From assembly GCA_904063045.1 (NCBI GenBank), contig CAJFCJ010000028.1, positions 496,001 through 560,000 on the forward strand: 64,000 nucleotides of DNA, written 5' to 3'. Within the stretch, counting starts at the first letter, position 1; each line of letters starts with the position of its first letter. The notes under the pieces were generated by a model. The model saw only the letters and a program-made list of their open reading frames with translations, did no database searches and was not told the origin of the DNA. Origin of the DNA: Dimorphilus gyrociliatus. Its lineage: Eukaryota > Animalia > Annelida. Below are positions 1 to 64,000 of the stretch, in pieces. The position numbers and the translations under genes are program-made.

Positions 1-1885
1 AAGAAGTGCGATAAAAGAGACAAAGACTAAAGATGGGATTGGCGTATTTCTTTTAACGTGAACCATTCCCATCACTTCTACCATGTGTCCCTCTCTTCCA
101 GCAACATAGAAGAGTCTATACAGGAGAGAAAAAGGATTCGATTTTTAAATTCCCCTAGTTAGCCAATTCTTTAATAATCATTATCAAATAGAATCAATTA
201 AAGAATCATTAAACCTTCCGGCTGCAAACATGGAACCATTTATTGAACCAAAAGCGGAAGCGGCAATGAGTAGACTTATTAAGACCATTTTATATCTGAT
301 TTCTCCTTCGAAAGTTTTTAGAAAATCCTAAAAGTAAATCATTAAAATCACAAATTATAAAAATTAAGAAAATATCTTGGAGCGTTAATTTTCCAATGGG
401 AAAATTAACATAATCAACAACAATTAAAGCAAAGAAATAATCAAATATAGAAGCATCTTATCAAAAAAAATACGGGAAAGCAATCTGTAATATTTCATCA
501 TCCTGAAGCGTGAGATTTGAAGATAAGCTTGTTTTAAAACGTATTATGTACCTGCTAGATGAAAACATTGTACCGTTGGCGGCACCAAATGTTGAAAAGG
601 CTACGAAGATTGGTATCATCCATTTTACCGGTCTAATAACTGCTTCCGCCCATGTCTGTTTAATTTCTAACAGTCTAACTAACCGCCCAACATAATATTT
701 ATTACATTAGAAATGTATACTTACAATAGCAACAGCCGTTGAATCCAGTAGTTGAGCCGGAGTCATTACAGTAAAGTAACTAATATTTACCAAAAGATAA
801 CATACAGTAACCAACGGAATACCAATTAAGATTGAACGAGGTAGATTACTGAGATTAACGGTCAAGATTAATTTTGTTTTATAAACTTGTCCCAGTTGTT
901 GTAAAATTTATCTACTTACACGTTTGGATTAATAATCTCTTCTGTTACGTAATTTAAATTATTCCATCCATCGTAGGCCCACATGCCGTTGTAAATACCA
1001 ATAGCAATTTTACCCACTTGTTTATTTGTACCCGTAAATCCAGTCGCCAAAATAGCTGTTTGACCTGATTAGAGAATGAAAAAATTAAGATTTTCAATAC
1101 TGTTTTAATTAATAGTCAAACCTTGGCCAAGTCTTACAATTCCTCCAATAATAATTACAGCGATGGCTATTAGTTTTGCAACTGTAAAGACAACTTGAAT
1201 TCTTGCTGCTAACTTGACGGAAAAGCAGTTGACAGCAGTAAGAAGAACTATTTTTTAAATTAATATTACGTATAGTTTGCTGTAAATAATATTTATAGCG
1301 ATTACTTATAACTAGAGCAGCCATGATTTTCTTATTTGGAGTTGGAGGCTCACCGCAACCGTCGTCAAAAAATGGTACCATTACGTATTCGGCGCAAGTT
1401 AGAGATATGATAGCAATCGATGACGGCTTTATTAACAACATTGAAACCCAATTAAAAAGAAATGCCGGTATTCTACCAATTGATCTATATTTCTCTTTTC
1501 CTCCATAGCATTCTAGTAAATATGCATATTCGCATCCCGACTTTGGAATCATAGTTCCAAGTTCGGCTAGTGAAAGTGCTCCAAACATTGATATTATTCC
1601 ACAGATAGACCAAGATATAAGAGACAATCCTACTGATCCAGATCCCCTAGTTACTCCCTTGGGGGAGATGAAAATTCCCGATCCTAATAGGTTTTAAAAA
1701 TCCGTTAATCCGTGCTAGATAAGAAACATGTTAAGAAACCTTTTTTTACCTATCATAGTTCCAACAATTAAAGAAATTCCAGCAACTAATCCAACTCTTT
1801 TCTTCAATCCTACTTTAGAATTAGATGATGCAATTGACACACCATCGTCCCCGTTTGAACCAATATTTCTCTCTCGAACGCTCAT
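1..1885 (-). CDS. SLC7A9: b(0,+)-type/L-type amino acid transporter light chain (SLC7 family); 3' part runs off the window
   Basis: ATG 1885. Exons 1750-1885, 1306-1683, 1122-1247, 920-1064, 725-848, then 552-655 OR 215-327, then <1-115; all GT-AG and phase-consistent. Motifs [71 protein letters not shown] are SLC7 hallmarks, closest to b0,+AT as I recall them. Confidence 0.93.
215..327 (-). CDS. SLC7 alternative TM8 exon B ([38 protein letters not shown])
   Basis: 113 nt, cttttag acceptor and gtttaa donor, phase 0 to 2, stop-free. Homologous to exon A (FGxxNGxMF...R). Joining A to B shifts the frame. Confidence 0.8.
552..655 (-). CDS. SLC7 alternative TM8 exon A ([35 protein letters not shown])
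   Basis: 104 nt, aacag acceptor and gtacat donor, phase 0 to 2. Confidence 0.9.
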
Positions 1886-3326
1886 GTTGCTGTAGCTGCC
1901 TTCACGATTGCACTCAGAATGAAGAAGCCGATCCAATTTATACCAGTTAAACTTTAAGCGTAACCGTTGGATGCGACAGAATAAAATATACTCAACGAAC
2001 TTTATCAAAGTTCAATATAACAATTATCTTTAATTTTTAATAGTTATAATCCACTTAAATGTTGGCCTAATCGTTGAAACATGTGTTGGGATAACGTAGA
2101 AGTTAAGAAACGTTGCTAGGTGGCACTACCTTGTATTTAAGACAATCTTAAAAGCTTTTTAAGGCACTAATAAATAGAAACAAGATAAAGTTGAATGTTT
2201 AATTTGAGAAATTGAAGTAGGCAATCGGAATCTGTAACAAGATTTAAGTCTATACAGTGCACGCTATATATATATTGCAGTATTTTGAAGAAATATGCTG
2301 TAGAGATAGCCTACAAAGTATAGTATTTTATTGATAATGTTTAAAAAAGACCTAGTTGTTAGTTGAACCAATTACTTAGATTATTAAATATGGGGCGTGG
2401 ATACTTAAAAATATTATTGTTATCAATAGAAGATAGGATATTTATGTGCTGAAAAAAAACTATACAGATAAAATATGTAGATTCGATGCATTATTATCAA
2501 GCTTAACATCATTAGACAGTCAATTTCACAGTGTCGTAGCTCTGATTAAAATGATTCAGCATTTTTGTAGTTCATCGTTTTGTCATAATTAGTAATACAG
2601 AGTCTTTGTCCGACATAATTATGGTATCATATTTTCATCTTAAGAACTTGTAAAGAAGTGGAAAGAGTTGAAAGAAAAGTAAATCTCCCACAGAAGATTA
2701 TAATTTGGATATATACGAAATATAGAAAAGCGTAAATTATTTCTTTCTATTTTCATCACATAAAGTAGAAATATATATGTTTATATATAAGAATATACAT
2801 ATATATTAAAACTTATATAGCTGTTTAGTATTACATAGCAAGCAACTGTATAAACAATCGATAATGGTATTGAATATTTTTATTAGATTTCTTTTTTTTT
2901 CTTTTTTTTATTAAAAAAAAAACTATTTATTTTCCTTCTAATATTATTTTATAAGTTATAAGTAAAAATTTCATAGAAATTGTATACTGAATTGAAGAGA
3001 TGGCAAGATTTGTGTGAAATGATGAGAAAGAGAAAGTCTTTGTGTGTGTGTGTATGTGTGTGTGTGCACAAATTAGAGAATAGATATGTCTAGAGATGAA
3101 GTAGGAAAGGAAGACAAGAGATCAAGAGAGAGAGAGAGAGAGTCAGACACACAGACAGAAAGAAAGATAGTAGGTAAATGAAAGGAGTACGGAGAAAAAA
3201 GAAAAGAAAACGAAAGTAAATATAGCATGATTGACATAGAGAAATTCTTCTATTACTACTTGCATACTCTTTTGTTTATCTTTTTTTTCAAACCTAGTTA
3301 ATTAAGATTAAATATTGATTAATTAG

Positions 3327-4476
3327 TTAGATTGACGGTGTTTCTCTAAATGTATCGTAGTTTGTCACTGAATGGGAACTAGGAGAGTTTAATGACATTT
3401 TCTCCGACTCTTCTGACGCAGTCTTTTCGGGTATAGATGATTGCAATTGTTTTCTTCGTCCTACAAAATAGTCGGGTGAACTTTCCTCCACGTCGTAACT
3501 ATCATCTTTAAAATTTGGATCATTTCGAATGAGGTAAATTATCGCTAGTATGAGACTTAGTTCAAGTATTAGTACGACAGCTAAAGTAATAATAGCAGCC
3601 GTTTTAACTGTCTTAAGTGAAAGAAGGATATTTTCATAACAGCCATGGGAATAGAATAATTCTGTTGAAGTGGAATTTTTCACCAGGAATGATTCAACAC
3701 CCATTCGGCAATGCTGAAAATAGATAGGATATGGATATATTTAAGTTTTAAGCAGACATTTTGATTTATTTCCTTACTTCATACTGAGTTTCATTCCATC
3801 CAGTTAGATTATACTTCCGACAGCAGCTTTGCGGTACGATGTAACCAGTCTTATTATAAAAGTAACTGTACAAATAGTCTCCCGTGCCATTTACTCCGCA
3901 GCACTTGAAGTTTTGTTGGGCTAAGTCAGCAACCTGTTTTACTTGTTCATCTTTCAAGTACGAAGTTCTCAAGTGTTCTTCCATTCTCATTAATTGTGCA
4001 TTAGTAACTTCAAAAGGGTATAATTCAACAAAAACTATTACAGCAATTACCAGAGCTATAACAAATCCAGCATAGGCCGAAAAAGAAATCAGTAAGAGAC
4101 GATTGTTTAAGCATAAGCCTAGAATCCCACATAATCCAGATAATATCAAGAATAGACCTTAATCGAATAAAACAAGAAAGTAACGTAAAAAGTAAATAAA
4201 CAAATTTAAATATTCAAATTAGGAGAATAACTGTAGCAATAAAGAATTATCACAAAAATCCTATTTACCACTAGATAAGCCGTGATGAACTAATCGATTA
4301 GCCAATACAGTATATACCCCAACAGCCTTCGACGACTCTTCAAAAACTTTATAAACAGTAGATGCAGACGATAAATAAACGGACGTCGAAAATATCAGAA
4401 TACCAGAGACAATGAAGGCAAAGGTCATCGTTATAACAAATACTTCATTTATACGTCCGAAGCATTTACCCGTCAT
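3327..4476 (-). CDS. Tetraspanin, ~324 aa, with extended C-terminal tail
   Basis: Exons 4269-4476, 3778-4157, 3327-3713. Four hydrophobic helices; large loop with FKCCG, PQSCC, HC and GCY (6 Cys). Confidence 0.92.
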
Positions 4477-4809
4477 AACTTTTTCCTTTAGTTTCGTTAT
4501 TTCTTTGTATATTTATATTATTATTTTAATTTATTCTTCATTAATTTCCTCTAATTAGAAAGATATACATGAAAAAAAACATCTTGTTGTTTTCATATGT
4601 ATAAATGGCGACCGACTAATCATCTGATATTACAATCTGGATGACAAAAAAAAAAAAAAAAAAAACAATAGTAATACGAAACTGCTAGTATTCTTCTATT
4701 CAATATACATGTTTAGTAGTAACATGAAAAATCATTATAGTATATACTAATAGGCCTAAAATTGTATCTTCTTTATTTAATACATACATACTGTATATAC
4801 TATATATAG

Positions 4810-4812
<3 letters not shown>

Positions 4813-4854
<42 letters not shown>
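4813..4854. repeat. (GA)21 microsatellite
   Basis: Direct reading; lies between the divergent tetraspanin and CCDC190-like genes. Confidence 0.95.
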
Positions 4855-4859
<5 letters not shown>

Positions 4860-5111
4860 TACAGAGATTATAGATATGCACGTTTTGTAATACTTTACAC
4901 TTTTTCCCCCCAAATGACTAATTAGTCAACTAAATAACATAAAAGGGGAAAATGTGTAAAACGCTCAATAATGTAAATAGCAGGTCATATTAACGAATCA
5001 ATAAGTGTTGAACTTAATCGGATTAATTCAGTAATCATCCGACAGGTGGTGTTAACAACAAAAAAGAAAACTCTAACTTAACAACAGAAAAAAACTAAAG
5101 AAACTAAAGAT

Positions 5112-6139
5112 ATGAGACGACAAAATAGATTATCTATGCTTGGTATGGAAAAGGCGTTACACAGCGTCTTTAATGCCAAGGATTCAGCGCTAGGAGTAAC
5201 ACTACTTCGAACCAACAAAAAAGAAGAAAGGTAAATTGATAAATGAGAAAAAAAGAAAGATAGACTTTGCTTTCAGAATAACACTTTGTCTTCATAATGA
5301 ACATAATTATTTTAGGTTTAATGAAAACAATACATATAGAAAGCTACTATTTCAATTTTTATTAAATAATCTCTCTATCTCTTTCTCTCCAACTCTTTCT
5401 ATCTATGTTTTCTTTATTATCAATATATAACTAACTATATATTGTTTTCAATGAAACATTTAGTCGTGCGATTGAAATATTCCTTCTCTATACTTTTTTT
5501 TTATAAACTTTTCATGCTTTTTTTTTATCATTTTTCAGATTGTTAGAAACTAAACTAAAGAAGCTTGAAAAACAAATTAAAAAGCATAATACTCATCTGA
5601 AACAGGAGAAAAATTCATTTCTTACAAAGAAACAACAAGAACCGGAACCTATTCTACTTCTTGAACATCCTAGAACACCTAGCGTAAAACGAAGACCGCA
5701 TTATATGTTACCCACTGAAAGTAGGCAAAAAACTCCATCAACACTTAAAACTATTGACATGGTTGTCAGAAAAACTAGTCGAAAAGCTAATGTTTGGCAG
5801 GCGGAAGAAATTAAATACGAAACGTTAAGTAACGTTATTCTAACTGAAAAAGAAAAGGAGAAATTAGAAGAATCATATAGACCGAGATTTAATGCTACTC
5901 CTTCTAGGCCTAGTTCTAAAGCTACTTCAGTCTCAAACGATAGTTTACCGTCAACCGTTAAAAGATTATTGAGATCAACTGGAAGGATACCGACGGCAAC
6001 GTTTATAACCGAATTGGAGGATATTCCCCTCAGACCAAAGACACCTAAATCAGTGAAATTTAGAACTGAAAAGATTAAGAAACTACAAAGTATCGGTGGC
6101 ATTAGGAAGACAGATGTTAATTTTAATAGATATAACTGA
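5112..6139 (+). CDS. Basic coiled-coil/low-complexity protein, ~240 aa, possibly CCDC190/DUF4697-like
   Basis: Exons 5112-5230 (AG|gtaaat) and 5539-6139 (tttttcag|A) join in frame. The heptad stretch NKKEERLLETKLKKLEKQIKKHNTHLKQE has E/L/L/L/H/L/E spacing like CCDC190 as I recall it; family call unverified. Confidence 0.7.
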
Positions 6140-6498
6140 TATAAAAGAAAGTTCAAATAAGAATTGAACAAATTGTTTGCAATTGTGTTTCTTTTTTCCT
6201 TGAAAGGTTTTGAAAGTTCATCGATATTAAACATGTTATATAGCAAAACATTATCGATTTTTAAATTGATTTCTAATAAGCCACTTAAAAAACCAATCAG
6301 TCAACTTGTTCTATAGTACTTGGATATTTTTCTATATTTATAGGGGCTATTTTTAAAGATAATAGCTATTTATTAAAGCCAAATATTGAATAAAAAACAT
6401 TAATTTGATTTGATTTTATTAAGGTTTTGTTCACTATTGCAAACAAGAGTATATTACATTTCTCAATTTTTTTCTTATTAAAATATAGGTTTACCCCA

Positions 6499-6537
6499 AA
6501 CCGGTTAATAATTAACCGGTCGAATAGGTAACCGGTT
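6499..6537. promoter_or_regulatory. Cluster of Grainyhead/CP2-type sites within a 21-bp palindrome
   Basis: AACCGGTT 6499-6506, AACCGGTC 6514-6521, AACCGGTT 6530-6537; inverted repeat ACCGGTTAAT-A-ATTAACCGGT 6500-6520. Confidence 0.5.
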
Positions 6538-7307
6538 AACATTCGTTTTTCTATATTAATAATTCAGCTATGGCAAAGTATATAGCTGTTACGAAATCGC
6601 AATGTTGTAATTCCCTTTTATTATTTCCAATCGATTTCAAAATTATTCCATCTTGTACGACCTTGTTATTGATCACGTGGTAATAAATTACTTACCGTCT
6701 TTTCTTTTTAACATCAGAAATTACATAATATATTCTGGGCTTTGAAAGTAATTATATTTTATATTAACATAACTCTTAATGAGCATTATTATTTTTATGT
6801 GCAATAAAATGGTAATATGCAAGGCGTATCCTGATCAACATTCGTAATACAATCATTTTGTTGAGGTCATTTGAATGTCGCCTTTTTTCTCATTCCGGTT
6901 TTGGTTGCCTACAAGGTTTAGGACAAATAAAAATATGCTGCATTCAAGTATGATGTTACGATAAATGCAGTATATGGTCGCACTGAAAAAGTTTAGTTTA
7001 ATGCCGTTTATCAAAATAAAACCTCAAATGTATTCGAGGAAAATGACTTTACTATAAGAAAAAATCGTTCAAGAATATTCAAGCCGTTTTCCCGTCAGCA
7101 AAAAACTTTCCTAGCATTAAATAGAAAAAACAATTTACAACTTGAATACACTTTTCCGCCGGTTTTTCCTTTACAATATACTTTTAATGTACGGATGAAA
7201 AAACGTACGAAAATACACAAGTTAATGGAGTAATCGTAAAATCGTGAAGAAAAGTTCCATAAACATTTAACTCTTCTCACTTTTTTTTCTTTTTTTTTCT
7301 TTTTTTT

Positions 7308-8907
<1,600 letters not shown>

Positions 8908-9728
8908 TAATTTGTATTTAAAGAATTATTCAGATTACGAGCACAATTTACAGTACTGAAAATATACTTCTGGAAAATGGCGACCGTATGAAGATTTTCG
9001 ATTTTGTGCGCATAACCAAGTTTCAACATTTTCGATTCTAAAAAGGGGGCGAAAATTTGAGCAAAAAATAGAGTTTGTACAGGACGTGGAACCTGACTAT
9101 TCCGTATGAAAAAGAGCGGCTAAAAGTGAATATTTAAAACTTTCTAAATGTTAAATATACTGTATTAGTAGTTTATTTTGTAAAAAAAAGTTAAAATGGC
9201 TAAACATAATAAAAATTATGGTTATTGTTTTAAATACTCCCATTATACTGTTTATTATTTTGTATTACTTAATTAGTAATACACTATGTAGCTTAATTTA
9301 ATGCTTAAGAGGTTAGTCTTAAATTTTAATAGTCTCTTTTAGCAGTGCCTCTCAACGAAATTTCGATTAGTTTATACACGTTTATCAATATATCGTGTAG
9401 AATATAAAAAATTAAAATATCTTATTAAAAACAATAACTTTTTCCATATAAAATCATATTACTAAAAAATCTTTTGACTGCTGCATGCGTAATTCTCTAC
9501 CGGTTGACATTTCTAAATTCTGTACTTAAATTTTAATAGAAATGCTATTAAGTCTCTTCCAATACAAGAACATCATTCTGAACACTCCACACACCAGATC
9601 CTGCAACACGAAGATTGTATTAAAAAAATTATTATATACAATACAACGGTCTCTGAATTAACCATAACAACAAGATTAATATAGCATAGTGGTAAAATCG
9701 AGAGTCAGTTAATAAGAAAGAAAATCAG

Positions 9729-12700
9729 TTAATATTCATTATCCGAATTGGAACTAAAGAATCGCCCCACCAAATCCTGACTGAAACTGAAGCTGTTCAT
9801 TGCTGGTTGCATGTTGGTATTATAATCCAAATTAAATAATCTAGAGTAATCCGTAACGGAATGAGGCAAATAATAAGCAGAGTCAAATGATGTGGAGTGG
9901 ACTGATGGATAAGGGTTGTATCTATTTGATGATGTGTTAGAATGGGCGGGTGGAGGAGCTAAGGAGGTAGAGGTATTTCTCCCTCTATATACAGCTGAAG
10001 AGGAGGAAGAAACTCCAGGAAATACAGGCTGTTGCTGTTGGTAACTGGAAGACGGAGGTGTAATGGGAGGGTAGAGGAATTCAAGCGGGGAATCTCGCTG
10101 TGAACAAGAAGGTCGAGAAGGGCGGTTCGGAGTTGTGGTCATATCCAAAGGATTAGGAATTGCTGTAGCTGAATTCTCAGAATTTAATTCCGAACTGTCC
10201 TTTTCTAACTGTTGAGCAGCAGATATTATACCCTCCAATGAATCTGTTTCATCATCATCTTCTGACGAGGAAGTATATCGGACGGGAGATCCTCCACTTC
10301 GGCTGTCCGTACTGAAGCAAGTCACTGTTTCCGGCTCAAATGTTTGAATTTCATCATCAGTTTCTGTTAAGTCAATGCAATCAATAAATTTCTTTGAATT
10401 ATTACATGTTTCTTTCTCTCTTTCTCTCGTTACATCAGAACTATCACCATCTAAGAAATAAATAAATTAAAATCAAATCAATAAAATTAGAAACTGTTAA
10501 CAAACCATCAATAACAGTGCATATTTTAGCAGGCGATACTTTATTGTTTTCTTCAAAACTACTACACGAGTCAGAGCGTTTAAGACTCTTCTTTGGCTTC
10601 ATTGGCTGCCAAGTGCCATCTTCAAAAAACTGTATCTCCTCATTTTCAAGGGGACATTCATTTAATATTTCAACAAAATATCTATTCATTTTGAAATGAA
10701 AAATAAGATATTAGTTTTTTATAAATCATCAATTATGAAATGAATATTAAATTTTACCCATCAATAATTAAATCTCTGTAATCAGCTGGCTTAAAACATA
10801 CGGGACATTGCCAAGTTGGCTTTCTTTCATTCATTCTTATAAACGAAGAGGCATCGAAGCATTGTAAATGTTGGCAGGTTAGGCATCGACATGGGATGTT
10901 GATTCTCATTTTACCGAGCTGATTAAGAGAGATTATTAGAAAAATACATATTTACTGACTAATGTTTTAAAAACAAAACTAACTGGGCATTGTAGGCTAA
11001 CCCATAAACTGGAAATTGCAATTTCACTATCACGATCTGTTGTTAACTTTTCTTTAACTGTTAAACGAATTAGAAAAGGTTAAGTAATTTAACATGGAGC
11101 TTAAAACAACGTATTTATACGATAAAATGTACGTACTTAAGGCTTTTGTATGATCGGGATGCCGATGCCCTTTTTGCTTAAGTTTTTGCATCAATACATC
11201 TGATGTTTGTTGTCTAACGAGATAAATTGATACACAAAAATTCTAAAAAGAAATAAACATCTTTGTTAGATAACATCAATAATTCAACTATTGGTAGGTT
11301 TACTTTTTGAAATGTTGTTGTCCAACCAACAACCATTGAGTGTGTAGAACTGGAAGATAATTTACAATAATGTGTTATATTTACAGGCCTACTAGGACGT
11401 TTTGGCTCTACGTCAGGCTTGTTTGTTGGTATGGGATTCTGCAGTCGAAAGCATTATTCATTATAATTATATAAATTTTTATATAATTCGATAGTAATAC
11501 ATACTGGTAAAGTTACTGTTCGATGATTAATACGGACTGAACAACTAGATGGAAAGTCATCTTTTTGTTCACTGGTTCTTTCAAGTAGGCAAAATCTGAG
11601 TTGTACTTGTACCGGATATTCTATGCCACCACTCAAGCTTGGGTCCCTAAAAACACATTGTCAAAGCATTAGTTTTTGTAACTGATAAGAAATTGAATGT
11701 ATTTTACAACATCTGATACCTACCGGCATTGTGTTATCAGTTGAGTTTGGTGTGGTGTGAGATGGAAAGTAAAGGCAGCCTCCTGATTTCTAGACGTACC
11801 TCGTGGCGCTGAAAAAAATAGATAGTTTTTATAATATGAAAACTATATGAAGAATAGAGAAAATGATGTTACTTACTTAAACTGACCGGAGGTAATATAT
11901 TTTCCAGATGGTCGTAAAAAGGTAATGGCTTTAGTGTAACATCACATGGAATTGGATGGCTCTGTGTAGATGTTGATGATGGAGTTTCCCCTAAGAAATC
12001 CATAACATGAGGAGCTGAAAGAAAAACACATTAAAAATAGAACTGAAACTTTCAAATATTAGTGTTATTCATATTTTAAAAGGAAAATCAAACCATTAAT
12101 AAAGTAAAACGAGTAGATATGTTAATTAAAAGTTAAAAATTAAACATACATAATATAAACTCCTTTTAAAGAGAAGTAAGGAAAAGTAAGACTGGTTTAA
12201 AAACAAGAGGCAAATACTAATTTCTAAGAAGCAAGAGACATTCAAGAATTTCGGTGTGCAAAATTATATTTATTTAAACTATTTCTAGTAAAACAACAGA
12301 CTTCAGCTTACCCAGCAAACTATGTGGAAAACTTGAATAACCTACAATAACAAAGTTGAATTGATTATTATTTCCATTATTCAAGTAGAAGATTGTACAA
12401 GTTAACCAATATTAAAACAGACAATAAAAAATAGTATACCAGAAATTGTAGTCATATCAATATTGTGATAAATTTAAAAGCAATGGTTAAAAAGGAAATC
12501 AGTTCTTATCTACAGAAGTAGAATATCCTATCTTTCAAGAATTATTTGAGAAGTGAATTATTTGAAAGCTCAAAATCCATAACTTCAGTAGAATATCCGT
12601 GTGAAAATAGGTCAATCACAATTCAAGGTGAAAGGGAAAATTGGCGAATGAGTGATAAAATAAGATAATGAAGGAAATAAATGTAAACGCTTATACTCAA

Positions 12701-14389
12701 ACGAAAGGCAAAGAAATGAATAGAAAATTATAACAAAAATTAATAAAAAGCTAAATTATTTTCCATGTACGTTGTAAGGCTAATAATTTGAGAAAGGGCA
12801 ACCTACCGGTCAAATTTGTTTTCATGTCAACCAAGCCGGAAGTACCGTTTTTTGCTGCATTACTCGGAAATCGTCGTCTGTTCGATTCAAATTTTCTGTT
12901 TAAGTATTTTGTAGAAAAAAGTTATTTTTATATAAATAAATGACAAGATAATTTATAAACATTAAAGTGGTAACAGATTCAATAAGAAATAAACAGGTAT
13001 GACTTTTATTAATTCGATTGACACAAAGATTTGTAATCTTTTTAATAGGTTTATAATAAATCGTTTTATAAATTAAAATATTTTAACTGCAAGATTTTGT
13101 GCCCCTTAGGTAGACTACGCACTTATACATACATATACTGTATATAGTATATATATTGGTATATATATAGCATATATACATATATGCATTTATGTATATA
13201 GAACTATGTGTCCATTTACGTTTTTTATTCTTAAAACAAGGGATTTAGTTACTCATACTAGAAGTGAAAATAGTATAAAAACCCTGATCTTTTTCAATAC
13301 AAGTTCAATGTAGGCTTTAATATACATGTATATGAAACTCGAAATACTAAGTGAGTGTGACCTCTAAATATTTGAAGCTATCTCCCTAAGTTTATAGACT
13401 ATTACGATGAACTAAGGAATAGAAAATATGTTGTTTACTTGTATAAATCATGAACTCTCATTTCAATGGAGGCTGAGCAATTTTTCTGAACTAATTGTAA
13501 AGCTCTTGCTAACAGTTCATTTTTCCTTCCACTTTTGTTTCGACCTGCATATCCCAATAGAACTTGGAGTTCCGAAACTCTAAAGGATTTCACCATATTC
13601 TGTAAGATAAATAAGTATTTTTTTATAATAAGATGACATCAGAATTAAAATAACCAAAATTCTGTAATAACCGACCAGAATACAGCTTTGGGACGGGAAG
13701 TAATTGGTCATATTTCTATAGACATTCAAGATATGATCAATATTCGACGCCTATCAATTATTAATATTTGGAGAAGAACGTGTTTTATTCTATTTTACGC
13801 ATAAAAGAAAATTTTAAAGGCCTTTTAAAAACGTTCTAGTTTTATGAAAAGCAAAAATGGAAATTTTCTGTAGTTTTTCTCATTCTCAATTTATCTTCTC
13901 ATAATACCTTGTTCATCAAGGAACAAAAATGATTAAATGCTACTAAAAATGTCTTTCGAAATTAAAATTAATTCAGATTATCACAATATTTGATGTTTGA
14001 AAAGAAATAATTTATAGTAGTTCGGTAGATAAAAGCGCGCTAAATTTTAAGGAAAGTCGATATCAAATTTTTTTTAGAATGTAAGACAAAGAACTACTTT
14101 GATCCTTTCTATAGTAAATTTTACTTGTCAATATGAGACTTTTTTCTAGTTTTTTCTTAACTTAATCATAAAAACATTGAAGCTACATAATACAACTGTA
14201 GAATCATGGAGCCACGCGCAAGTTAAAATGAATAATTGGGTATGAATTCAGAAGAGAAAACAATCCAGAAAACTATCAATTTGTAGATAAATTTATGAAA
14301 TTACATATCCGAATAGAAAAAGACTCAAGATTACTAATTGAGATAGAAATTTAGCAAACCTCGATAGTATTCGCATTATCGTCAGCCAT
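9729..14389 (-). CDS. PIAS: PIAS-family E3 SUMO ligase, ~666 aa (SAP, PINIT, SP-RING, SIM, S/P-rich tail)
   Basis: 12 exons: 14360-14389, 13439-13599, 12807-12877, 11877-12014, 11724-11808, 11505-11646, 11304-11438, 11137-11242, 10984-11057, 10758-10918, 10506-10681, 9729-10450 (2001 nt). Motifs [41 protein letters not shown]...[18 protein letters not shown]. Confidence 0.97.
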
Positions 14390-14400
14390 TTTGATCTTTT

Positions 14401-14422
14401 TCCGGAAATCTGCGCATGCGCG
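14401..14422. promoter_or_regulatory. PIAS proximal promoter: NRF1/ewg palindrome plus ETS-like site
   Basis: TGCGCATGCGCG at 14411-14422 and TCCGGAAA at 14401-14408, 12-33 nt upstream of the PIAS ATG. Confidence 0.7.
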
Positions 14423-16823
14423 ATACACTTATTCATAAATATTCATCTTGAATAATAAAGTACTTCTCGGCTTCTTCTAAAAATATATTAAAAGAAAAGT
14501 CAACTTAACAGTTATTTTTTCAAACAAAATGATTAAATATAAATTATAAACAATATAAGCAATATTCCTTTGGTAGGCCTATAATATAAATATAAATTTT
14601 CCATTTTAACTAAAAACTCAGCACACAACTTCTTACGCGTAAAAAGCAAACTTTACAATGAATGATCGTTGTCAATCATTTCTTTGAAAATAAACAGAAT
14701 AGAGATAAACAATTTAATTATCAATATTGATCATTAAATTATAAGTTATTTATTACAATTTCTATCAAAAAATACTTATTTATTATTGTTTTATTACTAA
14801 AAAACCATGTTAGGTAAAGTTTTTGTGTGTGTTTAGGTGAGTGTGAGTGTGTATGTGTTTTTTTTCTTTTTTTGTTAAATTATTATTTATTCTTTTGTTC
14901 TTAAACTACAAATCAAAATGATTTGCATCTCTGTTCTATTTTGGCTAGAAATATACTTTTTTTTCGCTAACAATTCTATACTAGACATTGATATTATATT
15001 ATTTATGAATATTATTTACAAATGGTTATTTTTGCTATTTATTATTTATTATAAAAAGTCAATAGGAAAACGGAAAAACAAACTCCCTGCAACAAAGAGA
15101 ATATACAGTATATCCATACATGTTTATTTATTATTCATTTAAACAGTTTATTAAAATATTTGAAATGTTCTGTTTTCATGTTTATTAGATTATAAATATT
15201 TGATTAATTGTTGAAAACTATTTGTATTAGTTGATATCATCAGTAATATGATAAAAACTTAATTCCGAAAGTTTGTATTCTTGTTGTGAAAACTGGTAGT
15301 GTATGTTTCCCAAAGGTGAAGGTCGTGTCTAAAAAGTGGAATTTTCGTGTTGTTGTCTATATCATGAACTCATTTGATGATAACATGATTTTTTATATAT
15401 TTTTTTCATTAGAGTTTATTGACTTAAGAAAATTTTAATTTTTATTTAGGCCAATTACAAAAATAGGTGTTTATATTTTTAATTTATACTGTATATACAC
15501 ACATAAAATATATAGCATTTGTGTATTGATTGTCAACAGTAATTTTTTTTCATCAATTGGTTGACAGAAAGAAAAATTATACTTTGCAGTCGATTAAAGG
15601 GAGCATAAGAAATCCGTATACTATTTAGATTATACTCTTTTCTTGTATATATTTAATTATTAATATATTGATTATTGCAAGAAAAATATATGAGAATGGC
15701 GACATTAAATAAAAAATTTCATGTATCTTTCATAGACTGTGGAATGATATTACTTTTAACGATAAAGATGAAAATGAATAAATTTTAATAAGAATATTTA
15801 ACTATGCTTTTTATTCGCGCACTATAAAGAGTTTAAAAAGCATTTTTAGTTTTCTTTATTATAAATATGAGTATTAAAGATATACAATATGTATTGTTCA
15901 ATTTACAATCTCCAAGAGTTGCTGGGTTAACGTAGTATTATATTAAACTTGAATTTATTATAGTTTTGTCTAAACTTGTCTTATTCTGGGATATAATGTT
16001 GGATTGAGAGATAAGAGAATCATGAATGACAATCTTTCTTTTACAATTTATGCAATAAAATTTATATTATCGAACATTTTCCTTACACATTAAAAACCTA
16101 TAAAAACAAACATAACCACCCCCGCCTATATATACATTATGAATAAAAAAAACTATATTTCCAATATAATAAATACTATTCGAATGACCTAAATTATATA
16201 CAGTATATATATCTTTTTTGCCGTTTCCCTTTGCCGAATGAAGGAAAAAGCTTAGCCTTGTTTTCTTTTTAATGAAGACACTTAGTTATATTCAAATATA
16301 TATTTCTATATACATAATGTTATAGAGCTAATAATTTCTTATTCTATTACATTGTGATCAGTAAAGTAATCAAAATCGAATAGGAGGTATATTAAGAGAA
16401 GACTAAATGATTATTCTACATATTTTATTCATAATTAATTGAAGTTATTTGCAAAAACTAAACTCATTATTTATATGTTAATTAAAAATATATTTAATTA
16501 TAATATTTAATTATTTACTTAAAAGAATTAAAGATTTATATAATTGGGATAAGCCGACTTTATTTTAGATTTCAGTAATATTGAACAGACAATTCTGTCC
16601 TTTTCGTTAATCGTTCAATTCAAAGTTAAGGCCAATGATTTACATTGTTCACGTTTTCTCCTGTGGAAAAAGGCCTGTTTTTTTCAAGTATCGTTTGCAC
16701 CTTAACTTTGGCCTATAGACCAATATTTATAACAATTTTTAATATAAAATTTTTTACTAATAATAAATGATATAAGAATTTGAACAGAGAAGAAATATAT
16801 AATAGATATTAATTGGGTCAATT

Positions 16824-17763
16824 ATGATATTTCTTAATATTCAATTCGTAATACTGTTAATCATACATATTTTATTAATAAATACAAGTATTTGTGGTAA
16901 GTAATTAATTAAATATAATACGAATATTTGAAAAATTTATTTTCAATGGATTTCTCAATGAATCTACAGGAAATTGTGAAAAAATAAATTATTGCAAACA
17001 TAATGTTAAAGTATTGCCTACTTGCAAGTCATCTGACCATGGTTTATGTCCTCAAGGCTCTCATTTAAATTATAGTATTACGCATTGTAGTAAAAATCTA
17101 ACTACTACTGATGAATCTTTACAATGCAACTTTGCATGGACATTTAATGATTATAAAGAAATTTTGATTGTAAAAAAGATTGAAGTGATACCAAGCTGCT
17201 CTCACGATAGTACTAAAGTTAGGCTTCGTTGGGATGATTCAATATTATTGGACAATTATACACATTTCTTCTCAGAAATAATTGATGGAAAGAGAGTTGA
17301 TAAATTATTTTCCTGTGTTGCTGTTAAACCAAAAGGGAAATTCTTGGTAACTACTGATTTACCAAAAAACTGCCACACGCCAATAGAAATGTGGGTCCAT
17401 GCAAAACGTATTGTATCATGTTCCCTTTTCGGAAAGCAGCTTTCTAATATTTTAATTATTTCGATATTTAGCTTTGGCAGATGACGAAAATTGCATTGAC
17501 AAGTCTAGTATGCCTAAATGGGGTAATTATAAATAAATATAAATATACATGTACATCAATAAATACAGTAATACACCGTTATTTTTCAATTAGCCATTGC
17601 AGTTCTTGTTGTTGGGACATTAGTTTTCATAGGAGCAATTTTTGCATGTTCATACGTAGCCGTAAAGAATAAGAAAACACATTTAGAAACTGATTATCAA
17701 TTCAATGTGCTTCAAGGAGATGATCATTTATTCTCAATTGAGGAAAAGGCAAGATCACAATAA
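16824..17763 (+). CDS. Orphan type I membrane protein, ~244 aa, Cys-rich ectodomain
   Basis: Exons 16824-16896 (signal-peptide-like MIFLNIQFVILLIIHILLINTSIC), 16970-17407, 17472-17522, 17594-17763 (TM AIAVLVVGTLVFIGAIFACSYVAV, then a basic stop-transfer and short tail). All introns phase 1. Confidence 0.8.
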
Positions 17764-18620
17764 TTTTTGTTATTGTCGTTAATTTTATAAAAGACTTTTT
17801 ATTGTATGTAGTTGAATTTTAGAATGTTACAAATTTGTTTTTTATTAGTTTCTCCAATTCTTCCTATTAATAAATTTATTATAAGATTTCTATCCCAAGA
17901 AATAGAAAGTTTATTTATATAGAAAAGGAAAGAAAGTTAAGTATTAAAGAACTACAGTATATATACACATACATGAATACATAAGATATATAGACAACAA
18001 TAATTTGAAGAAATTCTTCCTATAAACAAAAGAATAGACGCTTATGTTCTTAATTACAAATTACTTATAGCTCTAATATTTCTAATTGTAAATAAATTAC
18101 AAATCTAACATTGGTGTTTTTTTTGTATAAATACGGTTTAATTGAATTAATTTATTTTTGGCTTGAATCGTGATCTATTTTTACAATTGAATTTCACTTT
18201 TAAGAAAGAAATAAAGTTAGTTTAAGGGAAAATATTTTGTCAAATGTTATTTTGTTAATTCATCTCTGCTATGAGTAATTGTGATAAATCATCCTTCCTA
18301 TGTTAGGCTAAATAATTTGCATTAAATATTTATAAAGCTCTATATTTTTATTTTATATTTTACTATCTTTCCCTTTTGCAAAAATATATAATATCTATAG
18401 ATTGTAATTTAAGGTGTTCAATTTTTATTTTCGTCATATCACGATTCCCTACGATACAGACTGAAAAATTATTGGGGCACTTTTGAAAGGCTAGAAATCT
18501 GAATGTTTTAACAAAGTCGTGTTGAAAGCGCCCTCTATTTTACCCTATTTAAATAGTTTTGTATATTAGTAATCGGATGTTGAAGACTTGATAGAATATT
18601 GTACAAGCACGATCACAGCC

Positions 18621-21600
18621 ATGGTCGAATATTCTCTTTACTATTTTCTTGTTATTTTATCCTGTTTTGAAATTGGTAAGGTTTATTATTAATTCTAAAA
18701 TATACTTAACATGATTGATGAAGGGAGAGAATAAGATAAGATAATCTTAAACGACACTTAGTCAGCCAAATATTATATATGTTGGATAATCTGGTAAAGC
18801 TAGATATTATAATGAAGACAATACTTAATAGGACTAATGATTAAATGTCTTTCCTATAATTTTACAGTAAGATAAAATTAATTGCTTAGTTGTAAAGTAT
18901 TTAATAGATATTTAAAGAGAGATCATTGGCTGACTGAGCTCTTTCTAATAGATCCGTGTTGGTAATTTTTCTTCTCTGTTCTTTGACTACATTGAAAAAG
19001 TCTTCTATTTATATATTCTTACTTTTATTTAGCATATCCAAAGATTATTGCTTGGACACAAAATGAGCATAGTTGGACCAGAGTTCGCTTTGTTGATACC
19101 GAACAGAATTATGATAAATCTCGTTTATTTGATAGTTATCCACACTTTAAATCCCAGCAGATCGGTATTACATACGATAATTGTAATCAGAGGTGGATAA
19201 CGTCGTTAAACAATGGTAGTCTAATGAGCATTGCCAAAAGAAACGATCTAATGATTGACAATATGCCAACTGCTACTTCTATCAGTTTTGATGATGAAAA
19301 TAATCAATTTTATTGGACCTCAAAAGGTATAATAGGTATTGGACTATCAAAGTATGGACATGTAAAAGATATTTGGAAAGCACTGTTCACTGAACAGGTT
19401 GAAACGCCAACAAGTATTGTTGTTCAAGATAAGTAAGTCGATCCTTCAGTATTTTAGTAATGTTGTTTAGATCTCTTGACAATATCATAGAGAATATATA
19501 TATATATTTAGGCTATAAGTTTAAATAGTTGAAATATTATAAAAAATAAGGTACTTTATTTCGCTGACTAAGAGAGAAACTATTTTTTTATTGTCTCATC
19601 ATAGTTTTTTCATTCAAAAAGGTCAAATTATTGTTATTCAAATGAATACAGGGAAAAAAAACAATATATATATATATATATAAACTGTATATACTGTATG
19701 TATATATATATTTTTTGCATATATATAACTGATATTATTTATTCAGTATATGAAAATTATTATGTATATTTCTATTTGAAAATGTCATCATTCATCTTTT
19801 TTTTGTAATAAAAAAGAGTTTATATATATGAGTTTATTTCAACATTTTAACTGACTAAATATACAGCATATGTCTATTTTTTTGTTGAAAAGCTAAAATT
19901 TAGTAAATAAACTCTACTTTACCTGTAGGTAGATAAAAGCAGATCTTGTTTATTTAACGCTTATATTAGGTATATATTTTGTAGTCAAGTCATTTTTATC
20001 CATTTTTTATTTTAGTTTGCTCATCGTTTGAAAACGATAGAATAGTTATTACAGAATGAAGAGCCTGGTAAAAAGTACAATTAAGATAAAAAGATATTAA
20101 AGATATATATATATATATATTTATATACAATATAAAGTATATATTATCTCTATATCTCTTTTCTTTCTATTTTACCAAAACCCTCAATTCTATGAAAACT
20201 ATTCAAAAGTTCGAGAGCGAATGTGAAAAGTCGCATGTTTACAGATGGCTCTAGGCATCTTATTTGACATTCAATGAGATATTGTTTTCTCGTTTCTATA
20301 GTTATCAATCATTCATGAATATTAATTAACATTATTTGATTTTATCACTAATTTCTCCTATTGTTATTTTAAGCTACATCTTTTGGTCGGATATTGGCAG
20401 GGGAACAATAGAGAAATCATCAAAATCTGGCAACGACAGAGAAATAATTTATAATTTTTCAAGCAATGCAATCATAGGAGCCAATTTAGCAATTCACGAC
20501 AATCGTATTTTTGTTCTAGAAAGGCGTAAAACATCTTATGACGTCTTTAGTTTACAATTTGACGGTCAAGCTAGAAAATATCATATTTTTGAAAATACTA
20601 ATACAGTGAGGAATACCTTCTCAGTCTTCGATGATAAAATAATTCTGGTTGATGAAAACACGTTGGATATGGAGATACACATTAAGACGACATTCTCAAT
20701 TTATCAACGTGAAAAAGTAATGCTTCAAAATATTCTTATAGTATTAGCATTTAAGCCAACATACAGTCTTATTGTATAATATAGCTTCTTATTATGTAAC
20801 CTATATATGGGGTATAATTTACTATTTAAGAAACTTTATATGAAATTTGACCTTTGATATTGGTAAAGTCAACCAATTGAGAAATTCCCATGTTTATCAT
20901 TTGCTCTAAACTAGGCAGGATAACGAATATAAAAAACTATATATAAATTATTAATTTTGAGGCGTTACTTTTAAGTTAATATCTTTGGATGCTTTAACCG
21001 AACATTTAGCATTTAAAACACAAGATAAGGGAGAATGTAAAGAGTGTGAAATATGCAGTGATTTCTGTTTCGTTGAAGGGTGCCGATGCCGACAAAATGC
21101 TATTTTGGAATTAGATAAGAGAAACTGTATTCCTCACAATCCAAAAATTGTGTTCTCAATGACAAATCAAGTCTATTGGTCATCTTTTCGAATACCACCA
21201 AGCGTAAATGAGGAAGTTTACATCAATCCTATTCCATTTGGAGTTGATTTCGTTCACCTTGAGAGCATAGCTTACTACAATGAAGAAGACTTACTCTTTC
21301 TATCAGACACTGGGTCACAAATAATGTATAGTAGCAAGGTAATAGCAATTTATTTCTTACTTATAAGTAGACTATTAATGTCAGAGGAGATAGATGAGTA
21401 GATTGCAAAAAAGAATTAGACTGATAGGGAAAGATAGCTAATATTTATAAAATATAGGATCATAATTTTACATGTTGAAGGCTTGTCAAACGATCGTGTT
21501 GCTGTCTTGTAAGAAGAAGATAATATTTTATCTAAGTCATTTAAACAATACAGAATTACTTGTACTAAGCTTGCAATATACGTAATTAATTAATGAAATA

Positions 21601-24397
21601 GATTCATTCACATTTATTGTTCCATCTTTTTTGTTTCTTTTGAAAAATTGCGTAATACTTCAACTACAAATTGCTTCTAATGTTTTGTTCTATTTTTTTT
21701 TATTCACTTTTTTTGGGTTGTTTGACAGGTCGATGGAAGTAGAATGTTTGAAATGTTAGTGAATACTAGAGATGCTAGCGGAAGTATTGTAGATTGGATT
21801 TCCGGTCAACTATACTGGTCAGATTGGTTTTCCAAAAGAATAATGACAGCGAAACTAGATGCTAGATATCCGTCCGTTTTCTTTGAGGCAAAAGGAATGG
21901 AAAGAATAACTTCGATGGCTATTGATGCAGTGGGAATAAACTTTTTTACCAAAGTTCCAACATTATTCATCTCAACTGAAAAGGAAATTCATTCTGTTGA
22001 TTTGGCAAATAAGAATTTGAAAAAAATATACGAATCTGAATATCAAATAAAGAATATTATATTTGATTCCAGGGAGAATAGATTGTGCTTTTCTTGCTAT
22101 CCTTGGAAAATTGGATGTTTAAACGCTAAAGGAGAATATTTTTTTAAAAAACCAGCAACTCAGAGTTCTAGCATAGGTGGATTAAGCTCCTTTGGGGATG
22201 TTTGGATATGGACGGCGGACAATAGCAACCTAAGAGTTGGTAGAGGAGAATTGGGTGAGAGTCTCAGACAGCAGAAAATAAGCAAGCAAGATTTAAATGG
22301 AAAAGCAGAAGACAGCATACTCTTCAGTAATTATATGCAACCAAAGTCGAAGTCGAATTCTCTTTGTCATCAATTAAATCAGGGAAACGTTTGTTCATGT
22401 GGAATAGGATTTCAACTGGACAAGGATTACAAAACGTGCAAGCCAGGTATCTGTCCGATTTATTTTCAAATTTGTATTGCATATGCAAGTGTTTTTGATA
22501 TTCCAATTATAACGAACATTTTTTTCTCTACAGCTGGCGGTATGAAAACTTCACAATTTTTATTATTTACCGATCCATATCATAAGCAATTTTATCAAGC
22601 TTCAATTCAAAGCAACGGAAATGTTAGTATAACAGGGACTAAACATTTACCTGATTTCCCACACACATTCGACATGGATCCGGAAGTAGGATCATTAGTG
22701 TGGATAGACTCTCATCCTCTTTCAGTTTCTAAATTGTATTTAGCAAATTTTATGAAACCTACGCGGGTAAACCTAATTTTAAATGATATCAGAAAACCTC
22801 TAAAAGTAAGAACCTACCGCTCTGAAATTTATGTCCTTTTCAAGAACGAGATAAGTCGTCTTGAAGGTGACAAATTATCGATTGTTATATCAAATATATC
22901 AAGTGGAAAGGATATGGCTATAAATAATAATGGCTTATTTTTCACCGACTCAAGAGGTTTACATGTTGCTAACAAGGAGAAGAACACTTTTCAAATTGAA
23001 ACAATCTATTTTGAAGATTCTTGCAACGCCATCTCCATTTTGGATGACGAAGTGAGTTAAAAATGATTAATCTTACGAGTGTGCATTTTATTTGACAAAA
23101 AGAAATCTAAGTTTGTAAATTATTGATAATTTAATAATATCAGAATATCACAAAGATTACGGCATCCTCTTGTGATATTTTATTTGAATTTGCTTAAGCT
23201 CCGACTGAGCTAGGTAATCGAAATGACTGAATATTTGAGTTTTAAGGTACTTTAAGATTAGCGGTTGATGAAGGCGAATCTCCCTAAGGTCATTTAGAAG
23301 ACCTCCTGCGTCTATTAAATTAATGAGGAATTTCAGCTGACCAGAGTAGGAAAGGGCTTCTAAACTTTACAAGCATTACTGCAACACCTTATCAAAGATT
23401 CGATATTAACAGGTGGTATAATCTAAACAGATAATAGTAAATAGATCGAGCGCACATGCCCACACTATTCTAAATATACTGGTGTTTTTCCCTTCCAACC
23501 CATTTGTTTTTGATCCTCCGACTTTCAAATGAGCATACTACAATAAATCTCTTTTTATATTTCTAGATATTCTTCTCTAAAGATAATCAAATAATGAGGA
23601 TGAATTTTACAACTAAAAGCATAGAAAATTACTTTACTTTTCAAAAGGGAATTATTAGCTTGACTGCATCCAAAACACACGTATTCTTCTCTACATTCAC
23701 TGAAAAGTTGGTCTATAGGATCTTTAATGGATCAACCATCGATGAATTGACGCAAGATTATTTTTCAAGAATAACTGATATGAAATTTTTCGAAAAAATT
23801 AGTAATACCCCCTCGACAAGAGTTCATACTGACGAGGATGATGAAGTTTCGATACTAGTAATAATATCAAGTACCGCGGGAGCCAGTATCCTTATAGTTT
23901 TGCTTGTTCTATTATTATTCTTATGTCTAAGACCAAAGAAGAAGAAAGATAAGAAAGCAGAGTCGAGTACGGGAGATACTGAATCTGAAATAGTATATGA
24001 TATCAATCAATTTGAAGCAGCGGAATCGAATGCACAATCATTAGAGAATCAAACTGTACCTTCTCCTCTTAATGAACAGCCAACGTCTACAGATATACCA
24101 CCACCGGTACCACCACTACGTTTTACAAAAAATGAGAAAAAGTCCAAAAAAGAGAGACGCTCTAAATTTTCACTGCCAAAAGATAAGCCTGTCGGTACGA
24201 TGATTGGTCGGATAGCTAATAGATTGAGAGGAGGAATAGATTCTATTAGGTGGCCAAAAAATAAATTACCATATGAAGACGAAGGTTACCTTGAACCAAA
24301 TCCACCTCCAAAGGAGTCAAGGGTTCCAGTAGACGTGCCTCTCTCACTTCATCCAATGCCAAAAGGTTTTAAGCCAGCATCTCATTCTCAACGTTAG
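18621..24397 (+). CDS. LRP/pro-EGF-like receptor, ~1075 aa: signal, three YWTD propellers with EGF linkers, TM, Pro/Tyr-motif tail
   Basis: Exons 18621-18675, 19033-19432, 20374-20716, 20976-21338, 21729-22446, 22534-23051, 23567-24397. YWTS, FWSD, LYWSD and FFTD blades; EGFs CRC...ELDKRNC and CSC...LDKDYKTC; TM ILIVLLVLLLFLCL followed by RPKKKK. A few junctions have alternatives. Confidence 0.88.
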
Positions 24398-24730
24398 CAA
24401 GAAAATATTGGTTTTATCCCATATTTTCTTCACCCTTGAGCACCTTTTATTATGAAAACTGTTTATTTTTTTTGTCACTTGTCATACTTGAACCAAATCC
24501 ATATTTTATTTTTTTTTTGTGTATTACTATAAAAAGTATGTATGCTACATACAGTATTTATACAATATATACACGATATATAACATTATACAGTATCCCG
24601 TGGTACGTGTTTATTTATAAATTAAGTGCAACATTAGTTTGATTAGACTGGTATTTTTTTTTATATAAATAAAAGATTAATTGGAAATAGAGATGATGTA
24701 ATTAATTAACCTTGAAATTATTCAGAAATA

Positions 24731-24791
24731 TATGGCAACCAATAGGGTAAGAGGGCAAATACGTAAACATTTCCGGAAGTTTTTATAAATA
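24731..24791 (+). promoter_or_regulatory. Probable core promoter of the corazonin-receptor gene
   Basis: RFX-like half site TATGGCAAC 24731-24739, CCAAT 24739-24743, ETS CCGGAAGT 24773-24780, TATAAATA 24784-24791. A donor-like aag|gttaag follows at 24934, and an acceptor tttccacag| lies just before the ATG at 26875. Confidence 0.5.
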
Positions 24792-26874
24792 GATCGGAAC
24801 TTTTGCTGTTTGAAGCAGTTCAAAGTCGGTAACGTAGGAAAAGAGAAAAGGGCAGCTTGCCGTAAGAAATTTCTTCTTCATTCTTCCACAGAAGCCTCTA
24901 GTTATTTTCTCGTCGTCTCATTACTGATTTAAGGTTAAGAGAAATTACTTCAAAGACTATTTTCAATGTATTTCTTATCTTTTATTTAAAGTTAGGCTAT
25001 GAGGCTGTTATTAATTTTAAAGGATGGAAAAAAGGATATTTTCGTAACTTTTGTATAGATTAAAGATTGAAATTGTAAATTTTTCATTTTCTGTCTAATT
25101 GCTCTGGTAATTTTTGAGAATTTAGTAGAAGAAATGATGAAACCTGCATATTCAAGGGAATGTAAATTTTAATGTTTAATGTCACAAGAGTGTTTAACTA
25201 GAAGAACGACAACATTACGACATAATTAGAAAGGGTAGTATTTGTGAAAATATCAAAAGGCCATTTTGAACTCTTTTATACAAGAGAAACTTGTTTAACC
25301 TTTACATTTAAAATCCTTTTATAGACTATAGTTTGTTTTGTTTCTTACTTTGTCTATTTAATTTTTAGTTTATTCTTAATGTCAGTTTGATTCTTATGTT
25401 TATCTGTTATTTCATTTCTGCTGTAAACTATTAACAATATTTAAAAGAGATATTTATTTACTTTACGTAATTCTTTTAAAAAACTAACTTTTTTTATAAT
25501 TGCGAAGATAGCAAAATATGACATCTTTCTGTAATACAGATGAAACTTTTTCCATATTACGTAATTATATACTATTATCTATATCTTCTGAAGTATAAAG
25601 AGGGCTATTTAGACTTTTACTACATATATTTTGTTTCTTTCTATTGAGATATTGTAAATAATTAAATAATTATATACAATATACAAATATACAACTAATA
25701 CAGTATACTGTATATGAAAATGTTGATTTTGAAAATCTTTGCTTTATCGTATTTTTTTAACCTAGTTTTTTTCTTAATAGCGTTTTAACTTAAGTAGAGT
25801 TTATTTTAATGTCATCTGTTGAATATACAATATATTCCGTGTATCTTTTTTAAGCTCATTTTCTTCGCCTAATGTAAAACTAAAGGAAAAAGCCCCTTAT
25901 AAGAGGATGGCGGGTGCGCTGAAAGAATTTCTCTTAAAGATTTCGGTTTTTTTCCTCCTTTTTTTTTCTTTCTTTTAACGAGACGAGTTTTTCTAATGAA
26001 TATTCGGGTGAAACGGGGGAAAAAGTATGGAAATTAACGCAGTACGCAACGATAATAAATCTCTTACAAATATTTGGTGACGTTCCGCACTGAAACGCTT
26101 CGTTGTAATATATAAATAAATACAGTAAATATACTAATATATATATATATATATATATATAGTAGTATATATATTTATGTACATGCGTATGTATTTCTTT
26201 TTTTTTTTGACCTGATGAAAGAAAGAGCGGTCAATCCAATTTCTGCTTTTAGAGCTTCCCCGAGCAAGAAATCTACTGCTGAAGAATTGCTTACTAGATT
26301 CTCATCTGTATCCTATGCTTTATATTTTACATTCTCCATCGTCCTTTCTATATCGGAAACAAAGAAATGGGAAAATTGATAGTCGGGAAACAATAGCTAT
26401 TTTCAACGGCTTCTAGGAAAAATTATAGTAATAGGCCTCGTTTGAAAAGTTTGTACGCATGTTTAACGAAGTACTGCCAAAATTTTGTGGTAGATGCTTT
26501 CTTTGATTGATAACGAAAGCTTGCGAAGAATTGTTTGTAAATTTCCGTTACGGGTCGTCTGTTACGAGTCGTCAATAGGAATTATAGACTTCCTGTACTA
26601 TCTCAACATCGACAACGCCATCTATAGTGAATAATTAATAAAGTGAAGCTTTTTTCCTCATTCTTCCCCTATTGGTCTATAAGCCTGTCTCATACTCTCT
26701 CCTCTCGAACTTCATCTCGTCCAGTTCGTCTATCTATTCATCTCACTATTTGCCTGTCTTAAAATATATTTATCTTCCTCTCTATCTATTCTTCTTTTAA
26801 GTTGGGAGAAAATATTTTTATTCTGATTTCGACCAACTACCGCTAAAACTACATCAACAGTTTCCACAGGAGAC

Positions 26875-29800
26875 ATGTACTACACAACTCCTCCTCATCC
26901 TACAAATCTGTCAAATGTGACTTTTTTACCGGAAAGGAATGTTTTTAATCTAATAGGTCTAGGAATAATATGTCCCCTCTCGTTAACCGCCAATTCAATA
27001 ACTCTCTTTCAGGTAAAAATATTTAATAACTATATAAGCATCTTCGAACTTATATGAACAATCGGCTAACTACATGATTTGATTATAAGTTGTAATTAGA
27101 TGTAATATTAATCATTTTCTGTTGATTATTGTTAGCTATTATTTTCTTGTCCTTAGGTTTTTAAAGAGAGGAAGAGGCGGTCTGTTGTAAATACTTTGAT
27201 ATTAAATTTGGTCTTTGCCGACCTTGGAATTACTGTTTTCTGTATGTTAGCCGATTTCATTTGGAATTTTACCGTTCAATGGTACGCGGACTTTATTAGC
27301 TGCAAGCTACTCAAGACGCTTCAAAGCAGCTTTCTGTACGCCTCTACTTATAGTGTAGTGGTTATCAGCATAGATAGGATGTTAGCCATTTTGGATCCAT
27401 TGAGAAGAAACAAAGCACCCCGAAGAGCTAAAACTATGATAGGAGTAGCATGGGCTACCAGTATATTTTTCAGTTTGCCCCAGGTTCGTACGCTTTTTTA
27501 TCCTAACTTGGCCATAAACCCATGTCTTTTTATTTTTCCTTTAGTTGGATTATAGAGTAAATAGCGTGCGGATTCAGTTCATATTCAATAGAGTTTTCTA
27601 TTAGGTGTAACGTTATAATTTGTACTTTTCTTTTTGTAATACTTTTCGAATTGTATGAAAAATTATAGAACAGACCTAGCAGAGCATTTACTGGTTATTC
27701 CTCTATTATTAAGCACTAAAAACCAATCATATTCCTCCCTCATAGTATTAACCAATCCAAGATAAATACAGCTTTACAGTAACAATTTCAGTGATGCTTC
27801 ACTGAATCCTGATTGCCTTAATTATATGAGAGAGATTTGACCAGATACTGCAAAACCAAAAAAGTAAAAGAAAAAGTGAAAAAAATAGTCTGGGCTAAAG
27901 GTTTACTCTCAATACTTACAGTGCGATTAGCGTAAAAAGGCGTTCGATCACCTTACCACCAACCCTCTTTATACTTTAACAGCTAGAACTTTTTGTTAAA
28001 TACTGCACAAGTTATCCGGTAAAATGTCAAAAATCTATTTAAAAAGCTTTTTGTGTTGTATATATGTATGAATGCACGTCCACAGTATATACAATAGCTA
28101 TATTAATATATATTAATATATATGTATATATACGCCTATATATTGTATGTACAAGCTTGTTTATGTGTATACGAATATAGCATATTGTATTTAGATTATA
28201 AGAATAATATAAATATTAATATATGAATATGTACAACAAATAAAAAGTCATAAGGGATTTAAACGTACTGTTTGAAATATCTGTTAATTGCTGATGACTA
28301 CAAAAATAGTTTTACAACTATTTATATCAAGACCTTATCTTACTTTCAAATCCCTTATTTCCATAATTACCCTTCTTTATATATTTTATTGTTATTTTTG
28401 TGAGTAAGAGATAAATTAGGATTGTCGTAGTTGTCGCTATTAACAACAAATTCTCTATATTTCAAATATAGGATATGTACTGTATACAGTAAATATGCTA
28501 TATTAGCAGCTATTTATATTAAATATCTATCTATATATTATTATATATAGGTATAACTTATTAATAAAATAATATATATATATATATAGATATATGTAAT
28601 ATACATTTGACGTAAATTTTTTTATGTATATACATTTCTCTTCTTCCTTAATCAGTAGAATTTAAAAGTAATTTTATACAGATTTATACAAAGTACCACT
28701 GTGATCATTATGATCTTACTCCAGTCACGTTTATATTTCCTTTTCTTATATTTTATTTTGACTAAAAAGGAAAATTTTGCTAAACACATTTCTATAACAA
28801 AAATCGATAAAAGTTAACTTTTTGCTAGTTGTAAAGTTTCTATTTGTTGCTTGTATTAAGATGGCTAATATTATTGAAAACAAAAGGATATCAAATTATT
28901 AAAATCTTCTCGATTTTCAATAAACGTCTTTCATATACGTTGCAGCAGTAACAACAAGAAAACTAATTAATGTGGATATTAGAGAGAGAGAAAGAGAGAG
29001 AGAGAGAGATAACCAATACTTTTAATTTATGATAAAGGTACACGTAATTTTAAACTTCTTGAGAGAGAATTTTTTTAAATTTAGCTTTAAGTTTGATTAA
29101 ATTCTATTTCTTGATATTTTCCTTGTTACTTTACAGTATCTGTTGCAGTTGATTAACTATTTAGTTTTTTATTTTCTACTGATTTAAAAGATTTAATTAT
29201 ATTTTTTATTTTGTCTTCTTAAAAGAACGTCAAAGACGTTTAAATTTGATAAATGTGATAGAATTAATGCCATCTTTACGTGCCTAAATTCTAGCTTATA
29301 CGTTGTACAAACAACGGAAATAACATCAAAAGTGCCTCTATTTTAAAAGCAAACTCATCTATTATATTTTATAGTTTTGTGTGCGTTTTTTGTTGTGTTT
29401 CTATCTTTAGGAAGCATACTCTCTCAAATTTACTCCAATTTTTTTTTATTATAATTTTCTTGCAGATCATATTTTTTTATGATAACAAAAAAAAAAGAGA
29501 AAGAAATTTTTGGTATTTCATCCAGTTGTTTATCGTCAAAAGTGCAGACTTTATAAAAGAAAACGTAAGAAGTTTAGAGAGTCTCTATTAAAAATCTTTT
29601 TTTATAAAACATCTCTATAAACACTTTAATACGACATTTTCAAAGATAAATTAGATAAACAACAACTTAAGAATTTCTTCGCTTTTTCCTATTATTTATG
29701 AGCCTTTATAGACTAAAATGAACATTGCATAATATTCAGGTTATACGAGTAGGCTTATTGATGCCCAGTAGTAAGAAATTTAGATATATCAGAATACTAG

Positions 29801-31926
29801 CCTTGTGAACTTTGCCACTAAAAGCTACTTCAGTAAACGTTTTACTTTCAGAAGTAAGATTAATGTTTATCAATTTAATTGCGCAATTACTATTAATGAA
29901 TTATACAAATAATGGGTACTGCAATCCTCTTTAAATAGCTTTTTAAAAAAAGTAGCTAATTGAAAAAGATGGGTCATTATACGTAAGAAATAGTTAATGA
30001 ATATAGTACATATCTGGTGACCTCATTATAAATATAGAAATAACGTAGAATAAAATAAAGTGCCGTTTTATGAGCAATTTATATTCGGAAACGCTTCATT
30101 TATAGTATTTCATCCATCATGATGTTTCATTTGGTTTTGGGGATAAAATTAAAGATAATATTGAAATATATGTTAGCATATATACTGTATATACAGTATA
30201 TATATATATAATAGTTGAAATTCCAATAAAATATAATTTATGATGGTACATGTTCTTTATGCAATAAGAGTATAGTTCGTATTTCTAACGGTATATGCGG
30301 TTTATACAGTATGTATAATTTATCTACACTTATTATAGATATCTCTATATATCTATATATGCAAGTTTTAACCAGTTCTATAACTCTCTTCCATTAACTA
30401 TGCTCGAAATAAATATAAAAAAACACATAAACTGAACAAAAAACCATTTTAGAAGAGAGTATTTAGTCGACTAGCCGAATGTAGACAATTGTTCTTGCAG
30501 ATAGTAGTATATTGACTCAAGTCAAACTATCTCGTTAAAATAAACAAGTTGTGAAAAATGAATAGAGAAAAATAATCGGCTACCGTTATTATTTACCGTT
30601 AAACGAAACGTCAGTAGGGGAAATGGCGCTAGTTAAATAGTCCATTCTATTTATATAAGTTATCATCAAATCACTTTTATAATAGTCAATGCAATTAGGA
30701 GAATGAAAAAGACTGAAATTTAATGAAAATTTTTAAGAATTGAACAAAATAATATGATACTTAGTGATAATACAATACTCGATGAAGCGCAAAGCTATTT
30801 AATAAGCGTAAAAATACCAATAACAAATGCAATCTAATAGAGAAGTATAGGGTTAAAATGAGGGGAAAATTAGATAAGATTTCAGAATAAAATAGAGATA
30901 TTGATACACGTAGAATTTTAGTCTTTATCCAATTTTTATCTTCTTATTTCTGTCGATTCCTAATCTTTATGTCAATCTTTTTCCTCTCTCCCCTTCTCCC
31001 CTCTCTCTCTCTCTCTCACTCACTCACTCACTTTCTATATCTCTCCTCTCTCTTGTATAGAGGTTGTTTATCTCTCCTTATTTTGCTTTTCCCCTGAAAA
31101 TTTTCTATTGCGCCACTGGAAAACTTGATAAAAAATTGGAATAAAAGCAAACCATAAATACACCTGTGTAAATAGAATATACAGGATATTATTTCGTTCT
31201 AAAGACATAAGTTATTAATAAAAATATGAATAATAATTGTTATTGCTTATGGAAAAATAATAGTTAGAAAGCTCCTGCCAAAATGAACTATTGGATCTAT
31301 TCTGAATCGGGAAAATATCGGAAATTTAATTAAATAGCCTAAAGAATTTCTAATTAATGATAAACTAGTGAACAAAATCAAATAAAGTAATAATGGAGAT
31401 ACCCTATAAAAGTCAGGCGTCTAGTCATTTGAACTCTCGAAGGACGTTTGTAAATTTCCCCCATGAAATTATTAGGTTTATTTTAACAGAATATACTTGA
31501 ATTCACCTTTACGATTGATTAAACAGCTTAAGAAAGATTTTTAAATCCAACGTTTAACTCTATCCTCTCGATCTTCTTTTGCATCCTATGTTGTCGCTTA
31601 AATTAAATTCAGTAATTCAATGATCAAGTTAATTTACATGTTCATACGTAATTTAGACTATTTTACCTTATTTTTTGTATAAGGGGAATGGGAATAAAAC
31701 ACCAGCTATAGAGACGTGTGTGGAATATAGCAATATCGTTTAACAAGCATTATCCAGCAGAATTTTCTTTTATTTGTTTTGTTCTTCCTAATATCACTGA
31801 TTATTATTTTCATTTTTGTATTCCATGAATAGTCCATACTTTTCTTCTTTTTCTTCCTTTATCTCCCCTCCCCCCTCCCCACTCTCTCTAGCTGTCTGTC
31901 TCTATGTCTGTTTCTTCGTCTATTAT

Positions 31927-31966
<40 letters not shown>

Positions 31967-34010
31967 TCCACTTTTCCCTCATCTTCACCCTCGAGCACTT
32001 ATAGGAAAACTCAAACAGATATATAAATATATATATATATACTGTATATATTAGTATATATATTTATAGACGATACATATAATATATATATAAAGATGTC
32101 TTTTCTCTACATATATCTCTAAACGCTCTCTTACTTTCCATATTCGTCATTCACTCTCCTCTCTTTCCTCCCACTCCCCCTATCAATTTGTAGGCCTATC
32201 AAGTTTTATTATAAGATGGATATTTTAAGAAAAAATATACCGTTTTGTTACTTTCTTTTCATCAAGTATTTTAGTGAAAGCGAGATTATTTTAAAACATG
32301 TTTATAGGCTGAAATTATATATCTTGATGATATTTCCATTTAAGATAAGAGTATAAAAAATATGTTTTATATATTATCTTAGCATCAAACTCTTTTCAGC
32401 TTTATTATTCTAGAGGCTATGAGTAGAGAATATCATTTTTTCTTACTTTCCAAGAAAGTATTTTTATATTTATACATTTTTCTAAAGCTTTAAATAATTA
32501 ACTAAAGAATCATTGAGAGACGTAATGCTCATAAATAATTAGTCTATCAATAAATTTGATGATAACACTGTTAACATATTTAGAGAAATTGAAAATAGGC
32601 AAGAAGTGGGATAATTTAGATTTAGAGTAATTTCTAATTAATAGATCAAGCTGATTCATTAAGAAGAGATTGTATAAATACAAGATATTTATATATGTCA
32701 AAGAAGAATTATATCTGATATTAGATATTTTCGTTTTGCAGGCGTTCATCTTTACTATCGAGCCTCATCCATACAACAATGATTTCTACCAATGCAGAAC
32801 GCCATCGGGGAAAAAGTACAAGTCTTACACCATCTTCTCAATTATCACAATTTTCATCATACCCCTGGCAATAATGCTGACAGCATATCTGCTTATCTTT
32901 TGTACAATCGTTCGAAAATCGAGAGATTTTCAACAAGGTTTGAAAGTCTAATATCTATATTTTATAATCTGTACTTTCGCTTTATTGAAATTACAATAAT
33001 TTATTATTTAAATGCAATCGGACATTAAAGGTTAAAATAGGGTACTGACCTTAAAAACTCTCTTATGTAGGATTTACAGAATGCAATTTGATTGAGAGAT
33101 CTCCCTCTTACTTTCTCGTTTTCCCCTTTCCTTGAATAGTTTTAAGGCAGAGGAAAAGATGTAAAGAGAAGTAGGAAACAGCAAGAAAATTGGCGTTAAA
33201 ATTTTTAATAGAAAAGAAAATGAGCTAAAAGTAAAATTGAAAGAGATGTGACAATGGAAAGAAATTAGTAGGCACTAATATTTAAGAACAGTGATAAACA
33301 ACTTGTCAATAAAGAGTAAGAAACTAGAACGGAATGAAAAATGGAAATATAATACATTTATAGAATTTAAATCTTTTTTTCTGATTGCTCATAGAATAAT
33401 TATATAGCTTAGTGAGATGAATTGAGATATTGAGCTATTGATTTGACGAATTCCCACGACTCAAAGACAACTTTTTTTCATTCATAAGTCGTTCCTCAAA
33501 GCTACTGATGGGAGAAAAAAATTGTATAAGACCAAGAGATATCCATCTAGAAGAGAAATCATTTAAAAAATAAACATTCCTGTGTTAAATAAACATGGCG
33601 AACTGTAATATATATATGTATATATACTGCAGTGGCCATATATAATATATAATATCTATACATATATATTAGTATATGCTCATATATACATGCATTAAAA
33701 CTTTATATAAAGTGTATTTATATCACATTAATTCAATAAGTTTCTACTGATTACATGCGTAAATATAGTTAACGATATATAATGATTATATACAATATAT
33801 AGGAGAATGTTTATAAACAAAGATTAGTTTATTTAGATTTTCGCATAAATTTAGAAAGTAACACGTTTCATCACAAATTTTTACGAAAATTCTATTGCAG
33901 AATATAATCAACTGCAATTTTCTAGCTAACGCTAGAATTAACGAATAGAATTTGTCTATTCTCACAAGACTTAAAAAAAGATCTTGGAAAGATCTTGGTT
34001 TGTACTGTAT

Positions 34011-34046
<36 letters not shown>

Positions 34047-36625
34047 GTATTAAGATAAAAATAAGCTCATTTATTGCCATTTAACCGTTTCAATAATTTT
34101 GTGGTCCGATTTAGTTGACATTTAGGAATATGTATTCTAATATCCGTTTAGTTGGTAAATTTGTTAATTCATATGTCAAGAAAAGGAAGACATTTTTAAA
34201 AAAAAATGTATATCAACTTACTTTTATTAGATACGATCTCCGTTTCATCAGCAACTTCCGACTTACTGCAAACAACCAAGATGAGCAAGCAGACTTCAAC
34301 ATGGAGAGGCCAGGTGTTTCATAAAGCTAAGGTGAAATCTCTAAAGATGACTGCCTTTATTGTAGCAGCCTTTGTCGTTTGTTGGACGCCTTATTACGTC
34401 GTCTACGTTTACATTACTTTTTCAAGATTAAGTGAAATAGAAAAGAACCTTAGCTGGCTGGCGCTTTTCGCCAACTCCAACTGCTTACTAAATCCACTAA
34501 TTTATGGAGCATTTCATATAGTTAAGAGGAGAAAAGAGAAGAGGAATCAAAGACGGTACGTAATCAACATATTAGCAAATGTATTTTATCAACCATCCAA
34601 TCAATATCGACTATTTCACTCCTGACTAAGGATAATTCTGGCTTTTTCTTAAGTTTATAATTGAAATACTTTAATGGCAATAATTTGAATGAAAAAAATA
34701 GTTACCCTTTATCGGTATTCTACTCAGAGTTTGACTGATTTTGTCATGGTGAGAAAACCGATGAAGTGAAAACGGTGGTTGAAAGTGTTAGGAATAATAG
34801 TGGATGAGAAAAGTTGAACTAAAGCCTTCCCTATCCTTAAAAGTCTGATAAAGTGGTCTTGATGAAAATAAGCTAGGAATCGATAATCACAGCGCTTCTG
34901 AATTAATTAAACAAATTCATAATTTAGGAAAAAAAACTCTTTTATATTTTAAGATGCCCTCTTACAACAATATTTATTCCATCACTTTTGAGGAAAATCA
35001 AAGAGAGCGTTTATTATCTTCTTAGACTTCTTATCATTTAGGTCTATCTCTTTTAAAGAGTGAGAGAAAGCTTTACGATGTTATAGAAAGGCCAATATGC
35101 TTTTTGTATTGAGTTTAACAATTTTTCTTTGTTTCTTCAATTTCCGCAAAAAACAGAGACGAACATATAATAGGTACTTATCAGTTTAATAATACTGTCA
35201 TGAATAATTTAGTTACATATATTAAGCGTTATTAATTCCTCCAGATGGCACTTACATGAACAATTAACAATAAATCAGAAAAAACGATATTTGCTTTCAT
35301 CCAAGTTTATTTTATCAGAAAAAATTATTATGGACTTTTTATTCTATTTTGAATTAAGCAGATCTTTTACATTCCTTCTCTTTTTCACGATTTTTTTCTT
35401 CGAATAATCTATTTAGCCATAATCAATACTCTCCATTCGAAATCTAATTTTATAGAAAAAACACGGCATTAAATAAGTCAAAACAGTTGGAGAAAGTAGG
35501 TTAGGACACATCTAAAATTAGGCAACAGAAAATCCATGTTCCTGCTCGGTATCCCTTTCGATAAGTATTGCTGTAATTAGTAAAAGTATTTCCGCTATTT
35601 CAAATAGGAAGAAATTTTTAGAAAAGATCAATCATACGTTTGCTTTCTATCCCTCTATCTAGTTCTCTCTATCCTTTTCTAGCTCTTTCGCTCCTACTTC
35701 TTCTTGCCTTTGCTTTCAGGTCTTCCACCCGCCCCTATTTCTTTTTTGTTTTTTTTTTGATAAATAGTAGTGTCATTTTTTTCTGATATCTCTTATATCA
35801 TTTTCGAAGCACCTGTCATTAATATTTCTTCTTTGAACGCAATCTAATTTTTTTCGTATACTTTTGTTGCGAAAGAAGAAGGAGGAAAAAAAAACTTGGT
35901 ATAACTAATTGAGAATTAATAAAGATATATATTATGATAAAAAAGAATACGGGAATCCTTACAAAAATTGACAATATTCCTTAATTACTGCACAAAAATT
36001 AACTAACAGGTATGCCAATATCATTCTTTTATCAATTTATATATAGTATAAGATTGCGTTTATGCTATCTATAGTAAGAAGAGTAATATAAAGTTTCTGA
36101 AAGAATTACTTATTAAGGTTAAAAGAACTTCTATCTCTCTCTTTCTCTCTCTCCTTCTCACTTACTCACTTACTCACTTACTCACTCACTCTTTCTCTCT
36201 CACCCTCCCTCTCTGTCTCTTTTTATCATTGTATTTCTAACACTCCCATGCTTTTATTATTATTCTCTTTCTATCCATGTCTACACAAATACACAGTAAA
36301 TATATACCTCATGTTTTCTTTAGCTATTTTATTCAAGAGCACTTTTTTTAGAGGTAAAATCTAACTGGCATATTTCGAAAGAGAAAACTTGAACTCCTTT
36401 CATTAAATATTTAGCGAAAACAGAAACATAAAGAGGATGAGTATAATATAAAATCTATTCCATTACAACAGAATGCAAATGATAGCTGCTCCCCAAAACG
36501 AATCGAATAATAGGCGACGTTTGGCCGAAACTCCAATAGACAAAGTGACGCTTAACACTAGACTGACGCCGGTAACAACACCAAATCATCAAGTTTTAAC
36601 TTACGGCTTTAATAAACGCGAATAA
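26875..36625 (+). CDS. CrzR: Corazonin-type receptor (GnRH/AKH/Crz class A GPCR), ~379 aa
   Basis: Exons 26875-27012, 27157-27483, 32742-32937, 34231-34555, 36472-36625 (1140 nt). LVFADL, CKLLKTLQ (K3.29/Q3.32), SIDR, SLPQ, FYQC, KAKVKSLKMT, CWTPYY, NPLIYG. Q3.32 and KAKxKSL favour the corazonin branch over AKHR. Confidence 0.85.
31929..31964. repeat. (AT)n microsatellite
   Basis: Direct reading. Similar tracts near 26138, 34014, 36723 and 40363. Confidence 0.95.
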
Positions 36626-38063
36626 ATTGGAGTATAAAAGAGTATAAATTTATGTGTGTATGTGTGTGATGGATAAAACAGTAGTGCATCCGTTATTTGT
36701 AAAACTTAATGTATTGGTCTAAATATATATATATATATATATATATATCTAATATATATATATTTTAATGCATATGTATGAATTAATAGAAAGATGAACA
36801 AATGTAAAGAGAAAGTGCTTTTTTTTATTTAAAAGAAGACGAAGGAATAAATTTTTGCACAGTCTATTCCAAAACAGAAAAATTTACGTTTTTCCTTAAA
36901 ATCATCATCTTATATAACAAAAATCATCAATAGAGAGGATGGAAGAAGGACAAAGAAGACCGAACGTGAAAGGAACGTAAGATTATACCACTTAAAACTT
37001 TTATCAGGTGGCTAAATAACATCTTAATTTTCGGATAATCTTCATGTAGTGTATATATTAAGAGTGCTTACTAATAGAGTCTATAACATACAGTTTATTG
37101 TTAATATATGCATAGAAAAATAAGAATTTCTTATACAGAATATATTCGAAATGCACCAAGTTGAGAACAGAGCATGATTGCTTTTTTAAATACGATTGGT
37201 AGACACAAATTTAAATGTTAAATGCTAAATAAAACTTAATCTAAGGAAGTAAAAATCTTCAATTCGAGAAAGTTAGAGAACCAACTTAAACTATTTATCA
37301 AGGGAAGTCATCTTAGGCGAACATGCTATTCATTGAAATGGATCAGGACAGAGCGTATGACACCTTGTACATCTATACTTGTAATGCATGATCATATTTA
37401 TACAAATAACAATAGGGCAGCTTATTCTTTTTGCCTTAACAAGGTGTATTTTTTATTGTTTTTTCAAGGAACTAAAATCAGTACGATGGACAATAGGTTG
37501 CCTGGGCCAATATCATTATTGTAATTAATTGAAAGACAGAGACAATATTAGAGAAAGATTTTTTAAGAATTCTTTATACAAGTTTCTAAGGTTATACTTC
37601 TTTTATAGATGTTATATTTATTTTCCTTTTAATAAAAAAATCAACTAGTACGAAACGGAACGGAACGAAAGAAACAGCTATAAAAATGCTTGATTCATGG
37701 CTATTAATTAGGTCAACTATATATTGTATATAAATATATTTGTTGTCCAATGTACCCTTTAAAATCTAATATTATAGTTTATTATTAATAATACACACCT
37801 AACTATTGTATATTTACCAATAGATCGTATTTTGTACATTCAGCTAATTGCTTGAAAATATACTGCCTATTATTTCTTTATAGCTAAGAACAAATATAAA
37901 CATTTCTTTACAATCTATCTAATTTCTACCATCTTTTCTTAGTACAACATTTAAAAATATCTTATTGTTCAATATGCTAAATAAAATCAATTATTTTATT
38001 ACATAATTTATACTAATATGTTAATTATTTATTTTATATGAATAGAGGGCGAGAATGGGAAGA

Positions 38064-38099
38064 GGCGGAGGAGGAGTAGGAGGAGGAGGAGGCGGAGGA
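38064..38099. repeat. Imperfect (GGA)n tract
   Basis: ggcggaggaggagtaggaggaggaggaggcggagga, next to a CTCF-like site at 38042. Confidence 0.85.
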
Positions 38100-39542
38100 A
38101 ATATGATTTTTTTATTCCAGTATTAATGCAAATTAATACTAGTGAAAAATAAGAAGAAAATAGAATTAATATTATTTTGACACCTTTTTTAGGTACTAAA
38201 ATATGAATAGATTCTCAGCATTCTGTCCTATTCCGCTTCTACTTTCATTCTATTGTAACTAAAAATTTAGCTTTTTAAAGGGAAAAAGCATCACTAAATA
38301 AATATTTTCCATACATTATTAATTATAAATTCTGGAAAATAGAAAAAAGAACTCCCCCCTCCCTCCCTTAAAAGGTTATTCTCTTTTATATTACAATATA
38401 ATAATTCGTTTTTATAACTATATTAAATAATAACAAGTTAAAACTGAAAGAATGATGAATAAACAATTTATTAAATAATCTAATGTATATCAATAAACGC
38501 TATTAGTATATATTAGATTAATCGATTTGTATGTACACGTATAATAAGAGACTATAATAGAAATTTGTTTTTTCTTTTTATTATAAAAGTCATTTAACTT
38601 TATGAATGATTCTTTCATTTAAAGACAACATGAAGCGAATGTGAATAGGAAGAAATACCTCATTCTAACTTGTTTTTCCCATATTAAATGTATATATCTA
38701 TATATACTGTATATAAATATATATATATATATATCTACTGTACAATAATATATACTTAATATATACACTATACATCTTCAGACATTGACCTCAGTACTAG
38801 TTCTAGTAGATTTTTATACACCATTTATATCTTGCAAGTATTAACTAAATATTTAAAGGGAAAATGGAGAAAATTTATTAAGCAACTTAGTTAATTGTAA
38901 AAATTTCTTATATTTCTCCTTTTGCAATAAAGAAAGAAAATTTTGTTTCTTTTCCTATAAATTTAAATTCTATATTTGAATATAATACATAAAAAATATA
39001 AATTAAGGTATTGCGGATAATATCTAATAGATATTTCTTCTCTTAAATCTAATTCTTCTTCGTTTTTTCCTTCTGTCGATTTGCTCTGTAAACTTAATAT
39101 ATCAATAATTTCTATTCGTGTCCCACCTTCTATTCATCTATCCTATGCGAAAAACGAGAAAATATAAACGAAGTGGCTACATTGAAACTTTCTTAAGATT
39201 GTTCTAATTGCACTATTTTTTGAATGTTTTGGGAAAACTTTTCTTAATCAACCCATCTTCAATAGAATATCATGACGAATAGGAAGGACAAAATCATGCC
39301 CTTTTCGTTTTTCTACAATCCGCCTAGATCCTTTGTTATAAATATTTCGACTTATTTATATTCTTGATATTAACAACAACTTTATATAGCATAGACTTTT
39401 CAAACGTATGTTAGTTAATTAGTAGTTTATCGATTTGAGAGGACGAGAAAGAGAGCGATACGAGAAGGGCAAAAGTAGAACTAGAAAAGCACACAAAGAG
39501 AACAAGTGACACGCATACAGAAAGAGAGACAGACAGACAGAC

Positions 39543-39546
<4 letters not shown>

Positions 39547-39576
<30 letters not shown>
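39547..39576. repeat. (GA)n microsatellite
   Basis: Direct reading. Other GA/CT tracts near 3126, 28981, 31000, 40766, 43196 and 55875. Confidence 0.9.
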
Positions 39577-39581
<5 letters not shown>

Positions 39582-41833
39582 GAGAAAAAAATACCAATAT
39601 TTTGGAATAAAATTGTTTTTCTTTCTCTACTTCATACTAATGTGCGAAATCTGAGACTAGAAGAATAAAGTGATCACAAAGAGGCGCTATAAAAGAGTTT
39701 AGCCTTGAGTTCTTTTCTTTTTGAACATAATAAAAGGCAGTTTTCTTATTATTAATTTAGGGGGATAACAAATGCCAATAAGAACTTCATGGGATCTCTA
39801 GAAAGTTGCAAGTTTTATTAAAAAACGTCTCAATGGAAGTGAACCACCAATAGCCTTTTGTTAAAAATTTATTACAAACATATTCCTATACTTCTCTTTC
39901 TACAGCAAAGTTTGCAATTAATAAATAGAAAGGAAAAATTATCAATCAATTTCTCAGTTATAACAAACTACATTGTATTATTTCTCAACTTTTTTTTTGA
40001 GATCACACGTAACATTGCAATATGTCATGCCCTCTGTTGTTTTTATCTAGTACTAATCCTGTAACATAAACTACATTAGAACAAAATTTGATGTTAAGAA
40101 ATATCCTTTAGATGGCGTAGCGATTTTAGTATCGTTCATTGAAAATATATACAATTAGATAAACTGATGAAAACAATACAACCAATTAGTATCGTTACTT
40201 TTTTCACTTATTAATTAATAAAGTTTCCTATTTAACTATAGAAATAAATCCTAAAAGTTAACATAATTAGAAATAAATAGTGCATAAATACTAATATATT
40301 TAGGAAAAATAATGATAAATCACGAAATATATTAGTGTGCAAACACGCAAATATATTAATGTATATATATATATATATATATATATTAATATATGTTATA
40401 TATTATTTATCTATTTGTATATGTAAATAATACTTTCGATAATTATTCAAAAATGGAAAAAAAAGCTGTTAAGAAAATTGTTAAACTAATATATAACAAT
40501 AGTAATTTTATATAAAAGGAACAAAATTAAAGAAATATTGACTTTTATATTATATTTATCTATAGAATAAATCTTTTCATTTTAATTTGTGAATTTTTTT
40601 TCTTTTTAAATTTAATAACAAAGTATTATTATTAATATTTTAATACAGTAATAATTAATTTTCGTTCTGTACTCCATACTTACAAGTATTTCTTTATTTT
40701 CGTGAAAATTAATTATTAATTGAATGGCTTTATTGTATTTTTAGTTATCATTCTATTTATTATGTTCTCTCTCTCTCTCTCTCTCTCTTTTTCGTAGATA
40801 TTTTACTCAAGTTTAAACAAAAATTCACGTTAATTATTCCTTAGCTCTTAGCTATTATTCTTATAAAAAAAGAAAAGAAAATAGGTACTTCCTGTTCTCT
40901 CTCTTCTTTTTTTTGAAATATGGATTACGTGATGGAAAATGAAGAAAATAAAATATACAAAATATTCAAAGTCTTTCTTCATTTCGCTTCCTTTACCTTT
41001 CTACTAAATTGGTTTATGTATAATAGAGAGGTATGATAAAATAAAAATAGTAATAGATTACTTCCCCCCCCCTCCCCCCGTCCCCCTCCCAATAACTATT
41101 ATGAAAATATGCGTATTTACTAGTCTATATAGTCTAAGGTGGAAGGAAAGTGTAAAACAAAACAAGTATCCCTTAAATAAGAAAGTAAGAGTATAATAGG
41201 GGAAAAAACATAAAGAAAAGAAAATTCGGTGAAGCGTAAAAGATGGACGAATGATTTTGTATTAGCATTGGCGATACTTTTCCTTTTAACTAAAAGTTCA
41301 TGACCACACAAAAATTTTGTAGAATCTATTTATAACAAACAAGAAAAAATAAAAGAATAGAGAAATTTTCCTCTAGTTTTCTTCCTCTCTTTTGATCATT
41401 TATTAATTAAGATAATTCATTATGTTTAATACATTGTTGAAAAATTGTTTGATTTAACTAGAAATAATAAATGAAGAATATATAGGAGGTTTCTCTTGTA
41501 GATGATAAAGAGCCCATTATACTACACATATATTTGTATTGTAATTTATGACCATACCTATCAACCATATAGCAACTTCTCTTTACATGTCAATAGCTTT
41601 GATTTCTTAGAAATCGTCTTTCTACCCTTCTACTGCACTGTAATGTAACAACGTTACTTATCTTACAATATTATTTTCAATATTTCCTTTCTTTTACTAT
41701 AATTCAATATACATTTATCATTACACTATTATACGTATTATATAATATACTAAAGTTGAGTAGTGTAACTTGAGTATTTAATCAGTGCCTGTTAAAAGTT
41801 TAGTACTTTATCGCCACTGCGAACCTGGAGAAG

Positions 41834-42649
41834 ATGATTCTCTTAAAGATTCTTATATTATTTTCTTCAGCTTATTCAACAATTTCCTTAAGGTTTCTTA
41901 TTTCCATTAAGTTTTATAACTAATTTACTTATTGATAATAGAAATTGTTGTTTAACTATTTAAACATTTAACAGATATTGTTGCATTGAGCAAAAGAAGA
42001 CTGTAAAATTAGAACTGCTTCATAACGAAAAGACTGTTTATTCGATACAAGGTAATACTGAAAATGAATTAACGGTACCTGCCTATGAACGTCTAATTAA
42101 GAGGCAAATTTGGAACAATCAAATATGTATAAGTCTAAAATTTCGTAAGTGATCTTATAGTCTTTCTATTTGTATTATATACAATTAGCGGATTGAACAA
42201 TTATTTACATATATATACATATAGGTGGACGATTTGCCAATGAAAGAGATATCAAATGTTTGATTAAAGCGGTTGGTGAATACAACATTCAAAAATTAAA
42301 AGATAAAGAAGAATTCAAGACGATTTCATCATCCACGGTTCCAATGGTGAAAGAGAGTCTTGATAGAGTAGGAGACGAAAAGAATAATAATAATAATAAA
42401 TGGAACAATAATGCTCAATTTCTTTTGCAAATTGGAACATTAATGGCCGTGGCTTTATTAGGATTCATTATAATTATTATCAGTGCTCTATTTTGGTGCA
42501 GTCTTCGAAAAATTCTATTGAGAAAGAATAGTTGGGATACTAATCAGAACGTTCTTCAAAGTTCTCCCGATTTCTTACCTTCTTACGATAAAGCTGTCAC
42601 AGAATCAAAGAATACATGGACGGTTCATGGTAATTTAGACGAATTCTGA
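41834..42649 (+). CDS. Orphan type I membrane protein, ~217 aa, with LPSY (PY-like) tail motif
   Basis: Exons 41834-41892 (signal MILLKILILFSSAYSTISL), 41975-42144, 42225-42649 are phase-consistent. TM IGTLMAVALLGFIIIIISALFWC; tail DFLPSYDKAV. Confidence 0.8.
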
Positions 42650-44478
42650 CAACAATAATTTTACCATAATAATACTTTCATTTTTTTAATCGTCTACGTA
42701 TCCTCAAATAACATCAGCTGTCAGGGGTATTCTCAATGAAATCTAGACGGTTTTTGTGACGCACCGAAGATACTTGAAAGAATTCAGTAAAAAAAAAAAT
42801 TGAAAATATATCAAAAAGAAATAAATGTTCAATTCACTGAAGAGAAAGAAAGAGAAAAAAAATGAAATACAGAGAATGAAATAGATTGATAGTAGGTGAA
42901 AGAGGGAGAGAGAAGGAGAAAGAGGGATAGTGAAGGAGGGGAAGAAAAAAGAAGAAGGACGGAAAGAAAACACACTTGGAGAGAGAGAGAATAAGAGAGA
43001 CAAAGAAGGATTGAGAATAAACAAAGCAGAACGTATGGATAATAAACTACAATTAAAAAGATTATAACTCAAGATATATCCAGTTAAAAAAATCTCTTAC
43101 CTCTATTCGTAATCTTTAATTGCTCTGTCTTCGTTTATACCTTTGCTGTCTACTTCTTCCTCTCCTATTGCTTTCTCCCTCTCCCTCCCCCCCCTCTCTC
43201 TCTCTCTCTCTCTCTTTCACTCTCTCTAATCCTCTTGTACTAACCAATAATTTTTTCTCACATAATATAAATATTTTGAAATATGTATATAATATTTATG
43301 AATATCTATCTATTTAAATATTATTTTTTCTTTCTCTAATACATGAAAAAAATAATTTTATATAAATTTGCTATAAAAATAGCATGTGTAAAGTAATAGT
43401 GAAGCAGGAATTTAGACACGATTATGATTAATGGTAATGTTAAGTTCGAGTTTTTTTTAGGTTAAATTAAAAGATGAATGAATGACTAATTAAACCTTTT
43501 CATTTATTGAGTTAAATTAACAGAAGTTTAAACTTGCGTCCAGCCGAAAAAGTCATACAATCATGAATATCAATTTAAGTAGGAGAAAGAAAAGAGAGAG
43601 AGAGAGAGAGAGCCTTCTATTCAAATATGCCATTTTCGTAATTAACTGCATTTATGACAATGCTAAAGAGTGAAAAGAATAAGGAAATGAAGAGAAACCC
43701 ATTCCTCCGTGAAAAAGATAAAATAATGCTTTCACGTAGCTTTTTCTTTATTTTTTTTCATTTATTTTTTAATTTTCGACGCTATAGCCTTAAAATATCC
43801 TTTAAGAAGTTTGTTTATCTTTTCCCGTGGCATAGTCACTTTTTTCCATATGTCCTCCTCTTCATCTATTTTACATTAAACTCCTTTCTATCCTATCTCC
43901 ACTTCTCTATACCCACTTCCTTTCTTTACGTTATTCTATTTGCTTTTAATGCAATGACATTTAATTTGTTAGGAATTTGTATAGGGCGGCGGGGAGTCTT
44001 GTTTTCTCTTCAAAAGGTGGGTCATTGTTTCCGCCCTCATCGTTTTTCACCCATTTAAAGACGCACCGATGGTTTAATTAATTAACAATCTGCTTTACTC
44101 TTAGTCGGCTCCCTCTCTTTTATTTATCTCACCATTTAGAGCGCGTGGAGGATATATTAGCTTTTTTCTTTTTAACAATAGAGTTACTATCAGCATTTAC
44201 AATTTGTTAAATATTTTTAAAACTTTTTAGTTTCTGCAAAAAAAGTTTAAATGAAGTATTCCATCTTACGTTCTCATTACTTACATAAAATGCAAAAGAT
44301 ATATTTAATAAAGAATTTAATAACTCGACGCGTATTGGTTGAAAATAACAAGAGGAGAACGACGATTCGTTCACGCTAGCTCCTCCCAGATGCTCATCAA
44401 TATCCCCTTATTTACACAATCCGAATTAAGGTAGTCGATGGTGTTACGTTTTACTTGTTGAAATTACTACACAGTGGA

Positions 44479-46208
44479 ATGCAAATGAATAGTAGTAGAC
44501 CTTTACCAGAATCAACAGAGTCTGTAAGTATACACCTAAGTATTATAGATGAATCTTTGGAGTATTACAAATATAATTATAAATTTGTAAGAATTTAACA
44601 TAAAAAGAGTCATTAAAGGGCAATGAATTGAATTTAAAAGTTATATTTATTTTAAATACTATCTTGGAATATTGAATAGATTATTTTTTTCTCGCTCTCT
44701 TAACAGTGATAATCTTAGCAGGTTAATTTAAATAAACACTAATTTTAGTATACGAACTATGAGAGAGAGGGAGAGAGAGAGAGAAATAAAATGTAATTTG
44801 TATTACTTATCCTTACTTTTTTAAATGTTAATTAATAAAAAAATGATTTTGACATATAATACTAGTCATAGCAGCAGGATACTATTTATCAAAGTTATTT
44901 CAGATTAAAAGGCAAAATGATAATTCATTCGATTTTTCCATACAAAGGACAGTTATTTATTTAAAAAAGTGAACTAAATGCCACCACCCATCTCTTCTAA
45001 AGTAAAAAATAGGAAGAAAAACCAAACAATTGAATAAAAGAAACACCTTATTCTCCTTTAAATTTAAATTATCATGATAGAATTAATAATCCTTTTCTTA
45101 ATTCTATTGACACAACTTTTCCAATGTATCACTACTTTGTCAATGTTGTAATCTATTGAAATTCTTAATCGTGTATAAGCTGTTAACAAGTATTTAAAAG
45201 TAACATATAGATAGTATTATAAATTTTATAAATCTTATTTATATAATTTATTCATATATAATATTTATTTACATAAATAAAACATTAAAGTGTAGTCGTG
45301 AAATCTTTAATCCTTTATTCATGTTAATATAATATAAATATATCATTTTACTGAATTTTATCTTCTTAATTACTTACTTTTTGCACATAGTTTAAAATAC
45401 GTCACGAAGAGCAATTGCAGTTTCCTTTATTTTATTTCTATCCTTTCTTTATTTTTTTTGTTTGTTAATGTAATTTTATCGTGCTGATCATCGACAAATA
45501 AAATACAACAAAAGACGATAAAAACGAATCCATGCGTAATGACTATTTCTTATTGAACAGGTAACAACCGGATTATCTTTCTTGGACACTCCTCGAATAA
45601 CCTCTAACGTTGGAACTGATATGTTATTAGATGATTTTATTTTGGGTAGGAGACGTCAAGTAATAAGCTTTATTTTTCTATACTTAGCTAATGTCTTATT
45701 ATCTAATTCTTATAATAATTTGTTTGTTTGATAGAGGAGAAATAGGACTACCTTTACTCCACAACAATTACAAGCTTTGGAAGAACTATTCGCTAGGACT
45801 CACTATCCCGATATCTTTGTTAGAGAAGAACTTGCCTTTCGTATTAAACTATCAGAATCCCGTATTCAAGTTTGGTTTCAGGTAGGAGAATTTTGTAATT
45901 TTTTCAAGAACAAATATGTTCTTCTCTTTTAGAACCGTCGAGCTAAATGGCGTAAAATGACTCGCTCGAGATTAACAAGAACTTTGGGTACGTCTCCGTC
46001 TCATTCACCAGAACAATGGCGTAATCTTAATCCGCCTCAAACTCCAGCTTGGAGACACACTTTACCAGTACCTCAACCAAATTACATTTATCCTCATCTT
46101 TCCTGCTTCCAGCCAGCATTACACTTTCCTTGTCCACCGCCTCTCGAACAACCGAACGACTTAAGGACGAGAATAGAACAAAGATCCAAAGCAGCTAAAA
46201 AGGATTGA
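44479..46208 (+). CDS. PRD-class Q50 homeobox protein, CG11294/Drgx-like
   Basis: Exons 44479-44523 (a possible further exon is 44390-44430), 45561-45659, 45735-45881, 45933-46208. Homeodomain [60 protein letters not shown], preceded by LDDFILGR. Confidence 0.93.
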
Positions 46209-46595
46209 CCAATAAAATTTCACTCGAATTCTCTTTATTTCAATCTAATCTTGTTAATGTAATAATGATTAATGTGGTTTTAAACTTGTATTAATTTGTA
46301 CTTTCATTAGTTTATAAATTCAATCATTACAAGTATTTTTAATATTTTACTATACTTTATTCAACAGAAAACAAGCAAAAAAAAAAGTAACCGGTTTTTT
46401 TTATCATGTTAACAGATAGATGGCGTTGTTTATGATAACTTTTTATTGTTCAATTGGATTTCTATTTCATAAAATATTAAATGTATTACAACATTTTTAA
46501 TTTAAGTATCTTAATATAAAATATTAATACAAAATTAAAAACTATTTATAATTTAATATAAACCCCATGAGGTATACTTTTTTAAAAATATCTTT

Positions 46596-46682
46596 CTAAA
46601 TATAGTTGTCGATAGAGGGCGCTTGTACGGTTATGACGTATTGAACGTATCAGACAGTTGCCTGGCTTCACCTAGTGAGTCA
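46596..46682 (+). promoter_or_regulatory. Calsequestrin proximal promoter with muscle-type motifs
   Basis: MEF2 consensus CTAAATATAG 46596-46605, CTCF-like GATAGAGGGCGC 46611-46622, CRE-like TGACGTA, E-box CAGTTG, AP-1 TGAGTCA 46676-46682. Confidence 0.55.
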
Positions 46683-46751
46683 TTGACGATATTTCTTCAA
46701 AGAGAGTAGAAAGATTCAACAAAAAGGAACTAATTGAAAAACATTCTAATC

Positions 46752-49644
46752 ATGAATTCAATGATTAGGATTATCTTACTTTTAGCGTTTTGCTCGACGC
46801 ATTCAGCCCATGAAAGATTTTGGTATCCCTACCACGATGGAACTTCAAGAGTTGTCCGTCTGACCGCCGATACCCTTCAGAGTACCCTTCAAAATAAGAA
46901 CGTTGTCGTTGTACACTACGAATTGGCAAATGATCAAAACGAAAAAGGGAAGAGCGACACTATAAATAAAATGTTAGAGGTTGGTAATTCAAGTATTATA
47001 CCTTTAAAAAGAAAAAATCGCTTAAAGGGATGACGCCTATATATTAACGCTAAAATATCATGATTTTACATGGTATTATTGATTTTTTATGAAAACTTTC
47101 TTATATTTTACATATATATTAGTATATATACTGCTTTATCAACATACAAGAAGTAGTTTGAATTGGTGTTATCCTCTATTAATCATTTTCTTGAATATTT
47201 TATAAATCACGTAAAGGAAGAACTATCCCGTCAGCTATGACCTTGTAAGAAAAAAAAAGAACTACTATATAAACTTGTACTATCAATTATCTTAAATAAA
47301 AGTAGAAGAGTATCAGAGAGATTATCATTTTTATCACTCTAAGATGCGATATTGTACTATTTTCTACTCTTCCTATATATATATTAGTATATAATTTTCT
47401 AGTTCAATGTTAAAATTCTATCAATGAATTGACTAAGAACATAAAGAAAGGAGGAGAAAAGATAACTCTCTTTCTTCTATTATTCATCATATTTTACTTT
47501 CAACAAAATCTAAAGATTAGAAATAGTTGATTAGGATAAGAATAAAAAAGGTGATATTTTCTTATCTATTTTCTTTGCAGGGATATCTTAGTACTTATGA
47601 CGCAATTGACTGAATTTTTTTTATTATTATCAATTCTTTTATTTTTATATCTGCCTACATCTTTACAGACAACTGCGCAAGTTCTCGAAAATAATCAAGT
47701 TGTTGTTGGCGTATACAATCTTGCTGACGGAGCCCCTGCAGAAGGAGGTATGTATAGTAATCCTATAAGATTAGGCCTTTTAAAGGTTTTTAAAGTACAC
47801 ATTTTTTTATACAACTTTTAGGCTTACAACAACCAGGAGCAATAAAAGTATATAGACAAGGCAAACCATTCGATTTCAATGGTTATCATTTACCTGAAAC
47901 TTTATTGTCTTTCATTAGCAAGGTACGAAATTTTGTTTTTTTCATTATCATTTGCTTATCAGAGATTAAGTACGTGTTAACCGTTTTTTAGGTTAATTCT
48001 ACTGCGGTTACGCAAATAGCAAATAAACAAGATAAGAAACTCTTCGATAGCTACGAAGGAACAAAGGTTATTGGATTTTTTCAACAAGAAAGTGGTGCTT
48101 ATAAATTTTATGAACAAGCTGCCGAATTTTTTCATCCCAACATACCATTCTTTGTTGTTTTCGATCAACTAATCGCCAATAGCCTTCGTTGTAAGGGAAC
48201 TGGTATCATTGAGTTAGTTCTTCCATTTAGAAAGGATAGAGTACAATGTCCCCAAATTGTAAGTTTAAAACTAACATTATTTCTTTATTTTATTGACCCA
48301 TATCCATTATCTTCAATAGCCTGCCACAACTGAAGAAATAGTTAGCTTTGTTCGACAAAATAGAAGTACATCTTTACTGAAAATAACCAAAGAAAATGTT
48401 CACTCTTTATGGGGTGAAAGAGAAAACGACGTCGTCGCCTTCTATTCAGCCTCCTCTCCAGCAGGAAGATCATTTTTTAAAGTCATAAAAGGAAGAGCTA
48501 GATATTGTAATGCAACAGCAAATCCTATGCTCGCTATAGATATAGACCAATTTCCAATGGTGAGATATATTAATAGATATTCGAGAACTGTTAAATATTA
48601 AATTATACATAGTATTAACAATTTTAATAACTTCGTTTAGTTGGTCGACGTTTGGCAATCTCTGTTAAAAATTGATTTATCTCAACCTCATTTGGGCTTT
48701 ATCAACTCTAAAACAGTAAGTAACGTTTAATAATTGGTATTGTATGATGAAAACCAATTAAATTTTTATTTTCTTCATTTGTAGTATGAGTCTGCATGGA
48801 TGGATATTTCATCTTTCCCAACGTTAACACCAGTTGATCAGGGTAGAGCTGTTCAACAATGGATGCAAGATATAGACGACGGTCTGATTAAAAATGACGG
48901 TTCAGAGCCAGCAAGTAATTATTTTTTTATTAATATTAATTCAAGTAAAAGAAATGTTTAATTGGGAATCTTGTTTTCTTCTTAGCAATTGAAGGTGAAA
49001 GAGCACCGTTGAGCTGTCAGGAAAAAGTAGAAAAAGTCAAGAAAAGTGAAAAAGAAGCAAAAAGAGAAGAGGTGAAAAATACTCAATCTGTTGAAGTTGA
49101 AGCAGAGAAAATTTCAAAGAGTGAGGATAAAGAAGTTGCTGAAGAAGCCAAACAAGAAGCTGTGGTGGAAGAAATAGAAAAACAGAAGGTTGAAAAAACT
49201 CAAGCTGAAAAAAAGGAAAAGAAAGAAACAGAAAAGAGCGAGAAAGTTAAAAAACCGAAGGTAGAGGGGGAAAAGAATAATCAAAAAGAAGATCAAAAGA
49301 AGAAAGTAGAGAGAAAGAAGAAGGAGGAAAAACCGAAAAGAGAAGATAACAATAAAAAAGAAGAGCAAACTAAGAAAGAAGAAAAACCAAGAAAATCGAA
49401 AAAAGAGAATAACGAACAAAAAAGAGAAGAAGAGGAGGAAAGAGGAGAGAAACAAGTTGAGAAAGAAAGAGATAATAAGAAAAAGAAAAATTATAAGAAT
49501 AAGAATAAGAATGAGGAACGTAAAGAAGAGAAAGAAGTAGAAGAAAAACAAGATAAGAAGAATGAAAAAAAAGGAAAGAAACAGAACAAAGAAAAGAAAT
49601 TTAAAGATGAAAAGCAACAAAAGAATAAGAAATATAAGAAATAG
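46752..49644 (+). CDS. CASQ: Calsequestrin-like protein, ~592 aa, with a Lys/Glu-rich C-terminal extension
   Basis: Exons 46752-46979, 47669-47747, 47822-47922, 47992-48258, 48320-48559, 48641-48715, 48785-48914, 48986-49644 (1779 nt). Signal peptide, YPYHDGTSRV, TAQVLE, KVIGFF, AAEFFHPNIPFF, EEIVSFV, IDIDQFPM|LVDVW, IDLSQPHLG, SAWMD align along the whole calsequestrin fold. Confidence 0.9.
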
Positions 49645-49992
49645 AGAAAATCTTCGTATTTTTCCCATTTTCAATCTACCTAAATATTTTACGCAAAAAG
49701 TTTAAACTATTATTTTTTCCGTAGAAAGAATTTTATATGAATACAAAGAAATTTGAGAGAAATCTCAAAGATTTAGCATTAACAGTTTGATGGCTTTATT
49801 ATTATTATTAGATATTAGCTCATTAGGTCATTAGTAGGCCTTTGTCTTCGGATTTCTTTATTATTATCTACTTTAGATTTAATTTAAATATTTAAAATAT
49901 ATCCTTTTCAAACATCTTCATTCCATTCAATTCGATAAATAATAAAGCAATAATTGTATACGAGAGTATTTTTCATATCAACTAAAGCCGAT

Positions 49993-50608
49993 ATGAGGAG
50001 ATCTTTAGGTTCAAAAGATGATCTTCAAGTAGTTAAAGGAATGATTGAAGGCGAAGTTAAATCCCTTCAAACAGAATTAGCTAGAATGATAGGAAAGTTT
50101 AAAAGCTTAGAATCAGTTCACACAGCTACTTTAGAACAATTAAGCGAGGTATTCTACAGCATACAGTATTTATTGATTTCACTTTTTATAGTATTTTATT
50201 AGTATTTTCCCTTTTTCTATCAAGAATACAGAATTTAATTAAAAACTTTTGCAACAGTGTCGTATTGATGTAAATCAATCGGAAAATTGTTTAAAGTTAT
50301 ACGAAAAAGAAATTAATTCTTTACAAAGAATTTACGAAAATGAAGAAACAAAAATTCTTAACTTAAAAGCTGAAAATCAAGGACTTTTAGCTTTGTTTAA
50401 AATAGCCAATAACCTCTTAAAAAGTGGAAGAAATGATCAAGAATCTCAAAATTTATTGAGTAATTTAGATGAGAAAATTGCTAAAGAATTACCCAACGGT
50501 ATTCAAATATATTCAAATATAACAAATCGTTTAATTGGTAATGATAATATCAATGCAAAATTTCAATCAGAAACGACTACAGCGTCTCTAACACATTTTT
50601 TATTATAA
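49993..50608 (+). CDS. Coiled-coil coding unit, ~168 aa if stand-alone; could be an alternative calsequestrin 3' end
   Basis: Exons 49993-50148 (GAG|gtattc) and 50258-50608 (gcaacag|TGT) join in phase 0. Heptad-like runs VKSLQTELARMIGKFKSLE and LKLYEKEINSLQRIYENEETKILNLKAEN. Confidence 0.65.
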
Positions 50609-51175
50609 CTAATACAAAATTTACAACATTCAATTATTACGAATTCATTTTAGATATTAATGTTTCTTCTATTCAAATTTGAATTAATTAATTAATGAAT
50701 ATTAATCATATTACATTTTATTAATATTCATTACCTCAACTTTTTTACCTAGGGTTACTAATACTTTGTTTTTTTTTATATTATAAGACAGATAGTCTAT
50801 CGAATATGAATATTAATTAAGTTTATTCTTAAAGCTATCCAATTCCTTTATTTTAAATATTTAGAAACGTTTTATTTACAAAGAGGATGTATGTTTTAAT
50901 GCATAAATCTGTATATAAAAATTTTTTTTTGACAAAGTAGGCCTGTTATTAAATTTTTATTAGCATTACGAATAAAATTAATATAACTAGGGTAAAAAAA
51001 AATAAACAACAAAAAAAGAAATAATAATGAAAAGAACAGATCTCACTGCAATTTATCTTTGAATGGTTGGATATACTGTAGTATGAAAGGGAACGAAAGA
51101 GAGAATGAACAAATGATAAAATGTATTTTTTCTTATTCTTTCTTTTTTTGGCTTTTATTCGGCTTTATAGTCTTA

Positions 51176-54100
51176 TTAACATAACATAGTTCCATCTTCA
51201 AATTTATACTTTTGCGTTAGAAAATCCAATCGATCGTAATTTTCGTTAGGATTTAATTTTCCCTGACTTTTCTTTAAACTATTAAATGAACTCTTTCGAC
51301 TTAAATTAGGCCCGCGATTAGAATGTCTCCCAGAACCAGGTCGATTCTTTGGTCCCCAAGTATGATACCTGGAACTATAATCCGTTTTTGGATAGACTTT
51401 AACTTGTGGAGTATTAGTAGCCCTTTCGGGAGGAATTGAACCATTTTCAGATCTTCGTTTTTTGGGTATGTCCATTGATTCGTAATGATTGTCCTCGGTT
51501 TTCTTTTTCTTTTGAAGGTAGATAGCTTCCTTAGGAGTTTTTATTGTATTCTTAGTAAATTTATTCTTTAAGAATTTATACAACCAAATTAGACTTGCAC
51601 CCGAAACTAATCCCAATAGGAAACATAATAGTCCAACTATGGCCAAATGATAAGACTTTAATTTAAATTCTTCCTGCTTTAGTTCTGTACGGATATATTG
51701 TCCACAATTTTATAAACTTATTAATCATTTCTCTTTTATTTTTTAGTATTGAAATAAACAAACCGGAAATAGTTGGTCTAAAACACATTTTCTCTTCTAT
51801 AGAACTTCCGTCACAGCTATATGAAAATGGTAATGCGCAATTCCTCTTACGAAATTTTAGCTGATTTTCATTACAGTCTGACCAATGGGACCATTCGTTC
51901 CAACCATCTAAGAGATATATTTTAGAAATATGTAAATCAATTTTAATACTTGTATTTAGGCTGTTGAACCTTGACATGGAAAAATTTCGCAAGATTCTCT
52001 CGTCATAGCGGAACCTTGGCATTCGGATGATGGTGTACCATCGGCAAATTGGCACGATCTCGTACGAATTTTATAGCCTTCGCCGCATGTTCTCGTACAA
52101 TCCGAATAGCTTGACCAACAAGACCATTGCGGATGGCACGAGTGGATATTGCAAATCCTTTTCTCAACAGCGTGGCCGAGACAAAGATTATCGGATGTTT
52201 TACATCTTCTATGTCTTAACTGTTCACCGCCACCACACCTCTCCGTACAATACGACCACTCCGACCAAGTTTCGTACTGGTCAGTTGCCCTTCGACTTTC
52301 AACTCTGCCATTCTTTTCCGAAACTGTTTAAAAGCAAACGGCGATTGATTAAAACTAGTAAACAGAAAAAAACTACAGATTCGGTTTCTTGCCACAAGAT
52401 GGCGTTATTGGCAGATTAAAGCAAATTATTAAGAAACATATTTTACATTATGTGATCAGCAGATAGAAGCAGAAAAAGGCTAATAAGAAAATGAAAGTTG
52501 TTGAAAATCAAGTTAAAATCATATAAGCCAATTTGTCCTAGTTATAGAGTATATATTAAAAGTTTTATAGCTCTTAGAAGCGCTCTCCACTTTTCCTTTT
52601 CAGTTATCTCTTATCACTTAATTTTTTAACAAGTATACTATCTAACATAAGATAACAATAAAAAGCAGAGAGCGCCGTCTACAGTGCGACGAAAGTTTAT
52701 GTTTGTTTTGTTTTTGTATTTTTTTGTATTATTTTCTCTCAATCCCCAGAAAAGTAAACCAACCTTCATCGTCATAAACTTCGCTACTTTCTGTATAATT
52801 TAATAGATAAACTTTTTCAATTATAGGTAAAAAAAAAACAATTATCATAATATAGAAAATACTGTGTACAAAGCAAAAATAAGTAAATAAATAAATAAAT
52901 AAGAAAGGGAAGATAAAAATATAGATCCTACCATAAAATTGACATTTCCGGTTAATGCATCTTCGTCTTTCAATTTTTGGTTTTGATAATTTAATATTGT
53001 ACGATCTATCAACGTTCGCTTTGCAGGCGTATCGATATCTCATTTGCTCTTTTGTACCGTCAATAGACATGTTCGAAATTAGCCAACTTGTCCATTTTGT
53101 ATATTTTTTGAAAGCTATAAAAGAGAGAAATATTTAAAATATTTATAGGAGGAAAATCAAAATTTTTCCCGCTCAAAGGAAAATAAAATTAGGCTTATAA
53201 CAGCTGGCACATAATTAATAGCGGATGAGGGCGACCTTTTTTTATTGAAGAATACAAATAGTATTGGAGAACTTATAGTCGTTATGAATTGAAAAATAAG
53301 AGCATTCAAAACTCTTTCTATCCCTTTCAGATAGTGAATTACAGTACGACAAATATATGTCTTTTTTTATTATTTAAGTATATATATTAAGAAGAAGAAA
53401 TAGACCTCTGCAGGGTGAACTATTACATGATCTCCATTCTGTTCTATCACCAATGCAAGGTAATCTATTGGACGAGCATCTTCTATATCTTTTTTGAAAA
53501 CCTCCGTTACATTGTTTTGAACATCGGCCCCATTCGGACCAATTATGCCAACTTGCTCTTTCCATTTCTATTTTAAAGTAAAGAGAATTTTTTTTTTAAA
53601 AAAAAAATGCTATATATTTTAATTTAATAAAATTTTTCCTTACTCCTATCAGTTTTGGTTTTACAACGTTGCAGACAAGCTTGCTTTTCAACTGATAACC
53701 CGAAGCAAGAAGTACCACCAAACTTTGGTGATGGATTCGAACATGTTCTCTTTCTACTTCTGTGGCCTTGTTCGCAAGATTTTGAACAACCCGACCATTC
53801 ACTCCATATTGACCAACGTCCATCAACTTAGAAAACATAAACGCAAAAATATAAAATTGATGGAATTGAACTTAAAAGTAGGCCTAAATCATACATATGC
53901 ATAATATACAGTATTGTAGCTAAATGTAAACAATGTATTATATATATAGTATATATTGTCTATAGCGTATACATTGAGAATATGCAGCACATATTTTAGG
54001 AAAGGTCGGGTAAAAAAGTGTATAGGCTTAAAATCTATAACGGTTTCCGTTGGTTCTTTTTGTGATTAGATAGTGCAAAAAAAAAAAAAAAGTCGGTTCG

Positions 54101-57100
54101 TTCTACTTAAAATTTATGCTGAACATAGGTTTGTCTACCTACGTGTGCGCATTTATTTGATATAAGATAAGAATAATTTATGAAGTTCATTATATAACAG
54201 ATAAGAATAGACAGTTTAGTTATAAATAAATGCTTTCAGGGAATGGATTTGGACACGGTAAGAAGGAAATAGAAGTAGAGATAAAGGAAGGGGGAAGAAG
54301 AGAAGAGAAGCAAAGAAATTTTACTGATAAAAGTAGTGAAGAAAGAGGAAATTACAAAAAGGGGTTAATTAGTATTCATCTCAGTAAATAATAAGCAAGA
54401 ATCGATTAAAATAGGAAATGAAGCGCGCAAAAAAAAATATATATAAAGAAATTCTTTCTCCGCATCTTCATGATGGGAGGCCATATCATAAAAAGCTTTG
54501 TCTGATCTCAGAGCCCTCTCTTTACACCCCCAACTCTTAACCAAAAACATGTGCTAAAAATTTACGCTATAGACGTGGAAAAGTATATGACGAGGCATAC
54601 CTGTACAATTAGCTACTTGGACCTTATCCAACATGTTTCTACATAGACAGCGTCCACTATCATAATTAGAACATGTTCTCCAATTTGACCATTTAGCTAT
54701 CGGTTCTTGATTAATTGTAGGACAGCTGCTAATCAACGGTCTAAATAACCTATCGTTTGCTAATGTATCCTCCGTTCGTCGTCTATAAATACATTTTAAG
54801 GAGATTGCATCCCATACACAATATGGATTTTGACTCGAGAAGCATTCGCTATAAAATTTTAATTAATATAATTAATTTACCTGATACATTGGTAGTATAA
54901 TTAATTAACGAGAATTCCATACCTATCAATTTTAAAAGCATTGCAATTCTCAGCCGGAATTTTGACTATCTTCTCACTAGTCATAGCTATCAAATACGTT
55001 GTATCATCGTGAAATAATTGTAATTTCTTTACTGATTTCTTCAAATTTCTTTCCTTGAGAACACAAGTCTCGTTGCCAAGTTTTATCATTTGCTTTACGT
55101 TTCCCTCCAAGTTAACAATATAGAATATTTGATAGACGTCATTTTTAAACTTAACTATATCAATTACAAATTTCGTCCATCTAAAGGATGTTAGAGATGT
55201 AGTAACAACTTTATATATCTATCAACAAACCTTTGATTATCTGCGTATAATAAAGGAGATTGATTTTGATGAGGAACGAGTGTTTCGGCAATAATATGCG
55301 TTCTTGTCTTTCTTGTTGATATTTTCTTATTGCACTAAGAGATAAAGATAGAACTCTATTTTTAATTAATTCTAAACGATTTGTCAAATATTTATCAAAT
55401 ATTTCAATAAAGATTTGTTATTATAATAGAAAACTCTCAATATCGAATTTTGAAATATGATAAGGGGAAAAAAATTAAACTATAGAAAAGAAAACATGGT
55501 TTAAAAGTTCAATTGAAATTTTTGACAAGGGTCGCAATAAATCATCGATACACGAGAATACAGCAATAGACAGTTTCGATAGTTAGGATAAAATGGACCC
55601 ACTTTTAATATTCTTTTATTTTTGATTGACCCCTTAAATCTACTGTGAAATTGCTTTTCCCTTATTTGTAGACTAATAACGAATACCTTTAAAAAGGAGG
55701 AAAAGAAGATAGACAAGGGTCCATTATCTTTTAAATCGTTTTATTATTCTATTTCTGTCCTTTTCTCTTTTTTTTCTTATTTTATTTATAGTTAAATTAG
55801 AAAATTATGTTATTGAATTCTTCTAAATAACCTTATTATTATTTTTATATAAACTATATAGAGAAAATGATAAAAGAGAGAGAGAGAGAGAGATAGAGGA
55901 GGGAGTAAGAGATAGAGAGAAAACGCTTACAATTCCCCTGTCACTTTTTACGCTAGACCATTTTTTATCAGCGTTATCGAAGTATAAATAACGTCCTTGG
56001 AAAATTTCATCAATGTCCTTCAGATCGAATGAGCAGATCGCCGAACCGTGTACGCTCGTTCTTTAAAATGATAAAAAAAAGCTTTGTTTTTACAACTATT
56101 AAAAGAAACGTTAACAAAGGAAGAGGAAATAAAAAAGTGTACACTTACGGTCCTGTTGTAAAAATACCATAAATTATAGTACGATGTCCATCCTTAATTA
56201 AAATCGTATCTTGAAGGTAATCAAAATAGAATGGATCTCTTCCGGATAGGGAACAATTTAGCCGAGCTTTTACAAAACTCGACCAAAAATGCCTATAGCT
56301 TGAAGCTCCACCCGCATCGTTCTGAAAAAAGGGTTATTTTTATTAAATTAAGAAAGAAGAAGAAGATTTAAGCGTTCTATTGTGTTGAATTTTTAAAGAA
56401 AAATAGTTGATTTATAACGTTTATTCTTAATAAACAATATGGAGATTATACCAAGTGTTTAAATGAGTCTTTTATTTAGTTCAAATAAGTTTTTAAGGGT
56501 TGTAAATTAAGGATGTATCTATTTATTGAAAGATGTTCCATTAGATAAGCGTGTAATAAAGAGAGAAAGATATAAGGAGTATAATCAGGAAAAGGATTGG
56601 CTATGGGCCAATTCCGAGGAAGAGAGAATATTTGTCTACAGACGCTAATATCTGATGTTGAAATAGGTAAAACGAAAATAATATTTATCAGTTACCATTA
56701 AAAAAATTCCTGATAAATCTTTCATTACCCCCAACTATGAAATTTTTCCCCTACGAACCTTACAAACTCTCGCTACTCTGGAATAGACAAAACCACCGCA
56801 TTTCCAGTTCGGATAAATCCTCTCTCTAAATAGTATGTAAACGTACTGCTCATTTTCGTACAGAGAAACAAACTGCGGATCTATAATTAAAATTCATTAA
56901 GTCAAAAATTAAAGGAAATTCATTTAATAGGTTTTTTATAATTAATGGTAAACTTACCGTTTAGCCACATATGATTATTAGGAACAACATGAAGAGTTTG
57001 AGTACTAATAGTTGACTTTAATCTTATAAAATCGAATACTTGTTCTTGTTCTATAAAGATTCCACTGTAGAATTGTCCGTCATCAGAGATAATGATGGTT

Positions 57101-59819
57101 GTGTTATAATTAGTCGAGGACGGCGATAGTAATTTAGATACTTTCTCATTAGTAGAGTTAAATTGCAACGTCGACAAATTATCATCCTGTTAATTAAGTT
57201 ATAAATTAAAGTTAGCTCTTTATACTATCTTCTATTTTCTTCTTTATCTTTTCTTTCATTTTACTAAAGGCCTACGTATTTCCTACTTACGGCTGTCCAA
57301 GCGCATAATGGATTACCAGCGTTCGTACCGCAAGCAAAAATGCGATTCCCTCTCCAGATTAATGTTTGTACGAAATTCTCACATTTTTCCTGTAAAGAAA
57401 AACCAAAAATAGTGGATAATTAGGTGTTAATTAAAATAAATAACGATCATTAGGGAAGAAGGAGCAAGGATAAGAGAACTATACATCCTTCCATTATATA
57501 TCTGACGTAATCGCCTTATAGTCTACAAACGTATTGACCACGGGCATACTCTAGTCCAAATAAAAAATATTTTTATTACACACTCTTTAAATTTAAAGTA
57601 AACATTTCATCATGCTTAACAAGGAGATTTCTTTCCAATAGGCCTACAGTATATAAGTTTATTAACAGTATTGAATTGTTTCCTACTGTTTTTCTTTGCT
57701 CCTGTCACCGTATCTTTCTTTACATACAGCATACAGATAGGATATATTTTCATAGAAAAAGATACAAATAGTAATAACAGGAAAGACTGTTTAAATTGAT
57801 TAAACGCTTAAAACAGATAGACTAGTTAAGGAAACTATTAATAAATATATTTTAAATTTACTACCCTGGATAATATGGACATATGTATATATTAGTATAT
57901 ATATATAAATAGTAAGTAGGGTCTGCAGAAATCTATTGGCTATTAACAAACAGCATAGATCTTTAAATAGTATAAAGGAAAACACCGTTGATAGTTTTCT
58001 ATTTGAGCGAAATAATGAATTACCTAAAAAATTTATAAAAGATTTAAATAAATTAATCTTCGTGCGAATGTTTTCACTAATACGGTAAACCTTAATATAA
58101 TATATGTTTGTTTCTAATTTTGTACTTAGTAATATTCTCCTTCTAACCTCTTGTTTTTATGTAATTTGATAATCTTAATAAAATCTTATCAATAGGATAA
58201 AAGATAAAATAGGAGAATAAAAAAGAAAAGAAATAATAACAATGAAAGAAAAGATGGATCAGGCTTAGATGTATATTTTTCCAATCCTTCTAACAAAGAA
58301 TTAATATATACACTTAGATTTAGAAGGAGTAAACAATATATGTTTTCATTCGAGCACAACTGTAAACATATTGGCCTAAATTAACGTTCCTTCGTAAAAG
58401 CTGAATTGTTAACGATCCAAATTCAGCTACAAATGTTTGCTTAATACATCGATATAAGTAATTATTTATATAGTGTATGTTAAAAAAGATTATATTTGAA
58501 TTGGCAAATTAGGGGACGTCCGTATTTTTTCCTACCTATTATCCCCGCCCATTCCCCACCTTCTTGTATTATATCTCCTTTTTCTAATAATCTTTTCAGT
58601 TTGACTATTAATTGTAGATTTAACGCCTACTGTTTACTTGGGTAGTAGGCTAAACTTACCATATAGGCTTACAGTGATAACGTATGACGGTTTAAAATTA
58701 CAATTATTGCATATTAATGAGGGTTTTATCCGAAACAAAATCTATTTTTATAGTAAAAAAGTCTTTGATTCAAAATATAGAAAAGAGGAAAAAAATAAAC
58801 ATTTTTTCCATAAATATCAATCTTTTGTCAATTTAATATAAAAGGAAAAAATATAATCATAAAAAATCCCCATTATCTTATTTATTGTTAAATAAATAAG
58901 ATAAAACTATGACCCTAATCGAAATTATTGAACCTTAAATTCTGAATTCTATGACATTGTGCAGACTGCCGAGAAGAGCGTGGAAGAAGAGAGGGGAAAT
59001 TAAAGTAGTAATATACAGTAGTAATATGCGTGTACGATGAATGTATACATGTACTTGTCTATACTGATATACTGTGTGTGTATTCTGTATATCCGGGTCT
59101 GTCTGTGCCTGAATGTGTCTACTAATGTTTTTTTTCGTTCAAAGGAGATTATACTATGTAATTAGGGTTTAAAAAGGAATAATTCTAACATTATATAGCT
59201 CCTCTGGGTAAAATGAGTAGTTTTTTATAAATGTTTTCCTAAAACTATTTTATCAACCGTGAATTTATTAGCATTTTTTTCTGTAGGCCTAAAATTTAAT
59301 TATATACCTTCCCTTCTCTTTAAAGGTTCAAAAAAGTATTTTCTATTCAATCGAACGTCTCTTACAAGTTTTATCTTGTTTGAAAGAAAAAAGAGAAAAT
59401 TTGCAAGTAAAAAAAACCTATTTAAATATATTGTATATATTAATATATACTATATATATATATCTATATATATATGTTGTTTTTGTAATGTTTGATAATT
59501 ATATGGATAGATAACAATCAAAGAATAAAAGTCAACCTACTTTAGTAGAATTGAGCAAATGACAATTTAATAACGCCCTTTTCTCCGCCTTCCATTCGAT
59601 TTGTTCAATGACGTCCGATAGATTCCTTATATTCAATCTCAATAGTTTATTTCTGTTAAAAAACGTATAAATATTTATTCAATTATATATCACTTATAAC
59701 TATTATTATTAGGTTTTGAGCTACATACCTCGCCCCTAGCAGCAATTCGTTCCTTGTCAGATTAAGCTCGAATGTTGACAAACTCAAACCGGAAATTGAG
59801 AACAACGTCGTTCTCTCGT
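51176..59819 (-). CDS. SEMA5: Semaphorin-5 (Sema, PSI, 7 TSP1, TM, tail); signal-peptide exon not located
   Basis: Phase-consistent exons 59729-59819, 59541-59652, 57291-57389, 56958-57186, 56759-56880, 56149-56321, 55931-56060, 55231-55334, 54923-55180, 54601-54848, 53644-53826, 53406-53567, 52932-53114, 52764-52790, 51970-52323, 51764-51907, 51176-51684. Motifs ELLLGARN, FACGTNA, YSRVARVCKND, FVKARLNCS, NPYCVWD and WSxWS repeats. A candidate upstream exon at 61691-61749 has strong splice sites and phase 2 to 1. Confidence 0.95.
52391..52405 (+). promoter_or_regulatory. Best CTCF-like motif (GCCACAAGATGGCGT), in a Sema5 intron
   Basis: Matches the CCASYAGRKGGCR core closely; one of about 11 similar sites listed under findings. 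Confidence 0.55.
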
Positions 59820-62800
59820 CTGTTGGAATAAGGTGATTGGATTAGGTACTTTATAAATTTTATTACTCTATAAAAGGAAGGTTTTGAACGATTTTTTTAT
59901 TTAATTTATTAAAGATTCTTTGACTGAACTAAATGTAGAACTCTCTAAGAGAGAGTGAAAGAGGGAAAGAAACCATATCCAAAAGGATGTATGTCTTAGT
60001 TCTCTTTTGACCCTGATTGTAAATCTAGACGACTACTACGAAAAGAAAATAAAGAAATAGTTAAGATAAGAAAACGTGTTCTGGATAAGATTAAAAACTA
60101 TTGGGAAATACCCCCGTCCTCTTCGCTCTAGACTACCGACTATATCCTATCTTATTCATTTCCTAGTTCAACTTTTTACCGTATCTATATCCTTAACCAA
60201 ACTAATACAAGAAAAAAAACCACAAACAATACTAGATTTGTTTGTAAATTTTTGGCTTTTGCGGTTTTCTACTAGGCCTATAAAAGCTGTTAAAATATTT
60301 TAACAGGTGCCAAATTTTTCTCTTCTACGAAGAGGAAAAGAAATGCCAATTCGTAAGATAATATTAAGTTCTTTCTCTATATGAAAAAGAAGCATAGAAT
60401 TACTTAATATTTATTAAAATAGAGTATATATATATATAAACTGTTTAGAACAAACAATACAAATTAAGTTATAGAAAATCTATTAAAATAAGTTTTTTTT
60501 TTAAAGAAAAAAGAAAAAAAAGGGTTTTATTCCCTTAAAAAAATAAGAATTAAAGTCTCTGTCAATTTTACAACTGAAGAAAAGATAAATAATAAGACAA
60601 AAGAAGGAAAATGTTAAAAGACACTATTTTTTTATGACCTGTTAAAAATTTTACCAATAAAAAGAACACATATTTACAATAAAAATAACAGAGCATATAC
60701 AGGATTCCATATATATATATACAACATATCCTCTCATTTGTATATTTAATATAATTATTTATAGGCTTAATTAGGCATGTAATTATTATTTTATTTATTT
60801 AAATTAGACAAAGAGAGAAAAAAAATAATTATTGTATGCTTTATAAATAATAGAAAAAGGAGGGGAAAAGAAAAAACCCTCTTCTCTCTCTCTCTCTCTC
60901 TTTTCAATCATTTGTTCGTTCATTCATTCAATTATTCTTTCTCTTGTTCATTTATTTATTTTTTTCTTTCTGTTCTTCTTTCGATCTATCTATCTTTTTA
61001 TTTTTTTATTTTTTTATTATACATAAACAGTCAGAAGGTGTTAGACTATTAAAGTTATTTTATAGTGTAGTAAAACATCTTAAGCCTATATTATATATAT
61101 TATTTCCTTCTATAAATAAATCTCTTTCTTAACAGGTGTAAATGACTAAAATGCGTATATAGATTTTGAATGAATAATACTATTAATGGATAGAGGGAGA
61201 GAAAGAAAGAAAGGTATAGAGATTGAAAAAAGAAAGAAAGAAAGGGAGAATGAAGCGGATATCCTAACTTATTTATTGAATACTTAAAATTTGTAGATGT
61301 TTCATTTTAAAGAAAAGATAAAAGATTTATTAAGGACTTTAATAATTAATAATTATTAATAAAGTACTTAGACGCATTCCAAGCTTTCAATTAAGTAATA
61401 AACCATATAAATGGTATACTGTATACAGAAAATTCATTAACTTAATATAATAAAATCAGACTTTTTTCCTCTTTATTAGATTTATTCATAATAGAATTCA
61501 CGGAGCGAGGATTAAAATTACTAAGCGAAGCTTTGTAAAGCCTATTAAATTACTTATAAAGATATTTTCAAGGAAAACATTCAAGAATCTTAAAACGTGA
61601 CCATTTTGTTCTGAAATCTTATGATTACGTTCTTCAAATAAAGACTTTAGAAAAGAGAAAAGGTGGAACATCCACTTAATGTCAACTTACGTGTTTGCAG
61701 TTGTTTCAAAACATTTATAGAACTGTTCAATCCATTTTTAAAAGGGTCACTTAAAAAAAAAATTTTCTTTCTATTGTTAAACACAACGTTTAACAAATAC
61801 CGCAAAGTTGAAAATGAATATTAAACATATTTGTCTATCGGCTACTAATTTTTTTGCCCCTATTCATTAACCCATTAAATATTATTATGAATAGAAAATA
61901 TAGGCAAAGAGGTCCTAATGCTCTCTTTCTTTTTGGTTTGATTGAAAAAAACGAAAGATTTATCAAGTTGATGAAGATAATATAAAAGTATATACTGTCT
62001 TAAATAGTTTATTGAAATAAAGACTTCTTTGAGTGTGAACTTTCTAACGGGTTCATAAAAATTCTTACTAAAATTCCTTTTATTAAAAGCTTCAAAGGTT
62101 TTCGAGCTATAAAATTAAATCCTTTTTATTTACATGATAAAATGATTCTTTTGTTAAAGGTCTCTACTATCGGACGAAGTGGAATTGGGCAACAGTGAGG
62201 CCAGACAGGAGAGGATAAATTTTATATATAGGGTCTGATATATTATAGAATATGTAAAAGGAAAAGGACATATTCAATCATATCTGCTTGTTATATCATA
62301 CTTGTAAATATTGTAATATATCTCTTTATATTAATATCTTCAAGTTTACACTTGAAAAACACTCGAATAAGACACGATAAAAAATAGAAATTTTGAACAA
62401 TTTCACTATATTTAAAGGGTCTACAAAGGTATATATTAGAGGGTAAACAGTAAAAGTATTGCAATCGAAAAAAAAAGAAACTTTTAACTGTTTTTTATGG
62501 TAGAGTACAGTTGATTTTTATCTTTTATAGTGATCAATTTGCTTTAAAAGAATCTCTCACCATTGATTTCAATACGCTAATGGAATTTTCAACTTAAAAT
62601 GAATATATCTTTTAAAAGTAAAAAATACCCAATTATATATAGTATAAAAAAAGTATCATTTTATAAATAACTGTTCAAAATGTCATCTGTCTAAGGCATA
62701 GTCAGTAACTTCCAAGTCATATTCGTGTATATATAAGTGTATATATATATATGATATTTATTCAGATTCAAACTTTTATACAAAGGATATTTTTGAATGT

Positions 62801-64000
62801 TAAAGTTGAAAAATAATGCCTACATTATCACTTTTTAAGTAGTTCAAGTTTATGTAAACTTTACCAAATATATTTTTTTATAGCTATTCCTTTTTTATTT
62901 AATGCTCATAGGCCTATTAATACTAAAAATATTTTTTGCTTTATGCCGTAGTATATGGCATAGAGATGTTAAAAATAGGAATGAAAGATTTTTAATAGAT
63001 AATAGAGATTTGAAGATTAATGGAAAAAATTGAATAGTAATTTTTATTAGAATAGAAAGAGTGGAATGATTAAGAATAATAAAGAAGCTAAAAGTTTATT
63101 CTATATGCAAAACTTGCTGGCTTGCTGTTTTTCTCTTGGCTCAAAATACTAACAACACATTGCAACTCTTTATATAAACCAATTGCCTTCGCTACTTCTG
63201 ATTCTTTCTCTATCCTTCTTCCTCTCTCTTTCTCTCTCTTATACTGTATACCCCTCCCATTTCTTATTAATTCGTTTTTCTTTGAATTTCGTGCTTCCTT
63301 ATTCACTTCTTTTCATTTGATACCCACTTTTTTTTTATACAGACCATTACTTAACTTTAATACTTTCTTTATGAATAATAATAAAAAAAACACATGTATG
63401 AAAACTTTCGCCATTCTTTTCTTAACCTTTTTTGTGTAATAATAATAATAATAATAAATATAAAAGGTATCTTTGAAGAATTTAGATTTTCTTTTCCTTT
63501 TCTTTCTTTCTATCTATCTATCTCTCTCCTCTCTCTCTCTCTCTTCTATTCTCTTTTTTCTTTCTTGCCCTTTCCTTTTCTTAAAAATTCTTTATGGTTA
63601 AAAAGTAGAAAAGATTGAATAAAAATGCCCACGTGTACTATTAGATTTTCTCTTCTGCCTCATAATAGGCCTATTTAACTGTTCATACATACAACATATT
63701 CGACATTTAAAAAGAATTGTTTACACCGTTGGGTTTAGAGTTTATGTAATATAAAGCTAGTTATACGAATTTGCGGTTAACGTAGTTTGTTTTATAGTAA
63801 GTGAAGGAGGTTTGAAGATTTTTACAGTTAGTAGGTCTATAAATTAATATTGTTATAGTTTATATGCAAAGGTTAATAATAATAATAACAACAATAATAG
63901 AATATAGAATAAATTATCGCATAACAGTTAGGAGAGCATTAGAAAGTTTGCAAGGTTATGTTTATCATTAAGGCTAGCACTTTAGCTATTATTCTGTTTA

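What the first reader, a model, noticed from the sequence alone, without database searches (positions are those of the whole stretch)
215..655. Mutually exclusive duplicated exons swap the substrate-lining TM8 helix of an SLC7 transporter
Seen: two homologous exons in tandem, A (552-655, ...[16 protein letters not shown]) and B (215-327, ...[16 protein letters not shown]). Both are phase 0 to 2 with canonical splice sites; using both shifts the frame and skipping both removes TM8, so one must be chosen. Established: TM8 lines the binding site of LAT-fold transporters (LAT1 C335, S338, S342). At the 338 and 342 positions exon A has A/T as in b0,+AT and exon B has S/S as in LAT1. Inference: one gene makes two transporters of different substrate selectivity by exon choice.
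Basis: partly seen in the sequence, partly recalled or inferred. Interest (0 to 1): 0.78.

Follow-up and report, generated by a model that had tools for sequence, protein, structure and literature searches.

The report
Two swappable TM8 exons in worm transporter
A b(0,+)AT-type amino-acid transporter gene of the tiny marine worm Dimorphilus gyrociliatus carries two alternative copies of the exon for a pocket-lining helix; both are kept by selection and only one can be used at a time. The layout is also present in crabs and another worm, and RNA data so far show only one copy in use.

Summary
On the minus strand, a b(0,+)AT-like SLC7 light-chain gene (exons 1885..1) holds two tandem homologous exons: A (655-552, 104 nt) and B (327-215, 113 nt). 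Both run from phase 0 to phase 2 and have AG/GT splice sites. Using one keeps the frame; using both or neither breaks it.

- **Exon A:** a spliced transcript contig confirms every junction and uses A.
- **Exon B, RNA evidence:** no assembled RNA shows B.
- **Exon B, indirect evidence:** the deposited gene model (501 aa) uses B. A related species keeps B at the same length and with the same splice sites, inside introns that no longer align. Its dN/dS is 0.11 (P about 1e-4 against neutrality). B also keeps every nearly invariant TM8 residue.

The design is not unique. The Owenia orthologue has three tandem TM8 exons. The crab Eriocheir also has three, and RefSeq isoforms there use two of them alternately. 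A second swappable cluster (TM2-3) occurs in Owenia, Lingula, crustaceans and a scorpion.

I found no paper describing this. Verdict: a real, probably functional pair of mutually exclusive exons, and a new member of a known kind. This scan has already noted similar exon clusters in other transporter genes of this genome.

The parts
1750..1885 (-). Exon 1 (ATG at 1885), N-terminus and start of TM1
   Evidence: Gene model. Junction 1750|1683 confirmed by a spliced contig of run X2.
1306..1683 (-). Exon 2: TM1 to TM3 and the loop carrying the conserved Cys that links to the heavy chain
   Evidence: Pfam AA_permease_2, E 4e-10. Matches xCT, b(0,+)AT and LAT1 chains at E 1e-30 to 1e-24. Junctions confirmed.
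1122..1247 (-). Exon 3 (TM4-TM5)
920..1064 (-). Exon 4 (TM6 region)
725..848 (-). Exon 5 (TM7), the shared upstream exon; its donor is GTAAGT
552..655 (-). Exon A: the canonical TM8 exon, 104 nt, phase 0 to 2, b(0,+)AT-like
   Evidence: Used in a 6338-nt spliced contig, with junctions 725|655 and 552|115. Matches b(0,+)AT TM8 at E 3e-7. Amino acids are 100% identical in the relative, with dN 0.
328..551 (-). Intron between A and B (224 nt; the other introns of this gene are 57-71 nt)
   Evidence: It cannot be aligned with the relative (50% identity, 63 gap columns).
215..327 (-). Exon B: a divergent alternative TM8 exon, 113 nt, phase 0 to 2
   Evidence: Used by the deposited gene model P0247. 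The relative keeps it at the same length, with AG/GT and no indels; dN/dS 0.11, P 1.1e-4. It keeps the nearly invariant TM8 residues. AlphaFold models it as a helix with block-mean pLDDT 80-95. It is not seen in RNA contigs.
1..115 (-). Shared downstream exon (end of TM8, loop, TM9 start); the gene runs off the window
   Evidence: The rest of the gene lies in L003.

Best explanation
The gene encodes the Dimorphilus gyrociliatus orthologue of the b(0,+)AT / 'sobremesa' light chain of heteromeric amino-acid transporters. One exon, covering the TM7-TM8 loop and most of TM8, was duplicated in tandem. Both copies are 2 mod 3 in length. An mRNA with exactly one copy is therefore in frame. An mRNA with both or neither carries premature stops and would probably be removed by nonsense-mediated decay.

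Isoform A (canonical TM8, b(0,+)AT-like) is the major form. Isoform B replaces TM8 with a divergent helix that lacks the usual Trp and Pro and has Ala/Ser/Ser instead of Thr/Ala/Thr at the pocket positions. It is probably a minor or cell-type-restricted form. Its transport properties probably differ, either in substrate selectivity or in kinetics.

Shown: the anatomy, use of exon A, the frame logic, purifying selection on B, and the same layout in other protostomes.
Inferred: splicing of B into mRNA, nonsense-mediated decay of the wrong combinations, and any functional difference between the isoforms.
For: - **Gene model and frame logic:**
- **Junctions:** all constitutive junctions and the A junctions are in a spliced contig.
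- **Homology:** A and B are homologous.
- **Family:** the protein is closest to solved b(0,+)AT (E 2e-147). The isoform-B model has mean pLDDT 90.4, with TM8 modelled as helix 313-348, and matches solved b(0,+)AT, LAT1 and y+LAT1 chains at TM-score 0.81-0.87.
- **Annotation:** the deposited protein P0247 contains exon B. The annotation pipeline weighted transcript assemblies tenfold over ab initio models and protein alignments (PMC7854359).
- **Relative's genome (L004/L005):** it has exon B at 113 nt with AG and GT. Nucleotide identity is 75% with no gaps, the same as constitutive exon 5. The flanking introns are 50-58% identical, have many gaps and differ in length.
- **Selection on B:** dN 0.153, dS 1.37, ratio 0.11. 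The probability of 12 or fewer non-synonymous changes out of 28 under neutrality is 1.1e-4.
- **Conserved residues:** B keeps G311, S327, F329, G330, N333, G334, F337 and R341.
- **Same exon elsewhere:** with the same boundaries and phase, it is triplicated in Owenia and in Eriocheir. In Eriocheir, RefSeq isoforms X1 and X7 use different copies.
- **Role of TM8:** TM3, TM6, TM8 and TM10 hold the substrate side chain, and LAT1 C335/S342 sit in TM8 (PMC8399266).
Against: - No RNA contig covers 141-490 in either available run. One of them is a transcriptome in which the A isoform has depth 467.
- No protein in the 5.8-billion collection other than P0247 carries a B-like segment, whether among proteins of 275-877 aa or fragments of 44-140 aa.
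- Transcripts recovered from two sources use A.
- B evolves faster than its neighbours: dN 0.15, against 0 for A and 0.06-0.075 for the flanking exons.
- B has lost the Trp and Pro found in most orthologues.
- The B-containing annotation could still be an ab initio choice.
- From my own knowledge of the assembler, not tested here: contig assembly collapses short bubbles such as an A/B pair onto the more abundant path. Absence from contigs is therefore weak evidence.
Confidence: 0.72

Rival explanations
1. Exon B is a silent relic. Its ancestor was an alternative TM8 exon, as in Owenia, but in Dimorphilus it is no longer spliced in. The gene makes only isoform A, and the deposited B model is an annotation artefact.
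For: Only A is seen in RNA contigs and in a relative's transcript. No other B-like protein exists in the collection. B evolves faster than every neighbouring exon and lacks the Trp and Pro.
Against: - dN/dS is 0.11, with no indel or stop across 113 nt, while the flanking introns are scrambled.
- Both splice sites are kept in the relative.
- All nearly invariant TM8 residues are kept.
- Introns in this genome have a median length of 66 bp (PMC7854359), so unused DNA would be expected to shrink.
- Protein alignments and the dominant transcript both favour A, so a model with B suggests that B had some support of its own (inference).
Confidence: 0.13
2. Exon B acts mainly as a regulatory 'poison' exon. 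Including it together with A shifts the frame and sends the mRNA to decay, which tunes the amount of transporter. It does not produce a second protein.
For: A plus B gives immediate stop codons. B was not found in stable assembled transcripts, as would be expected for decay targets.
Against: Selection acts on the protein reading of B. There is an excess of synonymous changes in the TM8 frame, and the family's invariant residues are retained. A poison exon does not need either. In Eriocheir, homologous TM8 copies are used as coding alternatives in RefSeq isoforms.
Confidence: 0.07
3. Both isoforms are made, but they differ in kinetics, gating or heavy-chain/lipid coupling and not in substrate selectivity. 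This would resemble CAT-2A versus CAT-2B, which differ in affinity and capacity for the same substrate.
For: TM8 takes part in the TM1-TM5-TM8 coordination that drives the transport cycle (PMC8399266). SLC7A2 isoforms made from mutually exclusive exons differ in arginine affinity and capacity (PMC12714141). Much of the A/B difference lies in the loop and in the first turns of TM8.
Against: The pocket positions equivalent to LAT1 335, 338 and 342 differ between A and B. Mutations at the equivalent TM8 position in bacterial homologues broaden selectivity (PMC8399266).
Confidence: 0.3

Closest known systems
Alternative TM8 exons of b(0,+)AT-like ('sobremesa'-type) genes in malacostracan crustaceans, as annotated in RefSeq (Eriocheir, Procambarus, Panulirus, Homarus, Oratosquilla)
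   Same: Same orthologous gene family. The same exon is affected: isoforms differ at residues 304-339 or 304-326 of the worm protein, depending on species. Intron positions and phase are the same (104 or 107 nt, 0 to 2). The copies are in tandem, and one copy type lacks the Trp and Pro and has Ser at the LAT1-342 position.
   Different: Crustaceans have three copies plus a second cluster at TM2-3. Exon B shows no closer similarity to the crustacean Pro-less type than to any other TM8, so shared origin is not shown. I found no paper describing these clusters.
Owenia fusiformis orthologue (P0002, locus L001)
   Same: Also an annelid. It has three tandem 104-nt TM8 exons with AG/GT and the same phase; the annotated protein uses the middle one.
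   Different: All three Owenia copies resemble exon A (51-69% identity to it over the best tblastn match). None resembles B in particular. Owenia also has six TM2-3 copies and two TM4-5 copies, which Dimorphilus lacks. Use of the extra copies in RNA was not checked.
SLC7A2 CAT-2A / CAT-2B (mammals)
   Same: An SLC7 family transporter in which mutually exclusive exons give two isoforms with different transport properties (PMC12714141).
   Different: It belongs to another subfamily: CATs have 14 TM helices and no heavy chain. The event is an independent duplication at a different exon (exons 7 and 8), and the known effect is on arginine affinity and capacity.
Tandem-duplicated exon substitution in membrane proteins generally
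   Same: Homologous adjacent exons of the same phase that swap one helix or segment. These events are reported as rare, mostly ancient and functionally important (PMC9741552, PMC5740500).
   Different: Nothing in principle; this would be one more case. Here exclusivity can be explained by reading frame alone, and no conserved intronic pairing elements were seen.

Membership tests
SLC7 LAT-type light chains of heteromeric amino-acid transporters (b(0,+)AT-like) | Amino-acid permease domain with the 12-TM LeuT/APC fold | tested here: met
   Pfam AA_permease_2. AlphaFold model with mean pLDDT 90.4. TM-score 0.81-0.87 to solved b(0,+)AT, LAT1 and y+LAT1.
SLC7 LAT-type light chains of heteromeric amino-acid transporters (b(0,+)AT-like) | Closest sequence relatives are b(0,+)AT (SLC7A9) orthologues | tested here: met
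   Best solved match is human b(0,+)AT at E 2e-147, ahead of xCT, LAT1 and y+LAT. Its closest full-length relative, the Owenia protein, retrieved database relatives that are named b(0,+)-type amino acid transporter 1 or sobremesa, and the worm protein is among them at 62% identity.
SLC7 LAT-type light chains of heteromeric amino-acid transporters (b(0,+)AT-like) | Conserved Cys in the TM3-TM4 loop that forms the disulfide with the heavy chain | tested here: met
   C155 is a nearly invariant column. It aligns with the Cys of the 'GC-KPP' stretch of human b(0,+)AT.
SLC7 LAT-type light chains of heteromeric amino-acid transporters (b(0,+)AT-like) | Association with an SLC3 heavy chain, and exchange of cationic/neutral amino acids and cystine | not testable with these tools
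   Needs co-expression and uptake assays.
Mutually exclusive exons from tandem exon duplication | Adjacent exons that are homologous to each other and encode the same protein segment | tested here: met
   A versus B at E 1e-7. Both lie between exon 5 and the next exon and align to TM8.
Mutually exclusive exons from tandem exon duplication | Same phase and usable splice sites; one copy keeps the frame, both or none break it | tested here: met
   104 and 113 nt, both 2 mod 3, both AG...GT. The four splice combinations were translated.
Mutually exclusive exons from tandem exon duplication | Both copies maintained by selection in related species | tested here: met
   A: dN 0. B: dN/dS 0.11, no indels, splice sites kept, introns unalignable. 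This rests on one relative's genome only; L004 and L005 are identical in this region.
Mutually exclusive exons from tandem exon duplication | Each copy observed spliced into mRNA, never both together | tested here: inconclusive
   A is observed (in a relative). B is not observed in contigs of two runs or in any assembled protein. It appears only in the deposited gene model. Contigs cannot show absence, and no raw reads were available.

The most novel reading that the evidence does not exclude
The b(0,+)AT/sobremesa gene of protostomes may carry an old, combinatorial set of swappable exons on two substrate-pocket regions: TM2-3 and TM8, plus TM4-5 in Owenia. One gene would then encode a repertoire of heteromeric-transporter light chains, up to 6 x 2 x 3 = 36 in Owenia, with different substrate preferences. 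Dimorphilus, despite genome compaction, would keep a minimal two-way TM8 switch whose B helix has diverged well beyond any TM8 in the orthologues compared here. The literature searched here does not describe this.
Probability: 0.4. Interest if true: 0.62.

Novelty: new member of a known kind. Interest (0 to 1): 0.45.

Why it matters
TM8 is one of the helices that hold the substrate side chain in LAT-fold transporters. A natural, selection-maintained swap of that helix within one gene amounts to a ready-made helix-exchange experiment. It could be used to study what sets selectivity or kinetics in the b(0,+)AT/LAT family, whose human members underlie cystinuria and are drug targets.

The same exon, and the TM2-3 exon, are multiplied in crabs, a brachiopod and another annelid. 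Invertebrates may therefore diversify this transporter by splicing, where vertebrates use gene paralogues (LAT1, LAT2, y+LAT, xCT, b(0,+)AT). Retention of the pair in one of the most compact annelid genomes argues that the second isoform matters to the animal.

Tried and rejected
1. **RNA support for exon B.** The single read-laying run had only contigs available. They show A and nothing over B.
2. **B-like segments in the 5.8-billion protein collection.** Among full-length proteins only the worm's own model matched. A second search for short fragments found no candidate.
3. **Orthology of B.** B scores about equally, and low, against every TM8 type, including the crustacean Pro-less type and all three Owenia copies. 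Its origin stays open.
4. **Pairing elements that could enforce exclusivity.** Only short, imperfect AT-rich inverted repeats turned up. Nothing is conserved, because the introns do not align with the relative. The frame rule is sufficient.
5. **Further hidden duplicates in the rest of the gene.** None were found in L003 or L004.
6. **Capitella as a third annelid.** Its closest gene has fused exons and no duplicates.
7. **Literature on exclusive exons in b(0,+)AT, SLC7A9 or sobremesa.** Nothing relevant.
8. **Exon B alone against solved structures.** Only a weak xCT match (E 0.4). This is uninformative because the query is only 37 residues.
9. **Look-up of the Eriocheir isoform X7 locus.** It failed, so I used isoform X1 instead.

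Full report
**What is in the sequence.**
Reading the minus strand of window 1-2100 gives a clean eight-exon gene model:
- E1 1885-1750
- E2 1683-1306
- E3 1247-1122
- E4 1064-920
- E5 848-725
- exon A 655-552
- exon B 327-215
- a last exon, 115-1, that runs off the window

All introns are GT-AG. Exon A is 104 nt and exon B is 113 nt. Both begin in phase 0 and end in phase 2. Translating the four possible combinations shows that A alone and B alone stay open to the window edge. A plus B runs into stops at once, and skipping both shifts the frame. The two peptides align at 12 of 30 identities, pairwise E 1e-7.

**What the gene is.**
The window comes from contig CAJFCJ010000028.1 of assembly GCA_904063045.1, which is Dimorphilus gyrociliatus (PMC10212961). 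The largest exon hits Pfam AA_permease_2 and solved light chains of heteromeric amino-acid transporters.

The full deposited protein, P0247 (501 aa), is closest to human b(0,+)AT at E 2e-147, ahead of xCT, LAT1 and y+LAT. It keeps the loop cysteine that bonds the heavy chain. Database relatives found with its closest full-length relative, the Owenia protein, are named b(0,+)-type amino acid transporter 1 or, in arthropods, sobremesa. An AlphaFold model of P0247 has mean pLDDT 90.4. It superposes on solved b(0,+)AT, LAT1 and y+LAT1 at TM-score 0.81-0.87.

**RNA evidence.**
Only two public runs held this stretch, both as assembled contigs. One run, of unrecorded library type, holds a 6338-nt spliced contig (depth 467). 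That contig confirms every predicted junction and joins 725|655 and 552|115, so it uses exon A and skips B. A coral metatranscriptome run also holds spliced pieces of the upstream exons. Neither run has any contig over 141-490. A full-length transcript from a relative (P0270, locus L006) also carries exon A.

Searches of the 5.8-billion protein collection for a B-like segment found only P0247 among proteins of 275-877 aa. They found nothing among fragments of 44-140 aa. Use of exon A is therefore shown, and use of exon B is not.

Two cautions apply. The tool itself states that contigs show presence, not absence. To my knowledge, the assembler behind these contigs also collapses short bubbles onto the more abundant path. 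An A/B pair forms exactly such a bubble, so a minor B isoform would be lost.

**Indirect evidence that B is a working exon.**
- **The deposited gene model uses B**. The genome paper built its models with EvidenceModeler, giving transcript assemblies weight 10 and giving ab initio models and protein alignments weight 1 (PMC7854359). Protein alignments and the dominant transcript both favour A, so a model with B hints at a B transcript. This is inference.
- **A related species keeps B.** Genomic contigs L004 and L005 carry both exons. In a genomic alignment, the introns on either side of B are 50-58% identical, have many gaps and differ in length. B itself is 75% identical with no gap, the same 113 nt, and has AG and GT in place. 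Constitutive exon 5 is also 75% identical.
- **The substitutions in B are mostly synonymous.** dN is 0.153 and dS is 1.37, a ratio of 0.11. Under neutrality, the chance of 12 or fewer non-synonymous changes among 28 is 1.1e-4. Exon A has dN 0.
- **B keeps the conserved TM8 residues.** In a 103-protein alignment, B keeps every column of this segment that is at least 90% conserved: G311, S327, F329, G330, N333, G334, F337 and R341. One Val is replaced by Ile.
- **The model folds B as a helix.** The AlphaFold model places the B segment in a long helix (313-348) with block-mean pLDDT 80-95. The alignment behind that model is dominated by canonical TM8 sequences, so this is weak support.

Against this, B evolves about twice as fast as the flanking exons (dN 0.06-0.075). 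It also lacks the Trp and Pro that most orthologues have.

**The same design elsewhere.**
- **Owenia fusiformis** (closest full-length relative, P0002, locus L001). It has three tandem TM8 exons of 104 nt, each with AG and GT and the same phase; the annotated protein uses the middle one. The locus also has six tandem copies of the TM2-3 exon and two of the TM4-5 exon.
- **Malacostracan crustaceans.** RefSeq isoforms of the orthologue differ in two blocks only: residues about 80-172, and 304-339 or 304-326 of the worm protein. The second block is the A/B segment.
- **The crab Eriocheir sinensis.** I confirmed three tandem TM8 exons (107, 107 and 104 nt, same phase) and two tandem TM2-3 exons. 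Isoforms X1 and X7 use different copies. The crustacean second TM8 type also lacks the Trp and Pro and has Ser at the LAT1-342 position.
- **Lingula** has four TM2-3 copies and one TM8 exon. **Capitella** has no duplicates.
- **Daphnia and a scorpion** vary only in the TM2-3 block, and the insects sampled do not vary at TM8.

Exon B is not measurably closer to the crustacean second type, or to any Owenia copy, than to any other TM8. I cannot say whether the A/B split is old or arose within dinophilids and then diverged quickly.

**How it probably works.**
Exclusivity follows from reading frame, which is shown by translation. Removal of the wrong combinations by nonsense-mediated decay is inferred. 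I saw no conserved intronic pairing elements.

On function, a review of LAT structures states that the substrate side chain points towards TM3, TM6, TM8 and TM10. It also states that LAT1 Cys335 and Ser342 in TM8 correspond to the main substrate-attracting residue of AdiC. Mutations at that position in bacterial homologues broaden selectivity, and TM1-TM5-TM8 coordination drives the cycle (PMC8399266).

By index arithmetic on the gap-free matches, exon A has Thr/Ala/Thr at LAT1 positions 335/338/342, exactly as b(0,+)AT does. Exon B has Ala/Ser/Ser, and Ser/Ser at 338/342 is what LAT1 has.

Whether this changes which amino acids are carried, or only affinity and rate, cannot be decided here. 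The second outcome would match CAT-2A versus CAT-2B (PMC12714141). It is notable that the two recurrent swappable blocks in this gene family, TM2-3 and TM8, are both pocket-forming regions.

**Novelty and score.**
Tandem-duplicated, mutually exclusive exons that swap a membrane helix are a known class (PMC9741552, PMC5740500). An SLC7 example, SLC7A2, is well characterised. The same TM8 swap is already visible in RefSeq isoforms of crustacean orthologues. I found no paper describing it for b(0,+)AT, SLC7A9 or sobremesa, but the searchable library is limited.

Earlier notes of this scan list similar exon clusters in SLC6, ABCC4, MRP1, SGLT, SLC26 and SLC44 genes of this same genome. The phenomenon is therefore common here. 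I rate this a new member of a known kind, of moderate interest. The wider pattern across protostomes is the more interesting lead.

**Limits.**
- No raw reads were available, so B splicing is unproven.
- Purifying selection rests on one relative whose species I could not identify.
- The LAT1 numbering rests on index arithmetic and the literature. I did not inspect a LAT1 alignment directly.

Noticed in passing
L001:26267-27374 and L001:31843-32865 (Owenia fusiformis orthologue): Two young tandem arrays: 86 nt x 12.9 copies at 94% match, and 103 nt x 9.9 copies at 97% match. Each unit consists of the 3' end of an intron plus the first part of a coding exon (the TM2-3 exon and the 'NLPRSIMIAIPLVT...' TM7 exon). 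Each array sits directly upstream of the real exon, so it presents many repeated candidate acceptor sites.
   Followed up: partly
L001:15622-27592, L008:7982-12606, L009:75556-78807: A second tandem exon cluster covers the end of TM2, TM3 and the heavy-chain Cys loop. It has six copies in Owenia, four in Lingula and two in Eriocheir, where RefSeq isoforms use them alternately. Isoforms of Daphnia and a scorpion also vary there. Dimorphilus has a single, fused exon 2 instead.
   Followed up: partly
window:758-1644: A coral metatranscriptome run (X1) holds correctly spliced pieces of this worm gene, two of the three contigs at 99% or higher identity. The worm or a very close relative was evidently present in that coral sample.
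   Followed up: no
window:2949-3093: A short CA/TG dinucleotide repeat shows up as His-Thr and Cys-Val repeat ORFs just upstream of the gene.
   Followed up: no
P0151-P0155, P0180 (fish); P0153, P0156, P0160 (rotifers): Several b(0,+)AT-like database proteins of 600-900 aa in fish and rotifers are much longer than the family norm. They may be fused tandem genes or models that string duplicated exons together. The fish ones carry a TM8 with Ser in place of the usual Pro and an 'SAFGSLNG' motif reminiscent of exon B.
   Followed up: no
L003:410-1559 and L003:7424-8397; L004:3833-7377: The gene's neighbours are a tetraspanin gene upstream and a Casc1_N/galactosyltransferase-domain gene downstream on the opposite strand. 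The relative keeps the downstream neighbour in the same position.
   Followed up: no

What the first reader, a model, noticed from the sequence alone, without database searches (positions are those of the whole stretch)
46752..49644. De-acidified calsequestrin fused to a triadin/junctin-like KEKE tail
Seen: a full three-thioredoxin-fold calsequestrin core, but by manual count only about 40 D+E versus 35 K+R in about 354 residues (about 11% acidic, near neutral) and no poly-Asp tail. A phase-matched last exon (48986-49644) adds about 219 aa, with about 70 Lys, 54 Glu, 8 Arg and 6 Asp in its last 211 residues (net basic, alternating K/E), ending KKYKK. Established: vertebrate calsequestrins are highly acidic Ca2+ buffers anchored to RyR through the luminal KEKE regions of triadin and junctin; triadin is not known outside vertebrates. 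Inference: this protein is a poor Ca2+ store and instead acts as a self-contained anchor or scaffold, binding an acidic paralogue or RyR, which would be an undescribed invertebrate junctional-SR design.
Basis: partly seen in the sequence, partly recalled or inferred. Interest (0 to 1): 0.82.

Follow-up and report, generated by a model that had tools for sequence, protein, structure and literature searches.

The report
Calsequestrin-family gene with Lys/Glu tail
A small marine worm makes a real, spliced and well-transcribed calsequestrin-like protein that ends in a 219-residue lysine/glutamate tail. The low acidity of its body is normal for invertebrate relatives, the tail only resembles triadin or junctin in composition, and its role is untested.

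Summary
An 8-exon gene at 46752-49644 (+) encodes 592 aa: a calsequestrin-family core of 373 aa (40 D+E, 36 K+R) and a 219-aa tail (70 K, 56 E) ending KKYKK. Spliced contigs of a public run support all seven introns, including 48914>48986, and show no cover of intron 7.

Two relatives keep the tail. One is about 94% identical in DNA (tail dN/dS about 0.1, stop kept). The other is about 79% identical, with the same exon structure and a K/E tail that differs by indels.

- "De-acidified" has the polarity wrong. Nemertean, chelicerate, coral, placozoan and sponge calsequestrins have equally neutral cores.
- Most of those relatives end in a KDEL-type signal (xxEL). This protein has none.
- The tail has no detectable homology to triadin or junctin and no membrane anchor.
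- The tail meets the formal KEKE definition. AlphaFold2 predicts two long helices of about 80 residues joined by a hinge.

My best reading is a lineage-specific expansion of the family's variable last exon, which may hold the protein in the ER/SR lumen. Secretion is not excluded.

The parts
46752..46979 (+). Exon 1. It holds the start codon, the signal peptide (about aa 1-20, 46752-46811) and the conserved N-terminal arm motif YPYHDGTSRV.
   Evidence: weak PF01216 match on aa 7-63; run X3 has a contig over 46709-46886, and run X4 has the spliced junction 46979>47669.
47669..47747 (+). Exon 2.
   Evidence: Junctions seen in runs X1, X2 and X4.
47822..47922 (+). Exon 3.
47992..48258 (+). Exon 4, in thioredoxin-like domain II. 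It holds the N-glycosylation sequon N138 and cysteines C203 and C222.
   Evidence: PF01216 at 3.6e-10. PDB CASQ1/2 matches..
48320..48559 (+). Exon 5, spanning domains II and III. It holds the sequons N239 and N289 and cysteine C288.
   Evidence: PF01216 at 1.4e-7..
48641..48715 (+). Exon 6.
48785..48914 (+). Exon 7, the end of the calsequestrin core (...QQWMQDIDDGLIKNDGSEPA).
48915..48985 (+). Intron 7 (71 nt, GT..AG). It is removed in the transcripts seen, with no contig cover in runs X4 or X2.
   Evidence: tables 2, 5 and 8.
48986..49644 (+). Exon 8, the 219-aa Lys/Glu tail plus the stop codon (TAG at 49642-49644). The DNA is 83% purine and made of degenerate short repeats.
49015..49017 (+). 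Codon of Cys384 at the start of the tail (PLSCQEK). The relative keeps it as PLACQEK.
49015..49245 (+). Predicted long helix 1 of the tail (tail residues 10-86, pLDDT about 82-94).
49246..49398 (+). Predicted flexible linker of the tail, low in confidence and containing prolines.
49399..49638 (+). Predicted long helix 2 of the tail (tail residues 138-217, pLDDT about 87-97).

Best explanation
This is a genuine, constitutively spliced and well-transcribed gene for a secretory-pathway protein of the calsequestrin family. The genome is probably that of the dinophilid annelid Dimorphilus gyrociliatus.

**Core.** Its three-thioredoxin-fold core has an ordinary charge, as in almost all non-chordate family members. 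It was never acidified, rather than de-acidified. It is unlikely to buffer Ca2+ in the vertebrate way, which depends on charge neutralisation and polymerisation.

**Tail origin.** In the relatives, the stretch after the core is a short, variable, often charged linker that usually ends in a KDEL-type ER-retrieval signal. In this lineage that last exon has grown into a 219-residue Lys/Glu polyampholyte, probably by slippage of purine-rich repeats, and the retrieval signal is absent.

**Tail shape and constraint.** The tail is predicted to form two helices of about 80 residues, which would each be roughly 12 nm long, joined by a flexible hinge. It starts at a conserved cysteine. Selection keeps its composition, frame and stop codon, but not its exact sequence.

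**Mechanism (inferred, not shown).** The basic, multivalent tail holds the protein in the ER/SR lumen. It would do so by electrostatic binding to acidic luminal partners or membrane surfaces, taking over the job of the lost xxEL signal. In this it would be analogous, not homologous, to the luminal KEKE region of triadin and junctin.
For: **Gene and splicing**
- The gene model is phase-consistent.
- Spliced contigs in run X4 support all seven introns, with zero cover of intron 7.

**Family**
- Pfam and PDB matches and full-length blastp cover of the core.
- In the tree the protein groups with homologues P0006 and P0010, support 85/89.

**Neutral cores and xxEL endings in relatives**
- Found in Lineus, Galendromus, Centruroides, Trichoplax, Pocillopora and Sycon homologues, all of which are PF01216 members where scanned.
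- The window protein ends NKKYKK and has no CxxC motif.

**Tail conservation**
- The 94%-identical relative in run X2 shows 18 synonymous against 12 non-synonymous changes in the tail, giving dN/dS about 0.11.
- That relative also has an in-frame 3-nt deletion, and its stop is kept (TAG>TAA).
- The 79%-identical relative L001 has the same 8 exons. Its core is 87% identical and its tail about 54% identical, with indels but the same K/E make-up.

**Tail structure**
- AlphaFold2 predicts two long helices with pLDDT about 90 and pTM 0.25.

**Tail origin**
- The exon is built of degenerate purine repeats.
- Short K-rich stretches precede xxEL in homologues P0010, P0012 and P0026.

**Background**
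- Vertebrate calsequestrin also lacks KDEL and is retained by oligomerisation (PMC2196414, abstract).
Against: - No localisation, binding or Ca2+ data exist for this protein.
- Without an xxEL signal the default fate of a soluble secretory protein is export.
- The charge pattern of the tail does not differ from composition-matched shuffles. No specific binding or single-helix pattern is therefore demonstrated.
- The AlphaFold2 model was made from a single sequence.
- The whole spliced protein could not be folded or searched as one piece, because it has no reference.
- The genome could not be searched for paralogues or partners.
Confidence: 0.5

Rival explanations
1. The protein is a self-contained junctional-SR anchor. 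Its KEKE tail binds an acidic calsequestrin paralogue or the luminal loops of the ryanodine receptor, and so replaces triadin and junctin.
For: - The tail meets the formal KEKE definition over nearly its whole length (definition from PMC3427183).
- A triadin KEKE peptide binds and activates RyR1 from the luminal side (PMC3427183).
- The tail is under purifying selection.
- An earlier scan note places a ryanodine receptor gene in this genome (unchecked).
Against: - There is no homology to triadin or junctin and no membrane anchor, so the protein cannot itself fix anything to the junctional membrane.
- No acidic paralogue is known. One survey reported single calsequestrin genes in invertebrates (PMC7582152).
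- A neutral core is not special to this gene.
- Muscle expression has not been shown.
Confidence: 0.15
2. The protein is a secreted, neofunctionalised calsequestrin-like protein. Having lost the ER-retrieval signal, it is exported, and the Lys-rich tail binds polyanions such as sulphated mucus, matrix or egg-capsule material.
For: - It has a signal peptide, three N-glycosylation sequons and no xxEL ending, whereas most homologues end in xxEL.
- The contig depth is very high (about 2100-5700) in a run of only 60 million letters. That would suit a gland product, although contig depth is a poor measure of expression.
Against: - Vertebrate calsequestrin (PMC2196414) and homologue P0006 also lack xxEL, and vertebrate calsequestrin is nevertheless retained.
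- The core is under strong constraint (dN/dS 0.05) and keeps the N-terminal arm motif of calsequestrins.
- No secretome or in-situ data are available.
Confidence: 0.2
3. The tail has no specific function. It is a tolerated low-complexity expansion, produced by slippage in an AT-rich genome, on an otherwise ordinary ER calsequestrin-like protein.
For: - The window is 26-33% GC.
- The exon is 83% purine and made of degenerate short repeats.
- The tail changes fast, with many indels (54% identity against 87% for the core).
- Other scan notes report long low-complexity tails on other proteins of this genome (unchecked).
Against: - dN/dS is 0.11-0.17, far below 1.
- The reading frame, the stop position and the K/E make-up are kept across relatives.
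- The tail start and Cys384 are conserved.
- The tail is constitutively included in transcripts.
Confidence: 0.15

Closest known systems
Non-chordate calsequestrin-family proteins (Pfam PF01216), for example Lineus longissimus XP_064650789.1, Trichoplax B3RTQ7 and Pocillopora XP_058960296
   Same: - The three-domain calsequestrin core aligns over its full length at about 30-33% identity.
- The core charge is near neutral.
- There is a signal peptide and the N-terminal arm motif.
- A variable charged stretch follows the core.
   Different: - Their tails are 14-90 aa long, or carry an Ig domain in chelicerates, and mostly end in xxEL.
- Here the tail is a 219-aa K/E polyampholyte ending KKYKK, with no retrieval motif.
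Vertebrate calsequestrin 1 and 2
   Same: - Same fold family.
- No KDEL-type signal.
- Soluble and carried in the secretory pathway.
   Different: - Vertebrate proteins are strongly acidic with an Asp-rich tail. This rests on general knowledge and on PMC7582152.
- Here the core is 10.7% acidic and the tail is net basic.
Luminal KEKE regions of triadin and junctin
   Same: - A Lys/Glu-rich, net basic stretch that would lie in the lumen.
- It meets the formal KEKE criteria (PMC3427183).
   Different: - No sequence homology and no Pfam PF05279 match.
- No transmembrane anchor.
- It is attached to the calsequestrin core itself.
- It is predicted helical, whereas the triadin peptide was found disordered (PMC3427183).
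Charged single alpha-helix (ER/K) domains
   Same: - Long helices rich in K and E.
- Predicted at high confidence without tertiary contacts.
   Different: - Opposite-charge pairs at i/i+4 are not enriched over shuffles.
- These domains are known mainly from cytosolic proteins. This point rests on my own knowledge.

Membership tests
Calsequestrin (Pfam PF01216) | Profile match over the three thioredoxin-like domains | tested here: met
   Exons 4 and 5 each exceed the gathering score, and exon 1 matches weakly. The spliced core aligns over residues 1-373 to full-length PF01216 members, with E from 1e-65 to 1e-69.
Calsequestrin (Pfam PF01216) | No CxxC redox site in the thioredoxin folds | tested here: met
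   The 592 aa contain no CxxC motif.
Calsequestrin in the functional sense (high-capacity Ca2+ buffer) | Very acidic composition and an Asp-rich C-terminal tail | tested here: not met
   The core is 10.7% D+E with net charge -4. The tail is net +17 and has no poly-Asp run. Most non-chordate homologues also fail this feature.
Calsequestrin in the functional sense (high-capacity Ca2+ buffer) | Ca2+-dependent polymerisation and low-affinity, high-capacity Ca2+ binding | not testable with these tools
   This needs biochemistry.
Triadin / junctin (Pfam PF05279, Asp-B-Hydro_N) | Sequence homology to the family | tested here: not met
   The tail has no Pfam hit at E<=1. The word search found no homologue, and the atlas search gave no usable hit.
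Triadin / junctin (Pfam PF05279, Asp-B-Hydro_N) | Single-pass membrane anchor | tested here: not met
   The only hydrophobic stretch is the N-terminal signal peptide. The tail is 64% charged residues.
Triadin / junctin (Pfam PF05279, Asp-B-Hydro_N) | Luminal KEKE motifs: more than 12 aa, more than 60% K plus E/D, no W/Y/F/P, and no run of five like charges | tested here: met
   Seven segments cover most of the tail. The definition is taken from PMC3427183.
KDEL-type soluble ER residents | C-terminal xxEL retrieval motif | tested here: not met
   The protein ends NKKYKK. Sixteen of the roughly 19 non-vertebrate homologues with an intact C-terminus end in xxEL.
Charged single alpha-helix (ER/K) domain | Long isolated helix with patterned i/i+4 salt bridges | tested here: inconclusive
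   Long helices are predicted with pLDDT about 90. The charge pattern is not different from shuffles.

The most novel reading that the evidence does not exclude
A calsequestrin-family protein carries its own KEKE-type luminal tether. It would replace both the ancestral KDEL-type retrieval signal and the separate triadin/junctin anchors of vertebrates. That would be a convergent, one-polypeptide way to concentrate a luminal protein at Ca2+-release sites in an annelid.
Probability: 0.12. Interest if true: 0.7.

Novelty: new variant of a known kind. Interest (0 to 1): 0.4.

Why it matters
**Retention.** If the tail really keeps the protein in the lumen, it would be a third way for this family to stay in the ER/SR. 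The other two are the xxEL retrieval signal of most invertebrate members and the polymer condensation of vertebrate calsequestrin. It would also show that KEKE-type electrostatic tethering arose more than once.

**Evolution of the family.** Neutral, xxEL-bearing calsequestrins occur from a sponge to chelicerates. This suggests that the acidic Ca2+-sponge form is derived. The function of the ancestral neutral form is then an open question. PMC7582152 partly noted this already.

Tried and rejected
- **Whole spliced protein.** It has no reference, so Pfam, structure prediction and database searches were run exon by exon. Whole-protein comparisons were done only in local scripts.
- **Profile word search (A1).** An alignment of three homologues plus the window's exons found only 8 proteins. 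It did not return the window's own protein, but it gave P0059, which led to the relative's locus.
- **Word search with the tail.** No hit.
- **Word search with P0010.** A wide survey of spiralian tails was therefore not achieved.
- **Atlas search of the tail.** No usable hit.
- **Charge patterning.** The test for single-helix charge patterns was negative.
- **Literature.** Searches for annelid or spiralian calsequestrins found nothing relevant. One search was badly framed.
- **Gene fusion with a downstream gene.** Rejected. The relative has the same short intron and tail exon, and the tail sits where the family's own C-terminal stretch lies.

Full report
**The gene.** Reading 46500-50000 and translating all frames gives an 8-exon model on the + strand. 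Every intron has GT..AG ends and the phases are consistent. The exons are 46752-46979, 47669-47747, 47822-47922, 47992-48258, 48320-48559, 48641-48715, 48785-48914 and 48986-49644. The product is 592 aa.

Composition:
- The first seven exons give 373 aa with D21 E19 K21 R15, which is 10.7% acidic with net charge -4.
- The last exon gives 219 aa with K70 E56 R9 D6, net charge +17, ending KKYKK.

Other features read directly from the sequence:
- a hydrophobic N-terminal signal peptide;
- three N-x-S/T sequons, at N138, N239 and N289;
- five cysteines and no CxxC motif.

**Transcription and splicing.**
- One public run, X4, is labelled with the window's own organism code. Sixteen of the 19 contigs laid are at least 99% identical.
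- X4 holds spliced contigs for all seven introns. One contig crosses 48914>48986 with 38 nt on its shorter side.
- The depth in bin 48922-49022 equals 5666 x 37/101 in X4 and 11.6 x 37/101 in X2. This means intron 7 itself has no cover in either run.
- The tail-less product that intron retention would give, with a stop near 48958, is therefore not seen.
- Contig depth in X4 is very high for a 60-million-letter run, but contig depth is a poor measure of expression.

**Family.**
- Pfam Calsequestrin (PF01216) matches exon 4 (3.6e-10) and exon 5 (1.4e-7) above the gathering score, and exon 1 weakly.
- PDB CASQ1/CASQ2 chains match exon 4.
- A search of 1.84 billion cluster representatives with exon 4 gave 39 hits, all at most 48% identical.
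- Local blastp of the spliced core against the fetched hits covers residues 1-373 at about 33% identity, with E from 1e-65 to 1e-69.
- Those hits that were scanned are themselves full PF01216 members.
- In a maximum-likelihood tree the window protein and its relative sit on a long branch. They group with two unnamed homologues, one from a metagenome contig (P0006) and one from a Logan run assembly (P0010), with support 85/89.

**Is the core "de-acidified"?** No.
- I aligned 20 homologues and counted charges over the core.
- Seventeen of the 19 homologues other than the window protein have 8-13% acidic residues and a net charge between -5 and +17.
- Those with named sources are Lineus longissimus (+8), the mite Galendromus (-1), the scorpion Centruroides (-5), Trichoplax (+7), a Pocillopora-type coral (+10) and the sponge Sycon (+11).
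- The clearly acidic exceptions are one unnamed metagenomic protein (P0026, 30% acidic) and the vertebrate sequence. P0009, which carries an Asp-rich repeat array, also counts as acidic in this alignment.
- Near-neutrality is therefore the common, probably ancestral, state.
- This agrees with a remark in PMC7582152 that pre-duplication calsequestrins have few acidic residues in the C-terminal domain.

- About 16 of the 19 non-vertebrate homologues with an intact C-terminus end in an ER-retrieval-type motif: RDEL, KEEL, KQEL, KTEL, RTEL, KDEL and similar.
- That such variants work as retrieval signals rests on general knowledge and was not tested here.
- The window protein has no such ending.
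- Short Lys-rich stretches sit just before xxEL in P0010, P0012 and P0026.
- Chelicerate members instead carry an Ig domain before KTEL.
- The part after the core is thus the plastic part of the family. In the alignment the tail exon starts exactly where that part starts.

**Is the tail real coding sequence under selection?** Purine-rich DNA is open in several frames, so an open frame alone proves little. Three further lines of evidence support it.

1. In-frame splicing.
2. A relative about 94% identical in a marine metatranscriptome (run X2):
   - It has a contig from 48986 to 49680.
   - Its listed differences in the tail are 18 synonymous and 12 non-synonymous, giving dN/dS about 0.11 by Nei-Gojobori counting on an incomplete list.
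   - It has a 3-nt in-frame deletion, and its stop is kept at the same codon (TAG>TAA).
3. A more distant relative, locus L001, about 79% identical in DNA:
   - It is a Logan contig reached through the exon-1 ORF P0059.
   - It has the same eight exons and phases and the same upstream homeobox gene.
   - Its core is 87% identical (dN/dS 0.05).
   - Its K/E tail aligns at about 54% identity with several indels (dN/dS about 0.17, with dS saturated).
   - It keeps the tail start PL(S/A)CQEKVEKVKK with its cysteine.
   - The contig ends inside the tail, so the relative's C-terminus is unknown.

**Nature of the tail.**
- It has no Pfam hit at E<=1, so no match to the triadin/junctin family.
- It has no homologue by word search and no atlas hit.
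- It has no hydrophobic segment.
- It meets the formal KEKE definition over seven segments that cover most of it (definition from PMC3427183).
- AlphaFold2, from the single sequence, predicts two long helices at tail residues 10-86 and 138-217 with pLDDT about 90.
- A low-confidence, proline-containing linker joins them, and there is no compact fold (pTM 0.25).
- Opposite-charge spacing does not differ from composition-matched shuffles. No specific salt-bridge or zipper pattern is demonstrated.
- The DNA is 83% purine and built of degenerate short repeats, including a 54-nt unit repeated twice. This points to growth by slippage.
- It is the only such tract in the window.

**Organism.**
- Earlier notes of this scan name the genome as Dimorphilus gyrociliatus. 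I did not verify this.
- Six of the seven introns measure 61-81 nt, which fits the published median intron of 66 bp (PMC7854359).
- The RNA holders are marine, coral and invertebrate metatranscriptomes.

**Interpretation.**

Shown:
- A real calsequestrin-family gene with a constitutive K/E tail that is constrained in composition.
- A neutral core that is typical for the family outside chordates.
- Absence of the usual retrieval motif.

Inferred:
- The last exon expanded in the dinophilid lineage and the xxEL signal was lost.
- The basic, multivalent, rod-like tail keeps the protein in the lumen by electrostatic binding. In this it is analogous to the triadin/junctin KEKE region, but not related to it.
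- I put about 0.3 on that specific mechanism and about 0.9 on the descriptive part.

Rivals:
It has no membrane anchor, no known acidic partner and no tissue data.
- A secreted product. This is the default fate without xxEL, although vertebrate calsequestrin is retained without it (PMC2196414).
- A functionless low-complexity expansion. The selection signals argue against it.

**Novelty.**
- I found no description of a calsequestrin with a long K/E tail.
- My survey of invertebrate tails rests on about 25 homologues only, because two word searches failed.
- It is a new variant of a known family, of moderate interest until localisation or binding is tested.

Noticed in passing
window 45546-46208 (+); L001:631-819: A paired-like homeobox gene lies just upstream of the calsequestrin gene (the ORF reads ...[14 protein letters not shown]...RIQVWFQ). 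The relative's contig keeps the same neighbour, about 77% identical in DNA, with Pfam Homeodomain recorded for the called gene.
   Followed up: partly
P0003, P0005, P0007, P0015, P0017, P0018, P0035: Chelicerate and similar calsequestrin-family proteins carry a C-terminal immunoglobulin domain followed by KTEL or KEEL. Ig_3 and I-set match in the Centruroides protein. PMC7582152 states that arthropods have no calsequestrin gene, yet NCBI names such proteins in a mite and in scorpions.
   Followed up: partly
P0023: The calcareous sponge Sycon ciliatum has a PF01216 calsequestrin-family protein that ends in RTEL. PMC7582152 reported no sponge homologue.
   Followed up: partly
P0009: In one representative of unknown taxon, the third calsequestrin domain is replaced by a long array of Asp-rich repeats of the thrombospondin type-3 kind (DGDGIPNDED...). 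It may be a different route to Ca2+ binding, or an assembly chimera.
   Followed up: no
P0026: An unnamed metagenomic calsequestrin has a 30% acidic core (net -84) and still ends in KKEL after a Lys-rich stretch. Strong acidity and ER retrieval can therefore occur together.
   Followed up: no
window 49015-49017 (Cys384) and 48515-48517 (Cys288): The cysteine at the very start of the tail is conserved in the relative. It could pair with Cys288 or form a disulfide-linked dimer at the base of the first long helix.
   Followed up: no
window 47147-47655 (intron 1): Run X4 has a 510-nt contig inside the 689-nt first intron, at about 1-2% of the exon depth. It could be pre-mRNA or a separate small transcript. 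This intron is about ten times longer than the other six.
   Followed up: no
window 49954-50608 (+) and 51176-52055 (-): Downstream lie ORFs of a coiled-coil-like protein on the + strand. On the - strand there is a thrombospondin type-1-like ORF (WSHWSDC) and a small ORF for a transmembrane protein.
   Followed up: no
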